A stretch of DNA of 64,000 nucleotides. Origin: Cirrosporium novae-zelandiae (Eukaryota). The position numbers were made by a program, and so were the translations under genes. The notes under the pieces are model-generated. The model was not told the DNA's origin and ran no database searches. It saw only the letters and a list, made by a program, of their open reading frames with translations. The stretch spans positions 1 through 64,000 of the forward strand of contig JAPETS010000070.1 of assembly GCA_026023565.1 (NCBI GenBank). Direction: 5' to 3'. Positions within the stretch are counted from its first letter, which is position 1. The number at the start of each line of letters is the position of its first letter. Positions 1 through 64,000 of this stretch are shown here, one piece after another.

Positions 1-809
1 ACCAACCTTAGTAAGTAAGGGAGGCTGTGGTTTCTGTTAAGGATCTCGGAAGATGCCGTGCCAAGACTAGATAGTATAACTAGAATATTTTGGATAAATT
101 TAATAAAGAACCATACACAAAATCACATATGGACGGATATAAAAGTACTTGGAAACAATATAGGCTGAATAATCACGCCAAGAGACTAGAGAATAAGGCC
201 CGTGTACCCAAACGAATATAATGCTAAAATTCAAGTAGTAGGCTGAAAAGCTTGGTGTAACTGTTTCGCCGACCTACCATCGTAGTAGCAATAATGTAAG
301 TATATGCTTGATACAAAATCGTTTTTTATCAGGCCAGTGATGTATGACGATCTAACATTGAGAAGGTTTTTCGATTTTCTGTTCGTTTTGAAAAAAAGAG
401 AGAAATTTGTTATTTTGTGGTGATGATGGTGGGGAGGACTTTGAATCCCCCCTGTCGATTTCTTTGAATTTTGATAACCCTCTTTCGTATCTTTCGGATA
501 GAAAGGTATTCTCAATGCCCACACATCCGCTATACTTGGTTGAAAGCACCTAAAAGCCGTTCACATGTTCCATGCAGTCAACTCCAAGTGGGGCTGACAG
601 GTAGGTGTAGTCTTATCAGATTGGATTCTCTCACACCTGATTGACCTGCCTGAAAGGAGTGAGTGGTGCAACTTGGTGTGCACACAGTATATATATATTC
701 AAGTCGTTTACCACTGTCTGTTTTGGTAGAACAGGAATTTTTCTCATTGTCTCTCCCGTCTCTCTTCGTCTCCTTGTCTATCTCTCTTCTCCTTATCCAG
801 CAAGGCAAA

Positions 810-2086
810 ATGAAGTTCGCAGCTGTTCTTTCGGTCCTTGCCACCACAGTGGCTACGGTCAACGCGCAAGTCTTCACCATTGCACTTCGAGTTGTACATA
901 CTCAGTAGTATTACTTTTACTAACCTGTGAGCAAAAAACAGCCTGTCATCGTGTATTCTCTCTTGCCAGGAGACCGAGGCCACTGCATCTGGCTGTAGCA
1001 GTAACTAGTATGTTTCCATCAGTCATTTCTTTTTTTTTTTGATTTATCAAGACCAACCAAACCGACTCGACTCGACTGACACATGCTTCTATCTATCTGT
1101 CTACTGTAGCAACACCACCCTATGCTACTGCTCCAGCGAATTCTCCACAAATGTCAAGGCATGCCTATACAAGAACGACTGCGACAGTGACGTATCGACC
1201 TTTTACAACAACGTCGACGATTTCTGCGACGGAGACGAGGAAACCTCGACATCGTCGTCAAGTGCGACCACCAGCGACACCGACGGTACTCTGGGAACAT
1301 GTGTTCTCGCTTGTCAGGAATCTGCAGCATCTGAAGCTGGATGCTCTGGAAACTAGTATGTTATGTTAACCCTTTTACAGTACTCTGCAAGTCCCATCCA
1401 CGGCTAAACTAAATACTGCGTGTGTGTGTGTGTGTTTGTGTGTGGGACTAACTGAATTACTTTATCCATCTAGCAACCAGACTTCATGCTACTGCGATAA
1501 CAGCGAATTTGCTCTTGATGTCAAGGCTTGCTTATACCAGTCCGTTCCTCCCCCTCCCCAATCACAACTTTCCCTCTTTCTTTCTTTTAATTCGTTCATC
1601 TGACACAATCCAATCTATTTAAGAAACTGCTCCGATTACGTAAGCGTCTTCTACAACTACCGATCTGATATCTGCGACACCCAAAACTCTACCGAGTGGG
1701 AAAGCTCCATCGCTGCAACCAGTGCTACCGCTGTTTCCACCAGCATCTCCACCAGCATCTCCGTCGCAACTAGCGCCGCTGTCACCACCAGTGCCGCCGC
1801 TGCAGCCTCCAGCAGTACCTCTACTACCACTGCCGCAGCAAGCTCCAGCTCCAACGGCCTCAGCGCCGGCGCCAAAGCTGGAATAAGTGTCGGTTCCATC
1901 GTAGGCGGACTCCTCATAATCGGCGCTATAGCCTTCGCTATTCTGCGCAGACGTAAGGCCGCTTCTGCAGCTAAGAAGGATGCTGAAGCTGCACAGCCTG
2001 TTAAGGAGATTAAGGAGATTAAGAATATTAAGGATACGGATATGGGGTCTATGACTTCTGATGATACGGCTGTGTATCATCATTAG
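810..2086 (+). CDS. Type I membrane protein with two tandem CFEM-like (8-Cys) domains, Ser/Thr/Ala stalk and one TM helix
   Basis: Hand-spliced exons 810-865, 942-1007, 1110-1355, 1474-1539, 1624-2086 give an open frame: signal peptide MKFAAVLSVLATTVATVNA, CILSC...C...CYC...C...C...C twice, S/T/A-rich linker, LSAGAKAGISVGSIVGGLLIIGAIAFAIL-RRRK, stop TAG at 2084-2086. Confidence 0.85.
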
Positions 2087-4299
2087 GTAGACATATTGGT
2101 GTTGGGGATTTGAAGGGAGGGGTGGAGCGTTTGGGTTAGTTGGTTGAATGGTTGATTAGTTCAAGGCCATTCGTCTGTTCGTGGTGGGATATTATGGTGG
2201 TAGAACTAATTCTTATAGCTGAGTAGGAAAAAAAAAAAAGGAGCTACAGTAGCATCCTAAGAAAGGAAGGGGGTTAAATAAATAATGAACAGAAGAATAA
2301 TAGTTAAAGAATTCCTCTATTTTCTAGAGAAATATTCCATAATGTATAGGTAGCTACTGTACTGTACTGGACGACAGTCCTATATGCCATGGTAGCCCAG
2401 TCTAACTTTTGGCACAAGCAAGCTGTCGAAGTGCATCTTCCTTCTTCCACATATATCATATATGATCATCACTCCCCCTCTCCCTCTCCCTCTTCATCAC
2501 TTCATAAGATAGATATGTAACCAGCCAAACAAAAAAAAAAAAAAAAAGAAAGCCTTCTCCTCCTTCTCCCCTCCCACTACACGGTCCAATTCCCATTATA
2601 ATAAAAAAAAAATAAAAAAAAAAAATAAACACCCTATAATACTTTAGAGGGGGTATGATGTAATTGATTAAACTAAACCAACAAGATCGAAAACAAACAA
2701 ACAAAATAATAATAATAATAATCGGGAATTGCCCTATTTTTGATTTGTATATATATTTTTCTCTATAGGAAATTGAAGTAAAGTGGAGAAAGGTAAAGGA
2801 AATTTATTTCGAGCTGTTGTATCATAGGGTGGGTGGGTTAGAATGAGTGAGTGAGTGAGTAAGTGAGTAGAGTGGGGTGGGGTGGGGGGGTTCCTATACA
2901 TACATACATACATATTTATATGGGGAAAACCTGAAAGCTTGAGGAAAGAAAGAGAGAGAGATATACTTTGTTGAGCAAAGAGGGTAGGTATAACCCAACC
3001 TACCTACCTACCTAATGTCACTCTTTCACACTATCCCACCATCAAAGCATTTTTTTATCCCCCCTTCCCACCTTTTTAGTCTTTATTGATGTTATTCAAT
3101 CAGGGATCGGAATCCCTAACAGCCCAGCCCCTCTTTCTTACTTTTATCATCTCATCTCTTCTTCTTCTTCTCTCCTCAGGGCTTGTGTTTCTATATACCT
3201 ATAACCCCCCCTTACCTTCCCTTCTCTATTTTTTGCACTAAGGAAATGTAGCAAAGAAACTCCCCCCCCCCCTCAACCAATCAAAATCTAATCTAATCTG
3301 CCTGAATGCTATAATACCCACCCCCCCCCCCCCTCCACTTTTTGGAAAAGTAACTTTATTTGGGGATGGTCGGGGGTGGTCGGGGGGTAAATGTTAAGCC
3401 GATCGTAAAGATTAAAGGTTTGAGATTGAGATTAAGAAGAAAAGGATGTTTAGGATGGTTAAGAGCTAGTTAATAATTAGGGGCTTAATTAATGGGCGTG
3501 TTAGGTGTGTATATAGGAGAGAGAGAGTAGTAGTGTGTATGTATTACGGGATGAATTTTGAAATTTTAAAGTTTAGAGAAATGGTTTAATATATATATGG
3601 ATTTTGATTTTTATTTGGGGGAGGTTTTTTTTTATAATAGGGGGGGGAATAAGGATATGTGTTATAAGTCCAGTCAGTTAGTATAATGGAAGGCGCTTAT
3701 TAATTAATTAAGATAAGATATATATAATGTGGATCTCGCATGAGGGGGGGGGGGGGGGGTTGGAGGGAATTTAATATAATGTAGATGTATGGAATGGATC
3801 AATCAATCAATCAAAATAAAAATCTTCCCCCCCCCCGCCCCCCCTTTTTTTTGCACACCTCTAATACCCTTAAAAACTTTATATTCTTTACGATATCATA
3901 CTGGAGCAGGCTCGTAAGCTCGCGGGCCCTTAGGGACATTACAATTTCGCAGACACAAATCACTAAATCACTCCCCACCGACTAATAACGGAGGCTATGC
4001 ACTACTACTACTATCACTACAACTACTACTCACAAAATTAAGAAAAGAGAGCTCTCGCAATCTGTCTGTCAATTGCTATTGTGTCATGTGTTGGATTGAA
4101 CTGAACTGAACTGAACTGAACTGGGATCTTTTAGTAATTATAGGGAGCTAGGGACAAGAAAAAGGGGAATGAAAGATAGAAAGAAAGAGTAATAGTTTTT
4201 GCTAATGCTGAATAGATTTAGTTTTCATGACCGCGTCCAAGTTATACTCATGTAACTTGCAGCTAGCTAGCTTCCTGATGTCATACCCAGTTCCAACTT

Positions 4300-5720
4300 T
4301 CACTCCGCCCCATGCGGTCTAATAGGCCTTAGCTTCTCCACGGTATCGAGATTACACGCCACCTTCACCAGATGGATATCCTTGGACGTCATGCGCAAAT
4401 TGTACTTGAAATCCGGTTGGAAGAAGCCGAACAGCATATCCAGAGGGAATCCGATATCGAAGGGTACGGCGGAATCGATGTCGTCGATTTCCTCGTCTGT
4501 GAGTTCCAGGGTGAGGGCTTCGATGTTGCCTTTGAGATGTTGGACTTTGCGGCCGCCGACGATTGGGAATACGTAGGGGGCTTTGTGCATGACATATGCA
4601 AGAGCCTATTGATCCGGTGTATTAGCATTGGGGTATTGGGAGGGGGGGTTCAAATCCAACTAGGAATATCCAAGGATGCCAAAATAAATACAGTACATAC
4701 CACACTGGTGATTAGCGTTTTCTTTTTCTTGGCTATCTCCTCCAACTTTTCTGTAACTTTGATTTCCTTTTCCGTTACTGCCGCAATATTTCTTCCTTCT
4801 GTCCCTTCGGCCTCTCTCTGCTCTTTAGTTTTAAAGTGGCCGCCCCCCAGAGCTCCCCAGGGCGCCAGCGCCATACCCTCTGCCTCACACATGGGCAAAA
4901 TGTCCCGTTCAAAGTCTCGGAGTGCGGCGCTCCAATGACCTTGATAGACGCTAAATTGCGTCAGGCCATGGGAGCGCGCATACTCGTTCGCCTTGGAGAC
5001 TATCCAAGCGGAGGTATCGCTGATACCGAGGTAGAGCACTTTTCCAGAGTCGATCATGCGGTTCAGAGACTGCATCAATTCAGGGATCGAGGTCGTGAAA
5101 TCCCACCAATGGACGTAGAGAATATCGACATAGGAGGTTTGTAGCTTCTTCAACGAAGCGTCAAGCGATATACGCATGCTCTTCATATGGTTGCCCTGGA
5201 AATTGCATCTGATCGTCTCTTCGCCCCCTTGGTAATAGTAATTAGTAAATTTGGTGGCAATAACCATTTGGTCACGGTTCTTGTGCGAAACCATCCATTC
5301 ACCAATCCATTTCTCCGACTCCTCATTCTGATAGTTATTTGCACTGCGGTGATATTTTAACACAAGAACCTAGCAAGAGATGAAAATACATACGTGTCAA
5401 TAAAGTTTCCTCCGTTCTCGAAGAAATAGTCTAGCATCTCGAAGGCTGTCTTCTTTTCACACACTAGCATCGGCTCATTAGCAACGTAACCTTTAAATAG
5501 TGGGATACGGGGAATATATATACCACCCAACATTTCCCTCCTTGCGTGAAGTCAGCAGCTTGCTAACCTCTCTCTATAAGGGAAGAAGTAGCACTTACCA
5601 CGCCTCTCCAAAATTCATTGCACCCAAGCAGAGGGGAGAGACCCTGACGCCCGCTGACGGTGATAGGATGCGGTGATAGCCTAGGGCGCTCTTGGGTTTG
5701 GGCACGGCTCTGAAAGACAT
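4300..5720 (-). CDS. Aldo-keto reductase, aryl-alcohol dehydrogenase / norsolorinic acid reductase (AAD/NorA/StcV) type
   Basis: N-terminus [41 protein letters not shown] 4650-5363 has [37 protein letters not shown]; last exon [14 protein letters not shown]; several canonical introns. Confidence 0.93.
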
Positions 5721-7669
5721 GTTTGATAGAAGATCTGAGTGTTAAAGTTTTGATTCTTGTTGTAATAGATAGTATTCAGGAGGGAACTATTTTTGCAAGA
5801 GAAGGGGAGACACACTTTCTTAAATATCCCTTTTGTGCAACTAGTTTCTTACGTCATGTAGGAGAATAGGTATATACGAGACAGAAGTACTCGTATTCGA
5901 AAAACTGCATCAATTGCTATTCCTTGTTGAATCGCACACTAAACCATGTTCCTCACACACTGTACAATGCTAGGTTACCCAATAACCAAGCCAACTTTCG
6001 ATAGCTCAACACTCCCCACGGAGGAAACACTGGTTTAAAAGTTAGCTTCAACGAGCAAAGACATTTCGGCCTTCAATTACGTAGGAAATGTCAATTGCAC
6101 GTTTGATCTGATTGTGCCATCGTCGATCTTCAGTTTTGAAGAGTCCGTTTGGAGGTTGATAGGCCGATAATTTATGCAAATTATTCTACCCTCTGGGTTG
6201 TGGATAAGGTCGGAGGATCTAAGCGGCGATTGCGGAGTTAGGAAGCGGTGATAAGTTCTTGTCAACCTGATCAGGACGGGAGCCAAGAGGGCCACTTTTC
6301 TAGATTTGGGAAATGGTCAATGGCCAATGATTATATAGCTAATTAAAGGGGAAATGCTTGGGTGATTAAAGGCACAATACTTTATGCTCGGAGACCGTGA
6401 AGTAGTTGTGCAAAGCATCGGGTCTGATGGATATGTTATGATCCGAATTTCCAGCGAGACGGTTTGATTGAAGCCCGTCGTGCTCTTTCTTTGTTTCCTC
6501 TCTTTATTGGAAAACAGGGTAGTCTTTATGGCTCGCTGAATGAAATGGAGTTAGAATTCCATGTGGTTCAATTAAACACAATTACCCTTAGGTTAACCAT
6601 ACAAGCATAAAAGCTGATATAGAGTGTAGGATGACTCTAGATTACCCTTACGAAAAAGAAAATTAGCCAGTAGCCAGATAACCATAAGAAGTTATAAAAG
6701 TGAAGGCCACATACACAGCTGTAAATAAATTTATCCATCAAGTAATCATTGTCCACAGTTTGGTTTTGAGGCTCGGAATTACTAACATAGCATAAGGTAT
6801 TTCACTGACTGGGGAGTGAACTTAGAAGATTGTGGTGATGCTTGCTGAACTTCTAAGCTCAGCAGAGACCTTCTCCAGAAGGAATGGCGCACCAGCCGCC
6901 TAGGGTAGGAAACCTAATGTAAGGTCCCAGTAGCCGTAACACATAACTTCCATCTTAACGTGAGCAGTCCTCCAGCAGTAGAATATTAGATGGAAATATT
7001 TATCAGCATCAAATTATACCCTTCCTACAGATTCAATGTAGTACCCGGTGCTAGCTTTGTTATATGGTTGCTAACTGGGCCACAGGATGCCGATAAAAAG
7101 GTATGAAAGAATCTTGAGAAATCTGTTGGGAAGTTTATCTTCGTCACAGTTAGCTGTCTTTCATGATATGCTGGTTTAGGTTCAATAAAGACTCATACTT
7201 ATCGAGGTTACCTTCTATGAGATCATGTTTCAGGCATGGATAACCAGTTATACCTGCTGAGTCGAGGGTGTCTTGAACTGGAGTACACTATGCCGACCAG
7301 TGTACGCGGATACATATCGTTTTTTTCCAATCCCAGTTATTGACAGAAAGCTGCGAAGCCCTTTCAACCTTTTTTGCAGGAAAGATGGTCTAATATTCAA
7401 AGAGTTGCTTTGATATTGTTGTGTCGCTTTCAAGTCATTCCAAAGCCTTTTGGGAACGAGTGATCTAGCTAAGAATCAAAGCGCTCATATATCATGGTTG
7501 ACTTTGCAACATAACAGTTCAACAATAGCATAGCCAGTAACGCTGTTGCTAGTTCTGGTTCTTCCACTTCAGATCCTTGAAAATTTGTAAGCGTTTTTAG
7601 GCAAAATGTTCCTTATTAATTAAAAAGTGCCTCTAAGGCGACAGACAGCCTTCGCATCGAGGATTTTAA

Positions 7670-8230
7670 ATGAGCCAAGATCAGCGAGACCCATATTGCT
7701 AACTCCCTTTCCTGAACCAGCCACTGCTAGGTACACGATCAGGATATGGTGACTCCCTCGTAGAGAACAGGAGCGACACTATCGAAAGAATAGCATCTGG
7801 AATCTTGGCAACGGAGTGGATACTGTCAATCTAGTAATCAGCCTACCCACAATATCCCTTTCTACCACTGGCCACTTACTATTCTATGTGCGAGCAGCTA
7901 CTTGGCAATATTTCTTCATACTGGAGACGGGGTCAGCAAGATATCTGAAAGTCTAGTACTTGAAGTATACTCATTTGCGCCCCCTTCGTAGTCGCCCATC
8001 TGACCCTGGTATCTAGCTTAAGTCCCCACTCCGACCCGATCGCCAACTTTAATGTTCTTAGCTTTAAACGCTAACTCGAGCTAGCTCGGTGACGATCCTG
8101 TGGCTGAATACAACCAGGTAAAATAATTGGACCCCAGCAAGTACTAAAAGCACGGATATGACCCACAATGTCAGCAGGTTGCAGATTCCGGGGATGTGGT
8201 CCTGACAAAGATTGTATTAAAGCCAATCAA
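7670..8230 (-). pseudogene. Degenerate Zn-dependent (cinnamyl/NADP-type) alcohol dehydrogenase relic
   Basis: Colinear fragments on the minus strand: CWGPIILPGCI, KNIKVGDRVGVG (8024-8050) followed by a stop, a GTAAGT...GCTGAT...TAG intron, VAKIPDAI, APVLYEGVTI (~7744-7775), AVAGSGKGV; broken by stops and frameshifts. Confidence 0.7.
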
Positions 8231-10501
8231 GGCACAAATATCAATATCAAGATTACGTATGGTAGTTATATGCGGTTTGGCATTTGATAACACGGGATCA
8301 TGAAACATGATTGCCGTAATTTAGCAAATCGTATCAACGGCAGGCAAATGTAGATGACGAAACGAGAGTAATCCTTTCTATTTCTCTAGCGACTTATAAT
8401 CAATAACGGCTACAATTTAAGAATTTCCCGTGGGTCTAAACGTTTCTAGGCAACGTTGGGCGATTTTGTTTGTTAGGCTGCCGAGCAATTTAGATGGGCA
8501 TTTATGTTACTATCACCACTTATACGGAAAATACTTTAACCGCATAACACAATCATTACAGCATTTGTAGAATGTCTCAGTAACAAGAAGTAATAGCCAA
8601 GGTGGACTTTAAACATATCTAATCTATCTCTGTATTATTTTCCTGCTCCTTTTTTTGACCAATCTGCCTCTCAAGGATAACAGCAAGACCAACTGGAATA
8701 TTTCAACGTTCAGATGTCATGGAGATAATGGAGATAACTAGGCAGCAACCAGCTACCGGTGAAGATACACAAAGTCAGTAGTTTTGCGTAGCTGCAATTG
8801 AATTCAATCGATCAATCAATTGTGGGGATAGTGGGAATATGACAGGGTTATTGGCAACTTGAGCATGCAAGATGATTCCACATGTTGCCATCATGTTCAT
8901 GGCTAATTATCGGCACTGTTGTGTTCCTGAGAATATTTCAATACTTGGCATTCGACAGGATCACGCCACAAGGACATACAGGCACAAGAACAATTTAGTT
9001 GGTTGAGAAGCCAATTAAATATCACTTTCCAAAGGAAGGAGTCTTGGGACTTTACATATCGAAAGATTAACATATAGAGATGGCTAAGTTTCCTAGAGAG
9101 CCATGTCGAGCACGTTCATAATGTGGAGTTGAGAGGTTATTGTTTGTGGAGCCCTAGAACGGCAACCCCTGGCGATAGTTGCCCACTAAGCCTTATTGTT
9201 TAACGGAAAGTCAAGGAACACCATCAAAGGCTCAACTTTGCAACCTAGAATCATTTTAGGACGCGGGAAAGCTAGAAGGCGCGGTCCCATTAATTACCCC
9301 GAGGAGACATTCGGGCTCTCGTACCTGTTAGAGAAAGGTAATCTACCCCACTCCATTCATCATACTGAGTTCAAGAAAGCGTTAATTTCTTATTCCTAGC
9401 ACGAGGAATGGAACCAAAATAAGCAAAGAAGCGGCCAAACTTGCGTTATTCAATATATAACGGAATGCATTAAAGCCTTGGTCGTCCATACACATTATAG
9501 TCAAAAATAGGGGTTGAAATTCGGCAGGGCGTGTAGTGGTAAAATGAGGTTCAATTTAAGTATAACAAAGTGCTTATCAGCAAAACGTTGGACTATCTAT
9601 GTTTGGTGGCACGTGCGCATGTGCTCTTATCTAATCTGACCTTAGGTGATGTGGCTCAGGGCAGTCCACAACAACAACAACGTACCAGTAAAGCCTTGGG
9701 AGATGAACTGCTGAGCGCATAAATTTCTAGATGGTAATAAATTCATCTTAGTACTACTATATATGCTTACAAATCAGGCCATTCAAACCAATTTAACGGC
9801 CGGCTTAAATTCACCTTCTACGCTATTAGACCAAACGGATAGCCCAATTCCGAATACAGTATTGCACGTTCACAACAACTTGCATTCCTTGAGATCACCA
9901 GCTATAAGATATAGCTTCATAAGAGGCCAGAATACTAGACGCTACTTCCTAATTGGTTCCGTGTGTGATGATGCAATGAGGTAAGGTGGGTCTGAGTTTT
10001 TCAAACATACAAAGCACATAGGATATACAGTGCAAGCGGGTGTGGCTCCCGGAATCTAACTAGGGATGGCTACTATGAGAATGTGTCATATGTAATAACG
10101 GGTCGTCGAAGATCTTGGGGCAGTGCAACTCTTATCTGCCCCTTGTACTGTCACCCTTCAGGGACGGTGAGATATCTGTGTGACTTATTACCTATTTCTA
10201 TTGTGAAATTTCTCCAAGATCCACGATTCACCGTACTACGGTAGTAACTTTCACAATAATTCATACCACCGTGTTTACGAGTATTCAACGTATGATAGAC
10301 TAACAGACCACGTTAGCCAAGAGTACCTCAGCCACACTGCTGCTCTGATCCGCAGGATCAAGAAGGTCTCAAGGCTACGTTTTCTCCTCGGTCGAATATG
10401 GATATAAATATGGCTCTAAGAAACTGGTATGGATTCAATCGAACAGAAGACATCATATCTTGTGTTTTATATCCCGAATTAGCAAAATCATTATTTTCAT
10501 C

Positions 10502-11702
10502 ATGGCAGTCAATGCGACCATGCGCGGTGTTGTCTGGGAAGGACAGCCTTACAACGTTACTGTCATGGATCTGCCAATTCCAACCCTCCAAGCTGGGACT
10601 GACGCACTGGTTCGTATCACAACTGCTGCCATCTGTGGGACAGACCTTCATACCTACCACGGAGTCTACGGAAGCACATACGCACCTTGGGGAATGGGCC
10701 ATGAGGCTATAGGTGTTATCACAGAAATTGGCAACAGTGTGGCATCCCTAGGGGTTGGCGATCGAGTTGTCATTCCGGATATGCCAGACGACGGATACCT
10801 CAACATGGAGCCTCAGACAGAGGTGTTAGCTTTCGGATTGGGGGCCAATTACGGGACAACAGGTGGCTGCCAAGGTAGGTAACCAATTCAACTGGGCAAT
10901 ATTAAGCATCGCAATTTTGTTAATATCTTTCAATTCAGCGGAGTATGTTCGTGTTCCATTTGCGGACAACAGCCTCATAACCCTCCCGACAACAAACAGC
11001 TCAACAAACAGTTCACATGAGCTCGATTATCTTTTTACCTCTGATATTTTCGCCACCGGTTGGACTGCCCTTGACTTTGCTGGGTTTGAACCTGGAGATA
11101 CAGTTGCTGTCTTTGGTGCTGGGCCTGTTGGGTTGCTCTCCGCCTACTCTGCGATACTACGAGGTGCTTCAAAAGTATACTCGGTTGACTCTGTCCCATC
11201 GCGTCTTCAAAAAGCAGCCTCGATTGGGGCGATCCCCATTAGCCTTAACGAGTCAGACCCTGTGGAGCAAATTCTCAGTTATGAGCCGCTGGGGGTGACA
11301 AGAAGTGTTGACTGTGTTGGCTTTGAAGCTGTTAATAGCAATCTTGAGCTCCAGGAAAACGTGGTTATTATGAATATGATTAATGTCACATCCACTGGGG
11401 GTGGCATAGGCCAGGTCGGCGTTTTTTCGACACAAGTTAATAGCACAGGAGCTCCCCGAGGAAGTACTCTCTCATCTAACATTGAGTTCCCCATGACCTC
11501 TTTCTTCAACAAGGGTTTAACCTTCAGGGCCGGCGGGGTAGATCCAAAGGCTATAGCATCTGAGCTCGTGGATCTCATCGCTAGCGGTAGGGCCGAGCCG
11601 AGTTTTATTATTAGCAGTGAAATTGATATCGAAGACGCACCGGAATATTATGCTCGGTTTGACGAGCATCTAGAAACGAAGGTTGTCATCCGTTTCCCGT
11701 AA
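10502..11702 (+). CDS. Zn-dependent medium-chain dehydrogenase, glutathione-independent formaldehyde dehydrogenase-like
   Basis: ICGTDLH, GHEAIG, GCQAEYVRVPFAD, SDIFATGW, VFGAGPVG; one intron at ~10875-10938. Confidence 0.92.
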
Positions 11703-12728
11703 AACGATCAAGGAGAAACGACTTAAAAAATGGGAAATATGATATTTTCGCGCTGTGATATGGTCGCTTGGGGGAGGAGTGGAGGGGGGGTTATATTCCA
11801 AGTATAGGAGTAGTCCTCGGTATCCAACATGCCGCCTAGCTAGAGGTGTGGTTTCTAGTAGGAATATAACGATGTTTCGGGATATTTATTTTGTGCCAAG
11901 GCTAAAACATAGATTACCTCTTTTCATGATATTAATTCTCCATCCTTGTACGAAATAACAGAGGGCTGTCCCCCCTAGCAGGGAAGTAGATAGATTTCAC
12001 AAGGAGACGGTCATTTGGTTATTTGACAGCATCCTTGATGTGCTAGTTATAATGGCCCGACAATCATTGATATGCGTTGTGAACAAATGTGACCCCGGAA
12101 ACCACTATTCCGGGATAACGTATGCACCGGTGTAGCCGGCCCACAACTTAAGCGAGGGATCATAAAGCCCCAGAGACGTCGTTCTGTAGACAACCTACAA
12201 CACCAACCTCTTTATCCCTCCATCATCCTTCCCCAATACTATTTACAACAATAATTATTTGTGCTATTATGCTTTCAAATATCAAAAAAGTGACAAGAAA
12301 GCCCCCCCCCCCCCTTTCCAAAGAAAACAGAATCTCAAAAATGTTGAAAGTCCTACGTATAATCAAATTCTAATTTCACGTCTCCAGTAATGTTTGTCAG
12401 AAGCCTTGTATAATATAACCTACCTAGAGGTGGACTCAAACAGGAGGGGTTTTGACTTCTTCACCGAAGATTGATTAATAACTAGTCTTAGGTATTGAGT
12501 GTTGATGTCTGGGGAGTCAACTTTGGCCGCAGACTAAACTCGGACTCCACCTCTGGGAGGTTACATTATTCATCCACCAAGGACCTTTATGACCTCAATC
12601 TAGCAAACTATAAATCTAACGTCTAATGTTTTTGGCTCGGTTAAACAATAACAAACATATCCTCCGATCACACATGCACATGCCCCAACCACGGCATGTT
12701 CACAAGCGCAAATACTTTTATCGTTCTG

Positions 12729-14430
12729 CTAAAGATCTAGTTGAAACCTCGGATCCGTTCTAATCCTTTCCCCATATCTAAGAAATACCCAGATCATAGG
12801 TATCAATCCAAGTGCAATGAAAGCTAGTAAACTGTTACCCCAGCCTAATCCCAATGCGTCATACATCCTCCTACCGCATAGCGGGAGCAAAGCTCCCCCG
12901 ATACTCCTCAAGACAATATTCGCAGCCGTCGCGCTCGCTGCGTAGGCGGTGAACGCGTCAACGAGATATATTCCCACGGGCGTAAAAATCGTGATCATAC
13001 CCAAGCCAATGAAAACAGTGCCGATGATGGGAACGATCCAATGGATATTATACTCGATGGTCCATCCGTACCACAATAAACCGATGGGTACAAAGAACCC
13101 ACCTGGGATGATGGGCGGGAGACGATATTCCGGTTTCAGCTCTCCACCCTTGGCCAGTTTCTTTAGAATCATATCTGATACGGCGCCAACAGCGATGAGG
13201 CCGCCGACATTCCCTACGCCGATACCTAGATATGTTAGACCGACGTTTCCTGCACTAATGTTATACCGTTCTTCAAAGACATCCGTCATGGTCGTAAATA
13301 CCAAGTATAGATAGCCATAGTTGATGGCGGCGTACAGGGAGAGGCCCAACACAATCGGCGAAAAAAGCAGCATTTTTGTCGGTCGGACGATGGAAATTAA
13401 GAATAATTCTTTTGGGGTTCTCGAGGATTGGAGCGCTGATTGAAGGGCCTCATTTCCAGTTTCTTTCCGCAAGCGACGGACTTTCCGCTCTAGGATAATT
13501 GGTGGATATGTCTCGCTTTGGAAAATTAAGTTTAGAATGGAGATGGCGCCAGCCTGTTTGATTTCAGTTATCACTAAGCCGTCTATCGAGGTATGAAATC
13601 ATGGTATACTCACTGCTATGACGAGGAACCAAAAGTTCCAGCGCCATCCAAGAGATTCAGACAAATACCCTCCCGCTACTGGTCCAAGAGTAGGTCCAAA
13701 CAAGACCGGCAATGTCCAAACAGCCACGACCTTTCCACGCTCCTCCTGCGTAAAACAATCCGCTATGCTTCCTGAACCGACCGTGAGTGGACAGGAGCCT
13801 GCAAATCCTGCAAGAAATCGAAACAGGATCAGCATTGAGAGGCTAGTTGACTTTGCACACGCGACGTTGAAGACAATAAACAGAAGGGCATTGATATGGT
13901 ACACAGGCAACCTCCCGTACAGTTCGCTTAACGGTGCAATTATGAGCGGACCAAAAGCATAACCCAGGATATAGACAGAAACAACAAAGGAAGCTAGATC
14001 AACATTGGAAGAATGCAAATCCTCCATAGCCATGGGTACACCGGGGGCGAACATGGATGATCCAAATGGGCTAGAAGGACACTTAGTTAGAACATGGCTT
14101 GATTTGAGGAAAACTGAAGTTGGAAACAACCCACGTCAGCAGCGATAATATGGAGACCAGAATGATGTTCGCCCATTTCTTTTTTGCAGGCCAATTTATA
14201 GCCTTTTCTGGGTCATTCAGTCCATCCCAGTCTACGATGTTCGGATCCTTAACTTGCTGGGAAAAGCCTGTTTGATTATCGCCGTTGATTGCCGTGATCT
14301 CAATGTCACAATTCTTGACTTGTGAGTTAGAGTAGTTGCCGTTTGTCGTAGGAGGTTCTGTCTTGATTGCCAGATGAGTTTCTACCAAATCTGCTCGTGC
14401 AACGATTCCAGGGATTACCTTTTTCTCCAT
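12729..14430 (-). CDS. MFS drug:H+ antiporter (DHA1 family)
   Basis: VDWDGLNDPEKAINW, APLSELYGRLPVY, ETYPPIIL, PEYRLP, LGLGWGNSLLAF across three exons. Confidence 0.95.
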
Positions 14431-15018
14431 GGTAAGCTTAGACGAGAAGCTGTAGAAATATCTATGGGCTTATACATAAACAAATTAGTACTCGCGTGGT
14501 CGTGAGGCAGGCAGAACGAGGCGTGAAGGAGCACTCTGGGCATTTTAGGTATGAGCTAACCTATGGTCTGAAGGCTGACCTTCAGTAGAAAACGAGCTTG
14601 AGAATGTAAAGAGCCTTGGGGTGACGCAGAGTCTCATATAGTGCTGTTAACGGACTTAAGTGTGTCTGTTGGTCCGAACTAACAGCTAACCTGGACAACG
14701 AGTCGTTTTTGATTGGCAATAGTTACCTAGCCACAACTGAGGACCCAGTCTGGAACAACAAGGTTATAGCGACGGTAAACGTCAAGCAGCTGACGAATTT
14801 TAACATGAACGTCACGATATTTCGAGATACATTCGTCATTCGGCTGAAAGTCTGCACCTCCAACCGCAGTAATTCCTTTATCATGTTTTTTACGTTCATT
14901 TCCACAGTATAGCTAACTTTGAACTAATTTTTGAGTGCCCACAAGTACACGCTAATTGAAGGTTCCCCGTTATTAAGCCTGACTTGCCATACTCCTTGCT
15001 AGGCAGCGTATCCTCACC

Positions 15019-16346
15019 TTACGCTCTATCTTTCTTTTCTTCGTCAAATTCCTTCTTCATCTTGTTTGCTACGGCATCATCAGCTAAGATACTCCAAGCC
15101 GTAATAGCTAATCCCTTTGCAACTACGAGAGAGCGATCAAATGCTTCTTCTGTGCCAGCCGCTGTTGCGAATCCTATAGTGTGGTTGGAGTTCCCCGGTC
15201 CGACAGGTATTCCATAAATGGGGTGTATAGCAGGAACAACATAGCTGACATTTCCCTGGTCAGTAGATCCACCGATTACTTCGGTGGTATTTACGTCACA
15301 AAAAACGGGGGAATTCAATTTGGCCATAATTTCCGTGTACAATATACAGAGAAACTTATTAGGTCGCAAATCTGCATAGAGTGAGCCATCGGTGACCTCA
15401 ACTTCACATCCAGTGGCCGTACTGGCTCCTAAGAAACAATTGACAACCCGTTGCTTGAGCCTCTTGTTATCAGCAAGTGAGCGTGCCCCCACACAATACT
15501 CAACACTGCCATGGCCTGGGATAACGTTTGGGGTGAGACCGCCATCAACGATGATGCCATGAATCCTCTCCGTTGGTTGTATTTGCTGCCTTAGCATGCT
15601 AATACCGTTGTAGCCTAGCACGATAGCATCTAGAGCATTTGTGCCCTGCCAAGGTGCGAAGCCCGCGTGTGCAGTTTTACCTTTAAAGCTGACCTTAAAT
15701 GCTTCGGTAGCAACGTGGGGTTGATAAACGATTCCAGTATATTCCTTAGAGTACCCGGCAAATAGCGGGCCGGGATGTGCCATGAGGCACGCATCGACGA
15801 ATTTGTATGCACCTTTGTCGATGAGGACAATTTTACCTCCCTCGCTTTCTTCGGCTGGGGTGCCGAGTAGACGTACTCGACCTTGGAGATTGGAGGCTTT
15901 GATTTGAGCAGCAACAGCGAGGAAAGAAGCAAAGGAGGTGATAGCGATCAGATTGTGTCCACAAGCATGCCCTATTTCTGGAAGAGCATCGTACTCGGCG
16001 TTGAAGACAACGACGCGGCCTCCACTACCATACTCGGCTTCGAACGAAGTGGCAATACCATAGGCGTGAGGAGTGACTTCGAATCCCATTTTCTCCAAAA
16101 GAGCGACGATTGCATCATGGGCCTTATATTCATTGTAGCCGAGTTCGGGGTTGTTGTAAATCTGAGAGATTATATTACCACAAGGTGTTTGTGATGATAG
16201 TGTAGCTCTCTTGGTTGTTCATTAAGGATTTGTCATACCTCATAATTGAGTGCCTTGAGCGCTTCCTTGGACTTGTCAATGGCATTGCCTATAGTGGTAG
16301 GTATGCCAGTATCATAAGGATTCATGTCTTTTAAGGGTGCCGTCAT
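15019..16346 (-). CDS. Peptidase M20 domain amidohydrolase (ACY1L2/PM20D2-like)
   Basis: NAEYDALPEIGHACGHNLI, GTPAEE, MAHP, AHA..PWQG.NALDA, GSTDQGNVS; short first exon from ATG 16346 and one intron. Confidence 0.93.
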
Positions 16347-16537
16347 GCTGTTGATAAGACTCAGGTCTATATTTCCTTACTTTAATATCGAGAAAGAAAA
16401 ACAAACAAGGTTTTAGCCAAAGGATGATTTGAAACAGTTAACTAGGCTCGGTTTTATTAATATAAATACTGGAGCATGGCCCTATTTTTTTAATCCAATT
16501 AATTACATCGAGTCATAACACAAGCTAGCACCAGTCA

Positions 16538-16613
16538 TTATCTTGATAGGCCAAGGTGGAAAATGAGCTGAAATTATTGGTTAGAATAGCCGATAAGTAG
16601 CTCTTATCTTATC
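16538..16613. promoter_or_regulatory. Cluster of five GATA-factor sites in the divergent M20 / Zn2Cys6 promoter
   Basis: TTATCT 16538, TGATAG 16544, GATAAG 16592, CTTATC 16603 and 16608. Confidence 0.5.
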
Positions 16614-16693
16614 GCCAGTAACATCCAACTCTACACTTATTTCATGGTACCCTTGCAACAAGATCTACCCAACACCACAACGGACACTTGTCC

Positions 16694-18570
16694 ATGGCCT
16701 TGAATATCACATCCAGCACTAGTCGGAATAAGCGATCAAAGAATGGCTGCCTTCCTTGCCTTTCCTCTAAAGTCAAGTGCGCCGAGAATCATCCGACGTG
16801 TCAAAGATGTGCTCACCTAAGAATTGAGTGTGAATGGCCAAGGCCTCGGCCATCGCTCCGAGAAATTCGACGAGGGTGGGGTCCTCTGAAGAGCAGAGAG
16901 TCATTCACTCCTAGACCAATTCTACCTTTGATAGAGTATCCGCCCGAAACTGTGGCTTCTAGAGATCTCATGCAACCTCGATTGGAAAAGGACGGTACTA
17001 CCAGTACTGCTACTAAACATGCCCAGCATGAACCGTGCGAGATCCCCTCGGGGCAGGAGGGGCACCTGGAAGTTGATGACCAAACTTCCCTCAATGAAAC
17101 CTCTACAGTGGAGCAGAGTCTCCAGTTTCAACCCATCAGAGGAAGACCTCAGGCCATGTGGCGTTTACATACTGCTGCTCTCATCCCTCCCGTGTCTGCA
17201 TCTCATATACCTTCTTCATCTTCTTTGATCTTCGAAGCACCTGAGCATCATGCTTTGCAGCATTATCAAAATGTGCTTTCAAAGTCCTATGGCACCAAAG
17301 TTTCCACATGGTCGACCTTCACCGTCATTCTTCGTTATGGAAGAGACCATCCCACCATCATGCATTTCCTTCTTGCTACTTCTCTTGCACAATTGTCTCA
17401 ACTTAGCGGTAGCCGAGATCTTTGGTCTTCTGGGAAGTCACATTTTCAACTTGGATCACAGCTTTTAGTTAGCGGAATGGGCAATTATGAAATTAATCAC
17501 TGCACGAACATGGCGGCATTCTGGTTAGTCCAATTTACATACCGTACAATCTGGGGAAAGAAGGCCATTGAAAGTATGAAGAAGCTCAGTCATGCTGTTG
17601 CGAAATACGTCGAGAAACATAGCATACTAGAACTTTACTCATCCCCGGATATTCTGCAAGAGATGAACCCTCAGGCACCAACAACGTACTCGAAGCCTTT
17701 GCCTCTTCGAGAAAGGAGTATGCTTGCAAGATTCATGATTTGGATATGCTATTCAGATCTAGAAGCAGAGTTTTGCAATGCTGGGGGGTATTTTTCGGAC
17801 TTATTGTTCAGTAATGAAGACATCGCTGAAACAATTTATCATACATCGCAAAATTCGCTGGAGCTATTTTATGGATCCGAGTACCCTTACAATGAAGTTA
17901 TAGATGATGTTGAGCGCTCTTCCGTACTAGAATTGCATTTTCAGGCAGCACTTGTATACTACAAAATCAACAAAGCCGCTAGGAACAGTTCTTCTCTTGG
18001 TCAATTTGAGGCCATTGAAGGACAGTTTGGTGAAATGAAGAAGGTGAGTGCAGTGTCCGATAGATACCACCAACATTCAATAGCCTCATGTTTCATATTG
18101 ATACTACATATTTTTCAAATTGCCTTTTGTCTGACTCGCCTCCCTAGCGATACTCTTCCATTTTTCGACTTGCCGAACTCAATACTCCCCGAAGTGGGCG
18201 GCTAGTGAAGACTATTGATCTAATTCTGGCTCACTTTCATGCTGTCCACATTTATAATCTACGATACTTACTACCGGAAACGAGAAACCTCGATACTGTT
18301 GAAAAACTCGGTGTCATTGTTCAAGATTTACTACGAATCACACAGCGTGTAATAATACCAAGGTCCACGACAGTCTCGACCAGGCTTCAATGGCCTCTAT
18401 TTATGGCTGGGATTGAAACTAACGACAAGATCTACTTGGAATGGATCATGCAAAAGCTTGCAGGGTGTGAATATGCCAAAATCCTACCGGCCGCTTTGGA
18501 TGCTCAAGAAGGCAGCGAGGCCAAGTTGAGTATGGATACCATCCGTAATCTTTGCTCCCAAGTTTGTTAG
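16694..18570 (+). CDS. Zn(II)2Cys6 transcription factor with fungal TF C-terminal domain
   Basis: RSKNGCLPCLSSKVKCAENHPTCQRCAHLRIEC; C-terminal WPLFMAGIET; one intron at ~18044-18146. Confidence 0.9.
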
Positions 18571-19709
18571 TTTGCAACAACAGAATATAGGTAACACAAT
18601 GATTGCTAGATGTTCAGTAGCTACTACCATTGATGCGACAGTAAATACTTCTAAATTATACTCTATGCTTGTTCCACCTCATAGAATCGACCTTTTCGCT
18701 AGAAGGCTCCAATGGGATTATAACACTTCCAATTGAAGTATACAAAGATTTTTAACGACGTAAATAATCCGAAAAAATTATTAATCTCTAGTTAAGAAAC
18801 CATGTCAGGTCTACTACCATTCTGAGAAGTATAAGACCACAATCTACGTCCAACGTGATAAATTCATTGCGTGCGTCACATCAAGTACTAAATGAAGATA
18901 TCCTGCACTATATCGGCAAAACCAGCCAATCAGATGCAACCTCGATCTGGTCTAGTAATCTGCAAGCCTGACTTCATGAGGTATATTCCGCTATCAATAA
19001 TTATTAGCATATCATAATTCAGCCTAGAAGACGGTGAGCCAATAGCATATTTTTGAATTAGCTGAGTTGGCAGCAATATGCTAATGGGTTGGCTTAAAAG
19101 TAACGGAAGTTGTGCTTGCAACCGTTTGAGATAAACTTGGACTATCCCGATTACCCACCCACCACACCCTCAAGAGATTCAATCTCCTCTTTCGAAAATC
19201 TTCATAATGCAAGAACTTGTAATTGTCCCAATCTGGGGTATTCCAACGGTCCCTAAATTGGTGGGAAGCGAAATATAGAATCAAGGGTTTCCCTACAGAA
19301 CCCTCATACCCTGTCTACACATTTGACAGGGTGAAAGGACTATTGGTGAATCCAATGTTCATCACCAATAACAATAGTGGTCCTGCAATTAACATGGCCA
19401 GGATTGATATCGACATAACATTATACCATTTAATGGAAATTGTTGCAATGTATGGCTCCACTGCTCTCGTGACGTAACGATTCAACAAGAAAGTTTTCTG
19501 AGAAGACGTGGAGACAGAAACGGAGATAAAACTTGAATCAGTCGTCGGCCTTAAAGAAATGTCTTTAACTCCGTCCTTTATCTCCTCGAGGTGACATATA
19601 ACTGTTGAACCAGCCCAAATATTCTCATAGGCTCTTCCCCACAACGTCTCACCTCATGACCCCCAGTGTAAACTCGAATCCAAATCGACATCTTCCATCA
19701 GCCGTCAAC

Positions 19710-20776
19710 ATGCCTCCAGCAAAGACCAAGTTGAAGATCGTTTTCGGGGCCATGACAATCGGCAAGCCAGGTCCGTCATCCCCATGCTTGTCTCTCTCTA
19801 CTAGCAGCAGTGCTCATATAAAAAAGGCGTCGAACAAACACGTGTCCATAATCTCAAAGATGCAGCCGCCATCCTAGATATTTTCCAAAAATATGGCCAC
19901 AATGAAATCGACACAGCCCGCGTCTACGGTCAAGGATCTTCGGAAGAATATCTAGGAGAACTCAAATGGCAGGACCGCAAGCTCGTCATGGATACAAAGT
20001 ACTACCCACACATCGGCCGCGTGTCGGGACTAAACACCTCGCACTCTCCAGCGGACCTCCGCAAATATCTCCTCGAATCCCTAAAAGCGCTCAAGACCGA
20101 CAAAATCGACATGTGGTACCTCCACGCCCCAGACCGCACAACCCCTTATGAGATAACCTTCCGGGCCATCGACGAGCTGTACAAGGAAGGACACTTCACG
20201 CGGTTCGGCCTCAGCAACTACATGGCCTGGGAAATCGCCTACATAAACGAGCTCTGCATCCAGAACAACTGGATCCGCCCCTGTGCGTACCAGGGCGTCT
20301 ACAACGCCATCCACCGCACCGTGGAAGCCGAACTCTTCCCCTGCCTCCGCCACTACGGCATGGCCTTCTACGCCTACAACCCTCTCGCAGGGGGTTACCT
20401 AACCTCGCGCTACCACCGCGACCAGCAGGACACCACCATCGAGCACGGCTCCCGCTTCGACCCAACCTCCAGCCAAGGGAAACTCTACCGCGCCCGCTAC
20501 TGGAACACAACCATGTTCGACGCCCTCGACATTATCCGAGCCGCTGCGGGGAAGTATGGGCTCACGGAGGCGGAATGTGCTCTCAGGTGGATGATGCATC
20601 ACTCGAAGCTGAAGCCGGAGCTGGGTGATGCTGTCATCATCGGTGCGAGCAGCACGAAGCATCTGGAGGAGAATTTGATCGATTTTGAAAAGGGACCGCT
20701 GCCGGATGAGGTTTTGGGGGCGTTGGATGCGGCGTGGTTGAAGACGAAGGGGGTGGTTATGAATTATTTTCATTGA
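19710..20776 (+). CDS. Aflatoxin B1 aldehyde reductase-like aldo-keto reductase (AKR7 type)
   Basis: IVFGAMTIG, EIDTARVYG, WYLHAPDR, GLSNY, YQGVYNAIHR, YAYNPLAGG; one short intron at ~19771-19826. Confidence 0.93.
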
Positions 20777-21899
20777 GGTGGACTAACTGACTAAACGGAA
20801 GAAAGAGCTTGGCTTGCGGGTGGGTAGAAAAAAAATTCACATTTATGATCAATCATGTCAGTCACTACGAAGTGAGAGTTAGGGTTATGGAGAGAGGGGG
20901 CGGGAAAGAGGGAGGGGGGTGAGGTATAACACCCACACACACATATACACACACACACGCACACATACATAAAACATCAAAAATCAAAAATCAAAAATCG
21001 TTTTTTATATGTATGTCCTAGAATTATGAAAAAAAAGAAATTATGGATGCTCGTCACCATTGCTATCGCTAATCAGGTAGGTAACACGGGGTTCTCTAAT
21101 TATCTATAATATAATGTTTCCATAATTAGAAGCTAGGATAAGATAACTACCTAACTAACTAGATTATCTGTCTTGCACGAATGGGGGGGGGGAACAAGAT
21201 TAAAGTCAAGGAGAGACCGATCATCCCTAAGAGTAAGATAAATAGAAAGATACGCAAAAAAAATATCCATCATCACATTATCACATCACACCGCAACTCA
21301 CTGTAGAAGTGCTAACAAGCAAGCATATAACTAACAAAAGTAGTTCTCATCATTAGAGGTGGTTGTGTAAAATCTAAGTGAAGATCTACACAGTAAGTCG
21401 GAGGAGAATAAATAATTAGTTCAGTAATTAGCTAACCGAGCTCGGTTATTGTAGCTCCCCTTCCCAACACCAACCACCATTACCACCACCACCATTCATC
21501 TCCTCACAAGTAAAATAAATAAAATCTCAGGTCTTGCACATTTCCGGCTACAGTGTGTGTGTGTATGTGTGTGCCAAAGTCTCTCCCTCTCTCCCTTCCA
21601 TCCATCCAGAGAGTATTCGATTAAAGAATCTCGTATTTTCTGATCGTGATCATCATCATCATAGCTAGGATCGAGTCTTTGGACTGGTTCGTAAGTAGTA
21701 GTGGTGGTGGTGGAAATGGGGGGGGGGGTAGTAATAGGAGGAGAATTAGTAGTGGCAGTGGTAGATTGTGTATTCTGGCTGCAGGATGCCAAGCAAGCCC
21801 AACCAACACCATGGGCAATAATATTCAACCACCGAGTTATGAGATGCAAGAAAGGTTAAATCAGCTAGCAGAGTCCAAGGTCATCCAAGTAAGTGAAAG

Positions 21900-22562
21900 C
21901 TAGTAGAAGTCGTCAGGAATATTCAACCCCTTCATCTGTTCTCTCAAATGCTGTGCCAGAGCGGATATCTTCTCTCTCAGCTTTGCCTTCGTTTTCTCAT
22001 CAAGCGGGGATGCAAATGTGTTTGTAGCTTCACCCTCATGGCTGTCACTATAACCAACATTCTGCATTCCCAAGTCCTCGCCTTCGTGTCGGGTGACGAT
22101 GGAGGGAGCAGTAGATGAGGATATTGCGCCCAAGGCGCCTAGAAGTAATTTTCGATCTGATTTCAATGGAGCGACAGCAAAGGATACGACGGAGGAAGAG
22201 GAGGGAGAAGCTGATTTGAGAGTCGTTGTGAATATGTCGTTCTTCCCGTCGTTTGCTTCATCTGCAAGAACAGAAGATCTCTCCGAGGGAGAGGCGGATG
22301 GGTTAGAAGCAATGCCAAGTAGAGCCGCTATGTCTCGTAAGGTGCGAATGGTTAGGGTCGGACATGTTGAAGGTGGCAGGGGAGAGGGGGCATGTGCGAG
22401 GAGGGTCCCCGATTTTGTGAATAGGCTATAAACTTGCTATCAGCTCACATCTTTAGGATGAAGGTCAATTTGCTCTTGGGTAATGCAGACTTACAATAAT
22501 GCAGGAGCAGTTGGTGACAAGTTCAATGTCAAGAAGGCAGTCAAAGGTTCTGGAGCCAACAT
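21900..22562 (-). CDS. Roadblock/LAMTOR2-like protein (putative Ragulator/EGO subunit)
   Basis: Exons 22562-22495 and 22425-21900 give MLAPEPLTAFLTLNLSPTAPALFLFTKSGTLLAHA...LREKISALAQHLREQMKGLNIPDDFY, resembling LAMTOR2 termini (MLxPxxLT, GxLLA, C-terminal LxxKxxALxxxL helix). Confidence 0.65.
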
Positions 22563-24197
22563 CTTTTCTTGTTTGAACTGTGGTTGTCCGAATGGTTGTG
22601 GTTGAAGTTGAGGAAGTTGGTTGTTAAAAGAGAGATTGGAGGAAACACTCGTTTGTGTTACAATTTCTGGAAAGCAATTACCCCTTCGTTCTCCGTTACC
22701 TTCTGAGAGTGAATAAGTTAGTGATCTAGTCACAGAATTTTACATACATATAGGTAGAACAGTGAATCTAGCACATGATGCATAACCACATAATGATTGA
22801 CATCATCAGAGGTCGTGACTCATGGCACAGTAGAGTAACCGAGGAGGAAGATTGGGGAATCAAGAACACTTGGGGTAGATGTATCTCAGAATCGTAAGAC
22901 ATACCTTGCTCTCCACTCTCTTCCTCAATTCCCCAGCCTTCTGAGGAACCCCAGGCACCTGAGGACTCGTCGACTGGGTGGTCTATTAGTAAATCCAGTA
23001 ACAACCTAGATCCTAGAATGTAGACCAAAGTATACCCTGATATTGTGATGGTAAACTCACGCCCCTAGACGCCCACTGTGGTGGCTCAAAGTTGCGAAAA
23101 TTGTGAGGAAGTGGATATTCGCCCTGACTTCGAAGGCGATAGATGAGCGGACCGTAGGTATCTGTCAGGTTCTTACATCTTAGTATCCTGGTAAACATAC
23201 TCCCTTCGCATAAAGGAAGATAAAGGGGACGAAGGTGGTATTAAAAGATAGGAAAGGAGTTTGTTTAACATTATGGATTAGAAAGATATGGTGGGCGGTG
23301 GACTTTCAAAGCTAGTTCCATAGGAGTCCGCTCCGCTCTCCTCCCCGTGTAAGCGCCAGGAAAACGCCGTAACCGAGATAGGAAATATAAGCGAACTCGC
23401 TAAACTTGCTGATGAGGGGCTAGGTAAAGTGATATATAAATCCATGAATAAATGAGCAAATACATATAACATAGGACCTAGTAGTGAACAAGAAGAAAAA
23501 TCAAAAACACGGTCGTGAAACCAGAAATACGAAGAAGCAACTAGAATAAAGAAGAAGCATTGAGAACCGATAAAGAGAAAGAAATATATACCTGATGAAT
23601 GTTGTTGTTAATAAATTTACATAGAAGAATGCCTATCTGGTGTTAAGTATAGACCTGATGATGTTTTGAAGGAGGAAAATATTAAGTTGTGGAGAAGACG
23701 CTACGCTAGACGCTAAAACGAAAAATGCAATGGGTAAAGCTAAGGAGTGACCTCGCTTACTATCACGCCAAACCTTACCCCCCAGTGGGTCCTCTTCCAT
23801 TATCATTCTAGGGGGGGGAAATCATTGTTGTACTATCTATCTAGCCTACTGAACAATTCAGTCCCGTCTCTCCATCTCATAGGTACGGTGGCACTGGTAT
23901 CGGAGAGCCATAGCATGGATGTTGTTAACGCCCCCACCTAACTCAAATCAATGCAAGAGCTTAGATTGGTGTGCCAAAACTTATCGAATACAACTAAATT
24001 ACCTAGGTATAATACAATGCATGGATCTTTAGACATGAGTCTGAATCCGCAATGTTGGAACTGAACCATAATTTCTCAACTTCATACATCGTATATAGCT
24101 AACATCCACTTCAGCTTCAAGGCCATCCTGACGATTTCTCTTTTCTTATTCAACGCACACATACTTGGACAACCAATACCTGCTATCTCCCCATTCC

Positions 24198-25320
24198 TCA
24201 ACCAAGTGTAACCTTGTCTGTCAGATAACCGAGATCCACAGTGGGTATTCCGCCGTCCTCAGCAAGAAATCTGCTCACTCGGTTGCCAGTCCATTTCGGA
24301 TTCTCGTCTCCGATCCAGTGACCCGCCTTGGGGATCAGCTCAACGGTGACATTTCGCCCAACAGTAGAGAACGTTGATTTCAATACTGAAAGTGGGAAAC
24401 TGGCTTCACCGCCCAACGCTAGTACGGGCATGGACAGTGGATTCTGCTTGATGGTGGAGTTGAAAAAGGCTTCGTCCTGGAAGGATACGCCAAAGTAGGT
24501 GAGTCCGCTGCGGAGGAAACCGGGCTTGGATATCGCGGTGGTGTATCGGTTCAGGTAGTCTTCGGAGATGGCAGCGTTGCCGGAATAGGAAGAGTGGTAG
24601 AAATACCAGGCTAGCATCTGCTTTTCCTTTCCAGAAATAAAAAACTCGGCTGCGTCTGGCACTTGGAAAAATGCGAGCTGCCAATTCGAATAGAGATCCC
24701 AATCTGCTGTGGGAATTTGGAAAGTTTCGTACCCAAAGCCGGGAAGGGGGTAGTCTGCGAATCCGATACGTTTGACATACGAAGGATACTTTGTTGCCAG
24801 AGCAGCAGCTAGACCAACGCCTTTGTCATGAGAAAACACGTAAGTCTGGTTGATTCCGAGGAAATCTAAAACGCCCTTCAAATCTTCGGCTCCGGTGCTA
24901 GCGGTATAATCGTTATTCGCAGGAATAGAGCTGTCTCCACAACCGCGAATGTCTACAGCGATGACGGTGTAGTTTTGAGCCAGTATAGGGCCAATCGTGT
25001 GCCAAGTCAGCTAGTTGAGGAGCATCTTAGCATGAGTACAGGCTGGAAAAATATGACAGAAAAGTAGAGACTCTTCGGCGGAAATATGTTGGGTATTTCA
25101 GCGATATCTGAAAGGCACTTACCGAATGCTGAGGCCAACCATGAACAAGTAACACGGGCGACCCAGACCCAGCATAACGAAAATGAATGCTGACATCCTG
25201 CAGCTGAACCCTCTGGTGTTCCCAATCATCGAATGGAATCAAATTGGCACAGGTGGATGATGCAAGGAAGCTTAATAAGGATATGAGAGTAAGATGGAAA
25301 ATATTCCTCATTTTCAGCAT
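24198..25320 (-). CDS. Secreted alpha/beta hydrolase, epoxide hydrolase-like
   Basis: Hydrophobic N-terminal signal-like stretch; LLVHGWPQ, DIRGCGDS, nucleophile elbow SHDKG, catalytic AGHWI; one intron at ~25006-25121. Confidence 0.9.
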
Positions 25321-26287
25321 GTTTTAAAGAAATGGAGTTAAAGACTTCTGAAGGACTGTGAAGAACTGATATGCGAAATAAAATATAAGAAGTTTCATGG
25401 TTTATATACTTCCCGAACCTGAGCTATCTGAAAGACAGTCATTATGATCTTTGCTTGCCATAGATATTGCTATGTAATGAAGAGAACTGTAATCGACATT
25501 TATTTTTTGATTAATGATCCGTTGGCGTGTACCCAACTCCAGGACACAGACATGACAGAGTACATGATAGCAAGAAAGTACTGAAGAGGCAGTCAAGCAT
25601 TGTTCAAATGTGGAAATGGGTTCTCTTTTAGCTATTTGTGACTTGCCAAGATAAAATCCTTCCGTTTTAACCGTTGTTGCCGATATGATTGATTGGTTGA
25701 ACCAGCAAAAAAGTTTGGGGCAATTTGTTCCTCCATGACGAAGGGTTTGGTCAGCAATATAAGTAAAGATTCGGGTGGGGAAAATCCTCAAGTCGCGCTT
25801 TGTATCATGCCGAAATACGTAGTTGGCCTTCCTACTCGACCTATTACATTCAGCCATCGTCAAACGTTAGTAGCTTGACATGCGGTGCTTAAAATTTCTA
25901 CAAGGTAAATTAAAAGCGGACCTGATATCAAAAACGTACAGGATTTGAAATATTCAGTTTTGCGGTTTAGATGCAATTTTAAATATCCCAAAGATACTCG
26001 TGGACCGACTTTGTGAAGCAATCAATTAATCAGAATTTAGATAGCTGGAGAGCATCTAATTACATTCAACTGGAAAATTGCAGATAAAGGGTGTGCTATT
26101 ACATCTAGATTTTTCAATAACAATTCCGAGGCCAACAGCAGACCATCCAGAGACAGGGTGCTTGAGAAATGCCAGCGACCAAATCTGAGCAATGTCCACC
26201 ACAGGGGACATTTCGACTGGTTCTAGGGTTCTAGCTCGTTACGTGCAAACACCCTAAACCCACAAGGAGCTTGGTTTTGAAAACAGC

Positions 26288-26860
26288 TTAGATCATCAGT
26301 CTCTCTACTGTATTCTTCACAGCCCGAATTTGGCTTGTCAACTCGCTGGCCTCATTTGTGGTGATGCTTGCCGCTATAACTGGTCGACTGACTCCACATG
26401 CTCTTCCCAAAGCCATCTTGCTTGGAACGTAAACGTAGGGTACATTTTTATCTTCAGCGACTAGGGGAAGATGAAGGAGAATAGCCAAAGGAGACGTATC
26501 TGGATGAAGATGTCAGCGTGTTCAGAACGGTAGGGCCTTTAATGCCACGCCAGAAGAATAGTGAGGATCGCATCATACCAGCAGCAAGAATTATTATTTC
26601 TGAGATACCGCGATTCAAGGTTTTGGTAGCTGTTGGGTGGGTTGATCAGCCGTGTACTTCCCTAGAAATAGAGCCAAGATAATTTTACAAACCTTCGTTT
26701 GCGCCTTTCTTAAGCTGGCGGTAATGAGAGGCTTGTTGAACAAGATCGAGGATTGTTTGGGTGACGGCCTCATCGGCGATAGGCCAAGCTATTAATATGT
26801 CAGTCAATTGGTTTGACTGGCGCATGTTTAGGTGAGCTCACCAACGGATTGTTCAGACAT
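26288..26860 (-). CDS. SNU13: Snu13 / 15.5K L7Ae-family RNA-binding protein (U4 snRNP, box C/D snoRNP)
   Basis: [77 protein letters not shown] over four exons. Confidence 0.97.
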
Positions 26861-26885
26861 GATGTTAAAGCTTGATATTTGATGT

Positions 26886-26922
26886 CAAAGGGTTCACTGC
26901 CTCGTTTATGGCTCGCCCTTTG
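26886..26922 (-). promoter_or_regulatory. Kink-turn hairpin in the putative 5' leader of SNU13
   Basis: Minus strand CAAAGGG-C-GA-GCC-ATAAACGA-GGC-AGT-GA-A-CCCTTTG: 3-bp C-stem, 3-nt AGU bulge, tandem G.A/A.G pairs, 7-bp NC-stem. Confidence 0.75.
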
Positions 26923-27823
26923 CGCGAGTATGGTAATAAAGGTGGGAAGTATAGAGTGGATGAAAGATAGTAAAACGAAGCTGTGGAATATCAAACTAAG
27001 AGAAAAAAATTTAGGTGATGAGTAATGTAGCGCTAGACCTAGACAGGGAATAGTAATTAGCTTTAGCACAAAGTTACAGTGTTACAGGATTGTGTAAATA
27101 TCGGCATTTCAAAAATACCGACCGCCTAGCTTCACAAAACTATGACGAAGCCAGGTAAACATAATGTTGAATGGAGAATATTTTCATAGTTCTCGGCGCA
27201 AGCTTTAGTTATCCTGGAAAGGTTCCTGCAATCATTCAATGGGCGATTCAAAAATACAAAATACATATTAAAGAAGCACTCACATCAATGTTACTCAGGT
27301 TTCTACTCTCCTCAACCAAACTTGGTAGGCCTCCCCGAGTGATCATCGATGGTTGACATAGGGAACATCCATAGGAATTACTGCTATCAAACACATAGTG
27401 AAAGGATGTTTAGCATGATGTCGATTTTTAATTGATGACTAGACACTGAGAAGCACTATCACTGGCCCCCTTGAAGTGTCTCATGCTACCAGTTCTGGGA
27501 ACGCCAAGGATATTCAATCATCTTCAGTATTAACCGCGATTACTTACCTATCTAAAAAACCCCACCATTATCAACATAGCAGACCCATCGGTTACATCAA
27601 TCAACTGCACTGCTCTATCGGTTAGGGCGCGCCCTTCAGTTGAGATGTCTTGCCAAACTAGCACTTTGAAGATTTGTATGCATGTACCGATTTGGACATG
27701 TAGGTGTACTATATCTTCATTATAAATATCATTGATTTGTTGCGAGATGGAGATTTTTCTTCGCCATCCTTCCATTCTTCTTCCTCAATTTAGTTCAAGA
27801 ATATAAATATATTTCACTCCAAT

Positions 27824-28944
27824 ATGCCTCACGCCAATCAACGACCTGAACTTCAACGTGTTGACTTTGATGATACGGTAGCTATCATTGAAGCTATTAA
27901 GAAGGATGGAGGTGTGATTGCAAAGAACTATACATCCCTTGAGGACCTTGAGAAAGTCAATGCAGAGACAAAGCCCTATCTCGATGCAGATAAGCCTTGG
28001 AAGGTATAGAACTCTCCTGGCCACCTACAATGCCAGTCTGATCCTCTTCCTCCTTTAAGGGGGCCCTCTTCCCACCAGAAACCCGTCGCTGCACCCGTCT
28101 TATCGGCCGCAGCGAAACTGCCCGAGAGAAGTGGCTCGTTAACCAGCGTCTTACTGAAGTCTTGAATTACTTCGTCACCAAGACAACAAAAAACTACTAT
28201 GACCAGAAACAACACACCTATACTACTTACCCTGTCTTGTCGGTCTCCATCACAATGGATGTGCGCCCTGGAGCAAAAGGGCAACGATTCCATCGAGATG
28301 ACAAAGTTCATCATGTTGACCATGAAGACATGACTCAAACAGGATATCAACGTGAGGCCGATATTAGTATGGCTGTTTTAGTTCCTGGATGCAAGACGAC
28401 AATTGAGAATGGTGCTACTTTGGTGAGATTATTCAAATTCAAGAAATGGTTGACATTGAGCTGATATCTGCTTCTCTAGGTTATCCCCGGTTCTCATCTG
28501 TGGGGAGATAACAGAGCCCCTCTTCTGGAAGAATGTGGCTATGCTACGATGGAGCCAGGCGAGGCGTTAATTTTTCTAGGCTCAACGTACCATGCTGGTG
28601 GAACAAACGCTACCACCGACACCAATCGTCCTGTGCATGGAATGTTTTTCTGTCGAGGCACACATCGAGCCGAGGTTTGCCCTATCCCTAACTTCTTTTA
28701 GGCAATGCGTATCTAGCTGACTAATTTAATGCTCCAGGAGAACCAATACCTAGCCTACTCGGCCTCAGAGGTCCTTAAGTGGTCCAAGGAAGCACAGATA
28801 AGAGCTGGCTATAACTGTTCTAGTCCTAATCTTGGTTTTGTCGATTTCTATATGCCCATTCAATTTCTGTCGGGCAAAATGGAGTCGGATAATATGGACC
28901 TGGATGGTTCCGACATGCAATTGTTGTCTCAGAAAGCGTTCTGA
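27824..28944 (+). CDS. Phytanoyl-CoA dioxygenase (PhyH) family Fe(II)/2-oxoglutarate dioxygenase
   Basis: IIEAIKKDGGVI, LFPPETRR, QRFHRDD (HxD), ENGATLVIPGSHLW, YHAGGTN, EENQYL; three introns. Confidence 0.93.
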
Positions 28945-29307
28945 ACCATGTGTACGTGTATGTTTGCGTAGAAGACATTGAATAGTGGAGAGAGCACCAT
29001 AAAGTCTATTATCCAAATATTATTTTATTTAGCTTTGATACTTTGGCTGTCAGTTTTCGTTGTGGGTCCCCTCACATTATCGATTATCGTCACTTGAACT
29101 GATAAGGTTATCTAATCTTTACAATACAATACCAAGAGGAACAAGACAGCTCACCTACCCCGCTCTTTAACAAGGTAACGTGAGGTATTTAGTTTAAACG
29201 CCCATGACTCGTAAATATCATTTCCTTTCTTAACTATTTCTCGCGCTTGCCTTCTTGTCTTACTCCCTTTTTCAATGGCTACTTTGTGAACATGATCAAT
29301 TTTAAAT

Positions 29308-31115
29308 ATGAGCACGGCTATTGGCAGGCGCCAAAGAACTTTTCGTGGATGTTTTACATGCCGTCGACGCAGGGTGAGATGCGATGAAAATAGACCAAGC
29401 TGTGGTGTTTGCGACCGCCTATCTTTGGATTGCGAAGGCTATGAAGCTCGACTTAAATGGATCCAGCCTATATTTTCCTGTGACTCTTTTAATGATGAAG
29501 TTCTCGAGGACCCAACGGATCTGGAAGAGACAAAGCAGAGCAGGCGTCTGCTATTTTCAGGTACCGTCGTTCTCCTCTCCTCGGTAATAGTCACACCCGA
29601 GCTTACTAGCCTGTACCTTTCAAAGATGATGAACGACAATTTATGGCTACCCAGATATCAAAGGGTCTCCCGGACTTGAATTTCAAACGCGTCTTTACCC
29701 GGCTTGAAGAGCAAGCTGCCGGCAATGAAATTGCCTTGCAAGGCCCGTTGGCCGTATTTCAATTCCAAAGGGCAAAATCGCCTCCTCTAATTATACAGAG
29801 CTCCGTTCCCGAAGATATTACTACTCTGGATGATGTCCTGGGGACAACGACTCCTCCGGCTTCCGTGGACGTGCAGAGCTTTTTTGACAACCTTGGCATT
29901 GACTCGTTCCTAGACATGGAGCCTTGTCCGGCACTGCCACACCCAGATGTTGACCATCACGAAGCTGATGATTTTCAAAATACTTTTCTCCATTTTGAAC
30001 CCATAACTGATCTGTCACGACCACTTCCTGCACCAGATGATTTCAATCAAACAATTCCATCAAATGCGCGATATCTTCTCGATCACTATGTCCAACATAT
30101 TGTGGATGTCATCTCTCCTATGCGCAACATGAAATCGCCATGGCGGATTCTTCACCTCCCAAGTGCATTAAATACTCTGGGCGAATTGTTACTCTGGAGG
30201 TCAACCAACCACGCAAAGCTGTCATTATTCTATGGGCTATTGGCCGTCAGCTCGTTCCATTTGGACAGAACCTTGGTCACAGAGGCAGGTTCTGGCTATT
30301 GGTGGAAAACTGGAGAAGGCTATGCTTCCAAGGCCAAACTTGAGCTTCAGAAGAGTTTAAGAGAAGAAGTAATGGGCCCAGACAGGGCGAAATACAAGGA
30401 CATGCTAATGGCAATATTGACCATGGTTACTATCTGTGTATGTCTATTGATGTATCCCATTTGAAGGCTTCTCAATGCCATGGATCCAGTATCCATTTCA
30501 CTAACTATTTGCAGGTGACAAGTGGAAGGCTAGAATATGCTCGACCATATTTACTAGATGCCGAAAAGTTAATTTCCCTACGAGGAATCCCTAAGCCTAA
30601 AAAGTCCCGAAAAGTCCGTCTCTTGCATACTATTTTCCTATTTCTTCGTCTTATTGAAGAAAGTTCTTTTGTCTACTCGGCTTCCCAGAACAAGGATCTA
30701 GCATTTGACAACACCAACCAAACTTCTACCCGGTATCCCTCTATCAGCATTCACACTCTAGAAAAAGCCAACGGGGAGCATCTAGGGCGATTAACTTCAT
30801 GGGATAATTTAATAGATGAATCCAGTACGGAAGGCAGGTCACTTTTTAACCAAGTCTACGGGATTCCGGAATCCCTGATGGTATTAATGTCGCATATTAC
30901 ATACCTAGCCACCGAGGTCCGACAGATGAGAATGCATGGAAACGGAAATCTCGAGGACCTTGAAAAAAGATGTAAAATCATTGAGGATCTGCTGTGCACC
31001 TGGACACCACCTTCTTACGTGGTAGAAGACTCGATATTTGCATCTCAAACCCCAATAGCCTCGGACTCGAACAATATCAACACCAACCCCAACACCAACA
31101 CCGAACCCCTCATCC

Positions 31116-31165
<50 letters not shown>

Positions 31166-31591
31166 CCTACCATAAACCACACCATCGCCCGCCACATGAG
31201 CCTAGCAATCCACTCCTCCCTCCTAATCTACTTCTACAGCCAAGTCCGCAACATAAACCCCTACATCCTCCAACCCCTCGTCAAACTAACAAAATCCCAC
31301 CTCTTGGCCTGCGAATCCGAGAAACTAAAACACTCCATCTGCTCCAGCAGCATCGCCTGGCCGGCCTTCATTGCGGCCACCGAGGCCCTGGACGAGCAGG
31401 ACTTCAGGGATATTATGGCGCTTATTAGGTCTTGCGGGGAGAGGTCGGGGCTTAGGCATTATGAGAAGGTGGCGGATGCGGCGTGTGATGTTTGGGAGGC
31501 GAGGCTGGTGGGAGGAGGGGGGGAGGGGGTGGAGAAGCCGAGTTGGATTGAGGTGCTTTTAAGGAGGAAGATTACGCTTGTGTTGTCGTGA
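29308..31591 (+). CDS. Zn(II)2Cys6 transcription factor (Arg81-like / Fungal_trans_2 domain) with a Q17 tract
   Basis: RTFRGCFTCRRRRVRCDENRPSCGVCDRLSLDCEGY; LLDHY..., KSPWRILHLP, YGIPESL, WPAFIAATEA; two introns. Confidence 0.92.
31115..31165 (+). repeat. (CAA)17 coding microsatellite (polyglutamine)
   Basis: Pure CAA run of 51 nt inside the TF last exon. Confidence 0.95.
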
Positions 31592-33663
31592 TTGGTAAAG
31601 GAACCTATAGAAAGGAAAGGGAAAGGGTAAAAACCAAAATTGATTGCAATTTTACATATTTTCATTTATTTTCTATCTTATTTACATATTTATTTATACA
31701 TAGCCCTTATAGTAGTTAGTCACCACATTCTTCTTCTTTTTCTTTTTCTTCTTCCTCTTCTTCTTCTTCTTCTCCTCCTTCTTCTTCTACTTCTTCTTCT
31801 ACTTCTACTTCTACTACTACTACTACTTCCATATAGATAGATAGATTTAAGACATCCCAATTAAATTGCTTTTGAGAAAGATAAAAGAAAAAAGAATAAA
31901 GCTTCTATGTTAGAGCCAACGGTCGATCCAAAGTAGGGTAAATAGATAGTGGCCAAGGTAGGTTAGGTTAGGTAGCTATCCCACCCTCACCCCATCTTTC
32001 CCCCACTCCCCTTCAAAAAAGAAGAAGAAGGAGAAAGGGAGATCCCCTATCAGCTATCAAAATCCCTGCCTAATCCCTTGCCCCCCCCCCCGTCCCCTAT
32101 TCCCATTCCATCCCACCTTATCCCACCTTATCCCACCCGTAATTAATAATCAATTAATCACCCCAGAGTTCCCCCTCACCCCACCTTTCATTCTTTGTTC
32201 CCCCTTTTCATTTTCGTCCCTTGTTTTCTATTTTTTTTTTTTTATATATATATATATTTATAAGTAGAAGGAAAGAAAGGAAAGGAGGTGAGAGGAGAGG
32301 AGAGGAGTGGGGGGTAAAAGCAGGGGAAACGGGGGGAGGGATATAAGGAAGGGAGGGAGAGGAAGTGAGATAAGATACCATCCTACCTTATAGAATACCA
32401 CTTCCAGTAATAATAACAATAAACAATAAACAATGATTACGAATACACGAATGTATGAATACCTACCTACCTACCTACCTACTCCACACACCACGTGTGT
32501 GTGCCTCCCCTCACTAACTCATAAGGTGAAATATATATTACAATTACAATTACAATTACCTAGGTACAGTACATAAAAACTTCCATATTTATTTCCCGTT
32601 AATTAGTCTACCTTATTCCCTAACCATAGTAATTACTAATGGTAATCTATTAAATTACCTAGGTAGGCCCCCCCATTAACCATTAAATTACCATAAGAAT
32701 CACTAATCTAATTAACTTATAATTCCTCGATCGTAATAATTAATTAACCCACACCCCATCCCCACCTACCATTTCCCTTTCCTCCCTTCTCTCCCTTCTC
32801 TCCCTTCTCTTCTCTTTTATTTCCCCTCCTTCTTTTTACCCTTACCTTCCATATCCCATATCATATCATATCATATTTTTATTTCATTTCCTATTTTCTT
32901 TTTTTTTTTTTCTTACAAGTCTTAAGAGGGATTAAGAGTGTGTGTGTGTGTGTTTGGCTTTTTGAGTGGTTGGGGGTTGGGGTGGATTGGAATTGGTATA
33001 GTAGAGGAGAGCAGGGGAGGAGAGGGGAATAGAAGTAAGGAGGGGTCAGGTCGGGTATTATATCTTATATCTTATATCTTAATTGTCCTATTGTCTGTTC
33101 TCTTTGTATATGAGAGGTATAGGAGGTGTTTGTTGTATTGAATTGTATACCTGGCTTGACTTAATCTAACCTAACCTAACCTAACCCTGAGTCGGAGAAG
33201 TAGAGAGCAGGGAGTTGGAGGTAGAGGGGTGGAGAGAAGGGGGGAGAGGAGGTGTTTATTAGATTGGGGGGGGGGGGGGTTAATGACGATTATTCATTTT
33301 ATTGTCTGCATGTCGCCTTCAGGTTATGGCGGACATAAGGATTGAGGGGTTAGACCTTCGTTGGATATATCTAATGTATTTCTCCCTCCCTTCTCGCTCC
33401 CTCCATCCCTCTCTTTCCCTTTTACATACCCGAAAAATTATAATTTTTCATGATGGCCAAGAAATTATGATGATTCTTTTTACCCTTAGGATTTTTTTTT
33501 GGTAATGATAAATATATTATATATTATCCAAATAGCTAACCAACCAACTCATCCAACTAATTTAACAGTCATTCCCAACCAACCGTTACGTTACGTTACG
33601 ATCCGATCATAAAAGTACAACAACAACCCCCTCACCCTCACCCACACCCACACCCTAACCCTC

Positions 33664-34465
33664 TCACTCCTTCCCCCCCTCCTCATTGAATCTCAAACAA
33701 ATCCCATTAACACAATGTCTCTCATCCGTTGGATTCGCATACCCCTCCCCCTTAAACACATGTCCCAAATGCCCCCCACAATTCGCGCAAACAATTTCCG
33801 TCCTACTCATTCCAAAACTACGATCTACGTTTCGTTTCACCGCTCCCGGGATGCTGTCGTAGTAGGCGGGCCAGCCGCAATGGGAGTTGAATTTGTGGGA
33901 GGCACGGTAGAGGGGGGCGGAACAGCCGGCGCAAGTGTAGGTTCCTGTGGTGGGGAGGTGGGTTGTGTAGGAGTGGGTGTTTGGGGGCTCAGTGGCTTGT
34001 TCGCGGAGGACGCGGAATTGTTCTGGGCGTGGGTTAGTGAAAGGTAGGTAGTGGAGAGAGAGGGGGTGAGGAAGTACCAGGGCTTAGCACTGCACGCCAT
34101 TCGTCTTTGGATTTTTGGACGGGGAAGTCTGAGGAGGACATTTTTGGGGTCGAGGTGCCGAAAAGGGAGGAGAGGATTTTTGACATGGGATTTTGTGGGT
34201 GGGGATGGCGTTTGAGGAGTGTTGTTCTGTGGTGAAACTGACGATAGTGCTGATGTGAGGTTGGAGATGAGAGCGGTGAGGATTTAGCTGTTGTTCTTAT
34301 TCTTGTGGTTGTTGCTGTTGTTGCTGTTGCGGTTCCAAGGACTCTGTAGGAGATGGACTGGATGCTATGAGAATAATAGTAATCGCTGTAGGTAAGAATT
34401 GACCAAGTACTTCGAATGGGTTTTATGCCGAGGAGGATACTGCGAGGTTGAGATCGGAGGGACAT
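33664..34465 (-). CDS. MXR2: Peptide methionine-R-sulfoxide reductase MsrB (start uncertain)
   Basis: FPVQKSKDEWRAVLSPEQFRVLREQATE, Y.CAGC..PLY, KFNSHCGWPAY, EIVCANCGGHLGHVFKGEG, DERHCVN; in-frame ATGs at 34471, 34465, 34186, 34141. Confidence 0.93.
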
Positions 34466-35735
34466 GTACATATAGATATAGATGTTAGATATATACCCTA
34501 GAATATATCTCGACAATATCCGAGTGGATTATAGTTTTCACCTAATTAATAAAAAGAGTAGAGAGATTCCAAATAATCAAGCCACCAAGCTTAATTAGAT
34601 AGATAATTAAATCTGGACGGGGATTGCTTATGGGATGAAAGGATTCCAAATTGTGCTGTACTGTATTAGGTGAGGAGGTGGGTAATTTAGTGGCGACGCC
34701 CCGCCACTTTAGAGTATTCGAGTATTGTCGAGTACAGTACCAGTACCTAGGTAATTATGCCTTCATCACTTCGTCATTGGGGGTTGTTTCTTTCAAGGAA
34801 CAATGGGATTGGTGGGGCTTGCATGTGGACCCTGAACTCGGGACCAGGGGGTAACTGACCTCCGGGTTCCCGAAAGATTATGCTATCAAAAGCATAATTA
34901 ATCCTCGCTTTGTTTCCTTGGTCTGACGTACATAGTACCTGGATATCATCTTGTGAATCAACGGCGAGTCAATCATTTTTCTTATTATAGCTAGTTTTCT
35001 CTGCCTCAAAAGTCATGACAATAATACAACAGCATACCAGGGATGATCATTAATAGATCCTATAGAGCCTGTTTAATCTGTGCGCCTTCCACCTTAAGGG
35101 GGCAATGTGTGCGTATGCGTCCATGTACAATGTCTGCGTTCCAAGATATCAAGGGTCTCAGTAACAGGAGCTTGCTTGATTTGATAACAGGGGAAAATAT
35201 TGGAAATGTCCTCCGACCCCCGCTTACCCTCCATCCACAATCATAGACTTCCCTGACCTTCCATAACCATATTATATCCTCCAATCTAGCAGCTCCTCCA
35301 AACCCCCTTACCATACAACCCCTGTCCCGGGTTGCATTCCATGACCCTCAGATTCCATATGCGACAACGACAAGATATCCGGGGCGACCAGTGAAAAGCT
35401 TGAAACCGATATAAAAAGGTGGAATAGCAAAACAGTAGTAGTGAAAAAAAGAAGCCCGCACACTTTGTTCTAGAAGAAAGGCTTAATAATTTGTCCTTTG
35501 AAGAAGAGAAATATAATCAAGGAATTCTTTCTCTTGGTTTTCCCATCCACTATGTCCGGCGTTCTCTGAGAATATGATGAGCACCCTGGTCACATCACAT
35601 CACTATAAGACCTTTTCTGTATGGGGGTCCATGGTTTGTTAAAAGAGTCAATCGTACCACCTAGAGTCCTGTTACTGTGCCACCTAAACACCGCCTAGAA
35701 GCGCCCTTTCCTTTCTTCGTATCGAAATTAGAAAA

Positions 35736-38709
35736 CTACCACATGTCGTTACCCCCACCTTCTCTGGAGCTGTCATATTGATCTCCGTAGCTGTATCCGT
35801 TGCTGTTGCTGTGGGAAGTGTGCTGGCTAGCCCTGGAGTGGGGACGGTCGTCTTCGTGTTCGTCATCTTCGTAATCATAAAGATCATCACCATAGTCATC
35901 GTCTTGCATCTGCTGCTGTTGCTGCTGCTGATGTTGTTGCTGTTGCAAAGCTGCTTGTTGCTGGAAGGATGTTAGCTTGTTTAACTTATTCCTGAGGCAA
36001 GTTTTCATTTTGTACCTCTTGATATCGTTGGTATTGGGTGAATTCATCAGGCTGGTTCTTCTGGCGTTGCTGGGCTTGACGTTGAGAAGAAGACCGTTGA
36101 CCTGGTTGGGTGGGAACCTGGATCTGAGGATGCATCTGTTGAACTTTGGCAAGGTAAGAGTACATAAAGTTGCTCAACAAGACCTGAGAATAGAGCGAAC
36201 GTCGAGGGTTTGCGAGCTTGATGTGAGCCATACGATAGATAGCACGTTCTTCAAGAAGCGAAAATCGGGTCCAGTTGTAATCGACATCTGGACGAAGAAT
36301 CCGACGGGGTGGCTCGGGAGAGAGATTTCGAGAAGAGTGCTTCTTTGCTGTTGTCTCTCGCTCCGTAGCTTTCTTTTTCCCTCCCCCAAGGAATGAAAAG
36401 AAGCCAGACTCTTTCTCTTTCTTGTCTCCACTTCCTGCCTTCCGGGAGCTCTCCTTTTTGCGCTCCTCTTCGAGCTTGTAGTCGCCACGATCAATAACCA
36501 AGCTCTCACGGCCCCTTCCACCTTCGATCGAGTTTTGTAGAACATCAAGGCGGGTGGTATCGTGTGACTTGTCATTTGACTTGGAGAGTTTGGACCTTTT
36601 CTTTTCATCCTCCTTCTTATCATCACCGCCAAATAACTTACTCCAACTGGATTTTCTGGTACCTTCACTTTCCTTGTCCTTTTTACTTTTCTTATCGCTC
36701 TTTTTCTCCTCTGCAAGAACTGGCACAAATGAAAGATTAGCCGTACTGGTACTATTTCCAGGCAAGGGAGATGGATGGGCGGCCATTTCGTTCAAAGTCT
36801 GAGCTGGGGTTTGAGACGCTGTCTGGCGCATCAAGCCCGGCCTCCTGGACCGCTGAGAACCGGCTGGCTCATGCATGGGGCGACTTTGATGAGTTGGTAA
36901 GGATATCGGTCTCTCGTGAGATGATGTTCTTTCGGGGAGGTTCGCTTGAGCTGGTGTAGATGATGATGTAGATGGTCTTTGCGGCTCTGCGGCCGGAGGG
37001 GTTTTGACAATCTGAGGGACTGCAGGAGATGGAGGCGCTGGGGTTTCAGGACGTGTAGAAGTGGGCTCCGGTGGGCTAGTTGCCCTCACTGGCTGTTCTA
37101 GTGAGGGCTGTTGTGCTTGTTGTGGTTTGGGGGATTGTTTGATGCCATTAAGCGAGGTGCCCGAGGTAGTGTCAGCCTTGTCGGCGCTGGCAGATTTTCC
37201 ACGGGGGACTCTGGAAGGACGTGAAAAGTTCTCTGGCAGTTTGGGGGTGGGTGGAATTGGGTCCGTATTGGAACGGGCAAGATTCAAGCCATACTGATCG
37301 TCCTCGGCGTGAGCTGGGGTTGTTGCCGGGGATTCATCTGGCTCCGTAGCTGATAGTGTTTTAATCGCACGCCGAGACGGGGGGATTCGTTCCCCCTTTC
37401 TCAAGCTGCCTTTACGATAAGTAGTATGCTTAGACCGTCTTAAACCGGAGCCTGGCGGGGCCACGGGTAAGATGGGCATATCCTCACTTGCTGGTACTTC
37501 TCCTCCTTTATTTGAACGTGCAGACTGAGCCGATTCTGCACTCATCCTCTTGACCAGATTTGCAGGATCATTTACTAAAGTTTCAAGCTCCTGGAGATTT
37601 GAAAAGGTCACTGGCTCGCTCGACTGGGACCCAGAACGTGATCTACTGCGTACAAGTCTCTCGGCACCATCCGTGTAACTTTCAGCTGCCCTGGATTTAT
37701 CAATCTGCCTCGACAGCATTGACTTTTTCCGGCGCAGCCCACTACTGGAGTCGGATCTTGTCATGGGAGAACCATCTGGGGAGAGGCTCAACTCGCCCGA
37801 CCGCCGTTTAATTTGCTCCTTTTTACTTTCAATGAAAGATTTGAAGCTGTCTGGTGCAAGCTCGGGGTGCAGCCGGGCAGGAACCCAGAAAAGCCTTGAT
37901 GGATCGTCATCGTCGGCAGACGCGGAAGGTGATATTGTGGGCATAAAATTATTGAACGATGGAAGGTCAGGGTCCCCAACAGCATTGACATCCATGGACA
38001 TTCTCCTCAATGCCTGAAGATTACTCAACTCCTGGGCCACTGCCGCTGGATTGGATTCATAGTCAATATCCGTAAGTGGAAATTGTGAATTGGCCGTTTC
38101 AGACGGTGACCGCTCGTGCAAGCTTATGGTGGGTGATTGTGGTCTATTACTATTCTCTCGTCCACGAGAGTTATTTTTTGTTGGGGTTATTCTACCATCA
38201 CCATTGACATGTGGATTTATATGATCGTTCGATATTGCTCGGAAAAGAGGATTCCGCGGTGGAGAGTCCGGAGAAGGATCATAGTATTGTTGAGAGGTAT
38301 CGTCCACATCTAGCGAGGATGCAGAAAAAGAAAGTGGCCGCGAATCTCGTCTTCCGTCATTTTGTTCACCATACATATCTCCGATGGCTTCGGTTACGTG
38401 GTGATCGGCGTCACTGATGGAGAGTTGAGGCACATGGCCTCTCCGCGACGAATACTCTCCACCCACATCGCGGATTCTCGAAGAGGTCTACCAACACCAA
38501 CAACAGGTTAGCACTGGACCCCAAATGACGGAAATCTCTTTGGAAGGGTGCGGTGGCCGGAATTGTGCCGCAAACTACATGTGCCAGGATGCCCAAGGGT
38601 CCAATGCTGGTTATTTGCCGACATTGGAAGCTGCCAAAATGCACAGGTCCAATCTCTCCAAACAACAGGGTCGGAACTCTGATTCAAGAATATTGAAACC
38701 CACCTGCAT
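35736..38709 (-). CDS. ZDS1: Zds1-family protein (PP2A-Cdc55 regulator / telomere silencing)
   Basis: LFWVPARLHPELAP and Zds C-terminal motif RFSLLEERAIYRMAHIKLANPRRSLYSQVLLSNFMYSYL; likely 2-codon first exon ATGCAG|gtgggt at 38709 joining 38487 in frame. Confidence 0.9.
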
Positions 38710-39730
38710 AGGGAAGTTTTTCTTGATTTAGCACTGTATCTTTGCAGAGCCTCCTCCGTTGATGGAGCACGTTCGTGATTCAGCTCCGGACGCTGCCGAT
38801 AGGATGGCTGCAGTAAAGGCTCTTTGGCCAGGTGAATGCGATATCATTGACGCAGAGAAAGATCAAAAGAATAATGATAACTGCTATTTAGATCCCCCAG
38901 GTCATGCATAGTTTGAAAGTTGCCTCAAATGATCCAGTCGTTGCGCTGGATGGATGTCACATTTGACTTGGCTAGGATCTACCAAAAGTCGGTTCCCGTG
39001 AGGACGCTTAAGCGAGATGCCTAGCCTGTCCCGGGCTAGCGGCCCACCCCTTTTCCTAACCGCCCGACACGCCGATTCTAAGAATAATATTAAGACCAAA
39101 ACCACCCTGGTCATGTCCAATATCAGAAATAAGGGTTGTCATATTGATATTTTGCATGCTAGAAACAAATCCCTGCTGCTAAGCTTATTGGAACCAATAA
39201 AGCATGAGTTGAACAGTACCACAATAAACTATTCCCAGTGGCTGTAAGACGTCTGACTGCCCGCCAAGCTCAATATTGCAAGGATCTGCTACGAGGATTA
39301 TTATGCCGACCCTTAGCACCAGTACCAATGTGCAAAATCCTCCACTCGGTCAGGTGTAAATTCAATCTAAGAGCTTGTTGACCACAACGGACATCAACCG
39401 TCATCTGGACGATCGTCATCTCCACTTGGATCCGGCTGTAATTTTCCGGAATATCTCCAGTATATGATCTGCATGACGGACAATTACATCTACAGGGATA
39501 GAAATACCACACGGGACCAAAAGTAGAGTATCAAAAGAGCCTTCAATTCTATGCCATTAGGGCAACAATGAGGGTATCAACATGCTAACGAAAAGCGCCG
39601 CTCGCCTGTCCTATGTCCATCCAGCGCTTGGATTAACAGTCACCGAAAAACGAAACATCCTAGGAAAATACCCTTCTTTCAATCCATCATTAAACCGAGA
39701 ATTTTAAACGATCCAACTTTTCCCAACTTC

Positions 39731-41006
39731 CTAGTAAAGGGAATAACCTCCATCGATAATGCAGTTAGCACCTGTCATGAAAGTCGAGGCATCGGATGCA
39801 AGGAAGACGGCAAGATTGTTGAGTTCATCAACACCACCAAGACGGTGCTGTGGGGTCAAGTCTTTCCAAATCTTCTTCTGGGCTTCCAAAGCAGGAACAC
39901 GGTTGAGTTCAGTGTCCATGTATCCTGGAGAGATGCAGTTGACACGAATGTTATGGTGTGCCCATTCAGCGGCTAAAGACTTGCCCATCTGGATGACAGC
40001 AGCCTTGGATGCATTGTAGCAGCTTTGTTCCTGAGGGTAATTGACGACACCTCCAGACATGGAAGCAATGAAGATCATACTTCCACCCTTGCCAGCCTTG
40101 ATCATGTGGCGGCCGACAGCTTGGGCGGAAAGAAAACAGCCGGTGACATTGATCTCAATGAGCCTGCGCCACATGTCGCTGTCATACTCTTCAGCTTTGA
40201 TGTTGGAACTACAAATCAAGGTTAGTATGCGTATAACATCCATAAAAGCAACAATCACTTACTCAGCGATTCCTGCGGAGTTCACCAAAACATCGACAGA
40301 ACCATAAGTCTCGACAATTTTATCCACGGCGGCGGTAATAGCATTCCCATCGCGTACATCGACTTGGAAATAAGAGGTGGGAACACCAGTTGCTTCGTGG
40401 ATTTCGGCAACCGCCTCGGCACCAACGTCGGGAAGAATATCCATGATTGCAATAGCTTTGACACCAACCTCAGAAAGAGCTTGGGCCATATTGTACCCTA
40501 ATCCGCGAGCAGCACCAGTAAGAACAGCAACCTTGCCCTGCAGAGTGAACCTCTGCATGGTAGGAGGAAGTTGCCTCAATACTTCTTGGGTGAGCCCAAA
40601 TGATGGCTGTTTAGCGGGAGCAGCAGAAGTAGCCTTCTCCAAAGCCTCTGCGAGGACGGCATCATTGATGAAGAGGGTCGACTTCTTGGGCTCGACCACT
40701 ACTTCACCATTTTTAATAATCTCCTGTCCATTATAAGTAATAACGGGGATTTCTTTGGACGAGACATTAAGTGGTCCACCCTGTTCACGGCGTTTCAAGT
40801 GTTCAAGAAGTTCTTCACGACTAACTTCCTTGGAATTTACTGAAGGCTGTTCACTTATTAGCTTGGAGAACCTTCGAATGAGATTCGAAATAACTTACAG
40901 TCGTGACGAGAGACCTTACAGGTTGAGCACCTGTGTTGGGCTTGGTGATGTTTGCGGCCTGACGAGGTACAGCGCGGATTGCGCGACGAGCGGAACCTGC
41001 GAGCAT
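39731..41006 (-). CDS. Short-chain dehydrogenase, D-arabinitol 2-dehydrogenase-like, with mitochondrial-type leader
   Basis: TGAARGLG, NSAGI, ASMSG..VNYPQEQSCYNASKA, IRVNCISPGYMDT; N-terminus MLAGSARRAIRAVPRQ; two introns. Confidence 0.9.
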
Positions 41007-42342
41007 TTTCGATGAATGTGTTTCGTAGAGGTTATAAGATCGAGAAGAGCAAGGGATTGTGATAGATGGGAACGTTGTTCGAAGCTGAAGGTGGATGGTT
41101 GGGAGGATAGAAAAGTGAAAGGTCGAGAGGAAAGTGAGTTGATTTAAATAATTATTGTGCGAGGGGACACTTGAGCAGTGAATGCAGAGCTCGGGTCAGG
41201 GTCTCGGGCGGTGAGAAGCAGAGAGGAGGCAAATGCCGCTTTCTAGAGAAGTTCTATGGTGTTGAAGGATTTCCAGGATTTTCTGAAACCCAAGTCCAAA
41301 AAATTACCGTGTCGATCCCAGAAAGGTATCAAGTGTCTGCAACGGATATGCAATGAAAGGAAACGGCCGATTATGGAATAGTATTAAGGGAGGAAGCTGT
41401 GGTGTATGGATCTCTATTCGGGGTAGTTGTCGATTCGAAGCTGTGGATGCCGACGCCGGTCTATGCTTTTATATGGTCGCTAGAGGCAAGAATGGAATAA
41501 TGCAAGGAACAATGGATCTGCTAAAATAAAAAACTGGGAACAACAACGCAAGAGGCAGACAATCTATTCTGGATTCTGTTAAGAGGCCGAACACGATACA
41601 GGTCAGATGAACAATCAGGCTCAGAACGAGCAGGCCACGTTCTTATGAAGACTACCGGAGAGACGCTGAGACCAGGTAAGGTCAGGGAAAGTCAGAGAAA
41701 GTCAGGTACAGTATACCGTGCATCAGAGAGTTAGAGTCAGAGTCAGAAAGTCAGAGAGCGGATCCGAGGAAGCTCCAGATTGCAAACTCTGCAGCTAGGT
41801 TTGTGAAGATCTAAGTTTTGGGGGGATCCATATTTGTGAGAATCTAGGGCATCAAGGGAGCGTTTACTGTGCAGATAGATGGATAACTTAGACTAGCTAG
41901 TAGAACCTTAGGTGGAGATGCTAAATATGTCGGTCTTTGACAAAAGTATTAATGATTGACACTTTTGAATTCAGTTACTCGAGGTGTGTGTGTGTGTGAG
42001 TGTGAGTGTGAGTGGAACGAGTCAAAAAATTGGATAACAAAAGCTTACAGAGGTTGATAGGTTTCCAGGGACCAAGATGGTTGGCGGTGAGTTCGCGGGC
42101 AAAAAAGATTAGCGACGCGACGATAAGCAACAAGGCTCATTTAGCGAGAAAAAAAGGCCAGCAGTTTGGAACGTCTAGAAACAAAAGATAGACAGGGGGA
42201 CAAGTTAGGGACAGTGTTAAAGTGAATTAACGAATTAACGAATTCATGGATGAACAAAAAAATAATAATCATGCGCCATTTTTCGGGATTTGAAAGTTTG
42301 ATACACCCACACATTAATTAACTAAACAATTAGCCTTTTTAC

Positions 42343-42386
42343 CTTCCCACACTTCCCACACTTCCCACACTTCCCACACTTCCCAC
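42343..42386 (+). repeat. (TTCCCACAC)~5 tandem repeat
   Basis: Direct reading. Confidence 0.85.
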
Positions 42387-45300
42387 AGCGTTGGAAGGTT
42401 AGAATGCTGCGAGATTGCTGTCAGTGCGCCACTAAGGGATGGTGGAAGGCTAGGCGCAGTCAAATGATTTGATCGGAAATAGTAGATAAAGTGGATAAGA
42501 TGGAAAAGATGGAACAAGCTGGAGGGAAAAGAAAAGAGGTGGAGGGTGGATGGTGGAGGACCTGGAGGCCCTAGAGGCCCTGGACAACGATGGCTCCGGG
42601 ATGCTGCCTTAAACCTTTGCTTGATCCTGCCTAATCCTGCTTAATCCTGCTTAATTCTGCTTAATTCTGATTAATTCTTCTTTAATCTGGCTTTCTATTT
42701 TTCGATTTTTTCTCAACACCTACTTAATTAGTATCTATATTGTACATGTGGCTGAGTTGTTTTGCTTCTGCAATGCTTCCAGAAGCCCGACCTCCCCCGT
42801 TAGTCTCACCTGAGCATCCCCCCCCCCCCCCGCTAAACATGGGCGGCTGTGTGATGACCATCACATTGTACAACCAGCCGACATGGATGAATCCAGGAAC
42901 TGAACTGTACTGTACTTTCATGAATCCTGCAGATCAGATCAGACTCTCAGAGATATTCATTTCTTCACACGCTGACAGGCGTCCCAGGAGGTACTTTTCA
43001 CCACCATTCGTACAAATGCACTGTTTGGGTATTTTTGTGGGCCTTGTTGTCTTTAGCATTGACTTTGCACAATTGACCTGGCCGAAGTTTCTCCAGTCGG
43101 ACAAAACAATAATCATCATCAATTCCCCTGTTATCAAGCCATCAGTGCGTGAGACTGGCGGTGAAATGTCTAAAATGGTAGCCAGGGACAGCCAGAAACT
43201 CTCAAATTCTTTATCCTCCTTTTTTGTGATTAACAACTATATAGGAGATGTGGCAGTGCAGTGAGGGCGTTGGACAGAGTTTTGCCATGGTAGCACGTGT
43301 AACTTGGATACTAAAGGTTGTGTGTATTAAGGAATTTAGACATTTGGGTCTTGGGCATTGAGCATTGGGTTGATGTGGTGGTTGTGCAGCGAGGGGTATT
43401 TTGGCTTTGGAAAGGAAAAGCATACAGTAAGAGCATAAATGGGCGGGTGATGAATTAGTGAATTCATAGCCGCCAAAAATCTAAAAACCGGGGCACTGGA
43501 AAAGCCGAACAGGAAAGCCGCCAAACCAAAAATCTTTCCGGTATCCCCGACTCCCGTCTGGTCCTGCACCAAACCAAGTCCATCTTGATATTTTTGTAAG
43601 AAAATAACAAACATCGAGATCTATCAGGAGATTGACACTCTACTTCATGGTCATCCATCAATCTGCTTTTTTTTGTTGTTGTTTTTTTCCGAGTCACCGC
43701 CAGTAGCTATCGAGTCCTTTTCGTATCTCAAAAATTGAGAATACTGATTTTACCTTTGAGACATGGCGTTTTGGAGCTGCGTGTCTTGGTACTTGAAGAT
43801 GGTAGGGGTATAATACAATTGTACCAAGTATAGTAAAGTATACTTAACATACCTTAGATACTTAACTTACCTGTCATTTGGGGTAAAGCTACCTCAGAGA
43901 GGTGACTCGACAATTTCGGAATGGCCGTCGTCATCCTCCGCTTGTCGCACAGGCCAAAGGGATAACTTAAACCATGACGATCCCAAATTAGAAGCCCCCC
44001 CCCGTGCCCCCAACAAAGACCCCAAGAGCCCCCAAGAGCCCCCAAGAGCCCCAGATCCAACTTTCACTCGCTCCCCGTGCCCCCCTCACCACCATTGCCA
44101 ATAATCAATTATCCATTCATATCAACAATAAATTCAAAAATCTATAGAACCCTACCAGGAACAACCAGGTAAACCATATTGACTAGCACTTGGCAAAACC
44201 AACCTAAATAGTTGATTATTCCAAATACATGTTGACGCCACAAGCAATCTCCCAGGTCACCCCCCTTTCCCCGTAAGGCTGTTCTATCTTACAGTATCCA
44301 ACGTCATCCCGTGAATTCAATCAGATCTTATTTCTTCAATAATATCCAACAACTATTATGGTTCTATATGAGTAACTGAGGCTGAGGCTGAGTCTTGAGA
44401 ACATGTTCAGAGACATCAATCAGCAACTCCACAGATGATCGATACCAAGGACCCTAAAAGTCGATTTCAATTTCGGGAGGTGACACAAGATCGGTCCCGT
44501 GATCGTGCACCTCCCTCCCCCTGGCACCGCACTCCCTTTTGACTAACTACAATACGCTTGGATACAATCACCAGCTCTTTGCCCTTTACCCTTTGCCCCC
44601 TAACCAACTAATGAACTAATTAGCAATTACTCTACCTGACTTGAGTCTCAAGATCTTTCCTCTCCACTAAAACACATCTGACCTCTGACCTCCATTCTTC
44701 CATTAACCTCATCGGGTTTTCCGTTGTCCTGTGTATATTTCATCTCCCAAAAAACCTAATATTCATCACTCACCTACCGTTCCACACACCCAGGGTACCT
44801 TGGACATACATGAGCAAGCACCAAACACCAAGTCAAGAACTACCACCAAACTCAAGAAATCCAAAACTCCTCTCCGCTCCCGAAGGGCAGATCCCGGAAG
44901 CCACCATGCCCCACGGTGCCTGCCGAAAGCCGTGGGGTTGGTTATACCTAGCCTTAACCGGGCGGAGAGTGGGGTCCAAGAAGAAGAAAAAAGAAGCCTT
45001 TTAGAACAAATGAACAGAAACGCGCCGCCTATTTTTTTTTCTTTTTTCCGTGGCTTGCGGATCCACTGGTTGATAGTAAACTATCTATGTATAGGGTTAT
45101 TTACTGTCTACAGTAACTTAGTAGTAGCGTGAAAGGGTTCAAAGGTTCGGAGGCCGGAAAGCGAACCTTTCCAGGGGTTAGCTTCTTTCTTTTTTTTTAC
45201 TTCTGTGCTACTTTTCGTACCACTTGTTTGTTTCGCCTTGGCTTTTCTTCATTCTGATATAAACGATATATGTTGGTGTTGGTGTGAACTATGATAATAT

Positions 45301-46127
45301 CGGGGTCGGTCATCAGGAACGAAAGACTCGTGGCTACAGTAGAAGTATAACGATATCGTTGGTGTATCGAGGCCTTTGAAACCATCAGTCCTATTGTTGA
45401 TACACTCCAACACCACAAAATATCTAGACGCTATCGAATAACTTGGCCTGAGCACGACACTACACTACAATTTGTGGGGGTGGTAGAGGGATTCCACCAT
45501 TATTATCTCTTCATTCCATTAACAGGAGAAGGAATCACATTCCAATTAAACACCTCAACACCACCTTACTACTATAGCTTTAGTAGTCATTCCACTCGCT
45601 TTACACCTACTCTTAGTAGCCTGTCTTGCCCAAACATGCTCACTTACGAAGAACAACAACAACAACACTTTGCAATACTCGCCTACACTTCCTCCCCCCA
45701 CTCTCATTCTAAAACTTGGACTCAACAACAAGAAATGACATTCACGCCACCCTACTGTTTACTAAATACACCACCACTCCAAATTCATCTTGAAGTCCTG
45801 GCTATTATCACCACCATCCAACATCGCTTATTACCCACGACATATCACGCTCACCATGGGTATTGATTCCAGCCTAAACCACTTCGAATAACACCTTCCA
45901 AAATGATGAAGAGGAGCAAGCAAAGAAATTTTTTCACTCACCACAGCACATGCGCGTTTTCTTGCTCCCTCGCTCCCTCCTTTCCCCTCTCTCTTTTTTT
46001 CTTTCTCGGGAGAATACTTTTTGATTCCATCATACACGTCCAACACCTCACTCCCCTTGCAAGCCCAGCTAACTAACAAACTAACCATCTCCCCATATTC
46101 CTATACTCACACATCTTCTCCCCCTTG

Positions 46128-46545
46128 CAAGCAAGCCATCCAGCTTCTCTATCAATATCCAACAAGCAAGCCGTCCAGCTTCTCCACGACATCCAACAAG
46201 TAAACCAACCGAACAAAAATATATAACCACAAAAGCCATCCAGCTTCTCCGTTTGCATTCAACAAGCAAACCATCTAGTTTCTCTACCCACATCCAATAA
46301 GCAAACTATCCAGTTTCTACATCTATATCCAACAAGCAAGCCATCCAGCTTCTCTATCTATATCCAATACATAAGCTATCCAGTTTCTTCTATTTATACC
46401 TAATAAATAAACTATCTAGCTTTTATATCTATATCTAATAAGTAAATCATTTAGCTTTTCCATTACTATCCAACAAGCAAGCCACTCCAGCTTCTCCATC
46501 CGAATCCAGCAAAGGAAACGAACCGAACAGAAATATATAACCAGA
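46128..46545 (+). repeat. ~35-bp minisatellite, about 10 copies plus 2 variant units
   Basis: Consensus CAAGCAAGCCATCCAGCTTCTCTATCTATATCCAA; variant unit containing AACCGAACARAAATATATAACCA occurs twice. Confidence 0.9.
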
Positions 46546-48828
46546 AATCCAAAAAGAAATCACACAAATATTCAAACCTACCTACACCTTTACTTATCAT
46601 ATAATCCCCATCAACAACCAAGCCAGGCTTAGAGCAGCCATCTCTACTCTATCCCATCCCATACAGTAATAACAGTACTGTACAGACGTATAAACATATA
46701 TATATAATATAATCCCGACAAAAGGCACAAAAAGGAAAAAAAGAAAATCCATATATATATCTATATCATCACGAACTCAGGCTCTATATCGGGGGGGGAA
46801 CAATTGTTTATTAAAGACTTGATTTGTTAGCTATAATCTCCCCCCGTTAAGGATAGGGAGAGGGAGGGAGAGAGGGATGAACACATACCCACACACAGAA
46901 AGAGAGAAGAGAGAATCCAATCCAATCCAAACCCCACACCTTTACTTATTATACTCTGTTTATTATACTATCTCCATCTACACCAACAACCAAACTAACC
47001 TTGGAGTAACTACCCTCCCATCCCTTCTATTCACCTCCACTCACCTCCATTTCGCCCCATCCTATCCCATCCCATTTCACTCCCCTCGATCCTATATCCC
47101 ACATCTCTACACAGTAATATCAGTATATGTATATATACGATCACAATTGTAATTATAAAAAAAAAGGCCTGGTTAGCTAGCTATAACCTCTTTTTTAAAA
47201 AAAAGATAGAGAGGGTAAGAGAGAGGGAGAGAGAGATAAACATATGCATATGTACATAGACACACAGGATCCAACCACCTTTATACTCGCCTCAATCCTA
47301 TATCTTGCATCCTATATATTTACTACAACCCACATCTCACACAGTAATATCAATCTATATACATACATACAGTACATATTTATCCATATACATATATATA
47401 TACACACCCTCAACCCTCAACCCTCAAGCCCTTAGGCCTCAGACCAAATCTATACAGGTATACAAGCGTACAGGTATATATACAAAGTGCACATTATAAG
47501 AGAGAAAAAAAAGGAAATAAAAATAAAATAATCGTTTCATGAAAGGATTTGAAGATAGAGAATGAAAGAAAGAGAAAAGGGGAAAAAAATGAGAGAAAGA
47601 GAAGCTAACATAGATAGGCACAGGTGTGGCACTTGTCATATTTTTTTTCCTCTTCTTTCCTTTTTCTTACTTTTTATTTCTCACTTCTTATTTCTCATTT
47701 TTTATTTTCCACTTCGCACACTAATTTTCAACTCTAACAATGTAAATATAATAAACACAGCTTATAGCCCATAAGGAATATAAAGAAACATAAAGAACAA
47801 TCTCTCTCTCTTTTTCTTTCTCTATGTGTAGTGTGTGTATATATGTGTGTGTTATAAGATAAGTAAGGCAAGGCAAGACAAGACAAGACAAGACAAGGTA
47901 ATCCTTCCTTTTTTCACTTTCACTTTTGTACATGTACATTAACTCTAACTCTAACGACATGTATCTATATCCTCCCATTACGCCCAAAACCAAAACCAAA
48001 CCCAAATATAAAACACAGCTCTATAACCTATCACCTATAACCAATATCTTAATCCTAATCCTAATTTTTTATTTTTTTTATTTCTCCATCTCTCTCCCTC
48101 TCTCTCTCCCTCAAGCCAACAGGGCCGGCCCCCACTTCTTTACACCCAAACTAACTTATTAACTCACTAACTAACCCCCGAAGGACGTGAGATATTATAA
48201 ATATAGATATAAATATAGATATATATCTTACCTACTTACCTACTTACCCAGCTATTTCTTTTCTTTTTCTTTTTCTCCTTTTCTTTTCTTTTCCTTTTTC
48301 TTTTCTTCTAATCCCCCTCAACCCAACTACATCCATAATAAAAACAATACTCCATCACACTTTCTCTCCATATCAATTAATTCTTATATCCCCCCTAGTA
48401 TATATTCTATTCTGCTATATCCAAAAAAAAAACCATCCCCTCCCTCTTTTTTTATTTTTTTTTTTATATATATATATATTTTCTCTCTCTCTCTTTCTCT
48501 CTCTCTAAAGATTCCAAACCTCCCCAGCTAGCCATTTATTTATTTATTTTTTTTCCCCCGTCTGGTTTATGTATGTATGTATATATGTATATATGTATAT
48601 ATGAGATCATTTTTAGTTTCATGATGATTATTATGATTATGATTATGATTATTTGTTGATAGGTGGTTTTGTAAGGTATGTATATATTTACTAAAAGATG
48701 GAAAGGGTAGTCTATACCAACCCTTCCAACACGGACCCTTTTCCCCCCTCAAACCTCTAATAAACCAAACCCATCGATTCACCATCCACCATCCTTATAT
48801 CTCATATTCTCCTCCTTCATTATCAACC

Positions 48829-48829
48829 C

Positions 48830-48894
<65 letters not shown>
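48829..48894 (+). repeat. (CAA)22 intergenic microsatellite
   Basis: Pure CAA run. Confidence 0.95.
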
Positions 48895-48895
<1 letters not shown>

Positions 48896-49110
48896 AACTC
48901 TTGCCTCCCTCCTTTTCCCATTTTCTAATAATAATAACAAAATTGTTACAAAGTGTACAAGTGTACAAAGCGTAACTAAGGTTATATATCTATATATATA
49001 TTAATTATTTCTAACGTGTAGGTGGTTTTTTTGGACTTTTGGGTTTTGGGCTTAGGTAGGGTAGGTAGGGTAGGTAGGTAAGGTAGGTAAGGAGGAGGGG
49101 GGGGGGATTT

Positions 49111-49143
<33 letters not shown>

Positions 49144-49951
49144 ATAATATAAATATAAATATAACTATACCCCTCCACCCATGCTTGATACCGAATACCG
49201 AAATACCGGATAAAAACAACGACCTCAAAGCTACAGCTACAGCTACAGCTATGGCTATGGTTATGACTATAAGTATCAATATTCAAATCCCAAAAAAACG
49301 ACCGTACTGATAAAAGGGTTTACATGCACATGTAGACTATAGTACAGTACAGTAACCCCTCCTCCTCTTATCCTCTCATACCAAGTACTTGCATTCCAAT
49401 CAATTTGAAATTACTAAACAAAGAGGAAAGAAAATAATAACTCCCCCCTTCCCATTCTCCCATTCCCTCCCCTTCCCCCATACTCCTAAAATTTTCCCAA
49501 AAACAAGAGAAGAGAAGGAAAAAAAAACTCCATCGCTAAAGTCCTAAAAATGAAAACTCCTGGATGCTTTGGGCAGACAATAAAATAAAAAGCACAACGA
49601 CCGTGATAAGGAAGAAAGGAAAGAAAGGAAGAAAGATAGGGTATGCATGTGTATGCTGTGTGCGTGTTTTGAAGCCCCCCGCTGTTGTCCCCCGTTCCCC
49701 CCCCCCCATTCCCCCATCCTCGTCTCATGCCAAGGAGTATACTGTAAATAGCTCGTTCCGTTCGAGCCATGTTACCAGGGTGCATCCTTTCTCTTTCTCT
49801 TTTCTTTCTTTTCCTTCTCTTTTTCCTTTTAGAGTCTTCTATGATGTCATCTTTACCGTCCAGTTATCTATCCATTGGAATAAGAGAGAGAGATATCCTT
49901 GTTTCCCATGCATGCACCTAGAATGGCGCACAACCGCTCAATATGATCGCT

Positions 49952-51425
49952 TTACTTGGCTTCAACGTAATTGCTACATGCCATAGCGATTAGCATTCTA
50001 GTTTCTCCAACAATCAAGGCAGGTTGCGAAACTTACCTCGGGAATATTCCCTCCCGATCTCCAATCCTTCCCGTCCACCAATCCGTGCTCTTTTCCGTTC
50101 TCTTAATTATCTGAATCACGTCACCCTTCTTGAACCCCAGATCGCCGGGCTGGTCAGCCTGAAATGTGAACAGAGCCACAGCTTGATCTTTCCCCGTCGC
50201 TTGCGGCTTTGCTACAAATTTTGGCTTGGGGGCTGTCGGTCGTGACGGCCTGCGATCGGTATATACGTAGTCATCACTCACAAGGGTGGCTGATCCCTCG
50301 GTGGTTGAGCGCGTCCGCTGGCCAAGTGTGTCAAAGGTCTCCGAGGGGTTAGCGCGTGTGGTGAAAGAACGAGTTGGGGGATTGTGGTTGAAGCCGCGGT
50401 CGTAGACATCATCTTGCCACGTACTGGCTCGTTGAGGGCGATCATGGTATTCATACTCGTCGTTATGGGTAGAATTCAGTGATGCCCCACGATCACGCCG
50501 CTGTCCTGCTCCATACGCATCTCCTGTACGGCCTTCCCAAACCACATCATCATGCCGATCGTCGTAGATGGGGATGTCATTGTACATACTATCGTCTGGA
50601 TTGTGCCCAGCAGCAAAGACTCGGGAATTTAGGACTCGCATTAAGGGATCCGCATCCGGAGGGGCCCGCATTGAGCCTTCGAGGAGCTGGCGCGCAGTCA
50701 CACGGGTGCCATACAGTTTCTGGTTTGCATCTCTCCTTTCCACAATGGCACTGCCTTCAAGACTCACACCTGCAAACAAGCCCTTTGTCTTGGAATATGA
50801 GAATATCCCCGCCACACCTTTCAGACTCGCTGCCCCGGCGGCTTCGGCGTTCCGTCCAATTGGTCCTGCAGCAATAGATACGTTTCCACCTAGCGTAATG
50901 GATCCAGCTTGCGAGAATGTACGCACGGCAGCAGCATCATTGAGGATGAAGACAAAATCTGTGACTTCGAAGCCGATCTGGCCACCAAAGCCTGCGCCGG
51001 CGGTAGCAATCGCGGAAGGTGCGGACCAAGAGCCACCAGACAGACGTGCAATCACGACGCCAGATCCAAAGCGACCTGAGCCGAGAAAGCCAGCTTTAAG
51101 AACAGTAATGACCGCGAGGCCCTGGGGAAAGATGGCGACGTTAGGGATCGGATTGGGTCGCGAGATTATGGTACAAGACAACACACCTTTGCGTTTGCTA
51201 GAATTACTGGTGGGATGATTTTGTCGGGTCCGAACGCCTGTCGAGGGTCGACGAAGGAAGCAAGGATCTTGCCAGCCTTTCTACACTCGCCTTGGGGGGG
51301 GGAGTCGAATATTAGCTCAGAAATGGCCATACACAAAATTGAATTTGGTTATCAAGATGATTATAACATGTGACAAACTCACTCTTCATCGAAGAGGGCA
51401 ACGGGTTGTTAATTCCGAACGGCAT
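49952..51425 (-). CDS. YSC84: Ysc84/Lsb3-family SYLF + SH3 domain protein
   Basis: MPFGINNPLPSSM, KAGFLGSGRFGSG, GGQIGFEVTDFVFILN, KTKGLFAGVSLEGS; SH3 ALFTFQADQPGDLGFKKGD...WWTG...GIFPSNYV. Confidence 0.95.
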
Positions 51426-52106
51426 TTTGGAGGGAGAGTATATTAAGGGTCCGATCCGGTATCCTCGGGATGTGGGTTTGGAGAGGAAAGCCGTCCAAAG
51501 CTCTCTCAGCTAGATAGTAGAAATGGAGGGAGGACAAGTAAGAGGGTATTTTAGGTGAAGCGGATAGTTAAAAAGGAGTTTAGGGAAATATAAAAGGAAA
51601 AATAAGAAAGATGTTTTTGGCGGGGTATGTTTATCGACAGGAGACTAGTATATAGGTTATAGACTTTGCAGGCAGTCGCAAACTCAAGATCAGACGAACG
51701 TGGCGGTGCGAAGAAGCTGACAGCGATGTTGATTATTGAGTTCTTGTCAGGGATCTTTCCGGTGACGTAGGTCTTAAAACTGCAATTGGACTGATGACAA
51801 GATGACAAGATGACAAGATGACAAGTGACAAGATGACAGCAAGCGGAAGAACCACAGCATGGTCGGTCAATTATTTATCCGAAGAGATGGCTATTGAAAG
51901 CACGTGCCAGGCTATTGAATTGACTATTGGACTAGTCTACTTAGGTCCAGACACCCCAGGCACTCCAGGCACTCCAGGCACTCCAGGCACTCCAGTCCGT
52001 CGCGACACCTAATTTAATTATCTACATCTAGTAGTCTATCTAATTAATTAATTACCTGCAAACAACACTCTCTCTTTACCACCCACCCCCATATATATCT
52101 ATAACC

Positions 52107-52543
52107 ATGTCAGAAGCATATGAACGAGAAAGGTGCGACAAATATTCATCACATTTCTCACATTTCTCACATCTCTTTATTCTCATATCTATCGCTAATA
52201 CTCACTCACACCCACATAGGCAAAACAATTCCCGCCTTGATGAACTAGCATCCAAGGTCTCTGCCCTCAGAGGCGTCACCGTTGACATCTATGACAATGC
52301 GCGAAATCAAGAAGTTCTGGATAACACAGTGCGTCGCCATCTACCTACCACATCCACCATCCGTCCTTTTCTAACCCTCCCCAGAATGAAGTCTTCTCCA
52401 ATCTTGGTACCTCCATCCGAGGTAGTGCTGGTCGCCTGGGTCGTATGGCCCGACAAGGAAATAGCGTTGCCATCCTGAAGCTCGCCGCTATCATCGTCGG
52501 CGTCGTCATGGTCCTCTACTACACGCTGGGCTACTTTTTCTAA
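52107..52543 (+). CDS. BET1: Qc-SNARE of the Bet1/Sft1 type
   Basis: MSEAYERERQNNSRLDELASKVSALRGVTVDIYDNA, C-terminal TM ILKLAAIIVGVVMVLYYTLGYFF; two introns. Confidence 0.85.
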
Positions 52544-52863
52544 ACCTCGCTTCTCATTTCCTGCGAATATTCGTCATCCTCCACGAGGGGACCTGGAAGG
52601 AGTCTTGATCAACATATGGGTTTGCATTGGTTCGGAGTTCAGCTAGGCATCCTGGCGTGGAGGACTGGGCACATTGAGTCATGTCACTACGGCGCTGCTG
52701 TCTTTAGAAGTTTCAATACCATTTGATTGTGTATGCAACGCTCACTACATGCCTCCTCATTATTGTCGTCCATTGCCTATATCCAAAACTTCGCCCAGAG
52801 CTAATTGATTGAGAGCAGATACTGCACAGCTATTTCCATTTCATTCTTACACATTCTAGAGCA

Positions 52864-54780
<1,917 letters not shown>

Positions 54781-55347
54781 GACAGCTTCTTATGTAAGGT
54801 TAATAGAAATAATCTCGAGTAAAAATGTGAGAAGGTGGAATTCAGAGTTGCCTCCTGAGAAGTTGTGGTTGGTTAACGGAAATGTGTCGGCAAGATGTTG
54901 TCTTTTTGTATGTGATGATTGCTTGGGTCGCCGTAGACAGTAAACTTACCGCTGCCGAAATACGTCAGAGCTTTGAGATTCAACTTTTCAAAACGGACCC
55001 TTTATCAGATCAATTCTAAAGCCAACTCACAAACTCGGATCTTCACTCTTTGTGTTGGAAAAAGGATGTAGATCTGAATATGAATATATATTCAATAGGC
55101 GATTCATCCTCGGGTTTTTAAATACTTTCCCTACAGAATATAGACTAGGTTCATCACAAGTATTCCTCATTCTATGACTGATCCTAGACCCCAGTCCACA
55201 TGCAAGTCATATCCTATTATACCATCATCATCACTATATTATAATCATCACAACAATAACACCAATCCATCTTCTTGTATCCCAGAATCCCATGAGCCAT
55301 AACTCTACGTAGCCGAAACAAAAGTTCAGGAGGCGGATTTGTAGTCC

Positions 55348-56188
55348 TCATCCGAAAGCGGGAGTCATAGAATAGCTGACCATGAGCATTTCATCTCTTT
55401 TGAAACACTAAAATTCCGTCAGTCATCATTAGAATCACCCTGTTTCTTCCCTTTGCACAACAGTCTCTATCCATTAGCCACTTACCCTCCACAACCCCCC
55501 AACGCCTTCATCCAACCCTGGCGCAAATATACTATTCACGTATAGGAAGACACTGTCCGAGGGTTTGCAACCCAGCTGTTTCCGAAGAAAGTTGACGACA
55601 GTTTCGAAGCGTTGGGTTGCAGATATTTTGTAGGTCTTGCGGCGAAGGATTGGAGCACCGCCGATGGGTTGAAAATGAATAGTCACTATCAAGGTGATAT
55701 AAGTAGGGGATAAGGGGGGGACCATATAGAAATGGAGAAGGAGGGGTGACAGTTGAGGAGGTAGCGAAAGCAAGAAAGAAAGCCTAAGAAATACTACATT
55801 AGAGAGAAGAGAAGAAAGTAGAAGAAAAAGAAGGTAGGACAGAGAACAGTGGAGGATATAAAACAAGAGACTAGAGGAATAAATACGACGATGGGATATT
55901 GTCTGAATATCAAATGCGATATGCAAAATATAAAAGTAACTAATGCCTGCATGAATAGCATAGATAATTTAAAAAGAACTCGATGCTATCATAAACCCCA
56001 AAGACAACTTAATATATTTACATACCTTTCTTGGGTTCCATCTTATCCACATCCTGAAGGGCGGCGCTCGCGTCTTTAGGCAATGAACTGAGAACCACCG
56101 AAGCTGACATGGTCAACGGGACGGTTGGAACATGATCTTCGTCTGGAATAGGAGTTACGTTCCTGGACGAGTCAGGAGATGTCACCAT
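55348..56188 (-). CDS. ATG12: Ubiquitin-like autophagy protein Atg12
   Basis: [55 protein letters not shown], ends YSMTPAFG. Confidence 0.96.
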
Positions 56189-56845
56189 GATTGTAGCTTG
56201 TGGTCAAATTAATATGGTTGTTGGGATATATGGGATCTTGGGTTATTTGAATCTTAAAAGGTGGTTCTAGTTGGACTATGGTAGGTAAACGGAAGCGAAT
56301 CATGAAATATTTACAGGCCATACTACTATTAATGCCACGACCTATCAGCATTATCTAACCAGTCTACATTTTTGGTTCAAGAATACTGGGAATAAGTAGT
56401 CTTTCATTGCCATAATCATTCGTATTTATTTTTAGTAGAAATAAATAATCCTTAGTTCTATTGAAGAACTAGCCACCAGCTGATATTAACTTCCACCCGA
56501 GAGAAGGAACATGGGTATTTTTACTCCCACTCTGTAATGCAAGTTCACCGTAGCCGCCGTTTGAGAATTGAAGTTCAAGGAAAAGTTCAACGAAGGTGAA
56601 GTTCAGGAAATGTCATCAAGTATACTAACATGTTCAGCGCCATAAAATGCCATCATATCACTCCTGTCGCTGAATGCAGATGAAAGCATCATAACGCCCG
56701 CTTGCTCTTCATGCTGTACATCAGGTGAGAATCAGAAATCAGCAAAAGCTGGTAATCAAGAGCATCGCTTATTGGACATGAGGCTCGTAAAACTGATTTA
56801 GACTAATTGAAACAGTGTGCCAAAATTTGGACTTGCTCAAAATCT

Positions 56846-59095
56846 TTATTGGCGTACAAGCTCCTTAAGGAGTTTGTCAAGCCGAGAGAAGTTGTTGTCT
56901 GAAACCGCAAACTTTCGGTGTTTTCGAGAGATTAGATGCTACACGTTCCATGTCAGTAAAGCACCCAAAGATATATTTAAGGAGGGATCCAACCTCATCG
57001 AAATCATCAAACTTCTCCTTACAGTTTTCGCAATAGCCTGGTTTCGCATCCCTCTTTGCCGTGTGCTTGTAGCGAGCTGTGGTTGTCTTCCTAACTACGA
57101 CAACTCTCCGACGACGGTCTTCCTGCATATTTTCTTCATCAACATAGCCCAGCTTTTCCTGGGCCTTCCGTTTGGCAGCTCGAACGGGAGGTGTAGATTC
57201 TTCCTTGTTCTTCAAAACGCTTGCTAGATCCATTATCCTGTGCGATGACGGTATGCCTCCTGTGGAACATCCACCACTGTTATTAACGAGAGCTTTACGT
57301 TTTAACTCATACATATTCTTGCTTGTTCCAGCCTTTACCCCCGGCGCTGATGCAGTAGAAGAAATCACCTGGGAACGAATAGCAGATGTGAGATTGGAAG
57401 GTTGGATGCCGGAGGCAACTGGTTCGCCCCCAATAGTTCTTGGACCTCTAGGTAACCCGGAATGCGCTTTGGAAGGGTCGACATTATTTAGATCCTGTGC
57501 TCCAGAAAACATCGGCTGTTCCGATAGCTTTATGGGTTCGCCTTGTCCCTTGGGCGCTAAAGCGCGAGCGGTAGGGGGGTTCACGCCCTTCGTTACCTTC
57601 GAATGGGCAGTCGCGGTAGATGTGTCTTCTGGAACTTCTCGAATGGTCACAGAAGCTTTAGCCTTCGGAGCTGGCTGATCTCTGGAGACTTTCCTTTGCT
57701 TGACCTCGGCTTTTTCCGCATGATGTTTGCTCGAATCTTCAACAAATGGACATTTGCCGTAAGAAGCACTTCGAAACTGAGGCCACTCCCCATCTTCCCT
57801 GTGAGATACCTTTGCATATTCTCTGGCCATTGTCGGCTTGGTCTTTTCGTTCATGTCGCGAACGTAGATAAATGGGCCCTTGAATAAAATAATTTCACGA
57901 GCATCCGTACGATCAGCTGGCCCATTCACCTTTTCCTGTCGAAGTAGCTGTGAGAGATCTGTAGCATGCTCGGCTCCTTTGGCGTTCGTCGACTTGGCGT
58001 TTGTGTTGCTTCGAGTCACACGACCATGATGCGATTGATATCCGGCTTCTGGGTCTAGAATGGCATTCAAAACACGCTGAAGCTTTTCGAGCGCCCAGAT
58101 CTTGATACCCATTTGCCTTGCTCTGTGTAGAATGTCCACATTTTGTTGATGCTCTCTTCGCTCCCTAGCCGATGTGTAGCTATAGTATGATTAACACATG
58201 GATAGTATCGATCATTAACGGATAATAATACCTCTCATGGCGATTGCCTGCAGCAATTCTATGCCCATAGGCTAAATCCAGCACAGTCCGGCCCTTGGAT
58301 GATATAGTTGACTGAGCTTGAGTGGATTCTGCCAGTCGGTCTAGCAAGGATGGATTGATTGTACGAGGTTGACTGTCTGCTTCAGTATTGGACGTAGGCG
58401 TCATCGCCGTCGTTTCTTCTGAAGTCACATCACTCTCTGGCGGTATTGTTTTGGTCGTGATAACATGAGTGACAGTCTTGGAGAAGAATTTTTCTTCGCG
58501 CTAAATTGGTTCATAGATCAGGATGAAGGCCTTAATAGACGGTAAAACCGTAGTAAAAAACAATACTTACTGCCCCCAGACTCAAGACTTGCTTGGATAA
58601 TTTGACTCGGGCGTCATCTGGCACACTCTCGAAATAAAACACGAATTCGGGAAATGCTTTCCGGTAGTGCCTCTGCCATTGCACTATGCTCTCAGAGTCT
58701 CCATGCCGGACTTCCTCTTTTTTCTCAACCCTCCGTATTGTCTTATGAGATTCTTCACCAGAAACCTTCCGTCTTATCAATTCAATAGTCTGGGTTTTGG
58801 CAAGGGTCTTGGTGTCGCGATAGTGTCGGTTTTCCACTTCGTCATCTAGCGTTCTCCTCAGCATCGCTCGGGGATTTTGGTCGTCTTTTCGGAGCATCTG
58901 CTTCTTGGCTGGAGGAGGCTGGCCATAGGGTAATTCTCGTAGGACGCTGCTTTGCGATCTCGAACGTTTACTAGACGCAGCGTTGGTGGCTCGATATGGA
59001 GAATTGGTGGCATTTGGGACATTGGCAAGAGGGACTCGTCGAGTTGACATGTTTGGGATTGCGTGAGGTGAAGGAGGTATAAATACTTGTGCCAT
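56846..59095 (-). CDS. DBF4: Cdc7 kinase regulatory subunit Dbf4/Dfp1/NimO
   Basis: Motif N (WQRHYRKAFPEFVFYFE, FFSKTVTHVIT), motif M (FKGPFIYVRD...PTMAREY...WPQF), motif C (KPGYCENCKEKFDDFDEH...H). Confidence 0.95.
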
Positions 59096-59727
59096 CCGTA
59101 AAGATATGGAGGACTGAAAGGCGTCGAGCCAGATGGAGGGGCAGGTAGGGTGATAGTTACCTGCACGCGATCCGATTCACGTTCGTGAACACTCGTGATC
59201 TTCAATGAAGAAGCATACTTATTTTGTACGAGCGGAACGTAGGAATAATGACCAATGACGGTAGGGTTGACCGAGGAGGGTGGAGGTCAAGCGGATGTTG
59301 CTTGCAGGACAATGTTTTGAAAAGAACGAGAGCATTCAAGTTGTTTATTCGCCAAACAGGCACTATTACTTAGCTAGCGTGAAGTGCTGGAGGGGAAACG
59401 GCCCGCCCATCGACCACTGACAACAACCAAGCTCGGCCCTATTGGAAAGAACGACTTTTTCTATCTTCTAATCTTGATAAATTCATATGGACTGAATCCA
59501 TTGATGAATATTCTATCAGTGGTGAAAGTGACGAATTAATTTAATATGGTTGTCAATTACAAAATGCTAACCAGCCCCCCAATAGGGGTTAGTCGACGTG
59601 ATATTTACATTGACAGGGTATGGGTTATTAAGGCCATAACACACATCTATTATTACAAGACTATCCATACAAAATAAATTGCAAAAAATCATCATTGATA
59701 GTGGCTATGAGAAACGACCATGCGCTG

Positions 59728-61734
59728 TCATCGTAGAGCTTCAATATCAACCACCTACAGATACCTAAATTAGCATCTAACCTATCTCTAATACTAAAAA
59801 GAATTAAGCATACCTCTTTGACTGCTTCGGGGGTGAGCATCAGAGGTCCCTCCTCCTGGACACAGACACTATCTTCAATACGGATGCCTATCCCTCTGAA
59901 ATGAGAAGGCCATCTGTCATCATGAGGCACATAGATACCACTAGCTAGCTGTCAGTTCAATCTCAATACTTTTAACGAATCACCTTACGGTTCGATGGTA
60001 ATACACTGCCCTGCCCTCAGAGGGCCATTTCTGGGATATCCAGGGACATCATGAACTTCTAACCCAATATAGTGACCTAGATGATGCGGAAACAGTTCTC
60101 GAATTGACTATCAGAAAGCAGAGTTAGTAACACTCCAGTAGACGCGAGGTTCCCTTACATTTCCAGACATATCAAATCCTAAATGCTTCAGTTCATTCTT
60201 CAAACTTGTCTCGGCAATATTATGTAATTTGTCAAGTGAGATATTGGCAGAAACTCGACTCATTGAAACACAGCTTCTCTGTACTTTTAAAATAGCCTCA
60301 TATAAATCCTTCTGCGCCGCAGAGAACCTGCCATTTATTGGCCAGGTTCTTGTGATATCGGTGATATATCCGCCATATTCCTATACGTATAATTAGTCTT
60401 GTGGGCTTTGTGGGGCTATTTTGCGCGATTTGAGAGCTTACTCCACCAGCGTCGACAAGAACAAGTTCACCGTCCCTTGAACTATTTAGTACATATCAGA
60501 GGAACACAGAGTATATCACAAAGGTATTACCTTAAGACATCGTCATTCCGTACATAATGTATACTTAGGCCATTCTAATCGGTTAGCTCAAATCATGGAG
60601 GATAGGTAAATACTATACCTTTCCACCAGCGACCACAGGAACGTACGCAGGTCCATCGCAGCCATTGACTTTGAACTTATAGTCAAGGGAATCAGCAAGG
60701 GCTTTCTCGGTTGGAAATGGCTGTCGCATCGCTTCAGTGAACGCCCGACTAGAATCTTGCCCAGCTTTTCTCATAAGTACTATCTCCGAATCACTCTTGA
60801 TAACTCGAAGCTCATTTAGTATAGGCTGCAAGGGTATGACCTTAGCTGCCTCAACGATCTTTGCAAATCCATCAGATTTGCTTGCGGGGCCGAAGAAAAA
60901 ACGCGAGAAAGCAGATGAGCGTGCTGTGGCTGATTTGATATCCGTATACACTGTTGACGCATGCTCAACGATTTTTGGGAGAATAGTGTGCACTCTGTTG
61001 ATATCTCCAGTCTGTTTGCTTCTTAGACGTGAATCTTAAAGTAATCATATTGACGAACCTCATCCGCATTAAAAACATCTAATGCGGCCTGATTTCCTGA
61101 CCTAGCACCGTCCCAAAGTTCTGCGTGTAGATCTTTTGGTCGATTATAGAGATGAAAATTGTGGCTTGCGCCTTCTCCAGTTTTCTCTAAATTGTCTTAG
61201 TGGAAGATAAAGCTTAGCTGAAGGCCTTACGCTGTCAACCTACCTATTATAGCCAAGGCTTCCGGTTCGTTGAACCCTTAAAGGAAGGTCAATAATTTAG
61301 CCATTGGTAAACATAAGGAGGTGTTTAATACCAGTAAGGTAGTAGAAGTTTGGATCTTGATGGAACTCGTAGAACACAGAGCCCGAGCGATATTTGATAT
61401 CTGATGCTGCAATTATTGCAATAGCATTTTTGGGAAGCTTTACAGCAAGATTGGAGCGTCGCTGTGCATATTCAATTGCGCTGATCCCAGGTGTTACTAT
61501 AGTAGCACAAAATATTAATCTTATATATATAATATAGCCTTAGAAATCCTTACTTTCTCCCGGCTGCAGAAGATGGGGGTGAGTCTCATGTAGAGGTTGA
61601 CCGAATTGTAGATCTGCGGCAGATATGGAAGCATAGAGCCTTCGTGCAGGAGGCTTTGTGTTATGGCGGAAGGCTTGAGCTGCCCTAGAGACAGTATGCC
61701 GAGCTGCCGTGGATATAAAAGGCTTTAATGACAT
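59728..61734 (-). CDS. ICP55: Mitochondrial Xaa-Pro aminopeptidase / intermediate cleaving peptidase (M24B)
   Basis: Basic leader MSLKPFISTAARH; FGQPLHETHPHLL, AYVPVVAGG, LVDAGG, DITRTWP, PHHLGHYIGLEVHD, GIRIEDSV; many introns. Confidence 0.92.
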
Positions 61735-62190
61735 ACTGGTGTATTTTTTTTTTGAAATTCCAAAGCAAGCCACTAAATGGATCAAGCTCAATAACTGTAC
61801 AACCTACAACCTCCAAGGTTCGGAGTTTAACTGTAATCTGGGGCCGGCTGCCCACCGCGGCTAAAGTTGTCTATTATAGTTAGGCCAGATCCCCAGACCC
61901 TGGACTATCTAGACCTGCAAGGTAATCATCACTACGTTCATTGGGTCCATTCCGAAGTCTAGTCGTGTAGATAATGGGAGTCATAATCCTATTGAACAAC
62001 ATCTCCGTGGGAATGCAGAGAGGCTATTGTCTACACATGTCCGTCAGAACCATATAAATACGGCAGGTCTACGCTTGACATGGAATCCAACAGAGAACCC
62101 TATTTGATATTTTGACTTGGAATCTAAGTGACTCAAGCACTTCATCATCTAAACCCTCATCCTCAAGTCCCTGACGAGAAAACAATAGTC

Positions 62191-63023
62191 ATGGGCCGTA
62201 ATCTCATATACCCTAAGACTACCCACAACACTATCCATCGGGAGAGTGAACGAGGTATATCCCCCCTAGAAAAAGCAAGTAGATAGAAAGCATATGGGTT
62301 GATGTTTTTGCAGCGACATATGACACCCGTACAATCCATGAAATCGTCAATACGACGCCCGTCGTCCATGTGTCTTTCCCCCCTGATCCATCCGACGAGT
62401 TCCCTGCGATTCTTCCGATGATTGGGCAAATGGGTTCCTTCGCTGATCCCAGTGCTGATCTTGGGGAACCACTGGACTGCTATCTCCATGGATATGTGAG
62501 CTCCCGCCTCATGAATCTAGCCCGAGCATCAGAGAAAGGTTTGCCGGTGTGTATTAGCGCCACCAAGGTCGATGGTTTCGTCCTCTCTCTAACACCATTC
62601 TCCCACTCCTACAATTACCGTTCTGCGGTCTTGCAAGGATATGGCACTCTTGTCACGGAGAAAGAAGAGAAGATGTGGGCAATGGAACTCATCACTAACT
62701 CGGCAATCCCCGATCAATGGAAATATACTCGAGTACCGCCAGATGGGGGAGAATTGGCTTCAACATCGGTTCTCAGAGTAAAGATTGTTAGTGGAAGCGG
62801 GAAGATGAGAAATGGTGGACCACATGACGACAAGAAGGATCTCAACAGGTCGGAACTGACTAGCAAAATTTGGACAGGAGTAATCCCTATTTGGCAGACA
62901 TTTGGCACACCAGTTGAAGCACCTACATGTGGTGTCTCAAAGGTACCAGAGCGCATTACTAACTTCCTTAAAGAGACTAATGAGGATAATGAAGAGTATG
63001 GAAAGAAGGCGGCTAAAGACTGA
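62191..63023 (+). CDS. Flavin-nucleotide-binding protein (pyridoxamine 5'-phosphate oxidase-like, NimA type)
   Basis: YLHGYVSSRLM, VDGFVLSLTPFSHSYNYRSAV, WTGVIP; one intron. Confidence 0.9.
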
Positions 63024-63199
63024 GTAGTTAAATGACTCAGATCAGGCATGGTCGCTCAGAGTTTGCTAGCGGGTAGATGTTAAGACTATGTTTTAAATCG
63101 TCACATAATGAATCGCACTTTGGGCTCTCTCTCTCTAATGGAAATACTGGTAGGGTCCCCTAGAATCCATATTATAAACACCATCAGTCGTAATAGTCT

Positions 63200-64000
63200 T
63201 TACCATTCATATTCAGGTCCCATGTGTTTGCAGATAGGATCAGATTCATCATATTCGCGTTGATCGTGTGGAATCGAGTAGTCAAAATTCTTCCCTAGCT
63301 TGTTCTCTAGTTGTATATGTTCTAGCAAGCTCGTCCTCACTTTATCTTGGTACCATTTCACGGCATGCTCTACTTCAATATTAGTGCGAATAGTATACCT
63401 TATCATCAGAAAGAATCTTACCTTGCACAGGGTGTACTCTTCCTTTCTCAAACACACCATTACTAAACCCCTTTTGTGCAGCAATTGCAAGTTGCAGGTC
63501 CTCTATATCAACGAGCCGCCAGTACGGAATATTTTCGTTATACCATTCATCATATTCGGTGCTTGGCTTCTTTAGATCAGCACGCCGATACATTTCATTA
63601 TGATACGATGTGTTCAGAACGCCAGTGGCACTGAATCTGAAGATGCAGAGCATGGTTTTGCTGAAAGACAAAAAGCCAATGGGGTAAAGCCAGGTGATAT
63701 ATGCTTCGTCATCGGAAGGAGTCTTCAATGGAAGGAAGTGGCGGGAGGCTCCGATTCCCTGGCGCAGATAATAATTCTTAAGGTCGTAGTCTTTGGGGAG
63801 TGTTGTGGGGTGACCAGTGGGGCAGTGATAACATTCCTGAAAACCATCTGTAAAGGTCTTCCAGTTGAACTGGGTGCCAATAGTGGAGCTTTCCCATGTA
63901 TTATCATATTCCCATCCGTGTTTCTGAAAATATTCGTATTCATTACCAATCTCACAGCCGGTGGTACTCGTGGGGTTTGGATCAAAATCATCGCCAAATT
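63200..64000 (-). CDS. Rieske non-heme iron oxygenase alpha subunit (choline monooxygenase-like), C-terminal part; 5' end outside the window
   Basis: Frame open from the window edge: FNWKTFTDGFQECYHCPTGHP (Fe-binding ExYHxxxxH), later EDLQLAIAAQKG and EHAVKWYQ. Confidence 0.88.

Follow-up and report, generated by a model that had tools for sequence, protein, structure and literature searches.

The window, the whole 64,000-nt stretch of DNA that we analysed, carries a four-exon gene on its minus strand, preceded by a kink-turn (K-turn) hairpin. The gene model, which we checked, comprises 378 nt (125 codons plus the stop codon) in exon 1 (26842..26860, with the ATG at 26860-26858), exon 2 (26693..26788), exon 3 (26579..26629) and exon 4 (26288..26499, stop codon included). 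The introns are 53, 63 and 79 nt long and all three are bounded by GT..AG; intron 1, of 53 nt, starts with GTGAGC. The last exon matched Pfam family PF01248 at 2.5e-13 and encodes an L7Ae-family protein. When the last exon was searched against PDB, the best matches were Snu13 chains (5oql_V, 7e-29; yeast Snu13p 1zwz_A, 2e-28), and human 15.5K matched at 1e-25, whereas Nhp2 and archaeal L7Ae matched at about 1e-10 to 1e-12. Because the Snu13 chains matched far better than Nhp2 or L7Ae, the gene is SNU13, judging from the encoded sequence.

The hairpin is 37 nt long (26886..26922, minus strand), and a 25-nt spacer without an AUG (26861..26885) separates it from the start codon. Its non-bulged strand (26913..26922) consists of the 5' strand of the NC helix, CAAAGGG (26922-26916), a C at position 3n (26915) and the G-A dinucleotide of positions 2n and 1n (26914-26913). 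The C helix and its 8-nt loop, AUAAACGA, occupy 26899..26912 (GCC at 26912-26910, loop at 26909-26902, GGC at 26901-26899). The bulged strand (26886..26898) then provides the bulge AGU (26898-26896), the G-A of positions 1b and 2b (26895-26894), an A at 3b (26893) and the 3' strand of the NC helix, CCCUUUG (26892-26886). The hairpin has an NC helix of 7 bp, an A.C pair at 3b.3n, tandem G.A/A.G pairs and a C helix of 3 bp, and its -1b:-1n pair is C:G. By all sequence features, namely the 3-nt bulge, the tandem G.A/A.G pairs and the flanking helices, the element was confirmed as a standard (simple) K-turn. An earlier note on this DNA had proposed both the SNU13 gene and the hairpin. The PDB scores (7e-29 and 2e-28 for Snu13 chains versus about 1e-10 for Nhp2) bore out the former, and every coordinate and part given for the latter agreed with the minus-strand sequence. 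The same note also proposed a close match to rRNA Kt-7.

To describe such hairpins we used our own descriptor, which asks for a purine at L2, a U at L3, C:G or G:C at -1b:-1n, a non-Watson-Crick 3b.3n, a Watson-Crick 4b:4n and a loop of 3-30 nt. On both strands of the 64-kb window, the element was the sole match with at least 8 helix pairs; it has 10. Sixty dinucleotide shuffles yielded on average 0.7 matches per 128 kb at this threshold and 0.1 at 10 or more pairs. A weaker K-turn-like hairpin at 4323-4296 (minus strand; 4-bp C helix, 3-bp NC helix) was within chance expectation at its own threshold (1.7 per window in shuffles). Nearest-neighbour folding, which does not score the G.A core of a K-turn, was ordinary for the element (-13.1 kcal/mol, z -1.6), and 17 of 200 shuffled sequences folded equally well. 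In a 161-nt context the z-score was -1.0 and the minimum-energy structure lost the hairpin; the z-scores of six relatives ranged from -2.2 to +1.2.

When positions 25800-27800 were searched with Rfam, no family matched the element at E values up to 10; the lone match, an H/ACA family away from the element, was at chance level (E 6.3). A box C/D snoRNA was considered and rejected, given the length of 37 nt, the lack of a guide region, boxes reading AGUGAAC and GCGA, and the lack of an Rfam match. In such snoRNAs a terminal C box (RUGAUGA) and D box (CUGA) flank a guide, and the length is typically more than 60 nt (preprint 10.64898/2026.08.03.742641).

We collected SNU13 loci from metagenome contigs with the last exon as query. 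Among 592 candidate stretches 319 were confirmed and the best 80 were kept, in 78 of which the N-terminal exon was placed by tblastn; the loci are metagenomic and not phylogenetically independent. In the 260 nt upstream of the start codon, the same two boxes were found in many loci, on the sense strand every time. An alignment of 12 leaders displayed the element as a sharp island of identity between unalignable flanks. Further, 24 of the 35 A.C-type loci had the word GGGCGAG in their leaders, with 29 occurrences in total compared with 0.58 expected.

We aligned 21 hairpin-form elements from 19 loci, excluding the window (alignment A1), and built a covariance model, R1, from them. Against both strands of the 64,000-nt window, R1 gave a single match, at 26884-26924 (36.5 bits, E 6.5e-8). 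Since a model built without the window matched it once, exactly there, the K-turn element upstream of SNU13 is, on this evidence from sequence, not a product of chance. Against the best 80 of the 319 loci (314,854 nt, both strands), R1 gave 25 matches with E <1e-3, all 25 on the sense strand immediately upstream of SNU13, and the sole match outside a leader had an E value of 1.5. Nineteen of these 25 loci had supplied seeds and six were near-identical to seeds; the independent results of R1 are therefore the match in the window and the absence of matches elsewhere. One locus that was not a seed (L013) had an R1 match where expected, at E 0.26.

The G-A dinucleotides were invariant in all 21 A.C-type and all 11 U.U-type aligned elements, as were the two C-helix pairs that adjoin the core (G-C and C-G) in 21 of 21 aligned elements of other loci. 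The C-helix loop differed among loci in length and sequence, and the bulge was AGU in 12 of the 21 aligned elements and AAG in nine. Covariation in the A.C type was modest (0.161 versus 0.103 in shuffled alignments; 3 of 500 shuffles were as high). Only the inner three NC pairs were widely kept, and the conservation was mainly one of primary sequence. Many relatives had a C helix of only 2 bp closed by a loop of just 2-4 nt, a sterically marginal arrangement. G.U pairs were present on the sense strand among the elements.

The bulged K-turn strand of the window has a possible alternative partner, the exon 1/intron 1 junction (26901-26835, minus strand; 5' splice site G/GUGAGCU). The product would be a permuted K-turn whose loop holds the AUG, and in this it would resemble RPL30. 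This alternative was not conserved. As the 5' splice sites of the closest loci (L004, L001 and L002) differ from that of the window, the pairing is probably coincidental.

By our own classification, 52 of the best 80 (of 319) loci carried a family-supported K-turn, i.e. 52 of the 73 assessable loci, and always on the sense strand. The A.C-type hairpin of the window was found in 27 loci (25 by R1, plus L013 and L029), and the U.U type, which is box C/D-like, in 16. Three loci (L002, L058 and L078) had a circularly permuted form, in which the bulged strand comes first, the NC helix is capped and the C helix is extended; in these forms the extended helix is again the outer one. Four loci had a nested double K-turn (L006, L007, L018 and L025), one only an intron-split form (L048), and one, the closest relative of the window (L004), only the 3' half, at a contig end. 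Single-locus candidates were present at 10 loci (L003, L022, L041, L046, L050, L068, L073, L074, L076 and L077). No element was found in 11 of the 73 assessable loci, including the Ascomycota-type L047, in which 700 nt were searched. Seven loci lay outside the assessable set (five with <80 nt upstream and two in which no N-terminal exon was found).

The U.U type consists of a C helix of 3-6 bp, the bulge, G-A, U.U, one C-G pair and a short loop. A regular-expression descriptor of this type gave 17 matches in leaders compared with 2.0 expected. A second model, R2, built for the U.U type, gave 16 matches with E <=0.0011, all in leaders, and also matched L007 (0.0038) and L025 (0.044); it matched nothing in the window, and every other match had an E value of at least 0.68. 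Covariation in the C helix was 0.429 compared with 0.143 after shuffling, a value that none of 500 shuffles reached (slid controls, <=0.127), and six of seven pairs changed on both sides; because a filter requiring three C-helix pairs was used to choose the rows, the pairing of these three is partly by construction, and the orthologous position is independent of the filter. Further, a sequence-independent "Snu13-optimal" descriptor had 14 matches in 16,779 nt (65 non-redundant leaders) compared with 1.21 expected from a background of 473,196 nt (11.6-fold, Poisson 5e-11); this descriptor and the U.U regular expression are strict ones, fixed after the data had been seen. They replaced a looser, generic K-turn descriptor because the background of the latter was too high, with leaders enriched just 1.2- to 2.5-fold.

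In the nested double K-turn, found around the SNU13 AUG (L006:2617-2659, L007:15-60, L018:1309-1365 and L025:2609-2661), the two bulged strands lie 5' in the leader and the two non-bulged strands lie 3' in the first codons, M-S-E-A-V-N-P. The AUG is in the terminal loop, and the NC helix of the outer kink is the C helix of the inner one. The bulges vary among these loci and the cores are invariant.

In seven loci a putative leader intron (42-112 nt, GT..AG) lies at the K-turn bulge, with its 5' splice site in the bulge (L016:313-360, L019:2713-2760, L028:1923-1970, L048:92-144, L045:2630-2714, L044:2606-2717 and L067:2606-2657). Several of these introns have a branch-point-like CTRAY. Removal of the intron restored the K-turn consensus in all seven, and the spliced NC helix of L048 has 9 bp. 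Several loci contain tandem elements (L059:2739-2800 and L063:2166-2223) with C-helix loops of 2-3 nt, and their middle strands could pair mutually, giving two back-to-back kinks on a shared C helix. Loss of a single outer strand from such a tandem array would explain the permuted forms.

The locus that R1 matched at E 0.26 encodes a Snu13 identical to S. cerevisiae Snu13p (1zwz_A) at 126 of 126 residues. Its element (L013:2743-2797), with an AAG bulge and a loop of 28 nt, stops 35 nt short of the AUG. The element thus extends to a locus of the S. cerevisiae type, as well as to two or more further architectures, and is, as far as these sequences indicate, not peculiar to filamentous fungi. Deep conservation beyond fungal-type groups was not established: in 27 other loci the non-bulged-strand word GGCGAG lacked significant enrichment, occurring six times compared with 2.9 expected (P 0.07). 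The enrichment of the bulged-strand word in the 27 loci was explained by the V-N-P codons.

The first AUG after the element was the SNU13 start codon in 41 of 42 loci, whereas 21.4 AUG-free spacers were expected. The spacer had a median length of 42.5 nt (range 3-236), the shortest being that of L017 (3 nt). Further, one locus resembles a cDNA (L056:1-1100): it lacks introns, terminates in 12 A and has a leader of 274 nt, in which a U.U-type element lies at 137-165, 112 nt before the AUG. The AUG-free spacers, the 3-nt spacer and the cDNA-like locus, all from relatives of the window, indirectly favour the inclusion of the element in SNU13 mRNA. Its orientation, the complementarity of the boxes across architectures, the G.U pairs and the consensus restored by splicing favour an element that acts as sense-strand RNA.

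The K-turns bound by Snu13p/15.5K have a bulge of 3 nt that is closed by G.A/A.G pairs (Clery et al., 2007, PMC1874613). The nucleotide at position 3 of the bulge enters a pocket of the protein and its mutation is deleterious, and affinity is higher when position 2 is A or G (PMC1874613). The pair above G.A is a non-Watson-Crick pair, and U.U was preferentially selected in SELEX with Snu13p (PMC1874613). The AGU bulge of the window agrees with these preferences, having 3 nt, U at position 3 and G at position 2; the pair above G.A, A.C, is non-Watson-Crick but not the U.U preferred in SELEX. The U.U group (16 loci) fits the preferences fully, and nine of the 21 aligned relatives, with G at bulge position 3 (AAG), fit Snu13 less well. 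From this published specificity we infer that Snu13 is the binder of the leader K-turn.

A K-turn folds in metal ions alone when 3b is C or 3n is G and -1b:-1n is C:G (Huang, Ashraf and Lilley, 2019, PMC6298567), and C:G is the commonest natural form of the latter pair (PMC6298567). The 3b:3n pair of the window, A:C, has neither C at 3b nor G at 3n, so that protein should be required for the kink to form. It is thus doubtful that ions suffice to fold the K-turn in the window, and its sequence makes it plausible that folding depends on protein, as it would in a switch.

The earlier note had held that Snu13/15.5K binds K-turns with a protruding bulge U and that its relatives autoregulate through K-turns in their own transcripts, and it had named beforehand a lack of conservation of the GA/GA core and bulge as what would refute the idea. 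The core and bulge proved strongly conserved in relatives, by R1 and in the alignments; the published binding rules match AGU with tandem G.A/A.G (PMC1874613); and autoregulation of this kind is found in PMC5539422 for archaeal L7Ae and L30e. Archaeal L7Ae acts on the 5' UTR of l7ae, which carries a K-turn (Daume et al., 2017, PMC5539422; PMC6298567), and L30e controls how its own transcript is spliced and translated (PMC5539422, PMC3706390). Snu13 is the eukaryotic homologue of L7Ae, according to titles cited in PMC5539422 and PMC6298567.

Like SNU13, archaeal l7ae is an L7Ae-family gene with a K-turn in its own leader near the start codon, with a core predicted to need protein and with stems that vary among many lineages. 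In contrast, SNU13 has a eukaryotic capped mRNA that is scanned and has no Shine-Dalgarno sequence to occlude, it is a gene of an snRNP/snoRNP rather than a ribosomal protein, and some versions of its element are intron-split or permuted. Binding and repression have been shown for archaeal l7ae, whereas for SNU13 both are predictions from sequence. Yeast RPL30 is like SNU13 in encoding a eukaryotic L7Ae-family protein (L30e) and in having a K-turn close to the transcript 5' end, as is predicted for SNU13. However, the RPL30 site, which serves a different protein, is reported to be a small internal loop from which an A protrudes (PMC1874613), and it engages the 5' splice site, whereas the SNU13 element is a standard K-turn with a 3-nt bulge in a predicted untranslated leader.

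The SNU13 element resembles the 5' stem-loop of U4 snRNA, box C/D and the U3 B/C sites in its tandem G.A/A.G pairs and in its 3-nt bulge, the last nucleotide of which is U, and the U.U variant further resembles box C/D in having a U.U pair followed by a Watson-Crick pair. Unlike U4 and box C/D, the element of the window lies in a predicted mRNA leader, has a capped C helix rather than a capped NC helix, has A.C at 3b.3n, and lacks both a guide region and an Rfam match. A further parallel is NOP56, a core box C/D snoRNP protein with feedback through a K-turn RNA of its own transcript (a 2018 title cited in PMC8162545). In that case a whole intronic snoRNA directs alternative splicing (PMC8162545), whereas the SNU13 element is a leader K-turn of 22-40 nt and the core protein is a different one.

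The reading that we favour, at a probability of roughly 0.65, is negative feedback of Snu13 through the leader K-turn of its own mRNA. Free Snu13 beyond what is taken up by U4 snRNA and by box C/D and U3 snoRNAs would bind and fold the leader K-turn, and the bound K-turn would lower Snu13 synthesis. Most likely, 43S loading or scanning would be blocked on the spliced mRNA, an output step that we rank first because the split versions have the site only after splicing. The element lies 25 nt before the AUG in the window and at a median of about 42 nt in the other loci. That binding would repress, and at which step, we infer from archaeal L7Ae, yeast L30 and synthetic L7Ae/K-turn switches. Synthetic translation switches of this type are used in eukaryotic cells.

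Snu13 resides in the nucleus, so outputs other than a block of scanning in the cytoplasm are conceivable. Snu13 may bind the same K-turn with a nuclear effect, by retention, decay, splicing of the leader or intron 1, or formation of a snoRNP-like particle that yields a small, stable K-turn RNA in place of the mRNA. We consider such an output distinctly less likely than a block on the spliced mRNA. In its favour, Snu13 acts in the nucleus, seven loci have a putative intron within the K-turn whose 5' splice site lies in the bulge, and the bulged strand of the window (26901-26891) could form pairs with the intron 1 5' splice site. There are also precedents, in that L30e regulates the splicing of its own pre-mRNA (PMC5539422) and intronic K-loop RNAs bound by 15.5K suppress excision of the host intron (preprint 10.64898/2026.08.03.742641). 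However, the G.A core of the split cases exists only after splicing, which points to the spliced RNA; the 5' splice site pairing of the window is not kept in L004, L001 or L002; and most loci have no intron near the element.

It is improbable that the K-turn is functional but serves another binder (L30, Nhp2, eL8 or an assembly factor) or a role in localisation or co-translational assembly, and we know of no comparable positive use of such a K-turn. K-turn recognition is common to L7Ae-family proteins (PMC5539422, PMC1874613) and the frequent G at bulge position 3 suits Snu13 less, but in 314,854 nt of loci and the 64,000-nt window the element was found only beside SNU13, and the U.U type has the very pair preferentially selected in Snu13p SELEX (PMC1874613). 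We give very little credence to the view that the two conserved boxes are promoter elements in DNA, i.e. transcription-factor sites with an incidental likeness to a K-turn. The conservation of the A.C type, being mainly one of primary sequence, would suit such sites. The constant sense orientation would not, nor would the mutual complementarity kept in hairpin, permuted and tandem arrangements or the consensus restored by splicing alone in seven loci. The U.U type, moreover, has C-helix covariation and G.U pairs, the element of L017 ends 3 nt before the AUG, and the cDNA-like L056 contains the element.

In full-text literature searches, which covered papers other than subscription-only ones, and in Rfam, we found no description of a K-turn in the SNU13 transcript. 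SNU13 was absent from the main text of a survey of fungal structured RNAs (PMC8216456), the supplements of which might list the gene, and the main texts of two 2026 preprints on small RNAs bound by 15.5K mention no SNU13 leader or UTR. The kind of control that the sequence suggests, in which a K-turn of the mRNA serves to regulate the L7Ae-family protein that this mRNA encodes, is already known, and the SNU13 case would be new.

If feedback through the leader K-turn is correct, L7Ae/K-turn feedback would extend from archaea to a core eukaryotic RNP protein. SNU13 would be the second eukaryotic L7Ae-family case beside RPL30 and a natural counterpart of the synthetic L7Ae/K-turn translation switches. 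The intron-split variants and those that enclose the start codon would be unusual constructions of a protein-binding site in mRNA. Snu13 nucleates the U4 snRNP, U3 and all box C/D snoRNPs, and its free concentration therefore bears on splicing and ribosome biogenesis; our literature searches found no description of how this concentration is set.

More tentatively, the leader K-turn may be an ancient feedback device, derived from the archaeal L7Ae ancestor, kept in reshaped form across fungi and other eukaryotic lineages and providing a set-point of free Snu13 throughout eukaryotes; we hold this broader idea to be possible and rather doubtful. Under it, conserved N-terminal codons would double as K-turn strands, with the AUG in the nested loop (L006, L007, L018 and L025). 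Some lineages would have the binding site only after splicing of the leader intron, and feedback would therefore read spliced mRNA only. The set-point of free Snu13 would couple the assembly of U4 snRNP and box C/D snoRNPs to Snu13 synthesis.

Feedback by Snu13 on its own mRNA is readily testable in yeast, because the locus whose Snu13 is identical to that of S. cerevisiae carries the element. Farther upstream in the same locus there are words resembling the PAC and RRPE promoter motifs of ribosome-biogenesis genes.
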